Assembly: GCA_030141605.1 (NCBI GenBank)
Contig: JAQGDQ010002367.1
Location: 744,001 to 808,000 of the forward strand
Length of the DNA: 64,000 nt
Direction of reading: 5' to 3'
Source: Tubiluchus corallicola
Taxonomy: Eukaryota > Animalia > Priapulida
Positions within the stretch are counted from its first letter, which is position 1, and each line of letters opens with the position of its first letter. The notes under the pieces were generated by a model, which saw only the letters and a program-made list of their open reading frames with translations, searched no databases and was not told where the DNA came from. Positions 1 to 64,000 of the stretch are shown here, piece after piece. The translations under genes were made by a program, and so were the position numbers.

Positions 1-3000
1 TAAAAACCAAACATGTACCAAAGTAACACAGACAGGAGTCTTAGGACGTGTTTTCAAAGATCTTCGTTTTCACACTTTTTACACTGGCATTTAGCAAGTC
101 AATTTATATTTCAAGTTGTGTTGTTGTTATTTATGCCATTGTTACTGTCACTGTTTGATGCAGCTATTGCTGCTATTAGCGCCACCGCCACTAGAGAGCA
201 ACTGTTGCTCCGGTTGTTGCCGCCGCTGCTCTGCTACTGCTACAGCTCCTGATTCTGCTCCTGACATTGCTGTTGCCGCTGCTACTTTTTCTGATGCTAC
301 TGCCGTTATTTGTGCATTAGCCAAAATTGCAATAACTGAGGTAACTAGGACAGTCTACTTAAACTGCTTTTGCAGCTATTACGTCAAGGTTATTTTTAAG
401 GTTTTTCGAAAAATTTGAAGTAATTTTGTGCTGTACTGTCAATTTTGACCAAATTGTGCATTTGCACGGGGTGCTAATTGAAGAAAAGTGTATGAACTTC
501 TGTGTCGCCTACACTACATCACTCTGCGCCACAACATCCACAAACAAACACAGGAATAAAAGACCTTCCTGTGTGAAAGATTTGACTAAAACACAGCACA
601 TTGAGAGATATGATGTCCCGGGGTCATGTGGCGAGGACAAAGGTCGCAGAAAATAATGAAGCGCAAATGCAACGACAATCATAAGACACGTATATAAACT
701 TACAAAATGTTACAGATCGCTTCAGTCCTGACTCATTAACTCAGCAACAGAACCTGAGTAAGTACTATATGAGTCGAAGTCGATAGTTGCACCTGTGAAA
801 CTTTGCAAAATTCACAGGGTTTAAGAACTTTGTGACTTTGCAAGACGGCGAAAATCTTTGGCTTGTGTAGTCTATCTAATCCGCCCAAATCAACTACGTA
901 GGATTGGATTTCAACACATGAAATTCAGGGTTTATCATGTAATATAATTATGGCAGTAATGTTTTGAATTCAGCATTATAAATGTAGAATAGTTTTCATT
1001 ATTGAATATAGAAAAATTTTATGCCGTGTTCTTCATATTCCAAGGAATTCTCGTTGTAGTATGAGAACATGTATTGCTAATACGCATCTTCTTACAAAGA
1101 TAATTGTTAAACATACTCTGAATTTCTCGAAATTTATTGATAACTTTAATAATGTGTACTGTCAACCTTAAATACTCACATTAGCTTAACAACATTGGAA
1201 AAGAATAACATTTTTGTACATTATTAAGATGATAATTATGGTTTTAATACGGATAGCAACTGAACTTTATTGGACGTTGAACAGCGAGATATTAATACCT
1301 CAACTTACGTACGATGAAACTGAAACTAACTCTTTGGATCAATTAATTAATTAATTAATTAATTAATTAATTTAGTTACTTATGTTGCTACCATTATACA
1401 GACTTGTCAATGTATTGCATTATGATATGCGGATAAAGATGACATCTATATTAAATCAGTTGTCCAATATCTCAATATCTTTTCAAGAAAATGGTTATAA
1501 TGAGAACTTAGTTACAAACCCTTGTTAGTAATCAAAAGCACGAACTAAAGCGCCTATAGTAGTGGTTTGAACCCGTGTATGTATGTTTATCTTATGCTCT
1601 AAGTTTGTCAAACAAAATTGCAAACTAGATGAGATCTGAACGATTTACTGATATTAGTTGGACATTTAGATTTTAAAAATTTAAATATTTAAATATTGAT
1701 ATTAGCTACGCGTTTTTAAAGGAATCACGATTATTTGGATTGGTTACTATTTTTCGTAATCAGCCGGGAATTACAAAAATTCGGTGCGTTTGGGAAAATA
1801 CACGGAAGTTGACGAAACACGTAATCTTCACAACTTGCGACTCATTTGTAAATGGATATTACATGGATATTTCCCATGCCGTGCATACAGCTTACGTAGT
1901 TTATTGATGTTTACTTTGGAAACTAGTGCAAAGCAATGCTTTCAGTTAGTTAGTTATATATATATCTATATATATATATAGAGATAGATAAATAATGATA
2001 TATGTACAATAACGCTAAAAATACCTGATCACGTCCTTTTTTATTTCAAAATCACCCAACGTTTGCTTTATTTCATGTATTATTCCTTGTTCACTTTCAA
2101 TGTTTCTTCCTTAACTGGATTACTTGACAAGATATATTCTTTTGAGAATTGGTTTTCTTTTAATTCGGCAAACTATACAACAAATGGGTTTTCCTCTTTA
2201 ACTTTTTCTGATTATTTACCAATTTCTCGATTTCTCTATTTCTTTTTTCTTTATTGTTTGCATTAATTTTTTTGCTTAAGTTTCTCTTTATTTACTTCTG
2301 TCCCATCGTCTTAATCTTCTCCTTTTCCGATCTGTCTCTTTTTAAGCATTTTTGTCACTTTTTCTTGTTCGATTCTTAAAACCATGCAATCATTCTTTAC
2401 GTTTATATTTTTGAAGTTATAAATTTGGTTACATTTTCGAATTAAACAGAATTCAAAAACTTTAGTTTATTTCTTCCATTTACCATTTGGCTTAGAATTA
2501 CAGAGTCTAGCCTTAGCAATGTTTACTTTCTGTACTAATGAACCTTAGTACAAAACAAAACACGTACCGTAGTTATCATTACCCTGGAATAAAGATTGTA
2601 CCTGTGCACTAGAAATTAATTAATGTTATCTGTGGTATGCAATATCACCTGACCTGCGGCGAGCTTAACTGTCTTACAGACGGACAATTTACTTATAAAT
2701 AAATAAAATGTTCGAAAGTCATGATTATAGTTATAGATTACGTGGTTGTTTAGTGTTTATTAGCTATGTCTAGCACCAGTCACGTATAATGCATGCGTTT
2801 ATACTCAGACTTAAGCGTGGTTACCCAAACTGGCTATGACTGTGTACAGCGCCATGCACGTGTAAGACATGCATTAAGGCCAAAAATGACTGACGCAGCC
2901 ACAAGAATAAACCTCCATAAGGATATTTTGTCCAAAAAATATGATTTCGCGCAATTTTTAATAATTGCGATATTGGTTGTGCAATAATACATTTGTTAAA

Positions 3001-3164
3001 TTTATGAACAAAAGTGTCATTGTGTCATAATTCAACGTTATGTACCAAAAATACTAGTCAGAAACCAGCCTGTAGGAAGGTTCCTCCAGCTAGATAACAA
3101 ACCACAAAATTTGTCATTATGTGTAATAAATTTCACATAATTATGTAACAATCATTATGTAAAA

Positions 3165-3985
3165 AAAGTTAAGCATTATACATAACAGGCTAAGGAAGTG
3201 TTGGTGGAGTGGCTTGAGCATTGGTTATGTCACTATCTGGGTATAGTGTAATTACTGGACTGGATCAGTTTCTCTATGGATGCGGTCGATCTCAGATCTG
3301 TTTGATCGAGGCTAGGGCCTGTTCTGACTGGAGACTGGTAAACGCGCCATTCCGTATGGAACTATAGGATTCCAGCTGCACACGCTCTGATAAATCAAAG
3401 CTCTTTCGTCACCAAGCCCGGAGTTTAACTAGTGCTGGGACCAAATGAAAAGGGACGTTTTTGGATCTGTCGTGATTCCTAATTTTTCGTCTTCTTGTTG
3501 GAGCAGCTTCTTGTACACATTTATCTTTGAAAGCACTCACAACCAGCCAACAGGCTCCATCAAAGAGAGTTGAAATTTTGCACAGGTTAATGCGCAGGCC
3601 AGATGGGAGCCCCAAATCTCCCATCAAACCTGTTTCCGATTACAATCGAAAATACACTCTATAGAAGCGTCACAGCCCCACGATGCACTTGTAAAAAACC
3701 CTGTACAGAACCTAACAAGTGAGGCTGTGACTCAGACAGGACCCAACCCATACAAAGACATATTCGGTTAGGCGTCGCTCTCAGACCAAACACTGCCTTA
3801 CCTTGAACAGAATGGTAAATAAGACATTGAAACAGACCAGAAGCCAAACAGACCAGGCTTCAGGCCTTTAGAACGAAAGAAATTAATCCAGTTCCATTAG
3901 AGCAACCCTGGACGTGACAAGACCCTACCACAGACCGCGACGAACCCTATATTAGCATGTTGCATAATGCATTAATTTTGTTACT
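3165..3985. mobile_element. Degenerate fold-back/MITE with long imperfect inverted ends
   Basis: 3172-3195 (aagcattatacataacaggctaagg) is inverse to about 3950-3975, and 3229-3275 is inverse to about 3877-3918. The right end recurs at about 15395-15466. Confidence 0.55.
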
Positions 3986-6089
3986 AATTCAATAAACTTT
4001 CTTAGGAGCGCTTTATCAACACCTCTCTTGTTAGGGGTCTGCAAAGAAAAAGCAAGGTAACTTTTTCTTTAAGACTGAAAAGCGAAGCATGGCAAACTTT
4101 GTACAAACGAAATTAGAAATGAAAATTGCCCAAAAAAATCCCAAAGCGTGTGAGCCAAAAGAGCGTTTTTTAGAGAAAAAACAGAATTGAATAAGTCGAA
4201 AACGGAATGATTCCGAAGTCTAAGCAAACATAATTTTCTTTTATACTGGTCATCATCATACGCCCATTACGTCAATTGTCACAATTCTAAGATAAAATAA
4301 AACAGCCCTCAAGACAGGTAAATACAGCAGTAAACCAGTAAAAGAAAACAGACACTACTATGCCAGTGGCTTGTCAGCACCACTTTCGAATTTTACACTG
4401 AAAAAATAATATAATTATGTACTTTAGTATAGAGTACAGTAGTAAAGCCATGTGTAATTACTTACGTGAATACACTGACATAACAGAATGTCTTCAGGGG
4501 TGACTAACTTTCTTCGTATGACAACTAACCAGGCCTTTGAATATGATAAAGCTTGTTTTCTTAGCTTACAGGTATAAAAGTTAATTTTTTATTAAAACGC
4601 TCATATATACAATAAAACAATATGCGTAAAACAATAAAATATGTACAATAATAAATAAGACAGGTTAAAATCGATGCATGAGAAACACAAAGAGTAAAAT
4701 CACTATTTGCATATGTTTGCAGAAATACAAATGTGTTGAAAAGTTAGTTTTCATTAATCTTTGACAAAATAATTTACTGGAGGCGGCATTTACCAGTGGA
4801 GACACAGTTAAATAGTCTTCAAATGTCTACAAGTCCACTTTGAAAAATAGACACCCTGTCGCTAATTATTTCCTTAAGCGCTCTGACTATTTGTTAGATT
4901 AAAATAATAAGATGTAAAATGTCGTAATTAAGAAAAGGAGTTAAAACCTTATTTCTAGTCTAAAATGTCAAAATCTTTTGTACTAATCATGTTGTAAAAT
5001 TGTATTAATCGTTTGTGCTTTTAAGGTTTTTCAATCATCATGTAATCGTATCGTAAATAAGTATTTGGTCATGTTATCTTAATTCTGCGTTTGTGTTGTA
5101 TTCATACCGGTGCAAACAAGATTTAACTAGTACCCAAAAATAGTAATCACAGTTTTCAGGTTTCAGTAGCTGAGAATAGATTTTCTCAGACTTCCTTTAG
5201 ATTAATAAGGAAAAACGTTCGAACTAATGGGCTAAGAACTATTTAAAAAATCATACACTATTGAACTCCAACAAAATTTCCGAATGGACAGAAAGGAATA
5301 AAATTAATTTATTTTATTCTTGAATATAAAAAACACGATACGTGTATGTTCTTTATATACTAGCTTGCAATTTTGAAACTTTATGACAAAAGAAAGAAAT
5401 ATGTTTTTTACACTACAATTATTATTAAAATATGGCCTCAAAATAACAGTAACAGACATGTTCCAGTGATGACGTACTCTCGGTTTAGAGCAAAATATTG
5501 AGGGGATTACCCAGACACCTCATGAGAAGTCAATATTTGACAAGCTTGACATAAACTACATTAGCAAGTACTGGAAGTGGTGCACAGCACAGGAAACCGG
5601 AAGTGACCCATATTAAGGGAAATTTGCTTTGCGTACACGATAGCAGGAAGAACTTTTTAACCCATCCTTTAAATCATTAATTTGTAATGTTATTAATCTA
5701 CGATGAATCTTCTTCAATCTTGTGAAAATGTTTTTAAAAATCGCCGTTTTCTTTTATTTAAGTTTGGCTGGTATTCAGTTAAGCAAGTAGCTGTCGCCTT
5801 GATGTAATTTTGGTGATGAGAAGCTGGTCCAGCCTTTTATATATATATATACTAATCTTTATTATTTTGCCAATAAAAACGGATGTTCATAAGCATACAA
5901 GCATTGAACACCGCAGCATGAGAATAAAATTCACACAACTGTTAAAGGCAAATGCGTCCAGCACAAACTAAAAACTACTGAGCACAGAAATTTAAAACTG
6001 AAATATATATTACAATATTACACGCAAATTATAATATAGACTATATACATATAATTTAAAGTGTACGTGTGTAAATAAAATTTGCGGAT

Positions 6090-6400
6090 GAATATATATA
6101 TATATATATATATATATTAGCATTAGCATATGTAGGGTTTTCAAACGATTTAATGTATGCATTTTTAATTTTGATTTGAATTCGTCAAAAGACTTGATTT
6201 GTTTTAAATTTGATGTCAGGGCATTCCAGAGTTGAACTCCTTGTTTGGTGATGTAAATGTTGCCGTATTTGTTATTAATGCGTGTTTCTTTAATATTGTG
6301 TTCTTGGATTTAATGTTAGCTCCGGGAGGAGTGGAAGCTTATTTTTGATATTGTTTTGAAGCCTCCTCTGGTGATTATAATTTTGCCAGTTCGAGTAATA
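6090..6400 (-). mobile_element. LINE 3' terminal fragment
   Basis: Minus strand reads TRINNKYGNIYITKQGVQLWNALTSNLKQIKSFDEFKSKLK, followed by (TA)n. Confidence 0.7.
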
Positions 6401-6535
6401 TTAAAATTTACTAAAGTAAATTACTTGAAGACATACAGTCATGCGATGGTAGAAACACATGAAAGACAGAAAATTTCAAAACAAGGAATACTATTTGGAC
6501 CTTGGAAAGAATGACCTTTGGACTGTCATAAACCG

Positions 6536-6660
6536 CGAGGACGCTGTAGTCTAGAAGTTTATGATGTCTTCCTTGTAAGCAGAAAGTCGTTGATTCAAAT
6601 CCAGCATGAAACCAACTTTTTCTCATTTCTCCTTTTTGAAGTTTAATTTCAAAATTTAGT
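6536..6660 (+). mobile_element. tRNA-derived SINE-like copy
   Basis: A-box-like GTAGTCTAGAAG, arm tctTc-cTTGTAA-gcaga, B-box-like GATTCAAATCC, then aacttttt...aagtttaatttcaaaattta; related to 56450-56585. Confidence 0.6.
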
Positions 6661-7899
6661 AACAATTATAGGTTTACATAACCATTAATAATAGTCTTGA
6701 CATTAAATAACTAATAGTCAATTATTCAACACTGTGCGCGTAATATAAGCTTTGATGAACAGTGAACAAAATTTAATTAGACCTCGTAGAAAAGACCAAA
6801 AAGCACCTGCACACCCAGGAAATGTCAAATTATTAACGTCCCAATAATGACAGGATCATTGCCGAAACTGTGCTGAGTTTTTTGCTCACGTTTGGCCGCA
6901 GGTCATGTAACACAATATCCATATCAGAGGGTGTTTTAGAAACAAGCCCTAAAGGTGTCACGACAATGTCATGCAGTCATGATGCCTCCCACACTCTGTA
7001 GGCGAAGTTCATCCAGGTAACAAATAATGCCGGTCATTTCGATGTGAAAATCACTGACGCTTGAAATTTGGGCGAGTACTTATCTAGACCTTATTGTGAA
7101 TTAGTTAAGCTTAGCTTGTTAAACATCATGAGGGTTTAGAAAGCGGCTAAACCTATAATATCAACAATTTTCTTTTTTTAACAAACAAACAGTGCCTTCT
7201 GATGGTTGTGGTTAATTGTGCAATCGAATAGATATCAAAAATTTACAAAGTCGTTATCATTATTATCACCGCCATGGTTTTCATCGTTCGATCGCTAAGA
7301 TTCGTTGTCAACGTCATCATGAAAACCATCATCGTGATCATTTCATTGCATTTCTAAGACCAGCGTTAAATTATTGTTCTCCCTGTTATTGCAGTACAGC
7401 TAAATGCTGTGTAATTCATCAACAGGAGCCTACCAGCATATTCTCCGAGGTGTAGGCCTTTTTGAAAGAATAATTATTTTGCGGAAATTCGCTTTACAGA
7501 TTTCGCCTCCGCCAGGTGTCAGCACTGCACTGCAGCAGACGCGCCAAGCGTTTTGCAATCACCAAAACTTTCGTTAGTTAATTCATCTTTCAGTTTATCA
7601 ACCAGCAAGGCATTAGTAGCATATATAAATATATATGCTATAAATACACACGCTGATTTATATTTATTAATTAGTGCCAAAAATAAATACAAAATAAGAA
7701 ACAAGACATACATTCAATTTCAATTAATTGTGTGGCGACACTACAAACAAACAAATACAGTATTTATAAAACAAATTATTACAAGATCGTTCTTGTTAGT
7801 TGCTGTAGTCACTTAAATTAAAAGTTTAGTGATTAGTGTTTAAAATAAATTATGTTGCTCACATGACCTCATTTTCAATCATATGATTGTCACATAGTA

Positions 7900-9100
7900 T
7901 TTTTGTTCATTATGTCTTAAAAACGCTTTTCCAGTAATCAATAAATGCCTTAATTACTTGTAAATCACTGCTTCCCGTCAAGAATAAACTTTATTTAGGA
8001 TCGTTCACAAGTAAAAATTTTGGTATAACTGCATTGACTGATTAAATAATTTTTCTTTTGAGATCATTGTAATATGGGCATTTTACAAAGTGTAGTTCGT
8101 CTTCAGTTTCATTTCTTAAACAGTGTGAATAAATACGATTCTCAGCAGGGATTTAGACGTATTTCCTCTTATGACTAAGGTTTAACGTATTTTCCTCTTT
8201 CAATACACAAACTATATGCGAGCTGATTCTCAGTTTTGTCAATTTTGTTATAACGTATTTGGAATCACCAGAAATCAAATAATTTTCTAGTTGTTAGTGT
8301 CTTTAGAAGGTTCGGTATGTCTGCTGTTTGTTTTGTCTATCAGGTTTGTATTCGTTATAGATTTCTTCTTTCCAAAATAGGCTATAATCAGCTTTTATTC
8401 TTTTCTTCCAATTTATTAAGCAGTCGCTTAGGTGAAAACATTGTCTAAACATGTTCAAAGCTCCGTACACGTAATAATACTTAACAAAAGTAGTCAATCA
8501 AAAATAGTTCTCGGCTAAGCCTCGGTTTTCATTGTAACACTTGCCATACATGACTATCGCAAGGTTGGCTAATAATATGTATCCAATAGCGGACTGTATC
8601 CTTAGTTATCTTAATAAAAATCGGAAAACGGACCAATACCAAAACATTACTTGTTGTCATTCAGAAGTAGTCTGTATAATTTAGCGCTGGCCGCCTGTAT
8701 ATGCAAACAGTCAAATTTCGTTTGAATGCGCCGATGATTGGTTTTAATTTTAATAAGGCTAGGCCCCCATACATAAATGCCGTATAACGTGATAGGTTCT
8801 ACAGCGTATTGTAGTTATATAATAAGTTAATAACAGTAATAAAGGGGTTTGCGCAGTTTGAAATGTATTTTTTCACACAGTAAAAGCTTTTAATCCTTTA
8901 CCTTTTAGTATGATACTACTTTACCTGAAAGCGCTAGACATTAAGAAGTTGACCAAAGAATCCATGGGTGAAATTTAGATCTTTTAGAATTCTGGCTGCT
9001 TTGGTAAAAACAATAATTTCTGTCTTTTTGGTATTAGCATTCAGAGCCCAGTCGTAGTTTATTAGGCATGGCAATCCAAGAGCATATAAACTACTCGATC
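7900..9100 (-). mobile_element. Highly decayed LINE ORF2 C-terminal region
   Basis: Minus-strand remnants WALNANTKKTEIIVF, YSLFWKEEI...TYRTF and HCLRNETEDELHFVKCPYYNDLK (C-terminal CCHC-like motif of L2/Daphne-type LINEs). Boundaries approximate. Confidence 0.6.
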
Positions 9101-10343
9101 GGTGAGTTGGTCGTTTAGTTAGTTGGCTGATTGGAAAAGTAGTTTGACTGGTGTGTGGAAGTTTAGTGGAATTACGTGGTGTTGGTAAATTTGTTGGCTG
9201 ACTAGTAGGCCACATGGCTGCTTGTTTGTTTAAAAAACTCTTACGCGCAGAGGGTTCTTTTCAGATAGCTAAAACTCTAAACTTTTGTGTTAACGTTGTT
9301 GATAGTTCTTCAACATTTATCAAGAACGCTTTTTGTCTGGTGTCATCGCGCTTTCCTTTATAAATCCGATAAGTGGCTTCATTTTTATTCATATGTAAAA
9401 TTGGACAAAAGGTGTTAGTTTTTAACGTCTTGCCTTATTTTCAATAGTTATCATTTATTTTAAGTTGTTTAATGCGATCCTCTAAAATTAAGACTTCAGT
9501 ATGAACTTTTGACACCGGCAAGACCTGTTTTTGTCAAAATCGGGGCGCGTACAGAAGGATAGAGGTTCTCAACTACTTTGTTTATACAAACTATACAGTC
9601 TATACCGCGAACTCTTTGGTGCGTGCAAGTACATTTACAGACAACCTTTGAAAAATCCTCTAAAAACTAGTGTTAACCCCACTGTTAATGAAGTGCCGAT
9701 AGGAGCCGGGTATCGGAGTCTCATAGTACAATTAAAAGTAGCATTCAACAGATGCCTTATTGACTTTTGTTATTAATTGTCAAAGTATAGAATAGCGGTC
9801 TTCTTTCGCAGATAGCAATAATTTCAGTGGTCTTTTGTATATTGAGCGGCGTTTTTCACTGATAAACTAGTAATCTGAATCTAGTTACTAGTTAATTTCT
9901 GATATAATGATAGGTCTATATTTGGTGCACTAATCCCAAGGTGGGCGATATCTAACTACTTGCCTAATTGAATCCAAGGGGAGCCAAAAGTTACAATACC
10001 TCGTTCTTTTTCTAAAAGAAGGTAGCAAGAACATTAGTAAAATCTTACTGGTTAACTGACCAATGAATGTAGGTGAAGGTTACGTTATTGGTAATATGAT
10101 TCTATTGTGAAAAAATATTATTTATATAGTTGGCATTTGACGGGCTAAGAAAACAATAAAAAAATCACTCACACAGCAGGTAGTGACGAATTTTACGATG
10201 AATTTTTCACTATTTTAGATGAGCTAATACACATGTGTGAATCAATTCATGATTCGTTGGCAGGAAACTTGAAACAAGAACAAATCTTTGATTTGAAAAC
10301 CTACTGAATGCAACTAAATGTATTTCAATTTTTGTCGAATCCT

Positions 10344-10568
10344 TTTTTTAGGCGCAGCCTTGAACCGATATCGTGTTCCGTTACAATGCAAGTATTGTTT
10401 TCTTTAATTTGTCCAGGCACACCTGTTTGCTCTGAAAATTAATTTCTGCCGACTCATTTCTTTTTAGGCACAGCCTTGAACAGATATCGTGTTCCATTAC
10501 AGGTAATAGCGCAAGTATTGTTTTCTTTAATTTGTCCAGGTACACCTGTTTGCTCTGAAAATTAATTT
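10344..10568. repeat. Two-copy tandem duplication (period about 117 bp), possibly within a hAT transposase relic
   Basis: ttttaggc.cagccttgaac.gatatcgtgttcc...ctgtttgctctgaaaattaattt occurs twice. The minus-strand MKTK...LALLPVMEHDI weakly resembles a hAT dimerization tail. Confidence 0.8.
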
Positions 10569-11237
10569 TTGTCTTCATTGCACGTTTTAACGGTTTTTGT
10601 TGTTTTGCCTTTTACAAAAGCTATGAAAACAACGAAAAATGGACAAATTGTGAAAGCTTTTAACTTGGCTATTACAATTTTTCGTCACCAAACAGCTTCC
10701 CTTTCTTTATTTGCTTTTTAGGTTTATACCAGACCTTTTCAACGTAGTATCCTAGTCAACTGATTGGCTGAACAAGCAAATTATTGAGTATTGACTAATT
10801 AGTTGCTGGCGGGTTTATTACTTGGTTGGCAGGCTGCGTGATTACTTAAATTTTAGGATATCTTTGAAGTCGTGGTAACTAGATGAATAGTGTTGTGAGT
10901 AATAGTTTTCCATTTGAAAATTCCTTGTCATGGTTAATCGATATTTTTGAAATACTGTAAATTCGATATCTACTTTTAATAAGGGTACTGTTGACCACAC
11001 AAACCATTGGCCTAACCTATAATAATTGTTGCGCCCAATTTTGTCTATAGCAATGTTAACGAAAATAAAGAGGATGATGATGATGATGATGACGATGATG
11101 ATGATGACGACGACGACTATGATGACAGTAACAACAACGGGATTGACGACAATGATGTTGACGGCTGAGACAGTAGTGCTAATCATGGTGATTAATCTCT
11201 CTATTTTTCCTCAACCACTCTCCTTTCTCTCTGTGTG

Positions 11238-11340
<103 letters not shown>

Positions 11341-12812
11341 TTTCCTCTTTGCTCCGTTTCCCTCCCCTCACTTTTTCTCCTCTCCTCCCCTCGTGTAAGC
11401 ATTACTGTTTGCATTAATATGAAATAAAAGATAAACAGACCACTGCAAAGTGCCTGGAGCATCCTTTCGCAACGTAGTCATAGGATCTCTCAAGTATTGT
11501 GTCCTGTGACTCTCTTTTGACCTTGAGAGTCGATAGGATTCTTCCTCTGTTGAAGAGCGGTACACAAGAAAGAGACGTCAAATAGTTTGGCTTAAAACTT
11601 GTGCACAAGGCCAATAACTGGCGGACGGAGAGGCAACGGGAGAAACGGACGAATGAACAAACAGGTACACAGACACACACCGCCAAATGAACTGGCAACT
11701 AAATAACTAAATGAACAGATACAGAGGCAAGTAAGCGGAAGGTGCAGATAAACATATGAACGGGCAGACAGACAGATATGTTGAAAGCTGACTCTTTTAA
11801 AATGTTACTCCGATCTGTAAATAACAGAAAGGTTTTTGTTTTAAATAGCAGGCAGTAATTTGGCTGTAACTTACACCTGTCCTTGAAAGCAGCCAAACGT
11901 GGCTAATTAGCTTTTTTAGAACTTCACTCTGGGGTTTTCCGCGAGTGACAGTTAAAAACAGATTAGCACAGGTAAGAGAGCACGTAACGTGGCTTCGTTA
12001 TACATGAAGCCAATTACAACGTCCTCGAGAGACAAACTTGTCAAAGCAATTTCTATCTCCTGACTGTAATAACTGAAGCCACTAGTAAGATCGCATGCGC
12101 GGAAATGACGATTTGATGAGTGTGTACCTTCTCTTTCTCAAGCGGGCACAATTGCAGCATTATTATAACAATGAGCAGAAAGCTAGCGTCATTTGGAGCT
12201 GAATATGTGTGTGAACCGAAATTTTGAAGTAGTTTAAGCTTGCTATTGGGAAAGTGAAATTAATTTTGTCAATTTTTCAGCTGGCTGTATATGCCAACGG
12301 AAACTTAAACTTTCTTTGAATGGGCCTACTTACTACAAACTATTTTTAGAAAGCTCGTTTGTCAGTGCAACAAGAACTTTTGCGCTTTTAATTAGATTCT
12401 GCGATAAAACAAAATGCCTTTTTGATACGGCTATTTCGACCAAAATTTAGTGATTCTACGAAATGGTAAAGTATGAAATAAAGAAGATTTACTTAAAATA
12501 TCTGTAATGCTGAACTTGCCTGTCAGTTCGCAAACCTTGAATTCTTTGCAAATATCACTAATTTGGTGCTTTTCATGAATTTGTTTGAATCTGGTATTGC
12601 TAAGTGTGATCAAGTAGGCTTGAAACAAAAGAAACTTAAGTAGTGTTCTTTGGAACTCTGCACAAACTGGTTAAAGAACTGCAGAAATGTTCTTTCACTT
12701 AAATGTGGTTTGTTAAAAACGAATTGCGATAAAAGTGACCGTTTTAGATTAAATCAATTTGAGCAGCACAGGAAACAGCCTTTCTGTATCAATTAGGCAA
12801 TTTTCATGAAGC

Positions 12813-13907
12813 ATGGACATTAGATTAGGCAACGACAGTGACATCAGTTCACTTCCCACTGATAACATTCACCGTCATCACGATCATCATCACCTCTCCA
12901 TTGTTACTTTGTACGCAAATTGTCACGGCACAGTCCAAGACGGCAACTGGACAACAAAGGACGTGATGTGGGGAGGTATGTACGGTTTTCTCAGTCTACT
13001 CACCTTCACTGGAAACATCATCAACATTCTAGTATTCTCCTCTACAAAGATGCCATGTTCTGCTTTCAACACTTTCCTTTTGGGTCTTGCTGTATCCGAG
13101 GGAACCCAAGGAGGCGTCTACTTTGTGGAACTGACGGTGGCAACGTATGGACCTAAGCAATGCAATCAGAAAGCCCTCAAGTGCTTAGGTTTAATCGGTG
13201 ACATGGCTACTTACACCGCAACGTGGATAACTGGTCTTATATCTGTGGTTCGGTGTTTGGCTATTGTTAAACCAATAAAGTACAGTAACAGCTACGCGAG
13301 TTCTGCTTTTGCCGTTAAGTCCATTCTGGCTTGTACTTTAATGCTTTCTGTACAGGAGGTTGCCATGTGGATTCATGTGTTTGGTCAGCGATTTGAATCG
13401 GAATTGACCGTTCTAGAGCCCATACGACAGACGTTCGGACGTTTCATACCTATCGGTTTTGCGCTTCTTGCGACTGTCATCTCTGTAGTAAAGATGAAGA
13501 ATTTACACAAAATTCGAGACACCCAGTCAGGCGAAAGAAGCCAGAATTACGTCCTAGGTGCGCAAGGGAGGAAAGCAAAAGACGAGCAAAAGGTAATCCG
13601 GATGCTGCTAGCTTTGCTAACTGTGTTTTTTCTGACCAATGGCTATGCTGCTATCAACATAATCTTACAGGCAACCACTGACATTGAATTCAGTCTTGTA
13701 GTGCTCTGGACAGTTCCATTAGCTTTTGGTTGTAACACCTCAGCTAATATCTTTATTTATTTTATCATGACACCACTTTATAGGAAGGTTCTTTGGCAGA
13801 AATGTCTGTTTTCCAGACGCCACCGCGTTGCTTCTGTGAAAGCACTTTCGAAGCCAGTTCGAGTAAGTCACGTGACTTTCGATAATGGACAAGAAGCTGA
13901 ACTATAA
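12813..13907 (+). CDS. Intronless rhodopsin-like (class A) GPCR, FMRFamide/peptide-receptor-like or chemoreceptor-like
   Basis: 364-aa ORF with about 7 hydrophobic segments. TM1 GNIINILV, TM2 LLGLAVSE, TM3 end ISVVRCLAIVKPIKY (variant DRY), TM6 KVIRMLLALLTVFFL, TM7 NTSANIFIY followed by helix 8 YRKVL. The ligand cannot be inferred. Confidence 0.9.
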   Translation: MDIRLGNDSDISSLPTDNIHRHHDHHHLSIVTLYANCHGTVQDGNWTTKDVMWGGMYGFLSLLTFTGNIINILVFSSTKMPCSAFNTFLLGLAVSEGTQGGVYFVELTVATYGPKQCNQKALKCLGLIGDMATYTATWITGLISVVRCLAIVKPIKYSNSYASSAFAVKSILACTLMLSVQEVAMWIHVFGQRFESELTVLEPIRQTFGRFIPIGFALLATVISVVKMKNLHKIRDTQSGERSQNYVLGAQGRKAKDEQKVIRMLLALLTVFFLTNGYAAINIILQATTDIEFSLVVLWTVPLAFGCNTSANIFIYFIMTPLYRKVLWQKCLFSRRHRVASVKALSKPVRVSHVTFDNGQEAEL

Positions 13908-14179
13908 CAACTATAGCTGGTATCTTTTCAGTTCAAAATCCGACTGCCCTCATGTTAACGCAGGTTTGAATATATTTTTTGCATATCAAGTGACTTGATA
14001 GGTCTAGCTCATAGTAATTTATAAAGTATTGTAAATTGATTATAAAACATGATTTAGTCAAAGATGACTTTATTGATCATGCAAGGAATTATATAAATAC
14101 AAATTCACAAATGCACGACATGTATATGAATGGTATATTACTCGGTAAGCTCCACATTCGAGGAAGAAAAAACTTGCTC

Positions 14180-14795
14180 CTTTACACTTTGTTCTCTCCA
14201 CGCCAGGATGCGCATAAAGCTAAGATACCTATTCCCCTTCCAAACTATCTTGCCTTTTGCCACCATTTTTACTTCTTTCCAGGTCCTCCACCCTATACTT
14301 CTCAGTCTGCTTTGCCACTGCTTTGACTTCTTTCCAAGTCCTCCACTCTATACTTAGTCTGATTTGCCACTGCTTTGACTTCTTTCCAAGTCCTCCACCG
14401 TATACTTCTCAGTCTGCTTTGCCACTGCTTTGACTTCTTTCCAAGTCCTCCACTCTATACTTCTCAGTCTGCTTTGCCACTGCTTTGACTTCTTTCCAAG
14501 TCCTCCACTCTATACTTCTCAGTCTGCTTTGCCACTGCTTTGACTTCTTTCCAAGTCCTCCACTCTGTCTTTCTCAACCTACCGCTTTTCTTCTTCATAT
14601 TTTTCCCCTCCCCACTTTCTCTTGTGAGGCCCGGTGTCCACCCAATCGCCGTCTCACACTCGTCTGCACTTTCCCTCAGCAGCAATCCATCTTCTAAGAT
14701 CGTCACTTACTACGATCACTGGTGCCCTGTCCGCCACCTCCCGGTCAGTCACCCAATCCTGCCATCTAATCCTGAGTATCCGTCCCAGGTACTTG
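14180..14795 (-). mobile_element. RTE-type LINE 3' fragment containing an internal tandem array
   Basis: Minus-strand pieces YLGRILRIRWQDWVTDREV, AIGWTP, TWKEVKAVAK and ALCASWRGE are typical of RTE ORF C-termini. Confidence 0.75.
14271..14566. repeat. 55 bp minisatellite, about 5.5 copies
   Basis: Unit acttctttccaagtcctccactctatacttctcagtctgctttgccactgctttg repeated with few changes. Confidence 0.95.
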
Positions 14796-17017
14796 GAAGG
14801 ACAGAACAGACTGAAAATTTAAACAAGCTAACTCTGCTGCTATGCTCGCGTGGCACGTTCGTCTGCTGTTATGTTCGTTGGGGGAAATCCTTGCTTTATA
14901 TGTGAGCTAGAACAAGCACTAGAAAACAAACTTATGGTGCTCACTGTATCATAATTTCTTCAGATTGGTACATTTCTATAAAGCATATTGTATCTCACGC
15001 CCACATCGTGAAACTGAAGATTTCAAAACAATTAATCACCCATTTTGACTGATGCCATTAATGAGGTTTATTAATCATCGTCTGGGTGGTTACACCATTG
15101 CGACATACGCGACATGTTATTTAAAACCTACTTGCGTGTTAGATGTCATTGATTGTCATTGTATTGAATGTCTCACACGTTCTACTAAACCATCTGTACA
15201 GTGATTATTTACCCCATCGGTGTATGTACAGTGTGAAACCACAACAGACATTTATTATTATTCAATACTAATGTATTTCAGTCCCGTAGTGTGGTATAAG
15301 GCAATGTTTGCACGTTTTTTATTAAGCTATTTACAAATGTGAAAGTGAGATAAACTTGAGACAGAGCAAACCTAGACAATGGCAAAACTCAATCCAACCA
15401 AACCTAACCAGACCCACAAACCGTGACCAACCCTATGTTAGCCTGTTACATAATGCATCATTTTTGCTACTCGCCTGCGGAGTAACTTATAAAAAGGTCT
15501 ATTTCGCCGTGACATTGTCGTTGTTTGTTATATAGTTGCATAGTAACGTAAAATCTGTTACATAATAACAATGATTGGATTTGGTACATGGTGCAGCATT
15601 TTTTCTTAAATAATGTTGTATTGTTACATAATGACGTTTTTTTTGCATAAAGAACATGAACAAATGGGTTAATGGGGGCTGGTTCTGTTAGTAGCCTCTC
15701 CAAAGTTTATTACTGTGTGTATTCTGTGTTTATTGTAAGGTAAAAGATTAAGCGTTGGGGGAAGAGTGCAAAAAGTCAAAAGTAGCTTCATTAGATTAAG
15801 CTAAAAGTTTGTATAAATTATTTTCGGCACAAAAGGAAGTCTGCCAAACGCGCCAATAAAACCCTCAGCGAAGATAATAGCAGTTTAATACGTTGATGTA
15901 GCATATTCGTTTAAAATGGTAATAATTATTTCTTAATTATCCTAGATTAGTAGGATGTACGATACATACAGTGTGTACGATGTGAATCGGCACTCCATTG
16001 TCGCCAAATTTGCACGGTTTCTTTAAAATATATGTTGTAACGATTGCACATTGCTGTAAATGCCCATGGTTTGCCAATTCTCCACTTTAATTACATTCGA
16101 TTGATCCTATTTCGACATATCCATATTCCTATGCAGTTGGATCCATTCACATAGCATTGTAATAACAACTGGTAATTAAAGGCGGGCTTTACAAAGGTCT
16201 GGGTACGTCGGTAGCAGCTTAATTAGTAGGCAACACGATGTGTCAACTACAGGTCATAAAGAGAAACGCGATACCTAAAACAAAGTTTAATATAAGTTTA
16301 ACTGTTAAATTAAACAACCAGTAACTTAAGCGTAGAATATAACTTTGTATCAACAATATTCTTTGTTGATCTTAAAAAGTTGATTTTAATCTCCGACCGT
16401 ATAGCACGATTTTCTCAAAGAAAATATTTTTGAACATGAAAAAAGCGAGAAACTAAAAACCGCTTTTTCCTGCCGCTCTTTTAAAAAATTAATCTAATCT
16501 AATCTTTTAATCACAAATATCTAGCAACTTTCGGTGTTTTTATGCGTTGATGTACCTCACCATTCACCAGCAGACATTCAAATAAATAACAAGTTAGGCT
16601 TAAATCCCTCACTTAGTTGGGCTTGATGAAAATACGCTAATTTTCGTTCTTGTCAAAGAAGAAAAAACACTTTGGAAAATAACGACTATTGGTAGCCAAT
16701 GCGAAGTTAGACTCGGATAACGCAAGTCGATTGAAAAACCAATATTGGACCTTCAATATCCTATCACATTGTTACGCCACTGTAGGGGAACAACATATTA
16801 ACCTTATATTCCCAAAGGACGCTTTGTTAGTTATATTAGCTACATTTCAATTAGAGTAATGAATTCTGTGAAGTGCTGTTGCAGCACGTTAATACGCATC
16901 ATACGATGCACTACACAGACAAATTATAGTTTAGTAACCTGATCGAACGTTAGTCAGAGCGGTCAGAGTTTATTTACATTATAAAACACGAGTTACGAGA
17001 CTCACAATAACTCAGTT

Positions 17018-17790
17018 TTGAAGAATTCCTACTACATGCATCAACTAAATTTTCGCAGTTATATATCTAAGAAAATTATTAAAAGTAACATAATCTTTGG
17101 ATTAATTAGTAGGACCATAACTTCAGGAAGAGATGAGATAATTCGCCTACTATACAAAACTCTTGTTCGTCCTCATCTCGAATACGTCAGTCAGGTATGG
17201 GATCCTTACTATCTCAAGAGACATCCGGGCTCCCGAACAAGTACAAGCACGAGCTGTGGACATGATCATAGGTCTTGAAGGATTCTCATGCTCTCAAAAA
17301 CTGCAAAAACAAGACCTGTATCGACTTTCTGCAAGAAAACGTAGGGGAGATTTATTGAAATGTTGAAGATTCTTAAGCGATTTACTGGCATCAATGCAAA
17401 GCAGTTTTTTACATCTAATAGAAGCATTACACGTGGGCACGGTGTTAAATTGTTCAAGCATATGGTCAATACTGAAAGGTATCGGCATAGTTTTCCACAA
17501 GCTGAAGCGATAATGTGGAACTCGTTACTGCAATTATTAGTAAGCGCAAACAATGTAAATAATTTTAAACATAAACTTGATGTAGAACTCCGTGCGAGAA
17601 ACCTATTTTAATACCAGTTTGGTATATTACGAGGAGAGTAAACCAACAACGCATAACTGGAAAAGGTTGTTCTTTAGCTAGCTACTCAGTGGATGAGAGA
17701 TTGATCCAAGACACAGAAATCAAAGCTTGCTCACCGTGAAGGTGACTTGTTATTAATAATAATAATAATGATAATAATAATAATAATAAT
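17018..17790 (+). mobile_element. 5'-truncated CR1-like LINE 3' end
   Basis: LYKTLVRPHLEY..VWDPY, EQVQARA, RRGDL, TRGHGVKLFK, WNSL...FKHKLD across frameshifts; (TAA)n tail at about 17750-17790. Confidence 0.88.
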
Positions 17791-20700
17791 GTTGAATACA
17801 CTAATTCTTAGCAGAATCAATTCGCACCACTTAATTAAGAATCACCTATAATTGAAATTTTATACATGTAGTTAATTAACAATTTCTTAACTTTCACATG
17901 TAATAGCAATCCACGGATCGGGAAAATTTTAATATCAATGAGCAAGCGAGGGCCCACCTCGCAATGGCCAATCAAGTGCTTTTTTTATATTCTCAACTAA
18001 CGAGTTGATGAAAGCTACTCGTAAACACACCTGGAGAATGTATTGAAATATACTGCGAAATCTAACGTCGACTGTGCATTATTAGTATTATTTTTATTTT
18101 TTCTGCCCCACAAGATTTCTGCAAATAATTTTTTAGCAGTAAAGCACAGACATTATGATAGTGAAACGTTGTGCTTGGGCACTTCATGCAGACGTATGTC
18201 TACAAAGATTAAAAACAGATTTATTATAAGTTTCTCCAGGCCAAAAAGACTTAAGTGCCCGTTTATCAGACCTGCGTTATGCGTTTTTTATACAGTATTT
18301 GCTATTCATTTTCGGCAGGTGGAAGGCGTATACCGAATGCCAGCTAAATACAACCTTATACAATCAGGGCAATTTATGAGTGAGTAAAAAGCTTATTTAA
18401 CAAAGACGAGAGTATTCAATATTGATGTAGCAACTAGCACTACCATTAATGCACAGGCTAAAAAAGCCACATGTAGCCCAAACAGAGTTCACCAGAACAA
18501 AATACCGAAAATAAATGAACTAGCATTTTAGACTCTCAAATTTTATTGTACAAATTTTCATAAAATCAATCGTCTACATGACAAACTAACAATATTTAAC
18601 AAAGTTTGCTGACAAAAATAAACAATAGTGGTAATATGATTGCAGAGAGTAACACTATCAGATTTACAACGACAGGTGACCCTGACAGGTGCATTTAAAA
18701 GCAACAGTAAGTAAGTAAACCACAGAATAGCAATATACTACACATTATATGCACTATATTGTTATTCTGTGCAGCTAACATAATTTTTAGCCAAGTTAGC
18801 CATGAACTTTATGGTAGATCAGGTGTGAATTCCCCCAATATTTAGTCATTTAAAAGCAACAGTACGTAATAATAAGCCACAAAATAGCAATATATTACAC
18901 AATACAATTATGGGGTATTCTGGGAGAAGTAATGAATACTACTTGGTATGTTAGGAAGAGAGTAAATCAACAACGAACAACTGGACAAGATATTAAATTG
19001 AGCTAATGCAAATTTCATACACTCATAGACACGCTAAATTTGCAAATAAAATTACAAGGCAGGTCAGTATGTCTGTATGATGAGTTAACACAATAAGGTA
19101 TAATTAACTAAAGTACACTTTTCGCATTTTTGTATGGTCTTGTTCATAAAGAACAGAAAACTGACACACAGGTTGTAAATTTGTATTTAAAAACTATTTT
19201 ACTAAACGCAGGTAAAGGTGGGTGCACATCTTGCATTAATAAAACCAGTTCGACAATATAATTTGCTAGTATCTTTCAGTGAATACAAATGTAAAGTCAC
19301 CATGGTAACAACAGATTCAAGAAAATACTATTACAGCAAGGCAACACATTATCATTATATTGTGATCTGTCTGGCAAGTAAACTATTAGGTAATATAATA
19401 ACAATGTACTGATATTTAGCCAGATGTCAAGCAGCAAATATGCAGAGCTGACCAGCTCTACGAGTATGTGGATAGCACAGCCATCAAGATTAACCAGATA
19501 ATCACAGCACTGTCACTGTAGCAAAATATATAGCATAGCATGCAAAGCAGTTCTTTCTAGTAATGCTTCTGTGTAATAAATTGATGGTAAGCTGAAAATG
19601 CAGGTGCCTATAAAGAAGAAACTTATAATTTTAATCTGTTTAAACTTTAAACATTAAAGCACGGATTGACAAAAAGCTGATGTTTCACACTTCAAGCTTA
19701 CACACATTGCAACCATTAATAGCAGAATAACAGCCATGAATCGTTAAACTTTAAAATCGAATTTACAAAGCCATCATCACTTTTGTCAAGCACTGCAATG
19801 GAGAATATCATCATTACATGGTTACTAAGCAATATGCAATATGTTCTTGCATCAACAAATGACAATCTGCCACTACCACATTTAACAAGCCAAACTGACA
19901 AAGACATTCTCCTGCTGACAAATGAAAACAGTTAACATAAGATGAAATGAGTTCTGCATTTAATAATGCCAAACTCAACTAATAATAATAATAATATGAC
20001 AAGTCAAATGTTACAAATTTATATAAAATATTAAAATTTGCCTGACTGACTCCAGCATTTTGAACAAAATTATAGATATGAAATTAATTATAAGATATCA
20101 GATTAAGTCTTTAAAATACTTTAATACATATAAAAAATCCCTGCAGTTTCCGGAAGAAGACAAATTTACAAATTCTCATACTTCAGTGCAAATTTACCAG
20201 TTCTGCAAAGCTAGATCACAGTGATATTTAACTTGAATGCCCACAACTATGCATCTGACGAAAATTCTGGCTAAATCATTGCTTATAAAGAAGTGTACAG
20301 GTACAGTATTAATATATCTACTCTTTACATATATTTATTGTACTATATCAGTCGTAGTAGTATATCTACCGTAAACACTTAATGCTGGTGTTGCAATTGC
20401 TGTACTTAAAAGTAACGTATAAATAAAAGTAACATGGAAATTATTTACAAATTTAATATTCAAAATTTGTAAGATAGCGAAATTGTTTACGAAGAAAAAA
20501 CCTGTACTGTCGTCACTATCTCTGTGTATTTGTAAAGCAGATTACACGAATTTCTCCACATTTTCTTAGTTATACAATGTACATGTCAATACTGAAAGGT
20601 TCAGCAGAAAGATTGACACAATATTATCACGATAGTGGACTGAACAGATGAGTTCTGTACATATAGAATTTGTCATCATTAGGTTACTATTTAGACTACA

Positions 20701-21737
20701 ATCAATCACGAACCCAGAGAGGGTAATTGGTAAATAACTGGTGAACCTAGGCAAAGAACAGTGCTCAGCAACTAAATGTTAGTTGGAGGAAACATGTATC
20801 AATACAGAAGTTACAGAACCATAGGAATCAGGAAAAAAGTTAAAGCTTAAAAATTTATAGTGATTGAAATACGAAACAACACAAAAAACTGTACAATAAA
20901 TTATTTCTCCTGGTGACATTTACACAAATTAATATGGGAAAATTTTTCAACAGTTTGATTCTCAGAAAATAACTCCAGTTAGTTGAAAATCTCCAGTTTA
21001 TGCAGACTTAACTGTTTAGAATTTCACTGGAGTGACTGTTTGTATGTTTGTATTTTGATTTGTGTCATACGATTTTCATTACGTACTATTACAGAGTTAC
21101 CATCTGTTTTTACATTTAAGTTTTAATTTTGAGTAAATCCTTTTCTTTCAAACGGCTGATTGTCATGTTATACAGTATTATATTCTTTCATACTCTAATC
21201 ACAAAATCTCTGAGTGTACAATTTCTTTTAATCTCTATCATTGACAGCATTTCACTAGTATTTTAAATTTGTACCTTAATTTTAAATTCACTGCCAACTT
21301 TATTATATTGTAACGTGTGATGAAACGTAGTGTATTGCTTGTGAGAAATAAATTATTACTATTAAGATACTGTTCATAATACTGATATTCAACTGCACAT
21401 CATAAATTCTGTAATTATTAAACTGTCTGCATATTTACACCATTTCATCTTTACTTACTCAACTAATTAGTGCAAAGCCATCCCAAATCCATAGTTACAG
21501 TACTACAGCACTACAGCCAGGGGCGGATTATGACCTTTTGGGGTCCCTAGACTTAGGAAATTATAAGGCCCCTCAGACGGAGCTACCCGCTAACTACAGC
21601 AATAGAGACAGTATTCAACTGACAATAATTAATTTTAAAACATGTAGCACCATGGTTAAAACGCAGGCACCTGCCGATGTACTTTTCGCTATACCTAGTC
21701 TGAGACATGCATGCCCACTGAGATCAGGAAAACATGT

Positions 21738-23321
21738 TCATGCATCACTGTAATACCGTTTCTTCATAGCGCGATATTTACGCAACTTGTACAGAGCTTC
21801 TAGTTCTTTCACTACATATTCACCACGCATAATCAACAGCTCGATTTGCTCAGGATCTTTAACATCTTTGTTTTTTGTAAAAGCTGCTTTTAGTCGTTCG
21901 TGAAAATATTCGGCACCTTTCGGATAATCTCGTCCGAGATAATGTAACTGAAATTATACAAAAATTTTAATAGAAAAGAACAGGTTATTTTATGGTTCTG
22001 CCTGATCTTTTCCATTTTACTATAAGGTATCAGGAAAATATGAATGTAAAATCAATTTTAAGAGAAAGAAATACAGCAAGAAAAAATCAGACCATTTGAA
22101 CAAACTGGTCACTCCATGAAACATGCCTTGCCTTTTTAATCCATTTATACAGTGGCTTAAAATAATTTCCTAAAATAGCCATCTATTACAACTGTTTAAT
22201 GAGCAATAAAATTTTTTACACTTCCAGCCAATGATGATAAGTGTGAAAAGGTCAAAGTGAACTAGACAATACATTTGTGTACACATGACAACGCCTCGCA
22301 GCAGATGCTATTGTGATAGTAACAGCTTTAACAGCTAGCTAGAAGATGATCTAGTTCATTTTTCTTGTTCCCCAAACAAGATCCTGCTAATAAATCATTC
22401 TACACAGAGACTGATGCATAACTGATGCAAGAGACGGCTTTGCTTTACACACATGTCACGTGACGATTGTAGCTAAGACGCGTTGCTGTGGTACACTTAA
22501 TCTTTAACCTACAGCAACGGTGTGCGCTCGATGAAATTGTGAAAAGCCTTATTCTATTTGCAATTTGTAATTCTATTTCTAATAGCAACAGCAGATGCAA
22601 TGACGTTAAGTAAATGCATATATTGACGATACATGCATTTGTCGCATTTCCAGATATTTTGTGCCAGAAACCAGTTAGCAGTGCAAAAGCATTAATCTAT
22701 TGGCCACCAATGATATTTCTTCAAAATCAAACATTAGCAAGCTGACATTGTATCTGGCCGAAGTGTTGAGGCATGTTTGAATGTGAATGCACACTGCCTC
22801 AACAATCCAGATGAAATCAGTATGGTGAATGAAATCTAAGATTAAAGCTGACGGTTGGCCACCTATTCATAGACTAGCTTTCACGCAGCTTTAATTGCTA
22901 ATATTCACTAAGCAGTGAGCAAACAGTCACTTTGGTCACTCCGGATCTTTCCTTGCCATATAAATCAAGATTTATTTAAAAAACCTCATCGTCTTCTTCC
23001 AAAGAAAGGAATTTTTTTAATATTTTAGGCAGGCTTTTCTGGCAGCTTTAACATCATAATGCTAATTTCTAACAATTATTCAACAACAATCAATTTTAAT
23101 GAGCTGTAGACATTAAACAAACAGAACACAACATAAATGCTTCTATATACGTTAACACAGTACCTAAATATGACATATTGTAAAGTTCATGTTACCACTT
23201 ACATCACACTAGTAGTCATAGCAGAAAATGTTATTTAAAATATGCATGGTAAAATTTTACATACATTTTTATAAAGCTGGATAACTCGACTACGAAGACT
23301 AGCATGAATTTGTGACGACAT
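21738..23321 (-). CDS. ETFRF1: LYR motif protein 5 / electron transfer flavoprotein regulatory factor 1
   Basis: Coding exons 23321-23265 ([19 protein letters not shown], gtatgt donor) and 21947-21738 (cag acceptor; [69 protein letters not shown]). The 88-aa product closely resembles human LYRM5 as I recall it. An upstream acceptor at about 23380 implies a non-coding first exon; a candidate donor lies at about 27968. Confidence 0.95.
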
Positions 23322-23520
23322 TTTTGTGCTGTTTTCACCTTAATGTGCCGTGTTGGATATGCATAAACCTAGTTTTAACCTGCAAAAACACAATAACACG
23401 AAAAAATCTTCAAAAGTTTGATTTAAGAATCGCCACGATAATTAACTATAAAAAGAAAGAAACCAATGCTCCTTGATCATAACTAATTCCCAGCAATTAG
23501 CCTAATCCAGTTTAACCCAA

Positions 23521-23745
23521 TTAGCACATGCAATGGTAGCTGGAACAAACTGAACTAATCACCACAAAAACATTATGAGAGTATTCAAAGTCCTTCAGAT
23601 TGTTAAAAAGATTTCTGATGTACACATGTTTTCTGATGTATACACCATCCTTTATATACAGCTTGCTAAAATATCTAGCGTAATCTAGAATTACGACATT
23701 TTTCGTGTCAATGAAATGACCAGTATCCCAAAAGTGTTGGGCCAA
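23521..23745 (-). mobile_element. Penelope-like element GIY-YIG C-terminal fragment
   Basis: AQHFWDTGHFIDTKNVVILD...LYIKDGVYIRK fits the PLE endonuclease tail pattern (A.H....GH.ID.....L......R.IKE...I). Confidence 0.7.
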
Positions 23746-24206
23746 CTCTTTAGCTGCCTCACTACACTAGCATTAGGATGAAACAATAAGTAGGATTTCA
23801 CCAATTTTTATCATTTATAATAGTTATTCAGAAATTATATGCTTAATAAATGTTATCTCTTCACTTAAGCTATCCTCAGAACTGCAATAACAAAGAATTA
23901 CCGAATCTCAAGATTAAAAGAAGAAAAAACACAGACATGCAGGACAGATATCAATTATGTATGCATACAATCTCACACATACAACTTAATACACATTCAT
24001 TTGTTCACACACTCACATACAATGTAATCAATTATCAGTTCTCTCATGCACACATATTGTATAAATACTCATTCAAATGAACAACACACACACACAAAAC
24101 TTCATGCACAAACACTTACTCATACAGCCACCCACAATGAATGTAATCAGTGATCCTGTCATGCACAACTCATACTCTTTATTGTAATTATGTGAGTGTG
24201 TACTAA

Positions 24207-24242
<36 letters not shown>

Positions 24243-24246
<4 letters not shown>

Positions 24247-26960
24247 TCAATGTTTTTCAAAGATATGAATCGAATTAGCAAGTTTTAAGCTGTTGGATAG
24301 TAAATTTCAAGTTTTTGGTCCAATATTAGAAATGAATTGTTTTACAACAACGGTTCTTAGCTGAATACTCTATTAATTAAATCGAGTATTATATACTTTA
24401 TTATTTATTTAAACCGGATTGTCAAAAAAGTTGGAAGTGAGTTTTAAACATAAAAATTGAAACCTTACTAATATAATATATATATTATACTATAAAAATA
24501 ATATACTAAATCATCAAATTTTAAAATTTTACAGTTTAAAAAGTGGGAGTTATTAACTTCTGCATGTTTGGGCAAATTATATAAAATCCCGATTAGATTC
24601 ATTATACTAGTGGGGTAAAGTTAAACATCCTTACCCGGTGGGGTAAGTTAGACCAAAAAATAACTGAATAATTTAAATAAGGAAATATATAAGGAAATGA
24701 ATAAGGAAAAATAAGGATATATAGTATAACCAACAAAGCAGCACATAGATTTTGACTAACACGGGAAATTGTTCCAGTGTTTTTTGCAATTTTTGTGCTA
24801 ATCATATTCATATTCCAGCTCAAATTATCATTAATTATCGCCCCAAGAAACTTAATTTGGTTAAACATGCTATTTGGCAAATTTGGAAAAAACAGTAGCA
24901 TTCTGAGAATTGAACCTTGTGGAACTCCATGGGCAATTTCTATGGGACTAGAAATAGTATTGTTACTGGTGACAGATTGTAAACGAGTAGATAAGTAACT
25001 CTGAAACCAGCCACAGACAATTCCTCCTCAAAAATAGAGTTTACTCATCAAGATATTAAGTCACAGGCTTTTGACAAGCCATGGAACACACCAGCAGTGA
25101 CAGAATTTTCCTCAATAGTATTCACAAGCTCTTTACATAGCGATACAAGTGCAAGTTCGCTAGAGCATACTTTACGAAATCCAAATTGTTTGGTGTTAAT
25201 TATACTATGCTTTTTCAAATAATTGTTTAGTTGATTGTACACACATCTCTCCAGAAGTTTAGAAAAATTGGCAAGAGTCAAAATGGTCACTAATTATACA
25301 TACAAGTTGAATCACCAGATTTAAATAAAGGCGTGACTAAAGGCTATTTCATTTTATCTGGAACTATGCCTGTACCAAGAGATAGACTGATTATGTAACT
25401 TTGCGGTGTTGTGATATATTGGATAACATCAACAATTATTTTTGGAGAAAATCTATATATATTAGAACTTTTATTTGGATTTAAATTTTTACTTGAGCTA
25501 ACTATATCATCATGAGTAACAGGTTTAAAATAAAAGGAATCTGTGTAATTCCCATAAAGAAATTGATTACATTTAACATCAGTACATTCAATTTGGTTAG
25601 CAAGTTTTGGCCCAATATTAATAAAATAATGATTAAAATTTTCAGAAATCATTTGATTATTCATTACAAATTTATTTTGGATTTTAAGCCTGATGAGTGT
25701 AGAATATTAGATTTATTCATCAATTCCTTTACAGTATTCCAATTTTTTTAGTATTTTTGGCATATAATTCAAATTTCTTTCTATAGTAATTATTTTTTGT
25801 ATGTTTTAATAAATTATTTAATTTGTTATGACATTTTTTATAGTTAGTAGTTTCTAATGTAACACGAGTTTTCATAACAAATTTATATAAACGGTATTTT
25901 GTATGACTGACTTTAATAAACCAAAAGGAATCCAAGGTTTATGGGGATATTTGAATCATTGACAATTTTTTGTTCTTTAATATGTCGTGAGTAAATACTG
26001 CTAAATTTCAGGCGAAACATGTACATACATACATGTATATTAGCATCATTATTACTTAACACATCATACCAACTAACATTACTTAAATCATGTATTAGAG
26101 CATTTTAATGTCATTATGATACACAATTTTATTGCCAGAAACATGAGTGAGTAATGGAAAACACAAATTAGTTAATAAACACACCGGTAGGTGATCAGAT
26201 ATACCTGTTAGAAGAAAACCAGATTAAAAGTCAATCTCAATTGCATTGGTAAATACGTTATCAATAAGTGTGGCAGTGTAATCTGTAACTCTTAGTAGGG
26301 CGAATTATATTTGGGAACACATATTGACATAGCATAGTATTCAAATAATATTTGATATGATCGTGTTCAGAACGGGATAGTAAATTTATACTGAAATCTC
26401 CTAAAAGAAAAATAATTTTACCACTATTATTAACATCAGTCAAAATATTGGACAATTTATCTGTAAATCTTAGAGAAGGCTGTTACCTAGTGGTCGATAT
26501 ATACATCCAAGTACCTTACTTTTATCCTTGTTACAATTAATTTCAATGAATAAAGCATCAATATCATCACCAATAACACAAAGATCATTACATTGGGTGC
26601 ACGAAATATAATCATAAATAAACAGTGCCACTCCACCCCCTTTTTTTATTTTTTCTATTCAGACACAAAAACCTATAGTTGGACAGTATAAACATATGAC
26701 CTTTTTCATTTTTTAACAAAGGTTCGGTAAGTGCGATGACAGGAAACTTAAACTTAATAATTTCCGGGTAAGCAAAAAAATGGTCGAAGTTTGCTTTGAG
26801 ACTACGAACATAAAGATGTATTAAAGTAAAAGGATTATTGGGTAATCCTTTTAGTTCTTTCATCACCCTTTTAACACTAATCAATAATTACTTTTGCGCT
26901 TTGTAATATTATTGTACGTTGTCTGTCAGGATCAATATAACCATCGTAGGGCGCAGAGTA
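24243..26960 (-). mobile_element. Decayed LINE (L2/Crack/CR1 group) with endonuclease and RT, in the inferred ETFRF1 5' intron
   Basis: Fragmented ORFs: APE motifs (IHLYVRSL, IALTE, LLGDFSINLL, TLIDNVF, SDHLPV) and RT motifs (FNHYFINIG, FSKLLER, QFGFRK, LSKACD, GVPQGSIL, KFLGAIINDNLSW). An (AT)n run at 24208-24244 may be the tail. Confidence 0.9.
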
Positions 26961-27949
26961 CGCCACTAGCCGAAGTAGGACACGTCCGCTAAAACGCATA
27001 CATGTGCTAAATTTGCAGAAAAGCAGTGTTGTACATGGACAGCCCAAGTAGGACACTGGCGATTTCTGTCGAGAATCGATAATTACAACATAATGAAACA
27101 TAAAACTAAAGTTATTTTAGAAAAAAAGTAACTTTATAATAATGATGGATAATCCTTGACAATTTACAAATGCATTTTTCACAATATATCATTATTATTA
27201 GCTCCATTAATATAATCATAACACTAAACTAAATATCTAATGCTTTAAAGCAAGAAACTATGTAGGGCACATAGCTTGCTAGCCCATTTACCTAGTAGAA
27301 ACAATTATTTGCCCAAGACTAAGAGGCAGTGAAACGTATCACCTATCTGTGAAGCGAGACAAAATAAAAAAATGATAGACTTAAACAAATGTTGGTATTA
27401 CCTAAAAGGCGAGCTTATTTTACTTCAAAAAGATTAATAGCAAAGCCAAATATAATATTGGCCGTTCTACTAGCTCAGAATAAGATCCTTTAAGACTTTA
27501 TTACCATTACTGTCAAAGGATAGAGGTTAAGCATAAATAGCTTATAAACCTCTCCACTCTTCCTTGTTTACTTTATCAATATTAAAAATACAATATTATC
27601 AGATGTATAAAAAATTATTCAACGTGTATTGACGTTTTCAATTATTATTATTAAATAAACAATGACAACTGACGCTGCCAGTACGATTAACGATTCATTT
27701 CAGGACCTGTCTCTAGTGTCCTACTTGGGCAGCCCATGTGCGACGCACCCTACTTGTGCTAGCCCATCCCAACAACCATTATTAGTTATTGTCGAAATTA
27801 AAGTCATTTTCACTGTCATCATCAAATACCTGTAAGTTGAAAGCATTATTATCCAGTAAGTTACCAAGGTTGGAAAATCTAGCAAAAAATTTAAATTGAT
27901 CCTCGTCAAGAATATGATTAAAATAAATGGATTAGCCTCCATTACATCC

Positions 27950-28500
27950 CGGAGCTTAAATTACTTACGAGTTTTCAGAGATTATTAAAAGTAAGTTACA
28001 GTGACACACCACTAAACTTTTATTTTACTACGTATTGCAGCAAGAATTAGTTAAGTTTTGATGATCATCAATTATTATGAATAAAATGTTTAAATGTTTA
28101 TCATACAAAAACCTCCAGCACGTGCAAGCTGCGTGCAAACAAGACTCTTGTTGCACCCTCTGACGGACGCAAACATAAAGTTTGCTTAAACACTGGATTT
28201 TATTTAAACTTTATTTGTTAATGTCAATAAGCTTTCAATCATAACTTGATTGCCTGCTATAATTTTTAAATTTTTGCAAAGTTTTTATGTGTCAGTTTGT
28301 TTTATTTGTACAGCTTACAAAATGCTTTCTTGCAATCACGTGACGGCAAATTAGCGTCATTGGCAACAGGTTACAGGTACTTTAATTTCTCCAGCACTGT
28401 GCGGTGAAAACTGTTTCTATATAGTATATTTAGTTTAAGCGGATTTACAAATCGTTACAATCGTATAAAATTATGTACGACTCGCCAGTTGTATTTTTCA
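27950..28500. promoter_or_regulatory. Putative bidirectional promoter for ETFRF1 and DNAI7
   Basis: Lies between the divergent genes. Contains E-box TCACGTGA (28336-28343), X-box-like GTCATTGGCAAC (28356-28367) and a minus-strand donor (ttacttac, 27961-27968). TSS positions are inferred. Confidence 0.5.
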
Positions 28501-28907
28501 GACTACACTTTGGAAAGATTCTTTTTGTATCAATGCTGTTAACAGCAGCACATTTTATAACATTAGTCCTATATAAATAAATTGCGCCGTATCAGTGTAT
28601 GAGTGTAGCATGACTTGATATATTCAGCTTCGCCATCTTTATGAACTTGATGAACATTCTGTAGCGAAATAGTTACGTAATTGGTGCACTATGGGGGTAA
28701 GAAGGTTGCGGTATGAGTTGTGTTACTGCACTTTAAATTAGTCTTGTAGTTGTAATGTAAAAAAGAACTAGCAACATATCTAATGTAAAGTCGAAGTGGT
28801 TTAGGTTTGAAATTGTTTAATTTCATTTTCTTTAATCCAGTAATTCTTACAACTGTTTTTGTACATCCTTCCATGCTATTTATGTTGTAAAGGCAATGAT
28901 CTAAGCT

Positions 28908-31900
28908 ATGCCTTGTCCTGTAAGTGCCTTGTTCTCTAGTTTTCAATAGTTGAAATAATTAATAAATAATCAGCACAGAGAAAAAAGCCATGGCTATAGA
29001 AAACTGAATGAGAAGCTGTCAAATGCAGCAATAATTAAACATTCATACAACAAAAATGTTGGTGGCAATTAAAAATAATGTGTTAACTAGAATTGCATTT
29101 TAGTGCTTCATCTATTATGCCTATATACTAATCTGTACCTAAAATATTTTAAAGGAAAGCTAAACAGATTAAACACTGACCAGCTTAACTGTGCAGCTGT
29201 TGCAGTGACATTTGCCGTCACTAATGTAAACCAAAAGTTGTGAAGAAAATAACTGGCACTGTAATTAACATGCCATGCAATATAAAAAATCAATTTCACA
29301 ATTAATTAGAAGCAAATTAAGCAACACTCAGCAGTATGGCACAAATCAAGGTTGTTAGGTAATAGGTAATTTCATCTACCTAATTTTATCTGTATTAGGG
29401 ATATATCTTACCTACTTTACCTGTCTGCATGATCAGCTGTATTAATTTATCTCTATGAATATTATACGCATATCGTGTTTCATCACATCTTTGAGTAATT
29501 TGATTTAAAAGTTTTGTTACATTGTGTCTTTTATTACTCTGTTTAGCCAAAGAAAAAGAAAAAGCTCTCTAAAGCTGCTAGACTCAAAAAGAAAAAATTG
29601 GAAGCTGCAAGAAGAGCACAGGAAGAAGGTATTATTTGCAATTAATGGTTTGATTTTCATTTGTTTCTAATTTGCTAAGTTGTTTGTTTAAAAATTAGCT
29701 TCTAATTTATTTGTTTTTCTTTCTTTCTTTTGTTCGTTCTTTCTTTCTTCCTTTCCTTCCTTAAATTCTTTGTTTTTCATCTTTCTTTTTTCCTTCTTTC
29801 TTCGCTTTATTCAGTCTTGCCCTGAGTTATTCACTCATGCATTCATTGACTAGTTCTTCATTTTTTTCATATATTCATTTTTTTTAGTTGCACACACACA
29901 CACATACACATACACACTCAACATGAATATTTTTCAACATTTTATGACCATCATTTGTAAAAATGGCAAAATTATTATACTGTGTCATTAACTGTAAGGA
30001 TTTTCAAATTTTATAATCTTGTCGTGTGCCTACTTTGTCTATGATATACTATATGCAATGTCACTTATAATTCTTGTATAGAAGAAGCCAGGCTTCGAGC
30101 AGAACAGGAGGAGTTGGAACGACAAGAGCGAGAACGAGTCGAAGCAGAAGAAAGACGGAAACAAGAAGCTATTGTAAGTAATTGAATTACTAAGCAAATG
30201 TGATATGCAGAATACTAGTAACAAATTTTATATTTGTACTTCATTTTACATACTTTACAGGTTTACATATGCATGTTATCACTCATAAGTGTAAAGTATC
30301 ACTTGAGCTATATACATATTTAAAATGTGAATACAAATTGCAGTTTGAAACCAATAAAATTAAAAAAAGTCTTTGTTGTTTTCCAGTTTCCTTTTATACG
30401 TAATTTCCTTTTTAAAAACTACGTCAATTGTTAATCTGTAATTTAATCTAATTACTAATCCATTATAAATTATTGTTTGGAATTTGTGCGAAGGCAAAGA
30501 TAAGATGTGTGATATTGCAGTATGAAAAGAGAAAAATTACGCTTAGGTTGAAAGCATTGTTATACTTTTTTTACACATTTCAGGAGCATGAGATCTGGTT
30601 GGTTCAGAATGCTGAATTGGAAACATTTCTTGATAACTATAATTCAAAACTAAATGATTTCAACGACAAACGCCGGAAAGATGAAGCGGTAGTATAATTT
30701 ATTAAAACATGATGAGTGCCTGAGGTATTGCTGTGTTATTGCAATATAACTGTGAAATCAAGTTTCAATTTCAATAAAAAGCAAATATTAATTATTGTAA
30801 AGAAATATAAAGTAAACTAAACCGAAGCAAAGCAGTCAATTTGGGTCAGTTAAATCTTATGAGATCTTTTATCTGTGTTTACATATTTCAGTGGAAGCGA
30901 TATATGGATTGTTGCGGATTACCGGATCCAACCATACCTGGAGAAATTAACACCTACATAAATCAGTGGAGAGAGGATTCCACTCATGACCACATTGATT
31001 CAGTTCTACACGAAAGCGTAAAGGTCCTTAAGGTAGTAATATGTCCTGCTGTAATCCATTCATGTGTTGTATAATATAATGTTATTTACTGCTTAAGATA
31101 TTTACTACTTAAGATATCATTCAGTTGACGCACTGTGCAGTTTGGAAGCAACTGTAAGCTGTACTTGAATTGCATTACAGAACTGTTAAGGACGATGAAC
31201 AAAATAAATTTAGAAACAAGAAACACTTTTCTTTCTTTTATTCACCGACCTATTTACTAACCTGACCCTGCTTAAATTTACACCTGAGTGTAAGAGCACT
31301 ATGGCTGTGACTATGCACTTCAACTGTGCCAACACTCCCCTTTGTCGCATTGTTTACATCCTACTTGTGACATAGGCATTTTTGCTTAACTATTAGCTTC
31401 CACCCAATCTGGGCGTCCTGTTGTAGTCCGCTGTAACGTTACCAACTTAAGCTGATGAGTCTGTTGCTATGAAACTTCTTTACTGTTCTCAATAAAATAG
31501 TTATTTTGGCTAAATATGTGTAGTTGTAGTGTTTCCTGTTAGTGACTTTACATGAGCACACAGGATGACCACCTGGTTGTTTGGTTGTTGTAGCTAGGAT
31601 AATTTTGGACCTTGATATGCATATTAGCTGATTGCTTTCAGTTAGTGTCAGGATATTACAAGCTTGAGCAACTTTTTGGGAAGTATTTTTTTTGTCTAAG
31701 AGCTCTTGTTAGGAAACAGTGTCTCATCTCTTGACACATAATTAGTGGGCAATGGGGCGATGAAATGTTGGTAGCTCAGCATAGCTTATTCTGATTATCT
31801 TCTCTAACAAGTGATTACCCGCATTTAGTGATGTTTGTCGGTATGTGTGTGTCTATCTGTCTGTCTACGGCCATATCACGTTGAAAACACCGGTTCTTGT

Positions 31901-34900
31901 CTGATCACCAAAGTTAAGCAACGTAGAGCCTCGTTAGTACTTGGATGGGTGATCACCTAGGAATACCAGGTGCTGTAGGCTTGCGGGATTGCTCAGCCAC
32001 AGTTGACGCAGCAGCTCCATCAATTTGATCAATAACTGACTCTCTTAGCGCACACTCCATTGTCTTCCGAGACAGAAGGGTGACAACAATATCTGTCTCT
32101 AAGGTCTTCGGACAGGTACAATAAAAAGAAGTTTCATTCACCAAACTTGGCACAGTGATGGGTCTGCAATGGGCAAAATAAGCTAGTTGCTTTTTCTGGT
32201 TCAAAGACACAAGATAAAAAAATCAAAATAAACTTGTTTTTACCCATGCACTGAATTTCATGACAAAGCATAGGCCTGTTTTCATTGTAGTTCTTATTAT
32301 TTTTACGTCAGCTCTAACTTCATTTAGCTTATAGATGAATTGGATTACAAGCTTGCTGACCTACCTAACGAGGGCAATAATGAACTCCGCACTGAGTGCG
32401 AAGAAGTTTCACTGGCATTACAAAGCTTACTTCAAGAAAAGCTAGATGCTGCTACCTATCATCTATTACTGGTATTGATACTTTATTTTTATTATATTAT
32501 GGGTTCTCATTTACGTTGAGCTTTCCACTATGTTTTTAATTCTTTGTAAAGTTTCTGATTTTTAGCGGCTGTGCTGGGATTTCTGGGAATCACTGCAAAA
32601 ACAAATTTTCTTGCTCATTACAAATTAAAACCTAAAACCTGGGTTTAATATATACTGTTTTTAGCTGTTTAAGATTATTCTCTACTAGATATATATAGTA
32701 GTCTGCTTACAATAGTACATTATTAAAGCCAGTGTCATTCTGACATAAAAGCTTGAGCAGCGTGCATTTTTTTATTCGTTTTAAATATATGACACCAATT
32801 GAAATGCATACTCGTCTTCACGCTTATGCTTGACTTGGTTTAAATGGTTCTTTTACAGGAAGCTTCAAACTTGGCTGACTCAGATACTTTGAATATGGAG
32901 AAAGTTTATGGCAATCAACATATTCAACTTTGTATTTGGGGAAATATCAGCAAGAATCCTAGGTGCACTTTGACATTAGTTATGTCATAGGAATGTGAGA
33001 TTTGTTCCAGCCTTTTTAGACAAATAATCATCTTTTTTGCCGTTGCCTTACACCATAATGCCGTAAAAAGTGTCCATAAGAAAGAATTGAAGAAACAATG
33101 TTTCACTCCTTTGTGACTAATAGTTTTTCCTACTGGGTGAGAAACAAAAAAGGTTAAAAGTGCTTTAATACACAATCCACAAAACGGAGAAGAGCGGAAA
33201 GAAACACAAGAATCACTAAACGTAATCATTAATTCTAAGAATACACAACACCAGATAATCAACAAGAAGACAGCAGAGTGGCAGAAATAATCAGTAAAAA
33301 CCACATAATCAGTCCTATAATATGTCCTATTAGTGCTACTGCATTTTTAGTGATTTTTCGTGATATTTTGTGCTTCGCTGTTATTTAGTATTGTTCTAGG
33401 TGAATTAGTAATTGTGTTAGACTTTTTTTGCTTCTTGGTGTGACTTTTTGTGTTACCCCTTTTGTTGCCAGTATTGGAACTTGTAACAATGATACTTAAT
33501 GCTAACATACAGTAGGCGCCGCTTAATAAACTCATGGTTAATAGACTCAATCACTTAATTGACTCAAAAATGCCTGGTATGAGCCACTTCTGTTCAAATG
33601 TACATAAGAACTGTCGGTAATTGACTCAAATAATTCTACATAATTGACTTTTTTGCTTCACATGCTTCAGTAAGACACTTGTATGACTAATAAACTTTTG
33701 CGACTTTTACATCATCTTAGTTTGCTTTTGTCCTATAATATATATAAAAACAATCATGTTAAGTACCGTTTTGTTTGCAAGCAGGAACGTTTATCCTGTG
33801 CTAATATGCTAGCCTGATGGTTTCCTTTGATCCGCCCGTCCATTACAATTAACCTTGTTACTCAAGAATTCCTGGAAGCTAAACATTTAATCACTTGCAT
33901 AGCGGTTTGCTTTTGAAGTTCTAGCTGTCTTAGCCAGAAAGTTTAACAGTTAGATGTTGCTGTTATGCCAGGGATGCAGGTACAGTACAGCAAGTACGTC
34001 ACAATTGTAGAAAGCGGGAACTTAGCTGAAATTACAGATGAAGCTACTTGCGGGGAAAACACGGCACCACCAACAGTTTAAGCACACCAAGCACTAAGTA
34101 TAGTATGAAAATTTGTGCATCATACAACAACAGATTTTCAACGTTTTTATCATTATGAGAACTTTATCAGCCAACTTCTTCGCGATAAAATGAAGCAGCC
34201 GACTTTGAAGAAATTTTTGTAAGTTTTGCAGATGAACAGACTTGTGAGATTTAGAAAACTATACTTTTTAATTTATTGCTAATTCACTTATATAAATTAA
34301 TATTTTAAAACATTTTTTTTCTAACTTTTAACTGCACAAAAGAATTTAGGCATTACTTTATTTCTAAAATTCATTAAAATGCAGTGCATACTAACCTGAT
34401 GGCTCATACTTCTATACCAGTAATACTATACCCTTCAGTTAATAGGTTCAGTCGGTTAATTGACTCAAAACACTTCGGTCCCAAAGTGAGTCTATTTAGC
34501 GGCACCTACTGTATTTGATTCCTTTACACCTTCACTATTTTTGCAATTTTGTACCAGTTTATAATCACGTTTTGCTTTTTCTTCATATATAGTGCTGTTT
34601 TCTGAAAAAAAGTAAGCCAAATTCTTAAGCACTGCCACAAAATTGTGTTTTTTTAATTTGATTATAACTTTCACACTTCTGAGTACAAATTTTTTAAAAA
34701 AAATCCAACCAGTCCTGTACTAAGAAAGTAAGTGTCATCAAATAAGTATCGTCATAAAAATAAGTTTAAGTTTAAGTTTAAGTTTATTGTCATATAAAGT
34801 ACATACAAGTATAACAAAATTATTATTATTTACAAGCGCAATAAAAATGAACTATAGCACGTAAAAAATTGACTCTATAGCTTAGATATTTTGATGACAT

Positions 34901-34950
34901 GGAGGTGTTGAAGTTCACTGACTTATTCACCTGCTTATGTTGCAATGACG

Positions 34951-35027
<77 letters not shown>

Positions 35028-38000
35028 TTATTCATTTCTATATATATATATATATATATTTATCTTTTGTTTGTTGACTAATAAAAATTGTAATAGTAAT
35101 TAAGACAAAATCAATCACGTATCTCAAGCATATGATGGAAGATTTTTACAACCAATGTCAAGCGTCTTAACAGAGACATACACAAACAGCCTCACTTAGC
35201 TTGTCACGAGACATGCATAGCCAACCTCAAGTGCCTGGTTGCTATGTGATTTGTACTGACTAAACATTACTGTTGTTTTTTGATCATTGGATAATATGTT
35301 AACATTAATGTTGATAGGATAAAATCGCATACTTTCAAAGAGCTGAAGTACACATTTGACATACCAAAGTTACTCACAACTGCTAGTGTTGCTGCAAGAA
35401 TTCTTTACACAAGCTATGATCATTATTCTCATCTGTCACACAGTTTTCTGCCAAGGACACAGTTGACTGCTCATACATACGGAGGTAATAACTTCATTAA
35501 GTAAAGCACTTAATACTTCAAAGTTCAAATCAGATTTCTAACAAAGTTTAAATCACAATTAGTCAATGTAATATTTTATTTAAAAGAGAGATAAATTACT
35601 AGGTGTTCTCTTCCTCCCCTTACCAACTTTTTCACTATGTAACTCTGAGAAGCTGTTACCAAATGATCATAGTTTGATCAAAGTTTAACTTCATTCTCGT
35701 TTGCTAAATTCTTTAATTATAGACGCAACAGATCGTTCCATTAAAGCTGAAATTGTAGATGGTGATGTGACTATTGATTCGACTGGAGAAATACAACTAA
35801 CCACCAGCAACGTGTTTGAAAAAAATGGCGCCAACCCTATGACTGCTCCTGATCAGAAAAACGACGAAGTTCGCTCAACCCTTTCTGTAATTAATTTTTA
35901 TTGTTTTCTACAGTAGTTAATAAAATTATAAGACCACTAGTTCCTCAGATGTTGGTCAGGATAGCTATACCCATCCCTAGTTGTTCTTGATCCAGTAGGC
36001 ATGGTTAGTCCATTATTGGACTTTTGATGTCAGCACTCACAATGTGGTCGCACTGGTGTGGTAAAATTTGGCCCATTTTACTATATTTTGCTTTGCCATT
36101 TTATGGCATTTTATTTTCTTAGCAATAATTAATATGTGATTTAGATGTGAATAATCTAATTTTTTGTAAGAAAATGTGCTTTTCTCAGTAAAATTGAATT
36201 CAGGGATACAGTGTTGATGATGTCAGAGTTGTCGAGATGATGACATCAATGGATGTGAGGTTACTAGAAATCCTAATGTACAGTTATGATCCGACCATGC
36301 CTACTGCCTTTCAGTTGGCCATAGACGAATCAAGAACAATTAAAGATATTAATTCCTACCAGCAGTCTGGGGAATAAGTGGCCTTAAGCTTAATAACTGT
36401 AATTAACACATTTAACAACACAAAAATGACTCAAGTTTGATTTTTGTTAGAAATAAAAAAAATCAGCACGACTTAAAAGTAGAAGTTGCTAGACATTAGT
36501 TTTGGATATAATTTTAACTTGACTTGTTAAATTGTTTAGCAAATTATTTGATTTCTGAAACTTTCATATCGTAATTACAACAGAATTTCTTTTCAGGCTG
36601 TTTCGCACATGAGTCAAGTTTCCGATTCTAAGACACCTACAGAGAAGATGTCTAAATCGTCTGTTTCCAGAAGATCCAAAACGAAAGCGTCTTCAACTTC
36701 TGTGTCTAGCAAGGTGCCTAAAGAGAAAAATTCTACAATTTCTGTACCCCGAGCTCGCAGAACAAGATCAGCTTCCAGCAGATCTGTATCATCTCCAGGA
36801 GATGATGAAAGCAGAGTCAGCTTTGGTGATGATGAACTATTAGTTACTAAAAGCTTGGCTCCCACAGTACTTACTGTTGATGGTACGTTGTTTTGGGCTG
36901 TTATGATGTAATCTGTTATTTAAATTCTTTTATGCCATAATACACGTATAAATGCTCTTGTAATGTTCCATTATCATTTTTCAAGAAGCATCTGAAATAT
37001 GAGGAGTGGGGGTCTGTTGAATAGGTAAAGGCCAGACCAGAATTAATGGCTGAATAGGTATTCGGGAGCTTTCTTAAATTTGATGACCACAGAATGTAAT
37101 TCACTGATATATGGAGAAACTGTTTGGCGATTGCTTAATTGTCAGTTTCTATTCTTGTGTTGAATGTCCTGTGTCATTGTTTGGTTGAGTCCTTGTAGTT
37201 GGTTGGATGTACATTTTAACTCTCATAAGTCCTACCATTAAAATATAAAGTATATATGGAAAAAAGGCTATTTAATAATATGAGGATTATAAAAATATAC
37301 TTTGTTTTTTTCCCTTTTAGGCTGATGGACACGGAATAGTAATTTATGGAAAAATAATAATCTTATTCTGCCTTATTTATTGTTCATTATCTAGAAGAAT
37401 GTGGTGGTGGTTTTTTGCATCCATTTGAAACCAATCTTCGTGAATATGCAACAGTAGGCGGAGTCGTCACTTTTGAGTTCATTGCATTGCCGCCGCAACC
37501 TCAATACGTGAAGAAGTGGACGCTAACGCAAGGTAAATGGGGGAATAAATAACAATTACTTAATGCAAATAAAGCACATACTTTATTTTAAAGTATACAA
37601 TGTGCAATACTTGTTTGAGTTGGGTATAGATATATTGATACTGATTAATTTGATTTGTTCATACACACGTATTTTCATGAGTTGCATATTTTCTCGCCGT
37701 ATTTCAACAACCAACACAACTGAGAGCACGTTGGTTCTTTACATCCCCTGACTTCCCAGGGCTCCACGTCAGAATTCTGACAATTGGAGCTATAATGTTA
37801 TAAAGGCAGGTTTTATCTAGAAAAATGATAAGTGTAGATGTTAGGTGATTGGTGACAATTTTTTTGGACAATGTAATAATCCTGTGCTCAAATATGTATA
37901 CCCTAGAAATTGCCAAAAATATCAGCACTTGTCGTAGGAAGTTTAGATGTGAAAAATGTTTGACATTATTTGACTAGGGGGCACCCCTGGGAAATCCATA

Positions 38001-41000
38001 TTTTGCCAAAGAGAATGACCTTGTGTCAGATGTCAAGACCGATCTAGATGTCAAAAATGAGAGTCAGAAAACACAGCGTGTTTATGTTTGGATTATCTTT
38101 TGTTCATTTACAACCCTAACCCACTTGAGCAAGGCGAGGAATCACATCCCTTTATGCCCTCGGGGTGTCTAGACCATTCAGGCAGTGATACAGACAGTGA
38201 GAAGTGTCTCACTAGCTATGCAGTATATCACTCACAAAATTTATAGAGCATATACTATAAATCAGTGAACTCCATCAAGTCTTTTTCTCTAACATACCGT
38301 GTGACCCAAAACAAAATTTAAAAGGGTGGTGGGTTGAAAACCGGAATCTGTAATAAGCAACAGATTATATTTTCAGAGTTAAAGAGGGCTAGACAAAGTC
38401 TTCAAATTTTTGTAAAATTTTAATAGCCGACTGTCAATCATTCTCAAAAACAGTACCTAAAATAGGACGACCTCCTCAGTTGCTATATGTCCCAAAAACT
38501 TATGCGTGTCGCCAGATGGTTTACACACATCTCGTATTTCGGTATGATAAACACGGAGTTAGAAAACACAGCGCCTTTATGTTTACATTATATTTTGTTA
38601 TACTTGATGATAGGTAGGTAATCCTGTCTAGAGAACTCAACTTAATTTGTGGCATTTTGCCTTATTCATACTGGGAGTGAAACAGCTAGATACAGCCTTT
38701 CTTTAATTTTTTAAAGCAGCAGGGGATACATGTAATACATTCATTTCTTTGAATGTTCCTCACCTTGCTGCTGAGTGTATTAGATAGCATCGATGCACTG
38801 CTGTAAATCCCCTAACTCTCATGTTTGACATCTTCAGGATGGCTCTAACTTCCCACTCTAATTCCTTATTCTGACTTGTGTATCAAAAGAGAAACAAGAA
38901 AAAGGAGTTCATGAAGTAGGTTTCAGAACAGTCTTGCTTTAAGTTGCAAGTCACTGTAGTGTGAATATTCCAGAGAAAGCAAACATATTCTTTACAGAAT
39001 GCCAGCTTTTTAGTATGACTGATGAAGAAAGTACTTTGCAATCACCAGTGTGGCTAGCTGTATTGTAGCTGTGATGGTCCCCCATCCAGCAGATTACTGC
39101 AACTAATTATTTTTCACTTTAAGTATTAATCTTAACGGTATCACGAATTGTTTACCTAATGATTGATAATATTGATGTATTGATTTTTATGTTCCAATCT
39201 TGTGCTGCCATCTTTAGTCAAGAGTAGCATTATTTTCGATGAAGTTATCATTAAATGAAGCCTTTTTCTGTTAAGCTACCTTAAATATGTAATTGGGCAG
39301 AAGAAGATGAAATTCGTTTCGTTTCAACATGACTTGTATTTTTCAAGCGAAAATACGTTTAGCAACAATTTTTTCCATGATAATATTATGCCCGTGTTTG
39401 AACAAATGTGAAAGCTTCGTCGCTGTACTACTGAGGTCACTTCACCCAGAACTCGTTTCTGATTGGTCGGCTAGCTTTTGAGGGCTGGATATTAGACATA
39501 TTGGCCTACGTGGCGGGGAGAGTAGAATGGCCGTGTTGAAAAATGGTCTGATATAACTATATCATGGTTTCTTTTACGATGATTGAACAAGAAAATGGAT
39601 GGTTTGTTCATTACTATGTTCTTTTTATTCATTGGTGAACGCTGTTCCTCTTTTGTTGGTGAAACCTCGTCAGTTACGCAACTGCTGAGAGACATTTGTT
39701 AAATTAGGCATTCGTTACATAGCCTAATCACCTCCTCGTTGGATAAAGATATTGTCACCTTTGACTTCACGTTCGATGATCTAAATCGCTTCCGTTCTGT
39801 GTGGGAACTCGGAGGAGATGATCTTCTCATTATCCGATCTCCAGAGACTCTACTACGTGTCCGGCCTGTTGGAGGGAAAGCTGTGTAAACCGAATTCTGC
39901 TGCATTACCACAACGTGCGTGAGGAAGGACCGGTCTTACCCAAGTACTGGAGGAGACCTCGCCTTGTATGCAGGACGTCACGTGAGCGCAAGAAGTATTA
40001 CAATATTCATATGTTACTATGTTATTTGTCAGCTAAATTAGACTGATTCATTGCAGTAACGATGTGGATTTAATTGTTTTACTCAGGTAACGATAATTAC
40101 TTAATGCCTAATATGGGCACATTATGTTCAAATGTTACATTGGTGTCAGAAGTTTTACCGAGTTTAATATTAATAGTATATAATTGATATTGCCTTCCTA
40201 TTAGCACTTAAATGCAGTGGAACTGCTACGTTGGTTGTGAAACTGTCATAATTTTCAACCTGTTGCATAAATATTAGTAATTTGCTTAAACTGATTAAGC
40301 GTCTTGTAAGCTTTTGGTAACTGTGAAAGATATCACGTTAATTCACTGGAATTTTCCCAAGAATTTATTCAGTACAGGCTGTATAATCTAATCTGTTTCT
40401 CTACACTAGGTATAGCCATTTCTAGGTCAATTTTACCTTGCTCATACGTTAGCTTTGCTGCTTGTTTATAAAATCAAGTTGTGAGAAAAATATTTTGTCC
40501 GGGTCGGGCAGATAGCTGGTTCAAGGTCGCCAAAACTTGAACGTGGTTTCGCAGCAGTTATAACAGCAGCGAAAACGGTTTAATAAGATTATTTTTCCAA
40601 ACTTGCTTTTAACATTTCGCATAAATTATTTTTGCCCTGCCAAAAAGTCGGTTGATAGTAGCTAACGCTGATGTGTAAAGTGAGAGTGAGTGAGAGTGGT
40701 TAAACATAGATTTACTCCTTACTTTGTGTACCTACTTGGCAGTCTGTAGTCATCTTGCAAAGTATAAAAATGTCTGATGTTAGATACAAACTTTCAGAGT
40801 TAATGACTCTTAATAAAGAGCAGTTGCAGAATATTGTAGCAGAACTACATCTCTTAGTCGACCCTACTTCGAGACGGGCTGTTTTAATTACTGCCATTCT
40901 CAAGGCCGCGGGTTGCCCTGAAGAGGGAAAACGTGATGAGGGTGCAGAACTTGACACTTTCGACGCGGGTATGAATCAGCCTTTACTATGCGCGGAAGCC

Positions 41001-44000
41001 TCTGACCCGACAGAAGCAGCAAAAACCCCTGATGTCAGTGTGAAACCAAAACATATGATAGTTACAGAGCAGTCGCCAACGCCGACTCCTCGTCGTAGGA
41101 GAACTACAGAGAGAATGACAGACGTTACTTTAGAGTCTCTTTCTACAGTTAACGAAGCTGCTGCTCAAACATTTCTGCAAATTCGACGGTTAGAAGCAGA
41201 AACTGAAGCAAAAAAGTTACAATTAGAGCATGAGCGCATTATGGCCGAGATGGAGTTACGTAAACTTGAATTGACCGCTGCCAGTCCAGTCAGTCAGTCG
41301 CCAATGATGTCACAGGCCAGTCCTTTCTATAGTCGTCAAGCGGACTCTACCGTTGACAAATTAAAGCTCATGAAAATACGTCCCTTTGATGAAACCAAGG
41401 ACGATATACAAAAGTTTCTTGATTGGTTTCAAGCTTGTGCTGCTGCAAACAAGATTGATAGATCAGACTTCGCGGCGTGTATTGGCCCATCTTTGTCTGG
41501 CAGAGCAGCAGACGCGTTTCAGCAGATTCCCGAGTCTGAAATGCGGAACTACACATACGTTCGCAAAGCTTTGCTTGGCGCGTATATTCTAAGCAATGAC
41601 GTTTACCTGGAGAGATTCCGCGGTACAATAAAGCTTAAGAATGAAAGTTATCGCCAGCTTTTCAGACGCTTGGATAATAGTTGGCGCGACTATCTTGAAG
41701 CCATACAAGCCGAGACTTTTGAGACTGTTAATGAAGCAGTAGTAATTGAACAAGCGCTTAGTTTGATGCCACACGATTTGGCCACTTGGTTAAAGACGGA
41801 TAGCATCAGGACAATTGAGAAGATGGCCCAACGGGCAGATCAATTTGTCGCAGCGAGACAAATCACTTCCCTTCCTGGGAAAAATGTTTATTCATTTAAA
41901 AAGACTGGTAAACCCAATGTTGCCACGTCGCAAGGTGAAGGCGCGAGCAATACAAATATGAGCCAGAATCTTGCAACCAAAATGCATTGTTACGCTTGTG
42001 GAAAGCCTGGTCATAGGCGCAGCGAATGTCGATCGCGTTTGGGAACTGAACACGTCATGCGACCTGCTAATGCTGCTGTATTTGGTAAACCTGGCAAACA
42101 ATTGTTTAGCACACCGGAAATAAAGATGCCAAATAATGATGATGATTGGCATCATGTACCTGGCCGAAAACAGCCCGTTGGTTTTACAGCAAAAATTAAC
42201 GGTTACGTGGTAAAAGGTCAAAGAGACACTGGAGCTGGTGTAAGCATGTTACATGCTAAATTCGTTCGCGCTAATCAGTATTTAAATGAACTCCGACACA
42301 AGTTCGTATGCGCGTGCGGTGATATGAGGCAAAGTAAATTAGCGAAGGTTGAAATTATTGGGCCTGGCTTCTCTGGTATTCTGACTGTAAGCGTAAGCGA
42401 TAATTTACCCGTTGACTTTTTACTTGGAAATAATTACGAGTCAGCGTTAAAGCCATTCCCGGAGAATGCTGAAAAAGCTTCAAAATTTAATAAAGAAGTG
42501 GGTAAATACAGCGTTAAACCAAAGAAGAATGCTGCAAGTAAATCACCACCGAAACAAAAGCCTCAATCAGCGACAGATGTGGAGTCAATTTATGCAATAA
42601 CTCGCTCGCAGGCTGACAAGCTAGAAGCTCAAGTCAAGCAGGACACGCTGTTACAACAGCAAGTATTTGATTCGTCAGCATCAAACGATGGATTAGCGGT
42701 TAAGGACTCGCCTGCTGAAGATCAGAAACAACTTCTTGACGTCACAATTGAACAGATCAGCGAAGAGCAAAAAGTGGATGTCACTATACGAAATATTATT
42801 GATAACGCGTGCACAGAAGAAGAGGCATATAAATTAGGCAAAGGGTACTTTTTGCGCGGAGGTGCGTTATTCTATTTATCTAAAGGAAAACGGCACCAAG
42901 CATCTAGGGAGCTGCTTGTACTACCCAAATTTCGCCGCAAGGAAGTTTTACAACTTGCGCACGGAAGTAAATTAGCCGGACACTTGGGCATAAACAAGAC
43001 AACTCGGAGAATTCTTCAAGAATATATATGGCCTCGTCTTAAACGTTCCGTAAGGGAATATTGTCGTTCCTGTCTGACGTGTCAGAAAACAGCGCGTTCA
43101 CGCAGTGCAGACAGAGCCCCTTTGAAACCGTTACCTATTGTAGACACGGCATTTCGTACCATAGGGATGGACTTAATTGGGCCGCTTGATCGTACACCTT
43201 CTGGTAATCGTTGGGCTTTAGTAATAGTGGACCATGCAACACGTTATCCGGACGCATATCCGCTAGTAGATATACAGACTGTCACCGTGTTAAATGCACT
43301 GTTGAAATTCTGTTGTAGATACGGCATCCCTCGCCAAATATTAACGGACTGTGGCACCCAGTTCACTTCAAACTTGACCAAAGAGCTGGAGGATCAGCTC
43401 GGTGTCAAAGGTATTTTCACTAGTCCATACTCACCTTCAACGAATGGACTCGTCGAGAAATATAATGACACGCTAAAGAAGTCTATTTTACGCCTAACAC
43501 AAGATTTCTCGTCTCTTCCCTGGGATCTCGCAATTGATTATGTGCTTTTCTCATACCGTGAAGTTCCACAGGATTCCACAGGGTACAGCCCAAATGAACT
43601 TGTCTTTGGCTACCCAGTACGTGGTCCGCTGACCATGCTTAAAGAGCGATGGGGTTGTTCCAAACCGCCAAGTCTTGAAGATGTCGATGAGTATGTTGCA
43701 CGAGTTATTAATGCATTAGAGACATCGACAGAAGACGCTCATAAATCGCTTCAGGAAGCCAAATTATCCCAGAAACGCTGGTACGACCGGGTGTCAAAAG
43801 AAAGAAGTTTCGAGGTTGGCGATAAAGTGATGGTTCAGAGGATGAGGAAAGGCAAAAAGATGCAACCAGGATGGAGAGGCCCATATCAAATAACAGACAA
43901 AGTATCGGATTGGACTTATAAAGTTTGTTTTGGCAAGAAGGGTAGACGGAAGGACACTAGAATTGTTCATATCAATAAGCTTAAGCAATATGTGTACAGA

Positions 44001-46909
44001 GAGGAGTCCCTGATCCTTAGCAATGAGCTTGGACAATGATGGAACAAACTTGAGTGAAGTTCTAGCATATGGCGTTGATGAAGATGTTGAGGAAGATGAC
44101 ATGTATGATTTGGCAATAATAAACCTCGGCAAAGGAATAGTAGAACCTGGAGGTCTCCCAGATTATGCTTTTTTGCCAACGGCCATTGCCACACAGTCAG
44201 TAAATGATGTCACTTTACCAGACGATCTATCAGAGCAACAACGCACAGAACTTCGTTTTTAACAAGTATCCGGAAATGTTTACGGATTTTCCGCCTACGT
44301 CCTCAGCAGAAGAAGCTACAACAAATATGTGATTTTCCACGGCCACAAACAAAAACTCAAGTACGTAGATTCCTAGGAATGGTGGGCTTCTACAGACGTT
44401 TTATCGAGAACTTCAGCACTATCGCTGCACCTCTGTATTCTTTAACAGAAAAATATTCCCCCACTCAAGTACCTTGGACAGAAGCTTGTGAGAAGAGCTT
44501 TCTTACCCTTCAGAATGCTTTAACTTCTGACAGTGTTCTACATTCCTCTGATTATTCGAAACCATTTATCCTAACTACAGATGCCAGCTTTGTGGGCATT
44601 GGTGGTGTACTCACACAAGATCGTATGAATGGCTTGGGAGAAGTGCCTATCACATATGTCAGTCGTAGGCTTACACCCACCGAAGTCAGATATTCTGTAG
44701 TTGAATGTGAACTTCTGAGTGTTGTATTTTGCATGCAGAAGTTAAATTACTATTTAGAAGGCCGCCAGTTTACATTGCGCACTGATCAAAGAAGTTTGCT
44801 TGCGCTCAGAAAAATGCTTAAGAATAACAATGTGTTACTGGGCACTCATTCTTTCAGAATATTGCTTTACAATTGAGCATATTGCTGGCGCTCAAAACCT
44901 TGTTGCTGATGCCTTAAGCCGGAAATAAATATAAAGCGTCAGAGTATGAAATGCTCAACAAGTTGTAGTACTTTTTCAGTGCTTAAACAAGTTTTTTTTT
45001 GGTGTTATATATCATATATTTGTTTGATGATACATTTGTGGTGTATGATGTAATGATCAATTTGCTTCTTTTTATCTTTGTTTTGTCTGAGTTGAAAAAT
45101 ATGTAATAACTCAGTGAGCTACAAAGTCGTTACTTCTATTCATGTTTGTCATTGCATATGTATGACGTTATCGTATCTTGGCAGTGAAAAATGTTACGTT
45201 TCGTAATCATGATCTTGAAATATTTAATATTCTTTAGGGGAAGGCTCTGTGATGGTCCCCCATCCAGCAGATTACTGCAACTAATTATTTTTCACTTTAA
45301 ATATTTTTCTTAACGGTATCACGAATTGTTTACCTAATGATTGATAATATTGATGTATTGATTTTTATGTTCCAATCTTGTGCTGCCATCTTTAGTCAAG
45401 AGTAGCATTATTTTCGATGAAGTTATCATTAAATGAAGCCTTTTTCTGTTAAGCTACCTTAAATATGTAATTGGGCAGAAGAAGATGAAATTCGTTTCGT
45501 TTCAACATGACTTGTATTTTTCAAGCGAAAATACGTTTAGCAACAATTTTTTCCATGATAATATTATGCCCGTGTTTGAACAAATGTGAAAGCTTCGTCG
45601 CTGTACTACTGAGGTCACTTCACCCAGAACTCGTTTCTGATTGGTCGGCTAGCTTTCGAGGGCTGGATATTAGACATATTGGCCTACGTGGCGGGGAGAG
45701 TAGAATGGCCGTGTTGAAAAATGGTCTGATATAACTATATCATGGTTTCTTTTACGATGATTGAACAAGAAAATGGATGGTTTGTTCATTACTATGTTCT
45801 TTTTATTCATTGGTGAACGCTGTTCCTCTTTTGTTGGTGAAACCTCGTCAGTTACGCAACTGCTGAGAGACATTTGTTAAATTAGGCATTCGTTACATAG
45901 CCTAATCACCTCCTCGTTGGATAAAGATATTGTCACCTTTGACTTCACGTTCGATGATCTAAATCGCTTCCGTTCTGTGTGGGAACTCGGAGGAGATGAT
46001 CTTCTCATTATCCGATCTCCAGAGACTCTACTACGTGTCCGGCCTGTTGGAGGGAAAGCTGTGTAAACCGAATTCTGCTGCATTACCACAACGTGCGTGA
46101 GGAAGGACCGGTCCTACCCAAGTACTGGAGGAGACCTCGCCTTGTATGCAGGACGTCACGTGAGCGCAAGAAGTATTACAATATTCATATGTTACTATGT
46201 TATTTGTCAGCTAAATTAGACTGATTCATTGCAGTAACGATGTGGATTTAATTGTTTTACTCAGGTAACGATAATTACTTAATGCCTAATATGGGCACAT
46301 TATGTTCAAATGTTACAGTAGCATGTCATATTGCTCTAGCCAAGCGAAAAGTGTGACACATATAAAAGACAAGCTTCTCTTTTTACAAGTACACAACTAA
46401 ATTAGAAAACTGTTGTGGTCACCTGATGTGATCTAGTGAATTTATTGTTGAGCTCAGTTACCAGTGATACAGTTAATGATGTAATGTGAATCTTGTGCAT
46501 GTCATTAGATGGTTCTCACTTTTTGCAAAGTTGAGCAGGTACAAAGACTGAGTTTTGTTGAACTTGGCAAACAACAGAAAGGTGGACCCACAGGAGCACT
46601 AGGAGGTGACCGTCCCAGTTCAGCAGCTGGAGAAGAAACAAAGAAGTCGCACAATGTTTCTTTGCAAACTGGTCTTCAACCATTAAATGTTACTTTCAGG
46701 TGTGTGTTATATTTCATGCATTCCAACTTATGCTGATTTAAAGGTTAATAAACTTGTGGCTTTGTTAGTTAGTTGCCAGTTTGTGTCATTATATGTAACA
46801 ATGTATATTGATCCTTAGGATTATCCGACACATGAATATGATATTCATTTCAACCGTGACTTTGTTTATTGCAAACTTTACTAGACGATAATATGGCATA
46901 TGAGAGAGA

Positions 46910-46977
<68 letters not shown>

Positions 46978-49900
46978 TTGTATGTAGTTTTATTATAGTA
47001 TATAGATGATGACTGCTACAATTGCAATAATTGCTGCTACTACTTCTACTACTGCTGCTGCTGCTGCTACTACTACTACTACTATTTCTACTACTATTAC
47101 TACTATTACTTATAAGTAAAATTAACACACATTTCTATTCAGCGAATTTTGCGTGAATAATGTGAGTGACTAATATGCATCATTCCTTACAGAGTCCCAG
47201 ATAACGCCTTAATTTGGGATCAGCCATTAGTAGCTCATTGGAGCCATGAATTTAAACATTGGAGACATGATAACATAAATGATGTAACCTATAATGAAGG
47301 TAAGAAAACAAGTGTGTTTTTGTTTAGATTATCTTTTGTTGTACTTGATTATAAGGGAGGTACCTATGTCTGGAGAACTAGACTTAATTTGTGATATTTT
47401 GTGGTATTTTCCTATTGAGTGGAAATAGATGCAGCCTTTTTTAATTTTCAAGAACAGCCCTGTGATGGCATTGCCCAGCACCCAACTCTCCCTGAACTTT
47501 CTGAAATAATAATGCATCATTGAGACTATAAAGGCATTATGTTTTTCATCTTAAAGATGACATATCTCAAGAGAACTCTCTCATATAACCAATCCATTTC
47601 ATTATGTAGAAAAACAACCCAGTTGTTTACACTAGTACTAAGCCATAACAGACTTGCCAGTTGATGTCAAGACAAACTTCTTTTACGGTTGTGGATTTTA
47701 ACGATCTGTAATAGTTCATCAAAGTTGGTGACCACGAAGTGCACATGAACAGCGTTGCTTAATCATTCTTTATGATCAAGAGATTATAATCTCCATCTTT
47801 TTTGCAATAGAGAGTGGTACCGTCGCTTTCAAGACAACCGTTTTTGGAACATTTGCATTGCTGCAGAACAAATACATAACCATGCCATTTTGTTCTTGGT
47901 GGTTAAAGCACAGTGGTGCTGGTGTCGCCATCTATAGCATAAAAGCACCTTATGTGGAAGTAGTATTTGAAATAAAGGTATGCTCTACATGTGCACAGGG
48001 TTTCTGTTAGTGAATTTTCTTACACACGCATCATTATTCTCAAAACAAAATTTATAATAGTATGCAAGTGTAATGTCAGATTGATGTTTAATGTTTTTAT
48101 CCTTTTGCACTTAACTGAATAAACAAAATATCAGAGGAAATGTTATTGTCTGCATTTTTTAATCATCTTTGAATGCATTAGGCACTGTTTACATTGCAAC
48201 TAGTTCATGATAAAGATACGTTTGTCCACAAATGCCCCAATATGAACAATTATTGTATAGAACCATCATTGTAAAAATTATACGTGTCATTGTGCTAAAT
48301 TATGCAAAAATTGCTGTATCACCCTCTCTATAATTTGCATCTTGGTGATTTTTAGTTTTATTTTTCTTGTACTACATGTACTTTTACTATAGTATATCTA
48401 CTTTTACTATTCTATATGTACTATACAAAAAAATAAAAATGATGTAATTTTTAGGTACCAGTGAGCTTTCTTATGCTGTTATTGGAATTCACCCATGCTT
48501 TATATATAAATATAATTTCTTTTGTACACATGAAAAGGCTCAATGGCACCCAAATGTGCCTAAGTTTCAATAATTGTAATATATATTGTGAGTCTCATGA
48601 ACACTACTAGTACTACTGATTATGTTATGCTTGGTACTGGTGGCAAAGGAAACCATTTAAGTCAGATGATTTGCAAACTTGCGTGTGAAGTTGCAGAATA
48701 AGTTGAGAACTGAAATTTGATGTGCTCACACATGTGAAAAACTTAAAATGCATGTGACACATGCCTAATGTGTGAGAGTTGGCAGGTCTGATGATGAATG
48801 ACTAACATGGTTAGAGTATACCATTCTATTATAGCAAAACCTGGTGCGTCTCACTGAGCCAACTAGTGAAACCTGCCCGCAGTTAAGAAGTTTTGTAAAT
48901 GAGTGGATGATGCCATTTCAGTTAATCATGGTTTGTTCCTTTTGTTATATGTATATGCTTACTTTTTATATTAATGGTTTGATTAGCACATGGCTTCTCC
49001 TTAATTCCCTAGTTCAAGTCTAGATCATTCTGTTTAGATCAGTTTTTGTATATTTTTTATATCTTGCTTGCAATTATTGTGTTCGTGATACATATACCAA
49101 TTGAACAAAAAGTGGCAATAAAAATTTAATTAATACATTAATTAACTAAAACAATTAACTAATACACAAAAATTAACTAAAACAATCTTTTGACCACTAT
49201 TAATGAATAATATCCTAAATTAGGGATCAAGTTTTGAGATTATACTCTAAAAGGGAAGAGGTAGCTACTGGTAAGCAATTTTTCACCTTTGATTGGTAAT
49301 GTCCCAGTCCCCTTAGCTACTGTGACTGCAGTCTGCAATCTAAAAGCCCTGCCTAAAGTCGTTTAAGGGAGTCGAGTGTTTTATATTGTTTGTCATATTG
49401 ATTGATGAGAGCTAGAATGTAGCATTGTTTCTTTAGCTACATTTGGCAAAATTAAGACAATTTATTTGTGGAGCACAACAATTAACAGTTATTGTCATCA
49501 GCAGCTCAGTAATACAGGTTTACAATAAAAGTGACTGCAATAAAAATATAAGCACACTATAATTCAAGCATTCAAGCACACAGAACAGTCACAGAAGTAC
49601 TTAAAGGCACATTATAATGTTACTGATAAACAATGTAACAGAAAATTGTAAGATTTTGTAGTAAGCTACGCATCTCCAGTTAGATTTTTACTAAGCTACT
49701 TACTATTATTGTACTTGTCTGACTTGCCAGTCAAAAGTCTATCTATTGGCATTAGAGTAGTTCAGCAAAATTTAGTTTCAGTCTAAAGTTTGAAATGTGA
49801 TAATGCATCTGTAAGATGATTGTGATGATTGCTGTGACCGATTATATTTGAAGAATTAATTACTTTAAATTATTGTGCCTATTTTTAACTTTACAGAAAA

Positions 49901-52713
49901 TGCGTTGTGCAGGAATTAATCTATTTCCGGAAACAGACGCGACGAAATTTGTTACCGTTAATCGAAAGATCCCTTCCGTCGAAGCAGTCCTATATCAAAA
50001 CATGGCTATCATTGCATGTTCAATCTCGTTTCGTTCTTCTTACTGGAACAGTCAAGTGGATCAAAAGCAACTGGTGCTACAGGCCCGCGAACAGCTGAAT
50101 GACGATGATAATGCCAATGAGGTACATTATAAAGTTTACCGAAATTTCACACACTGACTGTGATGAGAACTTTATTAAAAGCTTTAATTTACATTTTTGT
50201 CTCATCTTGAACATTGTTCAAAAAAGTTTACATATCAAGATTTTTGGTTTCTGGTTAACACTTCTGGCAATTATCAATATTTTTTGTTTGTGCATCTTAG
50301 AGTAGGTATCATCATTGTATTTCTTTACTGCCTTCCTTTGGTAGTTAGCTAATGCAGCTGCTATGGCACTGTTTTCAATGACAAAGTGCTATTTACAATC
50401 ACTGTTATGCTGTAGGGTTGCCGCTTCATCATTTGAGTTCATCCAAACTCAGGAGTTCAGCAGCAGTAGAGGGTCTGTCTGGGGGAGTGCTGTATTTCCT
50501 GTATTTCAGACGAATTAGGAGGCCTTTTTCAGAAACAAAAATTGAGAAATTTAATTTACATAGTAATACAAATTTCTTGACTTTAGACTCTAACAAAAAC
50601 CTTAAAAGTGTAAATTAAACTTACAAAAGTACAAGGAACACAGAGCATATCTGGAGTTCCTTCTCAGTCTTAATAGATTTCTTGCATTTTATGAGATTTT
50701 TTTGTATATAATTCGTAGCGATCGAATTATTAGGAACTTTATATTACACGATCAAAGCTAAATCTCCTCTCCGTGTCTTTTCTCTTATTCATCATCATCA
50801 TGTACTCATTACGTCCATTACAGACTTTGAGCAGAGAGAATTGTAAAAGAAATCTGCCTTTAAGACATAAAAACAGCAGTAATCCAGGAAAATCTAGGTA
50901 TTGCCATTGTCTTCAATCAGCACCACTTCCAATTTCAGTTATTGGTACATGTAAATTATGCGTTCACAATTTGACTCAAGCAAAGTGAACCTACTTGTAT
51001 TACACTTGCTGCTGCGGCAAAAATTGGCAAAAAATATAAATAGGTGAAAAGATGAAGCTTTCATCAGATTAAACTTAATTTAGTATCTTAACAGAGATTC
51101 TGCTGGCTTTAGCAATTAACTTTATGTAGTTTCAATAGCGTTAAAGCTGTATTTAGGTATTTTTTACTTAAATTGCAATGCATTGGTCGAAATCCAGAGG
51201 TTTCAGAACTTTTCAAGAGTCTAATCGAATTACGGATCTGTGTCTGAATTTCAAGATACTCATGGTGAAATCCAGTTTGGTGGCAACCCTAGCACCTAGT
51301 GCATTTAATGATCGAATAACATACAACAACTGTTTTATAGATTTATAAACAAGTAAATTTTTTTAGTAATACCAAAGTTGGATGACAATTCTGGCTTATT
51401 TAATTTTATTGTGTGAAACAGCTAATATGTGAAATTTTGAGATTTTGTAAAGTTCAGATCACTTAGTCCAAACTCACATAGGTAATTATAATTCTTAATA
51501 CTGACAGTTGAACTGCCATCAAACAATTTTAAAATTAATTTAAGACAAGTCCATCTAATTATGTTTATTTTGTTTCTTAACAGACTGATTGGTGCTTGAT
51601 ATCATTTTCATGCAAACGAGCTGTTAAACTTCAAATAAAGGAAGATGCCACTGAATTCAGTGAGGAACAGAATACTGAACATCCAGTAAGTTTCAAACTG
51701 TAGAAGCCAAAACTGCTAGCCTTGATCTCTGCTTGAATGCAGCAGTATAAGTTCTTTTACTTTCTGTCTAAGGAGCACTTTTTGGCAACTTTGATAATTT
51801 TAAAAAAAGCAAGGAACCAAAGCATGAATTTAAAGAGAATACAATTTGACGTGATTTTATTTTATTTGTTCTCGACTGGTCATATCAGGTTATTTGCTAA
51901 ACACTTTTTTATGATGTGAGTAAATTTCATTTCAGTTTTAAATTCATTTATTACTTCTAAATTAGAGCATTTTGGTAACTTTTACTTATATGCCATGTAA
52001 TGAAAAATATAATTTTCTAACAAGGTCATGCTGTATTACAAGATGTGAAGGATTCTTTATGTCTTACAACGGCAATACCGCATTGTCCAAAACTTCAGTT
52101 ATACGAACACTGAACAAAATTCAGCAACTATCTAAAAGCTGCAGATTATTGTGATGAAGCTTTTAAATTCATTTGACTGTAATTCACTAGGCTAAATTCT
52201 CTTATGACTCATCATTCGTGTATTTCATTAACAGTGTGTGTAATTAAGCTCCACCCATATAAAATGTGTTTAGCAGTTCGTGAAACTATGGTTACTCTCC
52301 AAAAAAAAGCACACCATGTCTCATGCCTAACTGAAGCTTTCGTGATTCAAAGCTCTGGAATGTAAAATAACCATAATCATATGGTTTTAAGTTTTTATGA
52401 ACAAATGTCTTGGTTGTTAAAACTGTTAATGAAACTATCCCTGCTGCTTTATTTAGTAACTCAAATCTGGAAGAACATTTTTCTGTGACTGTTGTTATAC
52501 GTTTTCAATATTATAGAATCATAAATAATTGCTGTATTTTTTACTCTGCAGTACTACAGTGATCTCTACCATCTGATAATGGCAATAAGCTCAGAGGAAG
52601 TGAAAAACAAAATAAACAACAACGAGGACTACACCTGCATTGATACTATACACCAGATGCTCATGGCTACAAAACCACTGTCATTTACTGTAGCAGCCAG
52701 TAGAGTTGCTTAG
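28908..52713 (+). CDS. DNAI7: Dynein axonemal intermediate chain 7 (CASC1/Las1/IC97 family), multi-exon
   Basis: Phase-consistent GT-AG exons: 28908-28919 (tentative start, MPCP), 29547-29628, 30082-30173, 30584-30688, 30892-31032, 32328-32471, 32859-32962, 35318-35484, 35723-35868 (or 35886), 36204-36254 (tentative), 36597-36882, 37395-37532, 46531-46699, 47193-47299, 47811-47977, 48835-48930, 49897-50121, 51584-51685, 52552-52713; about 830 aa. Motifs [77 protein letters not shown] and YYSDLYHL match CASC1. Confidence 0.92.
31863..31982 (+). pseudogene. Full-length 5S rRNA-derived copy (pseudogene or head of a 5S-SINE)
   Basis: 120 nt GTCTACGGCCATATCACGTTGAAAACACC...AGTTAAGC...AGTACTTGGATGGGTGA...GAATACCAGGTGCTGTAGGCTT. 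Several CpG-type changes; no T4 terminator after it. Confidence 0.85.
33510..34511 (+). mobile_element. Internally deleted pogo/Tigger-type DNA transposon (MITE)
   Basis: TIRs CAGTAGGCGCCGCT / AGCGGCACCTACTG with TA on both sides, and subterminal TTAATTGACTCAA repeats. The internal [11 protein letters not shown] resembles a pogo transposase C-terminal PIP-box-like motif. Confidence 0.88.
34954..35058. repeat. (AT)n microsatellites
   Basis: Directly visible. Confidence 0.95.
39070..40139 (+). repeat. 5' LTR (1070 bp)
   Basis: Direct repeat of 45248-46317. Starts TGTGATGG, ends TGTTACA; about 5 substitutions seen by eye. Confidence 0.96.
40141..40153 (+). promoter_or_regulatory. Primer binding site, tRNA-Leu type
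   Basis: TGGTGTCAGAAGT, 1 nt after the 5' LTR, is complementary to the 3' end ...ACTTCTGACACCA of tRNA-Leu(CAA). Confidence 0.85.
40770..44039 (+). CDS. Retrotransposon Gag-protease-integrase polyprotein (intact, 1089 aa)
   Basis: SCAN-like capsid segment ([16 protein letters not shown]...ADQF), Zn knuckle [14 protein letters not shown], protease RDTGA, integrase HHCC (AH...GH...CLTC), DDE residues in MDLIGP / TDCGTQF / NGLVEKYN, and GPY/F motif WRGPYQI. Confidence 0.93.
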   Translation: MSDVRYKLSELMTLNKEQLQNIVAELHLLVDPTSRRAVLITAILKAAGCPEEGKRDEGAELDTFDAGMNQPLLCAEASDPTEAAKTPDVSVKPKHMIVTEQSPTPTPRRRRTTERMTDVTLESLSTVNEAAAQTFLQIRRLEAETEAKKLQLEHERIMAEMELRKLELTAASPVSQSPMMSQASPFYSRQADSTVDKLKLMKIRPFDETKDDIQKFLDWFQACAAANKIDRSDFAACIGPSLSGRAADAFQQIPESEMRNYTYVRKALLGAYILSNDVYLERFRGTIKLKNESYRQLFRRLDNSWRDYLEAIQAETFETVNEAVVIEQALSLMPHDLATWLKTDSIRTIEKMAQRADQFVAARQITSLPGKNVYSFKKTGKPNVATSQGEGASNTNMSQNLATKMHCYACGKPGHRRSECRSRLGTEHVMRPANAAVFGKPGKQLFSTPEIKMPNNDDDWHHVPGRKQPVGFTAKINGYVVKGQRDTGAGVSMLHAKFVRANQYLNELRHKFVCACGDMRQSKLAKVEIIGPGFSGILTVSVSDNLPVDFLLGNNYESALKPFPENAEKASKFNKEVGKYSVKPKKNAASKSPPKQKPQSATDVESIYAITRSQADKLEAQVKQDTLLQQQVFDSSASNDGLAVKDSPAEDQKQLLDVTIEQISEEQKVDVTIRNIIDNACTEEEAYKLGKGYFLRGGALFYLSKGKRHQASRELLVLPKFRRKEVLQLAHGSKLAGHLGINKTTRRILQEYIWPRLKRSVREYCRSCLTCQKTARSRSADRAPLKPLPIVDTAFRTIGMDLIGPLDRTPSGNRWALVIVDHATRYPDAYPLVDIQTVTVLNALLKFCCRYGIPRQILTDCGTQFTSNLTKELEDQLGVKGIFTSPYSPSTNGLVEKYNDTLKKSILRLTQDFSSLPWDLAIDYVLFSYREVPQDSTGYSPNELVFGYPVRGPLTMLKERWGCSKPPSLEDVDEYVARVINALETSTEDAHKSLQEAKLSQKRWYDRVSKERSFEVGDKVMVQRMRKGKKMQPGWRGPYQITDKVSDWTYKVCFGKKGRRKDTRIVHINKLKQYVYREESLILSNELGQ
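44023..44928 (+). pseudogene. Degenerate RT/RNase H remnant of the retrotransposon
   Basis: The RT N-flank (LSEQQRTEL.. / [10 protein letters not shown]) is joined at about 44292 directly to the RT C-flank ([32 protein letters not shown]), with no YxDD. RNase H ([28 protein letters not shown]) frameshifts before WALILSEY...[10 protein letters not shown]. Confidence 0.9.
45248..46317 (+). repeat. 3' LTR (1070 bp)
   Basis: Copy of the 5' LTR, preceded by the purine tract AGGGGAAGG (45236-45244) and followed by TSD GTAGC. Confidence 0.96.
46901..47112. repeat. (GA)n followed by (CTA/CTG)n microsatellites
   Basis: Directly visible. Confidence 0.9.
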
Positions 52714-55360
52714 TTATGTTTTTGTATCCGCTGTTTAGTCATATTAAAGCATGCTGCATTTAAAACACTAAGCCGTCTCGATTGTGTCCTAATTACTTTA
52801 TTCCAAACATATTAATAATATTACAGCCAGCAATGTAAGCATTCTAATATTACAAAATCACAAAATAAGTACAAAATAAACTATGCCACAATTTACACCA
52901 AAAATGGCATACACCGGAAGTAATCTTGTATATCTTTTACACCTACATTTACTATATCTTATTAATATTTACAAAACATTTATTACAATTATGCTCAATC
53001 CAAAAACATGGTTCCTGTGCTACTTACTGTAGGAACCTGTAGAAAATTACATAACATATCTGATTGTTACCTGCAACTTCCCGGACAACCTGTTAGCAGT
53101 CCCCTCATATTTAGAAAGGCTTTCACTGTCACAGCAGTCTCTAGTGTTTGTTGAATAAAAGTGCTATTTTTACTGGTCCTGAAGCAGATTTCTTTCAGGA
53201 CTTTGTTTGTTTAGATGAACCTGGCAGCGATGTACAATATATAACATTATACTAAATGATAAAGGCAAATTATTTTATACAAACTGCCCCATGCAAAGCC
53301 GTTGGCACTTAAAGAAGGAGTTGTGCAGAATTCCATGCAAGGAAGAACCTGGAATTACACAACACTCGCTCAAGATGTCTAGAAATACTTGTATAGTGTA
53401 TTCATTCTGAACGGAAAATTTACAGTTTCGGGAAAGTTGAATAGACCTGACGTTACACAAGCAAATTATGGAACTGTCAAATGACATCTTTGCATGGGGC
53501 TCAATATTTTTGTCCTAATTAGCAAAAAGCAACACACCTACTGTTTTGCCAAGCACAGCATATCACTAGTCACAAAACACAGTGACATGTTTTATTACCA
53601 CAATGACATAAAAACTAATTTTATTAATAAAACAACAAAATAACGAACTTCATTCTATAACTTTGCCGTGACCAATTTACTACATTTGAAATTTATATAA
53701 TCAGATCAAAAGATTCGATTTGCCGAACAATGCAGCCACACGTAAGTTCATATACATGAGACATCTCACTTGGCTATAAACCCAAGTTATAACAGTGACC
53801 TTTACAACACTAAATAAAAAGTTTAATTCCAAATCACACCACAAATTCTAAAAAGAAAATTTAACAATAAACTCATAATAAACATAAACCCAAATAAAGT
53901 GAGATTATAAATGTGAGATTTATAGTGCGGAAGTGATATACATAACAAAACAATGAGAGAAAGCTTTGCAAATTAATTAACATAAAATTAAAATGCAGCA
54001 CAAATACCAATTCCCTGAGATAGCAACACAACTCCCTAAGCCTTAAAAAGTAAAATTAATCGCTTTGGTATACTAATGTATAAAAAAGCACCAGCAACTT
54101 AGCTCATAAAAGACTAATCTCCAAACCAGAATCTCATGAAACAACAAAGTAACAAACAATGAAAGAAACTAATAAACATGATGATAACTGACAATGACGT
54201 AATTGCAAACAGGATTATTTTCCTTCTAAGATCCTATGAATGAACAGTTACTGCACCTAACAATATGCTGTTATTTTCCAAATCAAATGCTTAGACATTT
54301 TTACACAATGCATTATGTGTTCAACCATCTATCAAAACATGTGCAAAGGAATGATTGAAAACGTTTTCTGCATTTTGCATTTCTGATTTCTTGTCCACGA
54401 CATCAGAAAACTAAGAACAGGAAATTCCCCGCACACAACATGCTAGTTGCGTCATGTTTTTGACAACTTGGACTCTATTCATCAGCTTTATTTCATCTTC
54501 ACAATTTCTTTGATAACTACACTCAGTTATTATTTTTATTACATCCTATGTGCAGCATATAAATAAACTATTGGCTTGGCCCGTGTCAGATCTCCACATA
54601 TTTACAAGTGGTAATATCCCCCCCTAACATTTCACCAGTTAGCATGATTAAAGAACTTGTAAACTAATTCATGCATATGTAAATCAGTAGACGTTATTTT
54701 CACATAGTTATCAATAGGACCTTCCGCCCAACATTAAACTATAGAATTAACTTTCAATTATGCTACAGAAGAGCATGTGCTGCAAAAATTTTAACGTTAT
54801 GTCATGTTGCACTTCTGAACTATAGTTTGTATTACTCAAACATAATCACAGAACTTGTCAAACCTACTCACAAACTCTAGCGACAATATCACCATCATAG
54901 ATGATATACTGTTATTATGGTATCTTGAACATTTATGAGAGGTTACTGTATTCGCATAATCGCATACTGTATTTAAATACACATTGTGTAACTAGGTATT
55001 GTACTAAATGTATAGTACATACTACCACATGAAACGATGCATACCAGTTCACTAATGCACAAAAATAGACTGAATATCTTGTGCACTTCAATGAATAAAC
55101 ATTACCTGAATGCTGTAATATTTTGTATCATTACAACTAATTGCATTGCTTTATATCACACTTAACAGACAATGTAATTTCTAGCTGGTGCTACCAAATT
55201 CACAGACGTATTCTTCTTCCTCGCACTTTTTAATAGAGATGCGAAAAGGCCCAGTATTATCACAAAGTATTTTGACACAATGCAGCACTACAAGCTAATG
55301 TTTGTTTACCAGTATCACATTGAGCTGTTTGATCTTGTATAAACATAAACGGCGAGCTTT

Positions 55361-58013
55361 TCACGTCGTTGGTACAGTAGGAGATGCCCATGATGGCACT
55401 TGATTGAAATTGAACACATAGTAACCATAGGTATTAGCAAATGTCATGGCTAGCATGATTCCAATAAGATCCATGAATAGGCCAGTTTTTACCTGCAATG
55501 AGCAAAGCATATTTGAAAACAGAGATGTTCTTACGATAGAAGAATCACTTTTAATCACAATTAATTTTTTTCTCCCGAAGAAGTCAAAGCATCCACGTAT
55601 GAAGTAAGAATGACAGGGTTTCGTAACTGCACATCTGAATTGGAACACTTAATGAAACTCACTGAATCTACTAGATTGCTTTGATTTATTTATGTAATCA
55701 ACAGTTGCTTACCATGTCTATCACACGTAGTTCGCCCGTGGCAAAAACAATTGCATTCGGTGGAGTAGCTACGGGTAGAGTAAAAGCAAATGATGCTGTT
55801 ATTGTGACTGGAAACATGAGCAATAATGGACTGACCTGCATTACATTCGCCTGTAAAAAATCAGGTGATGAATAATTTAGTAACACAGGAAATCACTTAC
55901 ATTTTTACGACTGTCGTTGATTTCTAACAGTTAATGACTTTGATTTTTAGTCGTACTTTACTCTTATACTTAAAGCCATTTAATGCTTTTATACCAAAAG
56001 CATTTAGTGTGCATTCAGATGAAGCGAGTTTAACTATTACCGGTATCAAATTTCTCGACAGTCATAACAAATTTAAGCTTAAAAACAATATACTGCAAAA
56101 CAGCAATTAGTCAAATTAATATAGTAAATATACCAATTCTGGAAGCAGAGAAAGAACTATGTTAGCCGTTGCCGTGTTGCTGACAACCTCCGTCATACAG
56201 CCAGTCATTACGCAGCAGATGAGCACGATGACCCAGACGGGTAACGAGCTGAGACTCGTCAGATGAGAACTAATGTAGGTAGCCAAGCCAGATAACTGTA
56301 AACAATGACTATCACTGATCAATTCTGAATGTTAAAACGAGAACTAGCTAGAAATACACGATGAAATAAGACACAGTTTTATATTAAATTGCTTGTTAAT
56401 CATAATGTCGGCATTATTAATATTATTAATAATTACACAAACCCACACTAATTAAATTTTTGATAATCAAACTTGAAAAGATTTTTTTACAAAATCATGA
56501 AAAAGTTGGAATACACCACGAATTTGAACCAGGGGTCTTCTGCTTACAAGGCAGATGCCTTGACCACTAGGTCACCATATTCCCAGGTGATCAAACCAGT
56601 CCCTTTCTGTAGCTTGCCAACAAAATTTAGTAATTACGGTAATAACTACTATTACCTAGGACTAGAGGCGAGTAGCAGGGGGGGCGACAAGGGGCAATCG
56701 TCTCCAGGTGCAAGAGTAAAAGGGTGCAGAATTCTCTTCTAATGACTATTAATGATTAATTACTAATCAGACATTAGCAATTAATAAAAGTTTTCAAATC
56801 ATAGCAAAACAGCATAGTCAGAAATGATCATAGCTGATTTATTTACTACGTACAGTTTAGAAAGAAAGCCAATGTTGTTACTTAACAGCGTGTGTAGGGT
56901 GGTGCACGGGGCTTAGCAGTCTGATAATTTTGGGAAAAACAGTAGCGTCACTCTCTAAATGCCAGTTGTATTACTGTGAAAACCTGTAGTATTTGGTATC
57001 CTTATATTTCATTATCTTTGCATGTCTTAATGCTGGAGCTGAATATTTAAGAATAAGGACTGTCTTATTACGAGCAACTAATACAAAGAAGTGCATTTCT
57101 GACGCAGTACCGCAAATCAAACTCAGGACGATTCTTAGAAAAAAATTTTGTTTACCTTTATCCCGTCAAGTTGAAAAAGAAAAGCCGCCCCCAGGGACGC
57201 AAAAACTCACATAGTCTGTGGCTTCACCCACGAAACAAATGATAAAAACATTAAAGATGTAGGGCTCCAGAGGTTTTTTGTTCCCGGCGCCACAAGCACT
57301 TGGTACGCCACTGCCTAGAATGCTAAAAACATGACATTATCTGCTAAGAGTCTAAAAACAGGACATGCAGCATATACACTTACCTCTACACCCTTGGCAA
57401 GAGCAAAGCCACCACCCAACAGGAAGACTATACCCCACGGCATCTTGTGCTGGACAGTGTGCCAGTCTAACAGTGGCTCTCTAGATTCTGTAAAAGACAA
57501 CCAGCTGGGTAATTCAAAGCATCACCTCAACAAAGATTTAAAAAAGTACTACAGTGGAAGCTCGACTTACAAAAACCCTATTATATGAAAATTCGGAATA
57601 CAAATCGGGCCAAGAAAAAATTTCCGTCCCATTTAACGGAAAAATATTCAAGATACAAAAACGAAAATCGAAAGTGCCGCCCGACAGCGGTCCTCTCAGA
57701 ATGCATTTCGTAGAATTATGTGATCTTATCTCACGCGAACGCATAACCATGGACCCAAAAAATATGAAAGTGATATCCGTTTAAGTGCTATCGCAGGGGA
57801 GTATGAGCGTAACCCTTCGACGATCGGTCATTAACAAACTTTTCAGGTGGGTACAATATTTACACTTTATACGACTGTTTTCGGGGGGCTGGAACGAATT
57901 ACGCCGTTTATATGGTAAATCTTGTCTCATAATACGAAAATTCTAAGATGCAAAAGCACCTCCGGAACGAATTAATTTCGTTCTCGAGCTATCATTGTAT
58001 GATGAAAAAAACA

Positions 58014-58044
<31 letters not shown>

Positions 58045-61000
58045 CTGTTTCGAAATATTGTAATACAATACACTCATTGAGTTAGTTACATAAATAAATA
58101 ACCAAAAAACATGTCAGTTAATAGTTAAAAAGCCTCACATTTTTACGTAAATACAAAGTGCTAAAAAGCTACATACATTATGCAATAATGACTTGATTTT
58201 ATGTTACAGAATCACAAATTATTAGCAACAAAAATGTTGTAGAATATATCACTTAACTGCCGATTGTCTATAAAGGGAAAATCATTTCTGCTTAAGTCAT
58301 TTAAAACATATTGAACAAATGAAAGAGTGATGCTTTGAGCCCATGTAAGCTCCCTAGCTTTCTTAGATATGAATGTTTTAATATTATTAATATCAGTGTT
58401 TATATCTACCTGGATTGGTAGGAGTCCAAATGCGCCACAAGCATCGCGGCGGTTCTGCAGGTAACAGAAAGAGTAAGAAGCCCACCACCAGAGCAGCAGT
58501 AGCATCAGATGCCATTGAGGATTCACCGCCATACTTGAAAAAGGCACCCCACCCCGAAATGAACTTTGGATCACGGGAAAACCAAAGCAGGACTAACAAC
58601 AGGAAGCAAGCGAGAACTTCACATTCTGCAAACCTAAAAATAAAATTTGCACATGAAACCTTCTTTGTGTACAATAAGATGCAATGTTACATAATTTCAG
58701 GCATGAATTTAGCATGTGAGGCCCACATTTTTAATGATTTTAGTGAGTGTCACACTGGTATGCCAAAAGCTCAATGCTGCATTTTTTGCTGTTACATTTA
58801 TCAGCGTACACAGCTTACATTCTCAACTGATAATCGTGGTTTCCACAAAAAAACATTAGATGGTTCTCTGACTGAACTAAAAATTTGCTATTAGCAAGGA
58901 TTAAGTCTCCAAGATGAGATAGTAACTTCAGATACTAACAGATGACTTAATGACTTAACTTATACTATTAACAGATACTTAAAATGACTTAATGACTTAA
59001 TACTAACAGATCCGATATTATGATCGGAATGTATATACATATACAACTATCAGCAAGGAAAATAGCTTAAAGCAATATGGCAGATGATATAAGGAGTTCT
59101 CCTGGCTGGCACCCACAATATACAAATCACACAACCTGCTGTTGCTGAACTACTAAGCACACAACGTTAAGTCACTGCAGTTGTAATAACTTCATAACGT
59201 GCGCGTAAACAGTATTATTCATAGCTAAACAAATTTTGAGCCCTTGGCAATTCCTACACGACTACCTCTTGCAATGTGACCAGTAACTGCAAAATTGTTT
59301 CAGAAGATTGGGCACAAATCTTTGTTAAATAAATATTGTACGTAGATAGACATGATAACATACGTCATGCGTCCCATGCGCCTGTATTGATCTCTAATTA
59401 CCCTCTCCACAGACGGATCTGACGAGTCTCTGCCAGGAATGAAACATCCACATAGGGCTCTGTAAAATTCCACATATAATTATAATTTGCATAATATATC
59501 TTCAACAAATGCCAATAAAAATGCTTGCAAACAAATTTTCACAAGTACAGTTTGTTCCAGAAGAAATGTGCAGCAGAAATATACTGATATGATTATATTA
59601 TTGCAATGTACAAGAACCAAGTTATATGGTAGAAAAAATTAGAACTACGCAAATGTATTTGTCTTACTACTTTTATGTCATAACGTAGAAGTCCATGGTA
59701 ACATTTCTTTACAATTTGACCAGCACTCTTCAGCAAATCAGCATATTTCTACTATAGTGTTTCTTCTGTACAAATATGGTACACTCGTTAACTTTCCTTA
59801 CCTATTATTTACACTTGGCAGCTTATTAAGATACAACACTATAAAAACAAAGCAGGATAGAAATACCCGAAATGACACAAGCATAAAAACAATAATAAAA
59901 ATTGTCTCTAGATCTTTTCTAAATAGCAGTAAAGCTCGTGTATTTTACTTTACTTTACAAGTTTACACATTTTATTCTATTTAATCCATTTAGTCATACT
60001 TATCTACATAAACAAATTTGTATTTACCTCCATCCCAGGAAAACCAGTTGCAGCCAAACCCAGAGAATAAAGAGCATGATAAAAGCTCCTGGAGCAGCGT
60101 AAGAAAACCAGCTAGCAAAATTCACTCCGGCTTCTTGTCCGTAATAACTAAAATTTAAAACAAATCTCATCTTTACAAGAATTACACTAGTTCACAGCAT
60201 TTATGAGGGCACTCATGCTCAGACTCAGCCAGAAAACATCACAGAAGAAAGGTTTTTCTCATATTATATTTATAAATTAGTCCCTCTTTTTTAACTTCAA
60301 CGAGTCAACTTTCATTTGGTCTGCTGGTGTTCAATTTTCAAAAGCCATATTTCCAGGCTCCAGATACGCATGAGAATCATTCTGGAAATGGGGGCATGCA
60401 AATGGGATTATTGGGATTTCAGTGAAACGTGTCGAAGTTAGATCAGACCAAATCCATGAGGAAGGTGCACGTTGCAACAGTTCAGAACAACATTTGGTTG
60501 CCACTACCACCTAAGCTGTGTGAACAGGTGCACTGTCTTTGGAGTAGTCAGTTTGTGGACAGCGATATAAGGGTTTATAGTATGCAATTATGGTCCAAAA
60601 TGGGAGTTAGGCTCGTGTCACATATTAAAAAAACATGTGCAGCAAGCCATAATCTGTAATCCATAAGGTGTTTTCCATAAGGCATATATCACAATATGCA
60701 GTATGCTCCTTAGTCTGTTCAAATAGTAAGGCGCTCGGACATAATATATTTCGGCAATGCATGTATCTAATTACAATATTAGTGAAATGTCGTTCTTAAA
60801 ATTGATTTGTAATGTTTATGAGACCACTCTGTTATGATTTCTTATAATATAAATGAATTGCAAACTGTAAAAACCTAAAAATACTCTAATTACATTAGTG
60901 ATGACCCAAAATTCCTTACAGCAAATAAAATTAATGGCCAAATTCATTTCGCAATGAGGCGCCTCACAAACCACTCAAAACAGCTTGTAAGGAGCCTACC

Positions 61001-63551
61001 GTGGATTATGGCTGAGGGCTGACGGTAGTCAAACCGTGGTAGGCAAGAGATGACAAATGGATTATCTGTGAGACAGAAAACCATTGATTAGAATACGTTC
61101 ATTTTTCATGAGGCAGCTTTTTTCCTCACGGCTTACGGATGATGTCCAGCTGTGTGACAAAGGCCTTATGCTCCTTACTTATGAGCAAGGCCCTGGAACT
61201 TTTTAAAGTACCCTTGCATAGTATGTATTTTGAAAAACGATTTGAAGAATACAGAGTAAAGATACAGCAAAATGTTACTAACTCTCTCATCAAATACTTA
61301 CGATTCTAAAAGACCACTGAGCACAAGATTAGGCGGTGTCCCTGTCAGGGTTGCGGTACCTCCTACGGCAGCCCCGTATGCTATACTCAGCAACATTCCC
61401 TTTGCTAATGTATTGTCTTCTTCATCTCGTTCGATATCTTCCAATTCATAGGTACCAGATGGACTAAATTTGGCAGAAAAATAAAATTTGTAATTATTAA
61501 CTAATTCTGCAATTTTGAAACAAATGTGCAGCTTTAAAAAATCGACTTAACAAAATCTTGCCGACTTTTCTGCTTGAACAATTTCCGTGCAGGTAATATA
61601 AGCTTGGTTCTGTAATAGAAGCGAGGATAGCGGTACTTCTAACCATAGAGCACATACAGTTTCGTAAACATGTTGATGGATTCTTGTTATTCAAAGTAGC
61701 CATCATCCAAGATTCATTTATGAGCTTACACAGGGCCATAATGATATAATATGTAAACATGGTAATCATGAATAACCTAAAGCAGACACAAGCTGACACA
61801 GGTGTAATAAGATATTTAATCAATAGTTCTGAACATGATTAAGAAGCCTAAGCCAGTAAAGGCATTGCTTTTGCAACAACAGAAACGGTAATTTGCTGTC
61901 AAGGGAGTATGGGGATAAAGGGAGATGCATTCCAGTATTCGTCTCATCCTGTGACCTAATAGCATTTAGAATTGAGATGGAGAAAGGGAATTTACTTGCT
62001 GAGATGTAAAAGTACCAAGTTGCAATTTTACATGTAAATGTAAAGATAGATGGTAAATAATGAAATACAAAACTCAGTAATGCAATCAACAAAAATGCAG
62101 GTAAGTCTTTTGCAACTACCGACCTTGCCAGTTTTTGTTTGCACTTCTACTACATGTAGTTATTTTTATGCACAATATTTTACATATAATTATCTAAACA
62201 CACATGACTATGTAATGCATGCTTGAACATAAACATGCATATGTGCTTTGCTCCAGGAACACACCAACTGCAGTTGAATCAAGGGCATTTTTTGGTAAGT
62301 GGTATTGCACAAAAAATAATAAATAGATGCTAATAATAACTTTAAACAATTTACCGCTTTGGATAAAATATTTGAAAAGTTAGACAAATCAAGGTGGACA
62401 AAACTCATAAGTCATTATGGCAAACATATTTTCAAACCCAAACCAACTGTAGTTGTATGGCTAGAGTTAACAGTGTGTCAGTGTCAGCAAATGAAACAGC
62501 ATGCACCTGTAATACATTATTCACATGCAATGGAGGCAAACACTAGTGCGACGATACTGCAGCTTTTTATCGATTTTGTTGATAGTTTTGGTTACAAAAC
62601 CCTTAACAAAGAAAACTAAATGGCTAGTTCAGATGTTTTTGTACAGTCTGCAAGTCGCTATCCTGTGCACAGCGATAAAACTGGTCTACTTAAAAGTGAA
62701 TGCGACAGGACTGGAATCTAGCTCACTATCATGAAATCCTAACCACATTTGAATACTTGTATTCGACGTATTTACTTACTTAGCTTGGCATTGCTTAATT
62801 TTAATTACTAGGAGCACTTTTCAAACTAGGTACCACTATTCAATGGCAAAGCTTAGTAAATGAAGGTGGTTGTGAAAAATCTAGCACCTATAGCTCAATA
62901 TGAAGAATAATTTCAGCCAGGTTTCAATGTGTAAATGTCCTACCTCAATGAGGTAAATAGCTAAGAACAGTATAAAAAACGTAACTCTACAAGAACAGTC
63001 TTCCAGAGGTCGCTTATCGATTTACCGAACTTAAGCGGTGCTAAGCTTGATGCTGCTTAACTTCGGTTACTAAGCACACACCATGACTACTCAGCCAACA
63101 AAGTCTACATAATGCATAAGTCTACTCTCTTAGGACCTGAATCTAGATCATAATCAAGGACGTCTGGAATCTTTTGATGCATCATCTACATTCTACCCCT
63201 TCCAATATTCCCTCACCATTACAAAATATAGATGTTAACACTAAGTTTAGTTATATTCATGCACCAATGAAAAGAAATTTGAACCTACAGCCGAACTCTA
63301 TTTTTAGATCCACGTTGGGGTAAATATCCCTCCTCTGTGGTGTCGCCCTTCTCCACGTCCTGCACAATGTGACCATTCTGCTCCTGGGAAGGTTTAATCA
63401 TAACATCCATCTCCTGCATGCCGCTATTGTCACTGACCGAGTCGGAGCGGCGATCCTCTTCTTGAAACACATTTAAGAAATTCATCATGGGCATATCCAG
63501 CTCCATGTCATGCTCAGAATTCCTATCATATAACATGGGTGTGAGAAACAA
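55361..63551 (-). CDS. SLC13-family Na+/di-tricarboxylate (or sulfate) cotransporter, INDY-like; 5' end outside the window
   Basis: Exons (-): about 63551 or 63522 to 63289, 61463-61302 ([14 protein letters not shown]), 60147-60028 (VNFASWF), 59459-59364, 58633-58410, 57487-57384 ([18 protein letters not shown]), 56295-56134 ([12 protein letters not shown]), 55850-55713 ([16 protein letters not shown]), 55492-55361 (stop). These are hallmark SLC13 motifs; the paralog cannot be assigned. Confidence 0.93.
56450..56585 (-). mobile_element. tRNA-derived SINE-like copy (same family as 6536)
   Basis: Minus strand TGACCTAGTGGTCAAGGCATCTGCCTTGTAAGCAGAAGACCCCTGGTTCAAATTC, then caactttt...aagtttgattatcaaaaattta. 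Confidence 0.65.
56664..57313. mobile_element. Probable MITE with GC-rich ends
   Basis: Left end GAGGCGAGTAGCAGGGGGGGCGACAAGGGGC; right end CCCGGCGCC...GGTACGCCACTG, a common CAGTGGCGTA-type MITE terminus. The left TIR is degenerate. Confidence 0.5.
57552..57997. mobile_element. Tigger/pogo-like MITE in an SLC13 intron
   Basis: TA-CAGTGGAAGCTCG ... CGAGCTATCATTG-TA imperfect TIRs, with subterminal GGAACGAATT repeats. Confidence 0.75.
63000..63100 (-). mobile_element. Degenerate 5S-related SINE-like fragment
   Basis: Minus strand contains ACCGAAGTTAAGCAGCATC (5S box A region) after a tRNA-A-box-like TGGCTGAGTAG. Confidence 0.4.
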
Positions 63552-64000
63552 CTAGAAACAAAATCATTGTGTGTGTGATTAGCATGTGCAACATAGACAG
63601 AAAAACTGCACAAAATAAATGTGAATAGGTGGTGTTTAATTGGGTGCTACCTGCTATGAAACAGGCACCACAGTTTCCTCAAAAACAACAGTGTTCAGAT
63701 TGTGTGCAAGTTTCCTGTGAATACCAGCATACACACCTATTTAACAGTAAAAGTAATGATCAATGTAGGCCATGATCATGATGCCATTAAAGACCTGACC
63801 TAGTTCTCAATTGGCTTCATTACCTGAAGGTATTATTGTTGTTAGCAATTACTCTGACACGCCTTTGCGGCGATGCATTTCTGACACTAAGAACAATACA
63901 GGTTTTGCTTGCCTGACGTCTCTCTAAAGCTAGATTACTCAGTGATAACCTGCTTGTACTAAACTGCTACATTTGCTTCTTCAAAGTAAAGTGATGAGTG

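What the first reader, a model, noticed from the sequence alone, without database searches (positions are those of the whole stretch)
39070..46317. Young LTR element with intact Gag-protease-integrase but no reverse transcriptase core: possible split or complementation system
Seen: the LTRs differ at only about 5 of 1070 positions and the TSD, PBS and PPT are intact, so the insertion is recent. The 3.27 kb Gag-PR-IN ORF has no lesion. In the next 0.9 kb the RT core is removed (FTDFP fused to LRPQ at about 44292) and there are frameshifts near 44255 and 44835. Inference: several lesions confined to RT/RH are unlikely to have arisen after such a recent insertion. The family probably replicates in this state, supplying capsid, protease and integrase while borrowing RT in trans, perhaps from a partner element. 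Known non-autonomous types (TRIM/LARD, TR-GAG, BARE-2) generally lose all ORFs, keep only Gag, or lose Gag; keeping Gag-PR-IN alone is unusual.
Basis: partly seen in the sequence, partly recalled or inferred. Interest (0 to 1): 0.8.

Follow-up and report, generated by a model that had tools for sequence, protein, structure and literature searches.

The report
RT-deleted copy of Gmr1-like retrotransposon
A young jumping-gene copy in what is likely an animal genome keeps open coat, protease and integrase genes but has lost its copying enzyme; sister copies still carry DNA across that gap, so it was likely copied with a sister's enzyme, a known kind of freeloading.

Summary
This is a 7,248-nt Gmr1-like gypsy element (Gag-PR-IN-RT-RH order) with 1,070-nt LTRs differing at 5 sites, a 5-nt TSD, an open Gag-PR-IN frame with all catalytic motifs, and no RT core. 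The correction: the stop after integrase is itself caused by a small deletion, so there are four deletions (2, 5, 644, 5 nt), all downstream of IN. The family does not mainly replicate RT-less: in 4 of 4 sequencing runs (2 samples, 2 studies) the contigs continue past both breakpoints, one joins them with 645 extra letters, and none carries this copy's junction. The 3' remnant holds 3.8-6.6 times more change than the LTR clock predicts, so the damage likely predates this insertion and RT was likely borrowed in trans from sisters. Selection on Gag-PR-IN after RT loss is suggestive only (8S/7N versus 5S/9N, p=0.46). No complementary partner was seen. Open caveat: the sister's RT stretch is 7-9 codons shorter than in 75 of 75 relatives and its middle was not visible. 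The scan has noted RT-less, integrase-keeping copies in other genomes. A known kind of defective copy; modest interest.

The parts
39065..39069 (.). left target-site duplication (5 nt)
   Evidence: identical to 46318-46322
39070..40139 (+). 5' LTR, 1,070 nt
   Evidence: global alignment to the 3' LTR, 5 mismatches, no indel
40141..40153 (+). primer-binding site (TGG start, 1 nt behind the LTR); primer likely tRNA-Leu (recalled, not tested)
   Evidence: sequence
40770..44039 (+). open Gag-PR-IN frame, 1,089 aa; ends 7-8 codons after a 2-nt deletion
41598..41858 (+). SCAN (capsid C-terminal) domain
   Evidence: PF02023 E 2.9e-08, aa 277-363
41988..42029 (+). CCHC zinc knuckle
   Evidence: PF00098, motif at aa 407-420
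42186..42434 (+). aspartyl protease with DTG
   Evidence: PF13975 E 0.0026, below the curated cut-off; DTG at aa 486
42924..43994 (+). integrase: HHCC, core with D-D35-E, GPY/SH3-like C-terminal domain
   Evidence: PF17921, PF00665, PF22938, PF24626; motifs
44016..44017 (+). lesion 1: 2 nt missing relative to sister contigs, frameshift that ends the long ORF
   Evidence: table 4 and loose ends, 4 of 4 runs
44020..44253 (+). IN-RT linker and start of RT region, out of frame with the long ORF
   Evidence: weak matches to the same region of relatives
44255..44256 (+). lesion 2: 5 nt missing relative to sister contigs
   Evidence: 4 of 4 runs
44289..44291 (+). lesion 3: RT-core deletion; a sister contig has 645 letters where the window has 1 (net 644 nt)
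   Evidence: X3 joint; loose ends at both breakpoints in X1, X2, X4
44292..44825 (+). RT thumb/connection and RNase H remnant
   Evidence: PF17919 E 1.2e-32, PF17917; 33-49% identity to relatives
44829..44830 (+). lesion 4: 5 nt missing relative to sister contigs, frameshift in RNase H
   Evidence: table 4 in X1, X2, X4; loose ends on both sides in X3
44833..44928 (+). RNase H C-terminal piece and stop
   Evidence: tblastn with relatives
45236..45244 (+). polypurine tract (9 purines, 3 nt before the 3' LTR)
   Evidence: sequence
45248..46317 (+). 3' LTR, 1,070 nt
46318..46322 (.). right target-site duplication

Best explanation
This is an RT-deleted copy of a Gmr1-like gypsy family whose commoner form carries DNA across the RT gap; its damage likely arose in a donor copy before this insertion, and its RNA was likely reverse-transcribed by RT borrowed from sister copies. 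Shown: structure, four deletions all downstream of integrase, RT-spanning sister contigs. Inferred: because RT-RH comes last in the Gmr1 order, one frameshift behind integrase leaves a complete Gag-PR-IN protein and frees everything downstream to decay; an open upstream frame likely favoured the donor's RNA being kept and packaged (cis filter), which would explain why only the 3' part is broken. It is a minority form, probably one or very few copies, not the family's way of life.
For: Relatives are single long polyproteins with RT downstream of IN (98 of 150; top hits 1,450-1,680 aa). X3 contig of 1,340 nt joins 44289 to 44291 with 645 letters between; X1, X2 and X4 contigs run on at both breakpoints; depth at 44300-44427 equals exactly that one run-on contig in each of 4 runs, so no junction-bridging contig is laid. 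That contig's depth is about 4-9 times flank depth (rough, depth is no copy number). The four deletion sizes account for the four frames seen in the window. The copy differs from the main contigs by 1.1-1.3% in the ORF and 2.2% in X3's RH piece, against 0.23% per LTR, and both LTRs share states that differ from the contigs, so it descends from a diverged donor. The 906-nt 3' remnant has 8 substitutions not seen in any laid contig (14 against the main contigs) versus 5 in 2,140 LTR sites: 3.8-fold, p=0.017 (6.6-fold, p=1e-4); with the 4 deletions p=6e-4. All 4 deletions lie in the last third of the frame (p=0.011; 0.087 for a cluster anywhere). At 44547 the window has lost a proline found in 11 of 13 relatives. 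Sister variants in the 3' part are synonymous-biased (12S/10N of 22, p=0.01), as expected if RT/RH works in the family.
Against: The sister's RT middle was not visible; its length is 216 residues between two anchors against 223-240 in 75 of 75 relatives measured, and the same X3 contig lacks 1 letter at 44639, so sister autonomy is inferred, not shown. The S/N contrast between Gag-PR-IN (8S/7N, only 15 ORF sites among 40 of 345 rows shown) and the 3' remnant (5S/9N of 14) is not significant (Fisher p=0.46); the sharper 8S/3N versus 1S/7N (p=0.02) rests on a filter that was applied with unequal resolution. The synonymous bias in Gag-PR-IN can date from before RT loss. The LTR clock rests on 5 differences and LTRs can be homogenised. 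bioRxiv 2021.09.06.459136 (Discussion) says cis-targeting has no experimental evidence in Ty1, so the cis filter is inference. No second insertion with the junction was seen.
Confidence: 0.5

Rival explanations
1. Chimera: one template switch between co-packaged RNAs, or later gene conversion, joined an intact 5' part to the 3' part of a decayed copy. The result is a dead-on-arrival insertion with no selection on the RT-less state.
For: All four deletions are clustered in about 1.46 kb of the family form; change density is higher in the RH piece than in the ORF; recombination between competent and defective elements is described for cattle ERVK (PMC10924933, passages) and canid ERV-Fc (PMC6407205, passages).
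Against: The 5' UTR and ORF also differ from the main contigs by over 1%, so the 5' part would have to come from a second minor lineage; no switch point was located.
Confidence: 0.2
2. An ordinary copy that was intact when it inserted and was damaged in place; the LTRs look young by chance or through conversion.
For: One sample of a second study also has an LTR joined to the right flank (X3 contig 46101-46800), so the insertion is not brand new; a cluster of deletions anywhere in the frame has p=0.087.
Against: 0 indels in 2,140 LTR sites and 0 in the first 3,246 nt of the ORF against 4 in the 3' part; substitution excess over the LTR clock.
Confidence: 0.15
3. One reading: a split or complementation system in which the family as a whole lacks working RT and relies on a partner element.
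For: The sister's RT stretch is 7-9 codons shorter than in all 75 relatives measured and one sister contig has a 1-letter loss in RNase H; several joints inside the LTR point to related LTR subfamilies that could be partners.
Against: The 645-letter stretch keeps the frame; depth is roughly even along Gag, IN and RH, and long contigs cover all parts; sister variation in the 3' part is synonymous-biased; no RT-only partner was seen.
Confidence: 0.08
4. Assembly error in the window.
For: None of the four lesions is seen in any laid contig, and one of the samples may be the window's source.
Against: Contigs drop minority variants (most of the copy's substitutions are also absent); 5-nt and 644-nt deletions with a filler base are not typical read errors (own knowledge); LTRs, ORF and flanks are clean (flank contigs 0-1 other letters).
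Confidence: 0.04

Closest known systems
Gmr1-like Ty3/gypsy retrotransposons (bioRxiv 10.1101/2025.03.03.638093, 7 passages seen)
   Same: SCAN capsid followed by PR, IN, then RT/RNase H; best hits are such polyproteins, named ones from a scallop, a sea urchin and a brittle star.
   Different: New family (25-39% identity over the long ORF; best partial hit 49%); this copy lacks the RT core.
Semi-autonomous RLG_Sabrina_SA / RLG_WHAM of wheat (PMC9744471, 11 passages seen)
   Same: Keep a Gag(-protease) frame, lack RT, depend on an autonomous partner with the same PBS and LTR termini.
   Different: They also lack integrase, number in thousands and have diverged from their partner; this copy keeps integrase, is a minority form and is about 99% identical to its RT-spanning sisters.
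Mouse IAP I-delta-1 (PMC1331978, 2 passages), cattle ERVK[2-1-LTR] D-type (PMC10924933, abstract and 12 of 18 passages), canid CfERV-Fc1(a) (PMC6407205, 11 passages)
   Same: Deleted or frameshifted copies spread by trans-complementation from coding-competent relatives of the same family.
   Different: Those are retroviral ERVs with shared lesions shown in several insertions; here only one insertion with the lesions is known, and the kept part is Gag-PR-IN.
TRIM, LARD, TR-GAG, BARE-2 (definitions recalled, not read here)
   Same: Non-autonomous LTR elements with intact LTR, PBS and PPT.
   Different: They keep no ORF, only Gag, or lose Gag; this copy keeps Gag, PR and IN and visible RT/RH remnants.

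Membership tests
LTR retrotransposon | Two direct LTRs with TG...CA ends, TSD, PBS, PPT | tested here: met
Gmr1-like Ty3/gypsy | Gypsy-type domains in the order PR-IN-RT-RH | tested here: met
   IN precedes the RT stub and RNase H remnant; 98 of the 150 best relatives have RT downstream of IN, 6 upstream only
Gmr1-like Ty3/gypsy | SCAN-type capsid in Gag | tested here: met
   PF02023 33.8 bits, above cut-off 27
Gmr1-like Ty3/gypsy | Placement in the Gmr1 clade on an RT or IN tree | not tested
   no tree built; only similarity and domain order
Autonomous element (this copy) | Open RT with YxDD and RNase H | tested here: not met
   no RVT_1, no YxDD, four deletions
Autonomous element (sister copies) | Open RT with catalytic motif | tested here: inconclusive
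   645 letters span the gap and keep the frame, but the middle was not visible and it is 7-9 codons shorter than in 75 of 75 relatives
Established non-autonomous or semi-autonomous family | Several independent insertions share the same lesions | tested here: inconclusive
   no junction-bridging contig in 4 of 4 runs, which shows it is not the majority form but not that it is single; no genome held
Established non-autonomous or semi-autonomous family | Purifying selection on the kept genes after loss of the others | tested here: inconclusive
   8S/7N versus 5S/9N, p=0.46; filtered subset p=0.02 but biased
TR-GAG / Sabrina_SA type | Integrase absent | tested here: not met
   complete integrase with D-D35-E
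Split two-partner system | A partner with the same LTR that keeps RT but lacks Gag or IN | tested here: inconclusive
   no joint skipping Gag or IN at family depth among the 13 joints listed; contigs cannot phase whole copies

The most novel reading that the evidence does not exclude
A young RT-less sub-lineage of a Gmr1-like family has replicated through several rounds while selection kept Gag, protease and integrase intact: a semi-autonomous element that borrows only RT/RNase H, made possible by the IN-before-RT order, and that might supply extra Gag and integrase to a single-ORF family. In its boldest form the sisters' short RT is dead too and the whole family depends on another element.
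Probability: 0.2. Interest if true: 0.6.

Novelty: new member of a known kind. Interest (0 to 1): 0.3.

Why it matters
As it most likely stands, it is one more defective LTR copy moved in trans, in a new Gmr1-like family. It does show a simple rule worth noting: in elements with RT last, a single frameshift behind integrase yields a Gag-PR-IN product, so 'RT-less but integrase-positive' needs no special system. If several insertions shared the junction and Gag-PR-IN stayed under selection, it would give a natural test of which retrotransposon proteins act in cis and which can be borrowed, a question that bioRxiv 2021.09.06.459136 (Discussion read) describes as open for LTR elements.

Tried and rejected
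No whole genome is held, so insertions could not be counted. The junction pattern found 0 matches in metagenome contigs; that collection is unlikely to hold this host, so it says nothing. No RNA holder was listed. No close sister protein was found in three searches, so the sister's RT frame could not be read from a database. 33 of the 150 best relatives have a whole integrase and no RT hit; without DNA context these may be cut or broken copies, so they were not counted as an RT-less class. CpG decay does not explain the copy's differences (2 of 19 sites). Polarising amino-acid differences with distant relatives was informative at few sites. No other copy lies in the window. No structure or complex was predicted: the domains are well known. 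Literature: searches listed no paper whose title or abstract start describes an RT-less Gmr1-like or a Gag-PR-IN-only family; the library lacks most subscription papers and I read only the passages named, so this is weak. A paper on translation-dependent mobilisation of IAP I-delta-1 (recalled) was not held and is not used as evidence. No supplements were read.
Full report
Observation. The element spans 39070-46317. The LTRs are 1,070 nt each and differ at 5 sites with no indel; a 5-nt TSD, a PBS and a short polypurine tract are present. The ORF 40770-44039 encodes SCAN, a CCHC knuckle, an aspartyl protease and a full integrase, with DTG, HHCC, D-D35-E and GPY intact. Behind it lie an RT stub, a thumb/RNase H remnant (PF17919, E 1.2e-32) and no RVT_1 or YxDD. 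The host is likely an animal: the window has an intronless rhodopsin-type receptor ORF and the named best hits come from marine invertebrates.

Identity. The best relatives are 1,450-1,680-aa polyproteins at 25-39% identity. Of the 150 best hits of a full HMMER search, 98 have RT downstream of integrase, 6 upstream only, 33 have a whole integrase and no RT hit, 13 are cut in integrase. SCAN-PR-IN-RT-RH is the order given for Gmr1-like elements (bioRxiv 2025.03.03.638093, passages). No tree was built.

Sister copies. No genome is held. Four runs hold the element (2 samples, 2 studies) and were laid twice; all are contigs, which drop rare variants. One X3 contig of 1,340 nt matches 44158-44289, then has 645 other letters, then matches 44291-44829. 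In X1, X2 and X4 the contigs run on into other letters at both breakpoints. Depth at 44300-44427 equals exactly the one run-on contig in each run (56.1, 1007.9, 35.5, 20.2), so no laid contig carries the window's junction. These depths are about 4-9 times those of flank contigs, a rough figure. Sister contigs also have more letters at three other places: 2 at about 44016 (4 of 4 runs; fully accounted for in X3 and X4, not in X1 and X2), 5 at 44255 (4 of 4) and 5 at 44830 (X1, X2, X4; loose ends in X3). The four sizes account for the four frames seen in the window. So the long ORF ends through a frameshift just behind integrase, and the family's common form spans the RT gap. The RT-less form is a minority; whether it is one copy or a few cannot be told.

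A caveat against this reading. The 645 letters keep the frame but correspond to 216 residues between two anchors where 75 of 75 measurable relatives have 223-240. The same contig lacks one letter at 44639, which the other three runs do not show. The middle of the stretch was not visible. That the sisters have working RT is therefore inferred, from the frame-keeping length and from the synonymous bias of sister variants in the 3' part (12S/10N of 22, p=0.01 against 29% expected; 6S/6N in thumb/RH alone, p=0.10).

Timing. Each LTR has changed by about 0.23% since insertion, but the copy differs from the main contigs by 1.1-1.3% in the ORF and 2.2% in X3's RH piece, and its two LTRs share differences from the contigs. 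It therefore descends from a donor that had already diverged. In the 906-nt 3' remnant, 8 substitutions are seen in no laid contig and 14 differ from the main contigs, 3.8 and 6.6 times the LTR rate (p=0.017 and 1e-4); adding the 4 deletions to the 8 gives p=6e-4. Three of the five LTR differences lie within 7 nt and may be one event, which would strengthen the excess. The damage thus likely predates the insertion, and the copy was then likely reverse-transcribed in trans. LTR homogenisation or conversion of the 3' part would mimic this.

Why Gag-PR-IN is intact. All four deletions fall in the last third of the frame (p=0.011; 0.087 for a cluster anywhere). Differences from the main contigs are 8S/7N at the 15 ORF sites listed (one search showed 40 of 345 rows; integrase is under-represented) and 5S/9N at all 14 sites of the 3' remnant; approximate dN/dS 0.36 and 0.74, Fisher p=0.46. 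Dropping sites where some contig shares the window's letter (4 of 15 and 6 of 14) gives 8S/3N and 1S/7N, p=0.02, but minor contigs were better resolved in the 3' part, so this filter is biased. One remnant change removes a proline found in 11 of 13 relatives. The pattern fits relaxed constraint on RH with constraint upstream but does not prove it, and the upstream bias can date from the autonomous phase.

Mechanism. Shown: structure, lesions, RT-spanning sisters. Inferred: a frameshift behind integrase in a donor copy left a complete Gag-PR-IN protein and freed RT-RH to decay; the donor kept its LTR promoter, PBS and PPT, its RNA was packaged with polyprotein from RT-bearing sisters, reverse-transcribed and integrated here. 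An open upstream frame likely favoured that RNA. Rivals are a recombinant with a decayed 3' part, damage in place, a family-wide partner system and assembly error.

Comparison. Trans-complemented deleted copies are described for mouse IAP (PMC1331978), cattle ERVK (PMC10924933) and canid ERV-Fc (PMC6407205), and Gag-protease-keeping semi-autonomous elements for wheat (PMC9744471); only passages were read. It works like these; it is not shown to be an established non-autonomous family, and it differs from the wheat elements in keeping integrase. Eight searches listed no report of a Gag-PR-IN-only family, weak evidence. Earlier notes of this scan describe RT-less copies with integrase in fungal genomes and a pol-collapsed Gmr1-type family in a ray; unchecked here.

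Verdict. A real, young, RT-deleted copy of a new Gmr1-like family, likely moved in trans by its own sisters; new member of a known kind; interest 0.3. The multi-round, integrase-keeping sub-lineage remains possible (0.2).

Noticed in passing
window 39129 to 40132 (joint in contigs): All 4 runs have a contig that joins the first 60 nt of the LTR to its last 8 nt and the PBS with 9 letters between (depth 25, 591, 17, 12): possibly a short-LTR, TRIM-like relative with the same termini. The shorter side is only 22 letters, so weak. Three of the five LTR-LTR differences (positions 54, 59, 60) lie at this boundary.
   Followed up: no
window 39126-39647 and 45274-46067 (joints): Several other joints inside the LTR and LTR depth above internal depth point to related LTR subfamilies and solo LTRs.
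   Followed up: no
window 44289-44291 and 44639 (X3 contig): The sister's RT stretch is 7-9 codons shorter than in 75 of 75 relatives, and the same contig lacks one letter in RNase H; unexplained.
   Followed up: partly
window 46101-46800: An X3 contig joins 217 nt of LTR to the right flank, so a sample of a second study has an LTR at this site; no empty-site joint is among the 13 listed, which proves nothing.
   Followed up: no
window 38894: Loose ends in all 4 runs mark the edge of another dispersed repeat about 175 nt left of the insertion.
   Followed up: no
window 12810-13907 (+): Intronless 365-aa rhodopsin-family receptor ORF (7tm_1 E 3.3e-10, Srw E 5.1e-10).
   Followed up: partly
window 24602-25706 (-): Two broken frames that by eye resemble a non-LTR retrotransposon RT; Pfam gave no hit.
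   Followed up: partly
window 14246-14627: Tandem repeat with a period of about 55 nt.
   Followed up: no
window 56507-56583 (-): tRNA-Thr(tgt) called by ARAGORN.
   Followed up: no
proteins P0141-P0289: 33 of the 150 best relatives have a whole integrase and no RT hit; context unknown, so possibly cut or broken copies, but Gag-PR-IN products are not rare among predicted Gmr1-like proteins.
   Followed up: partly
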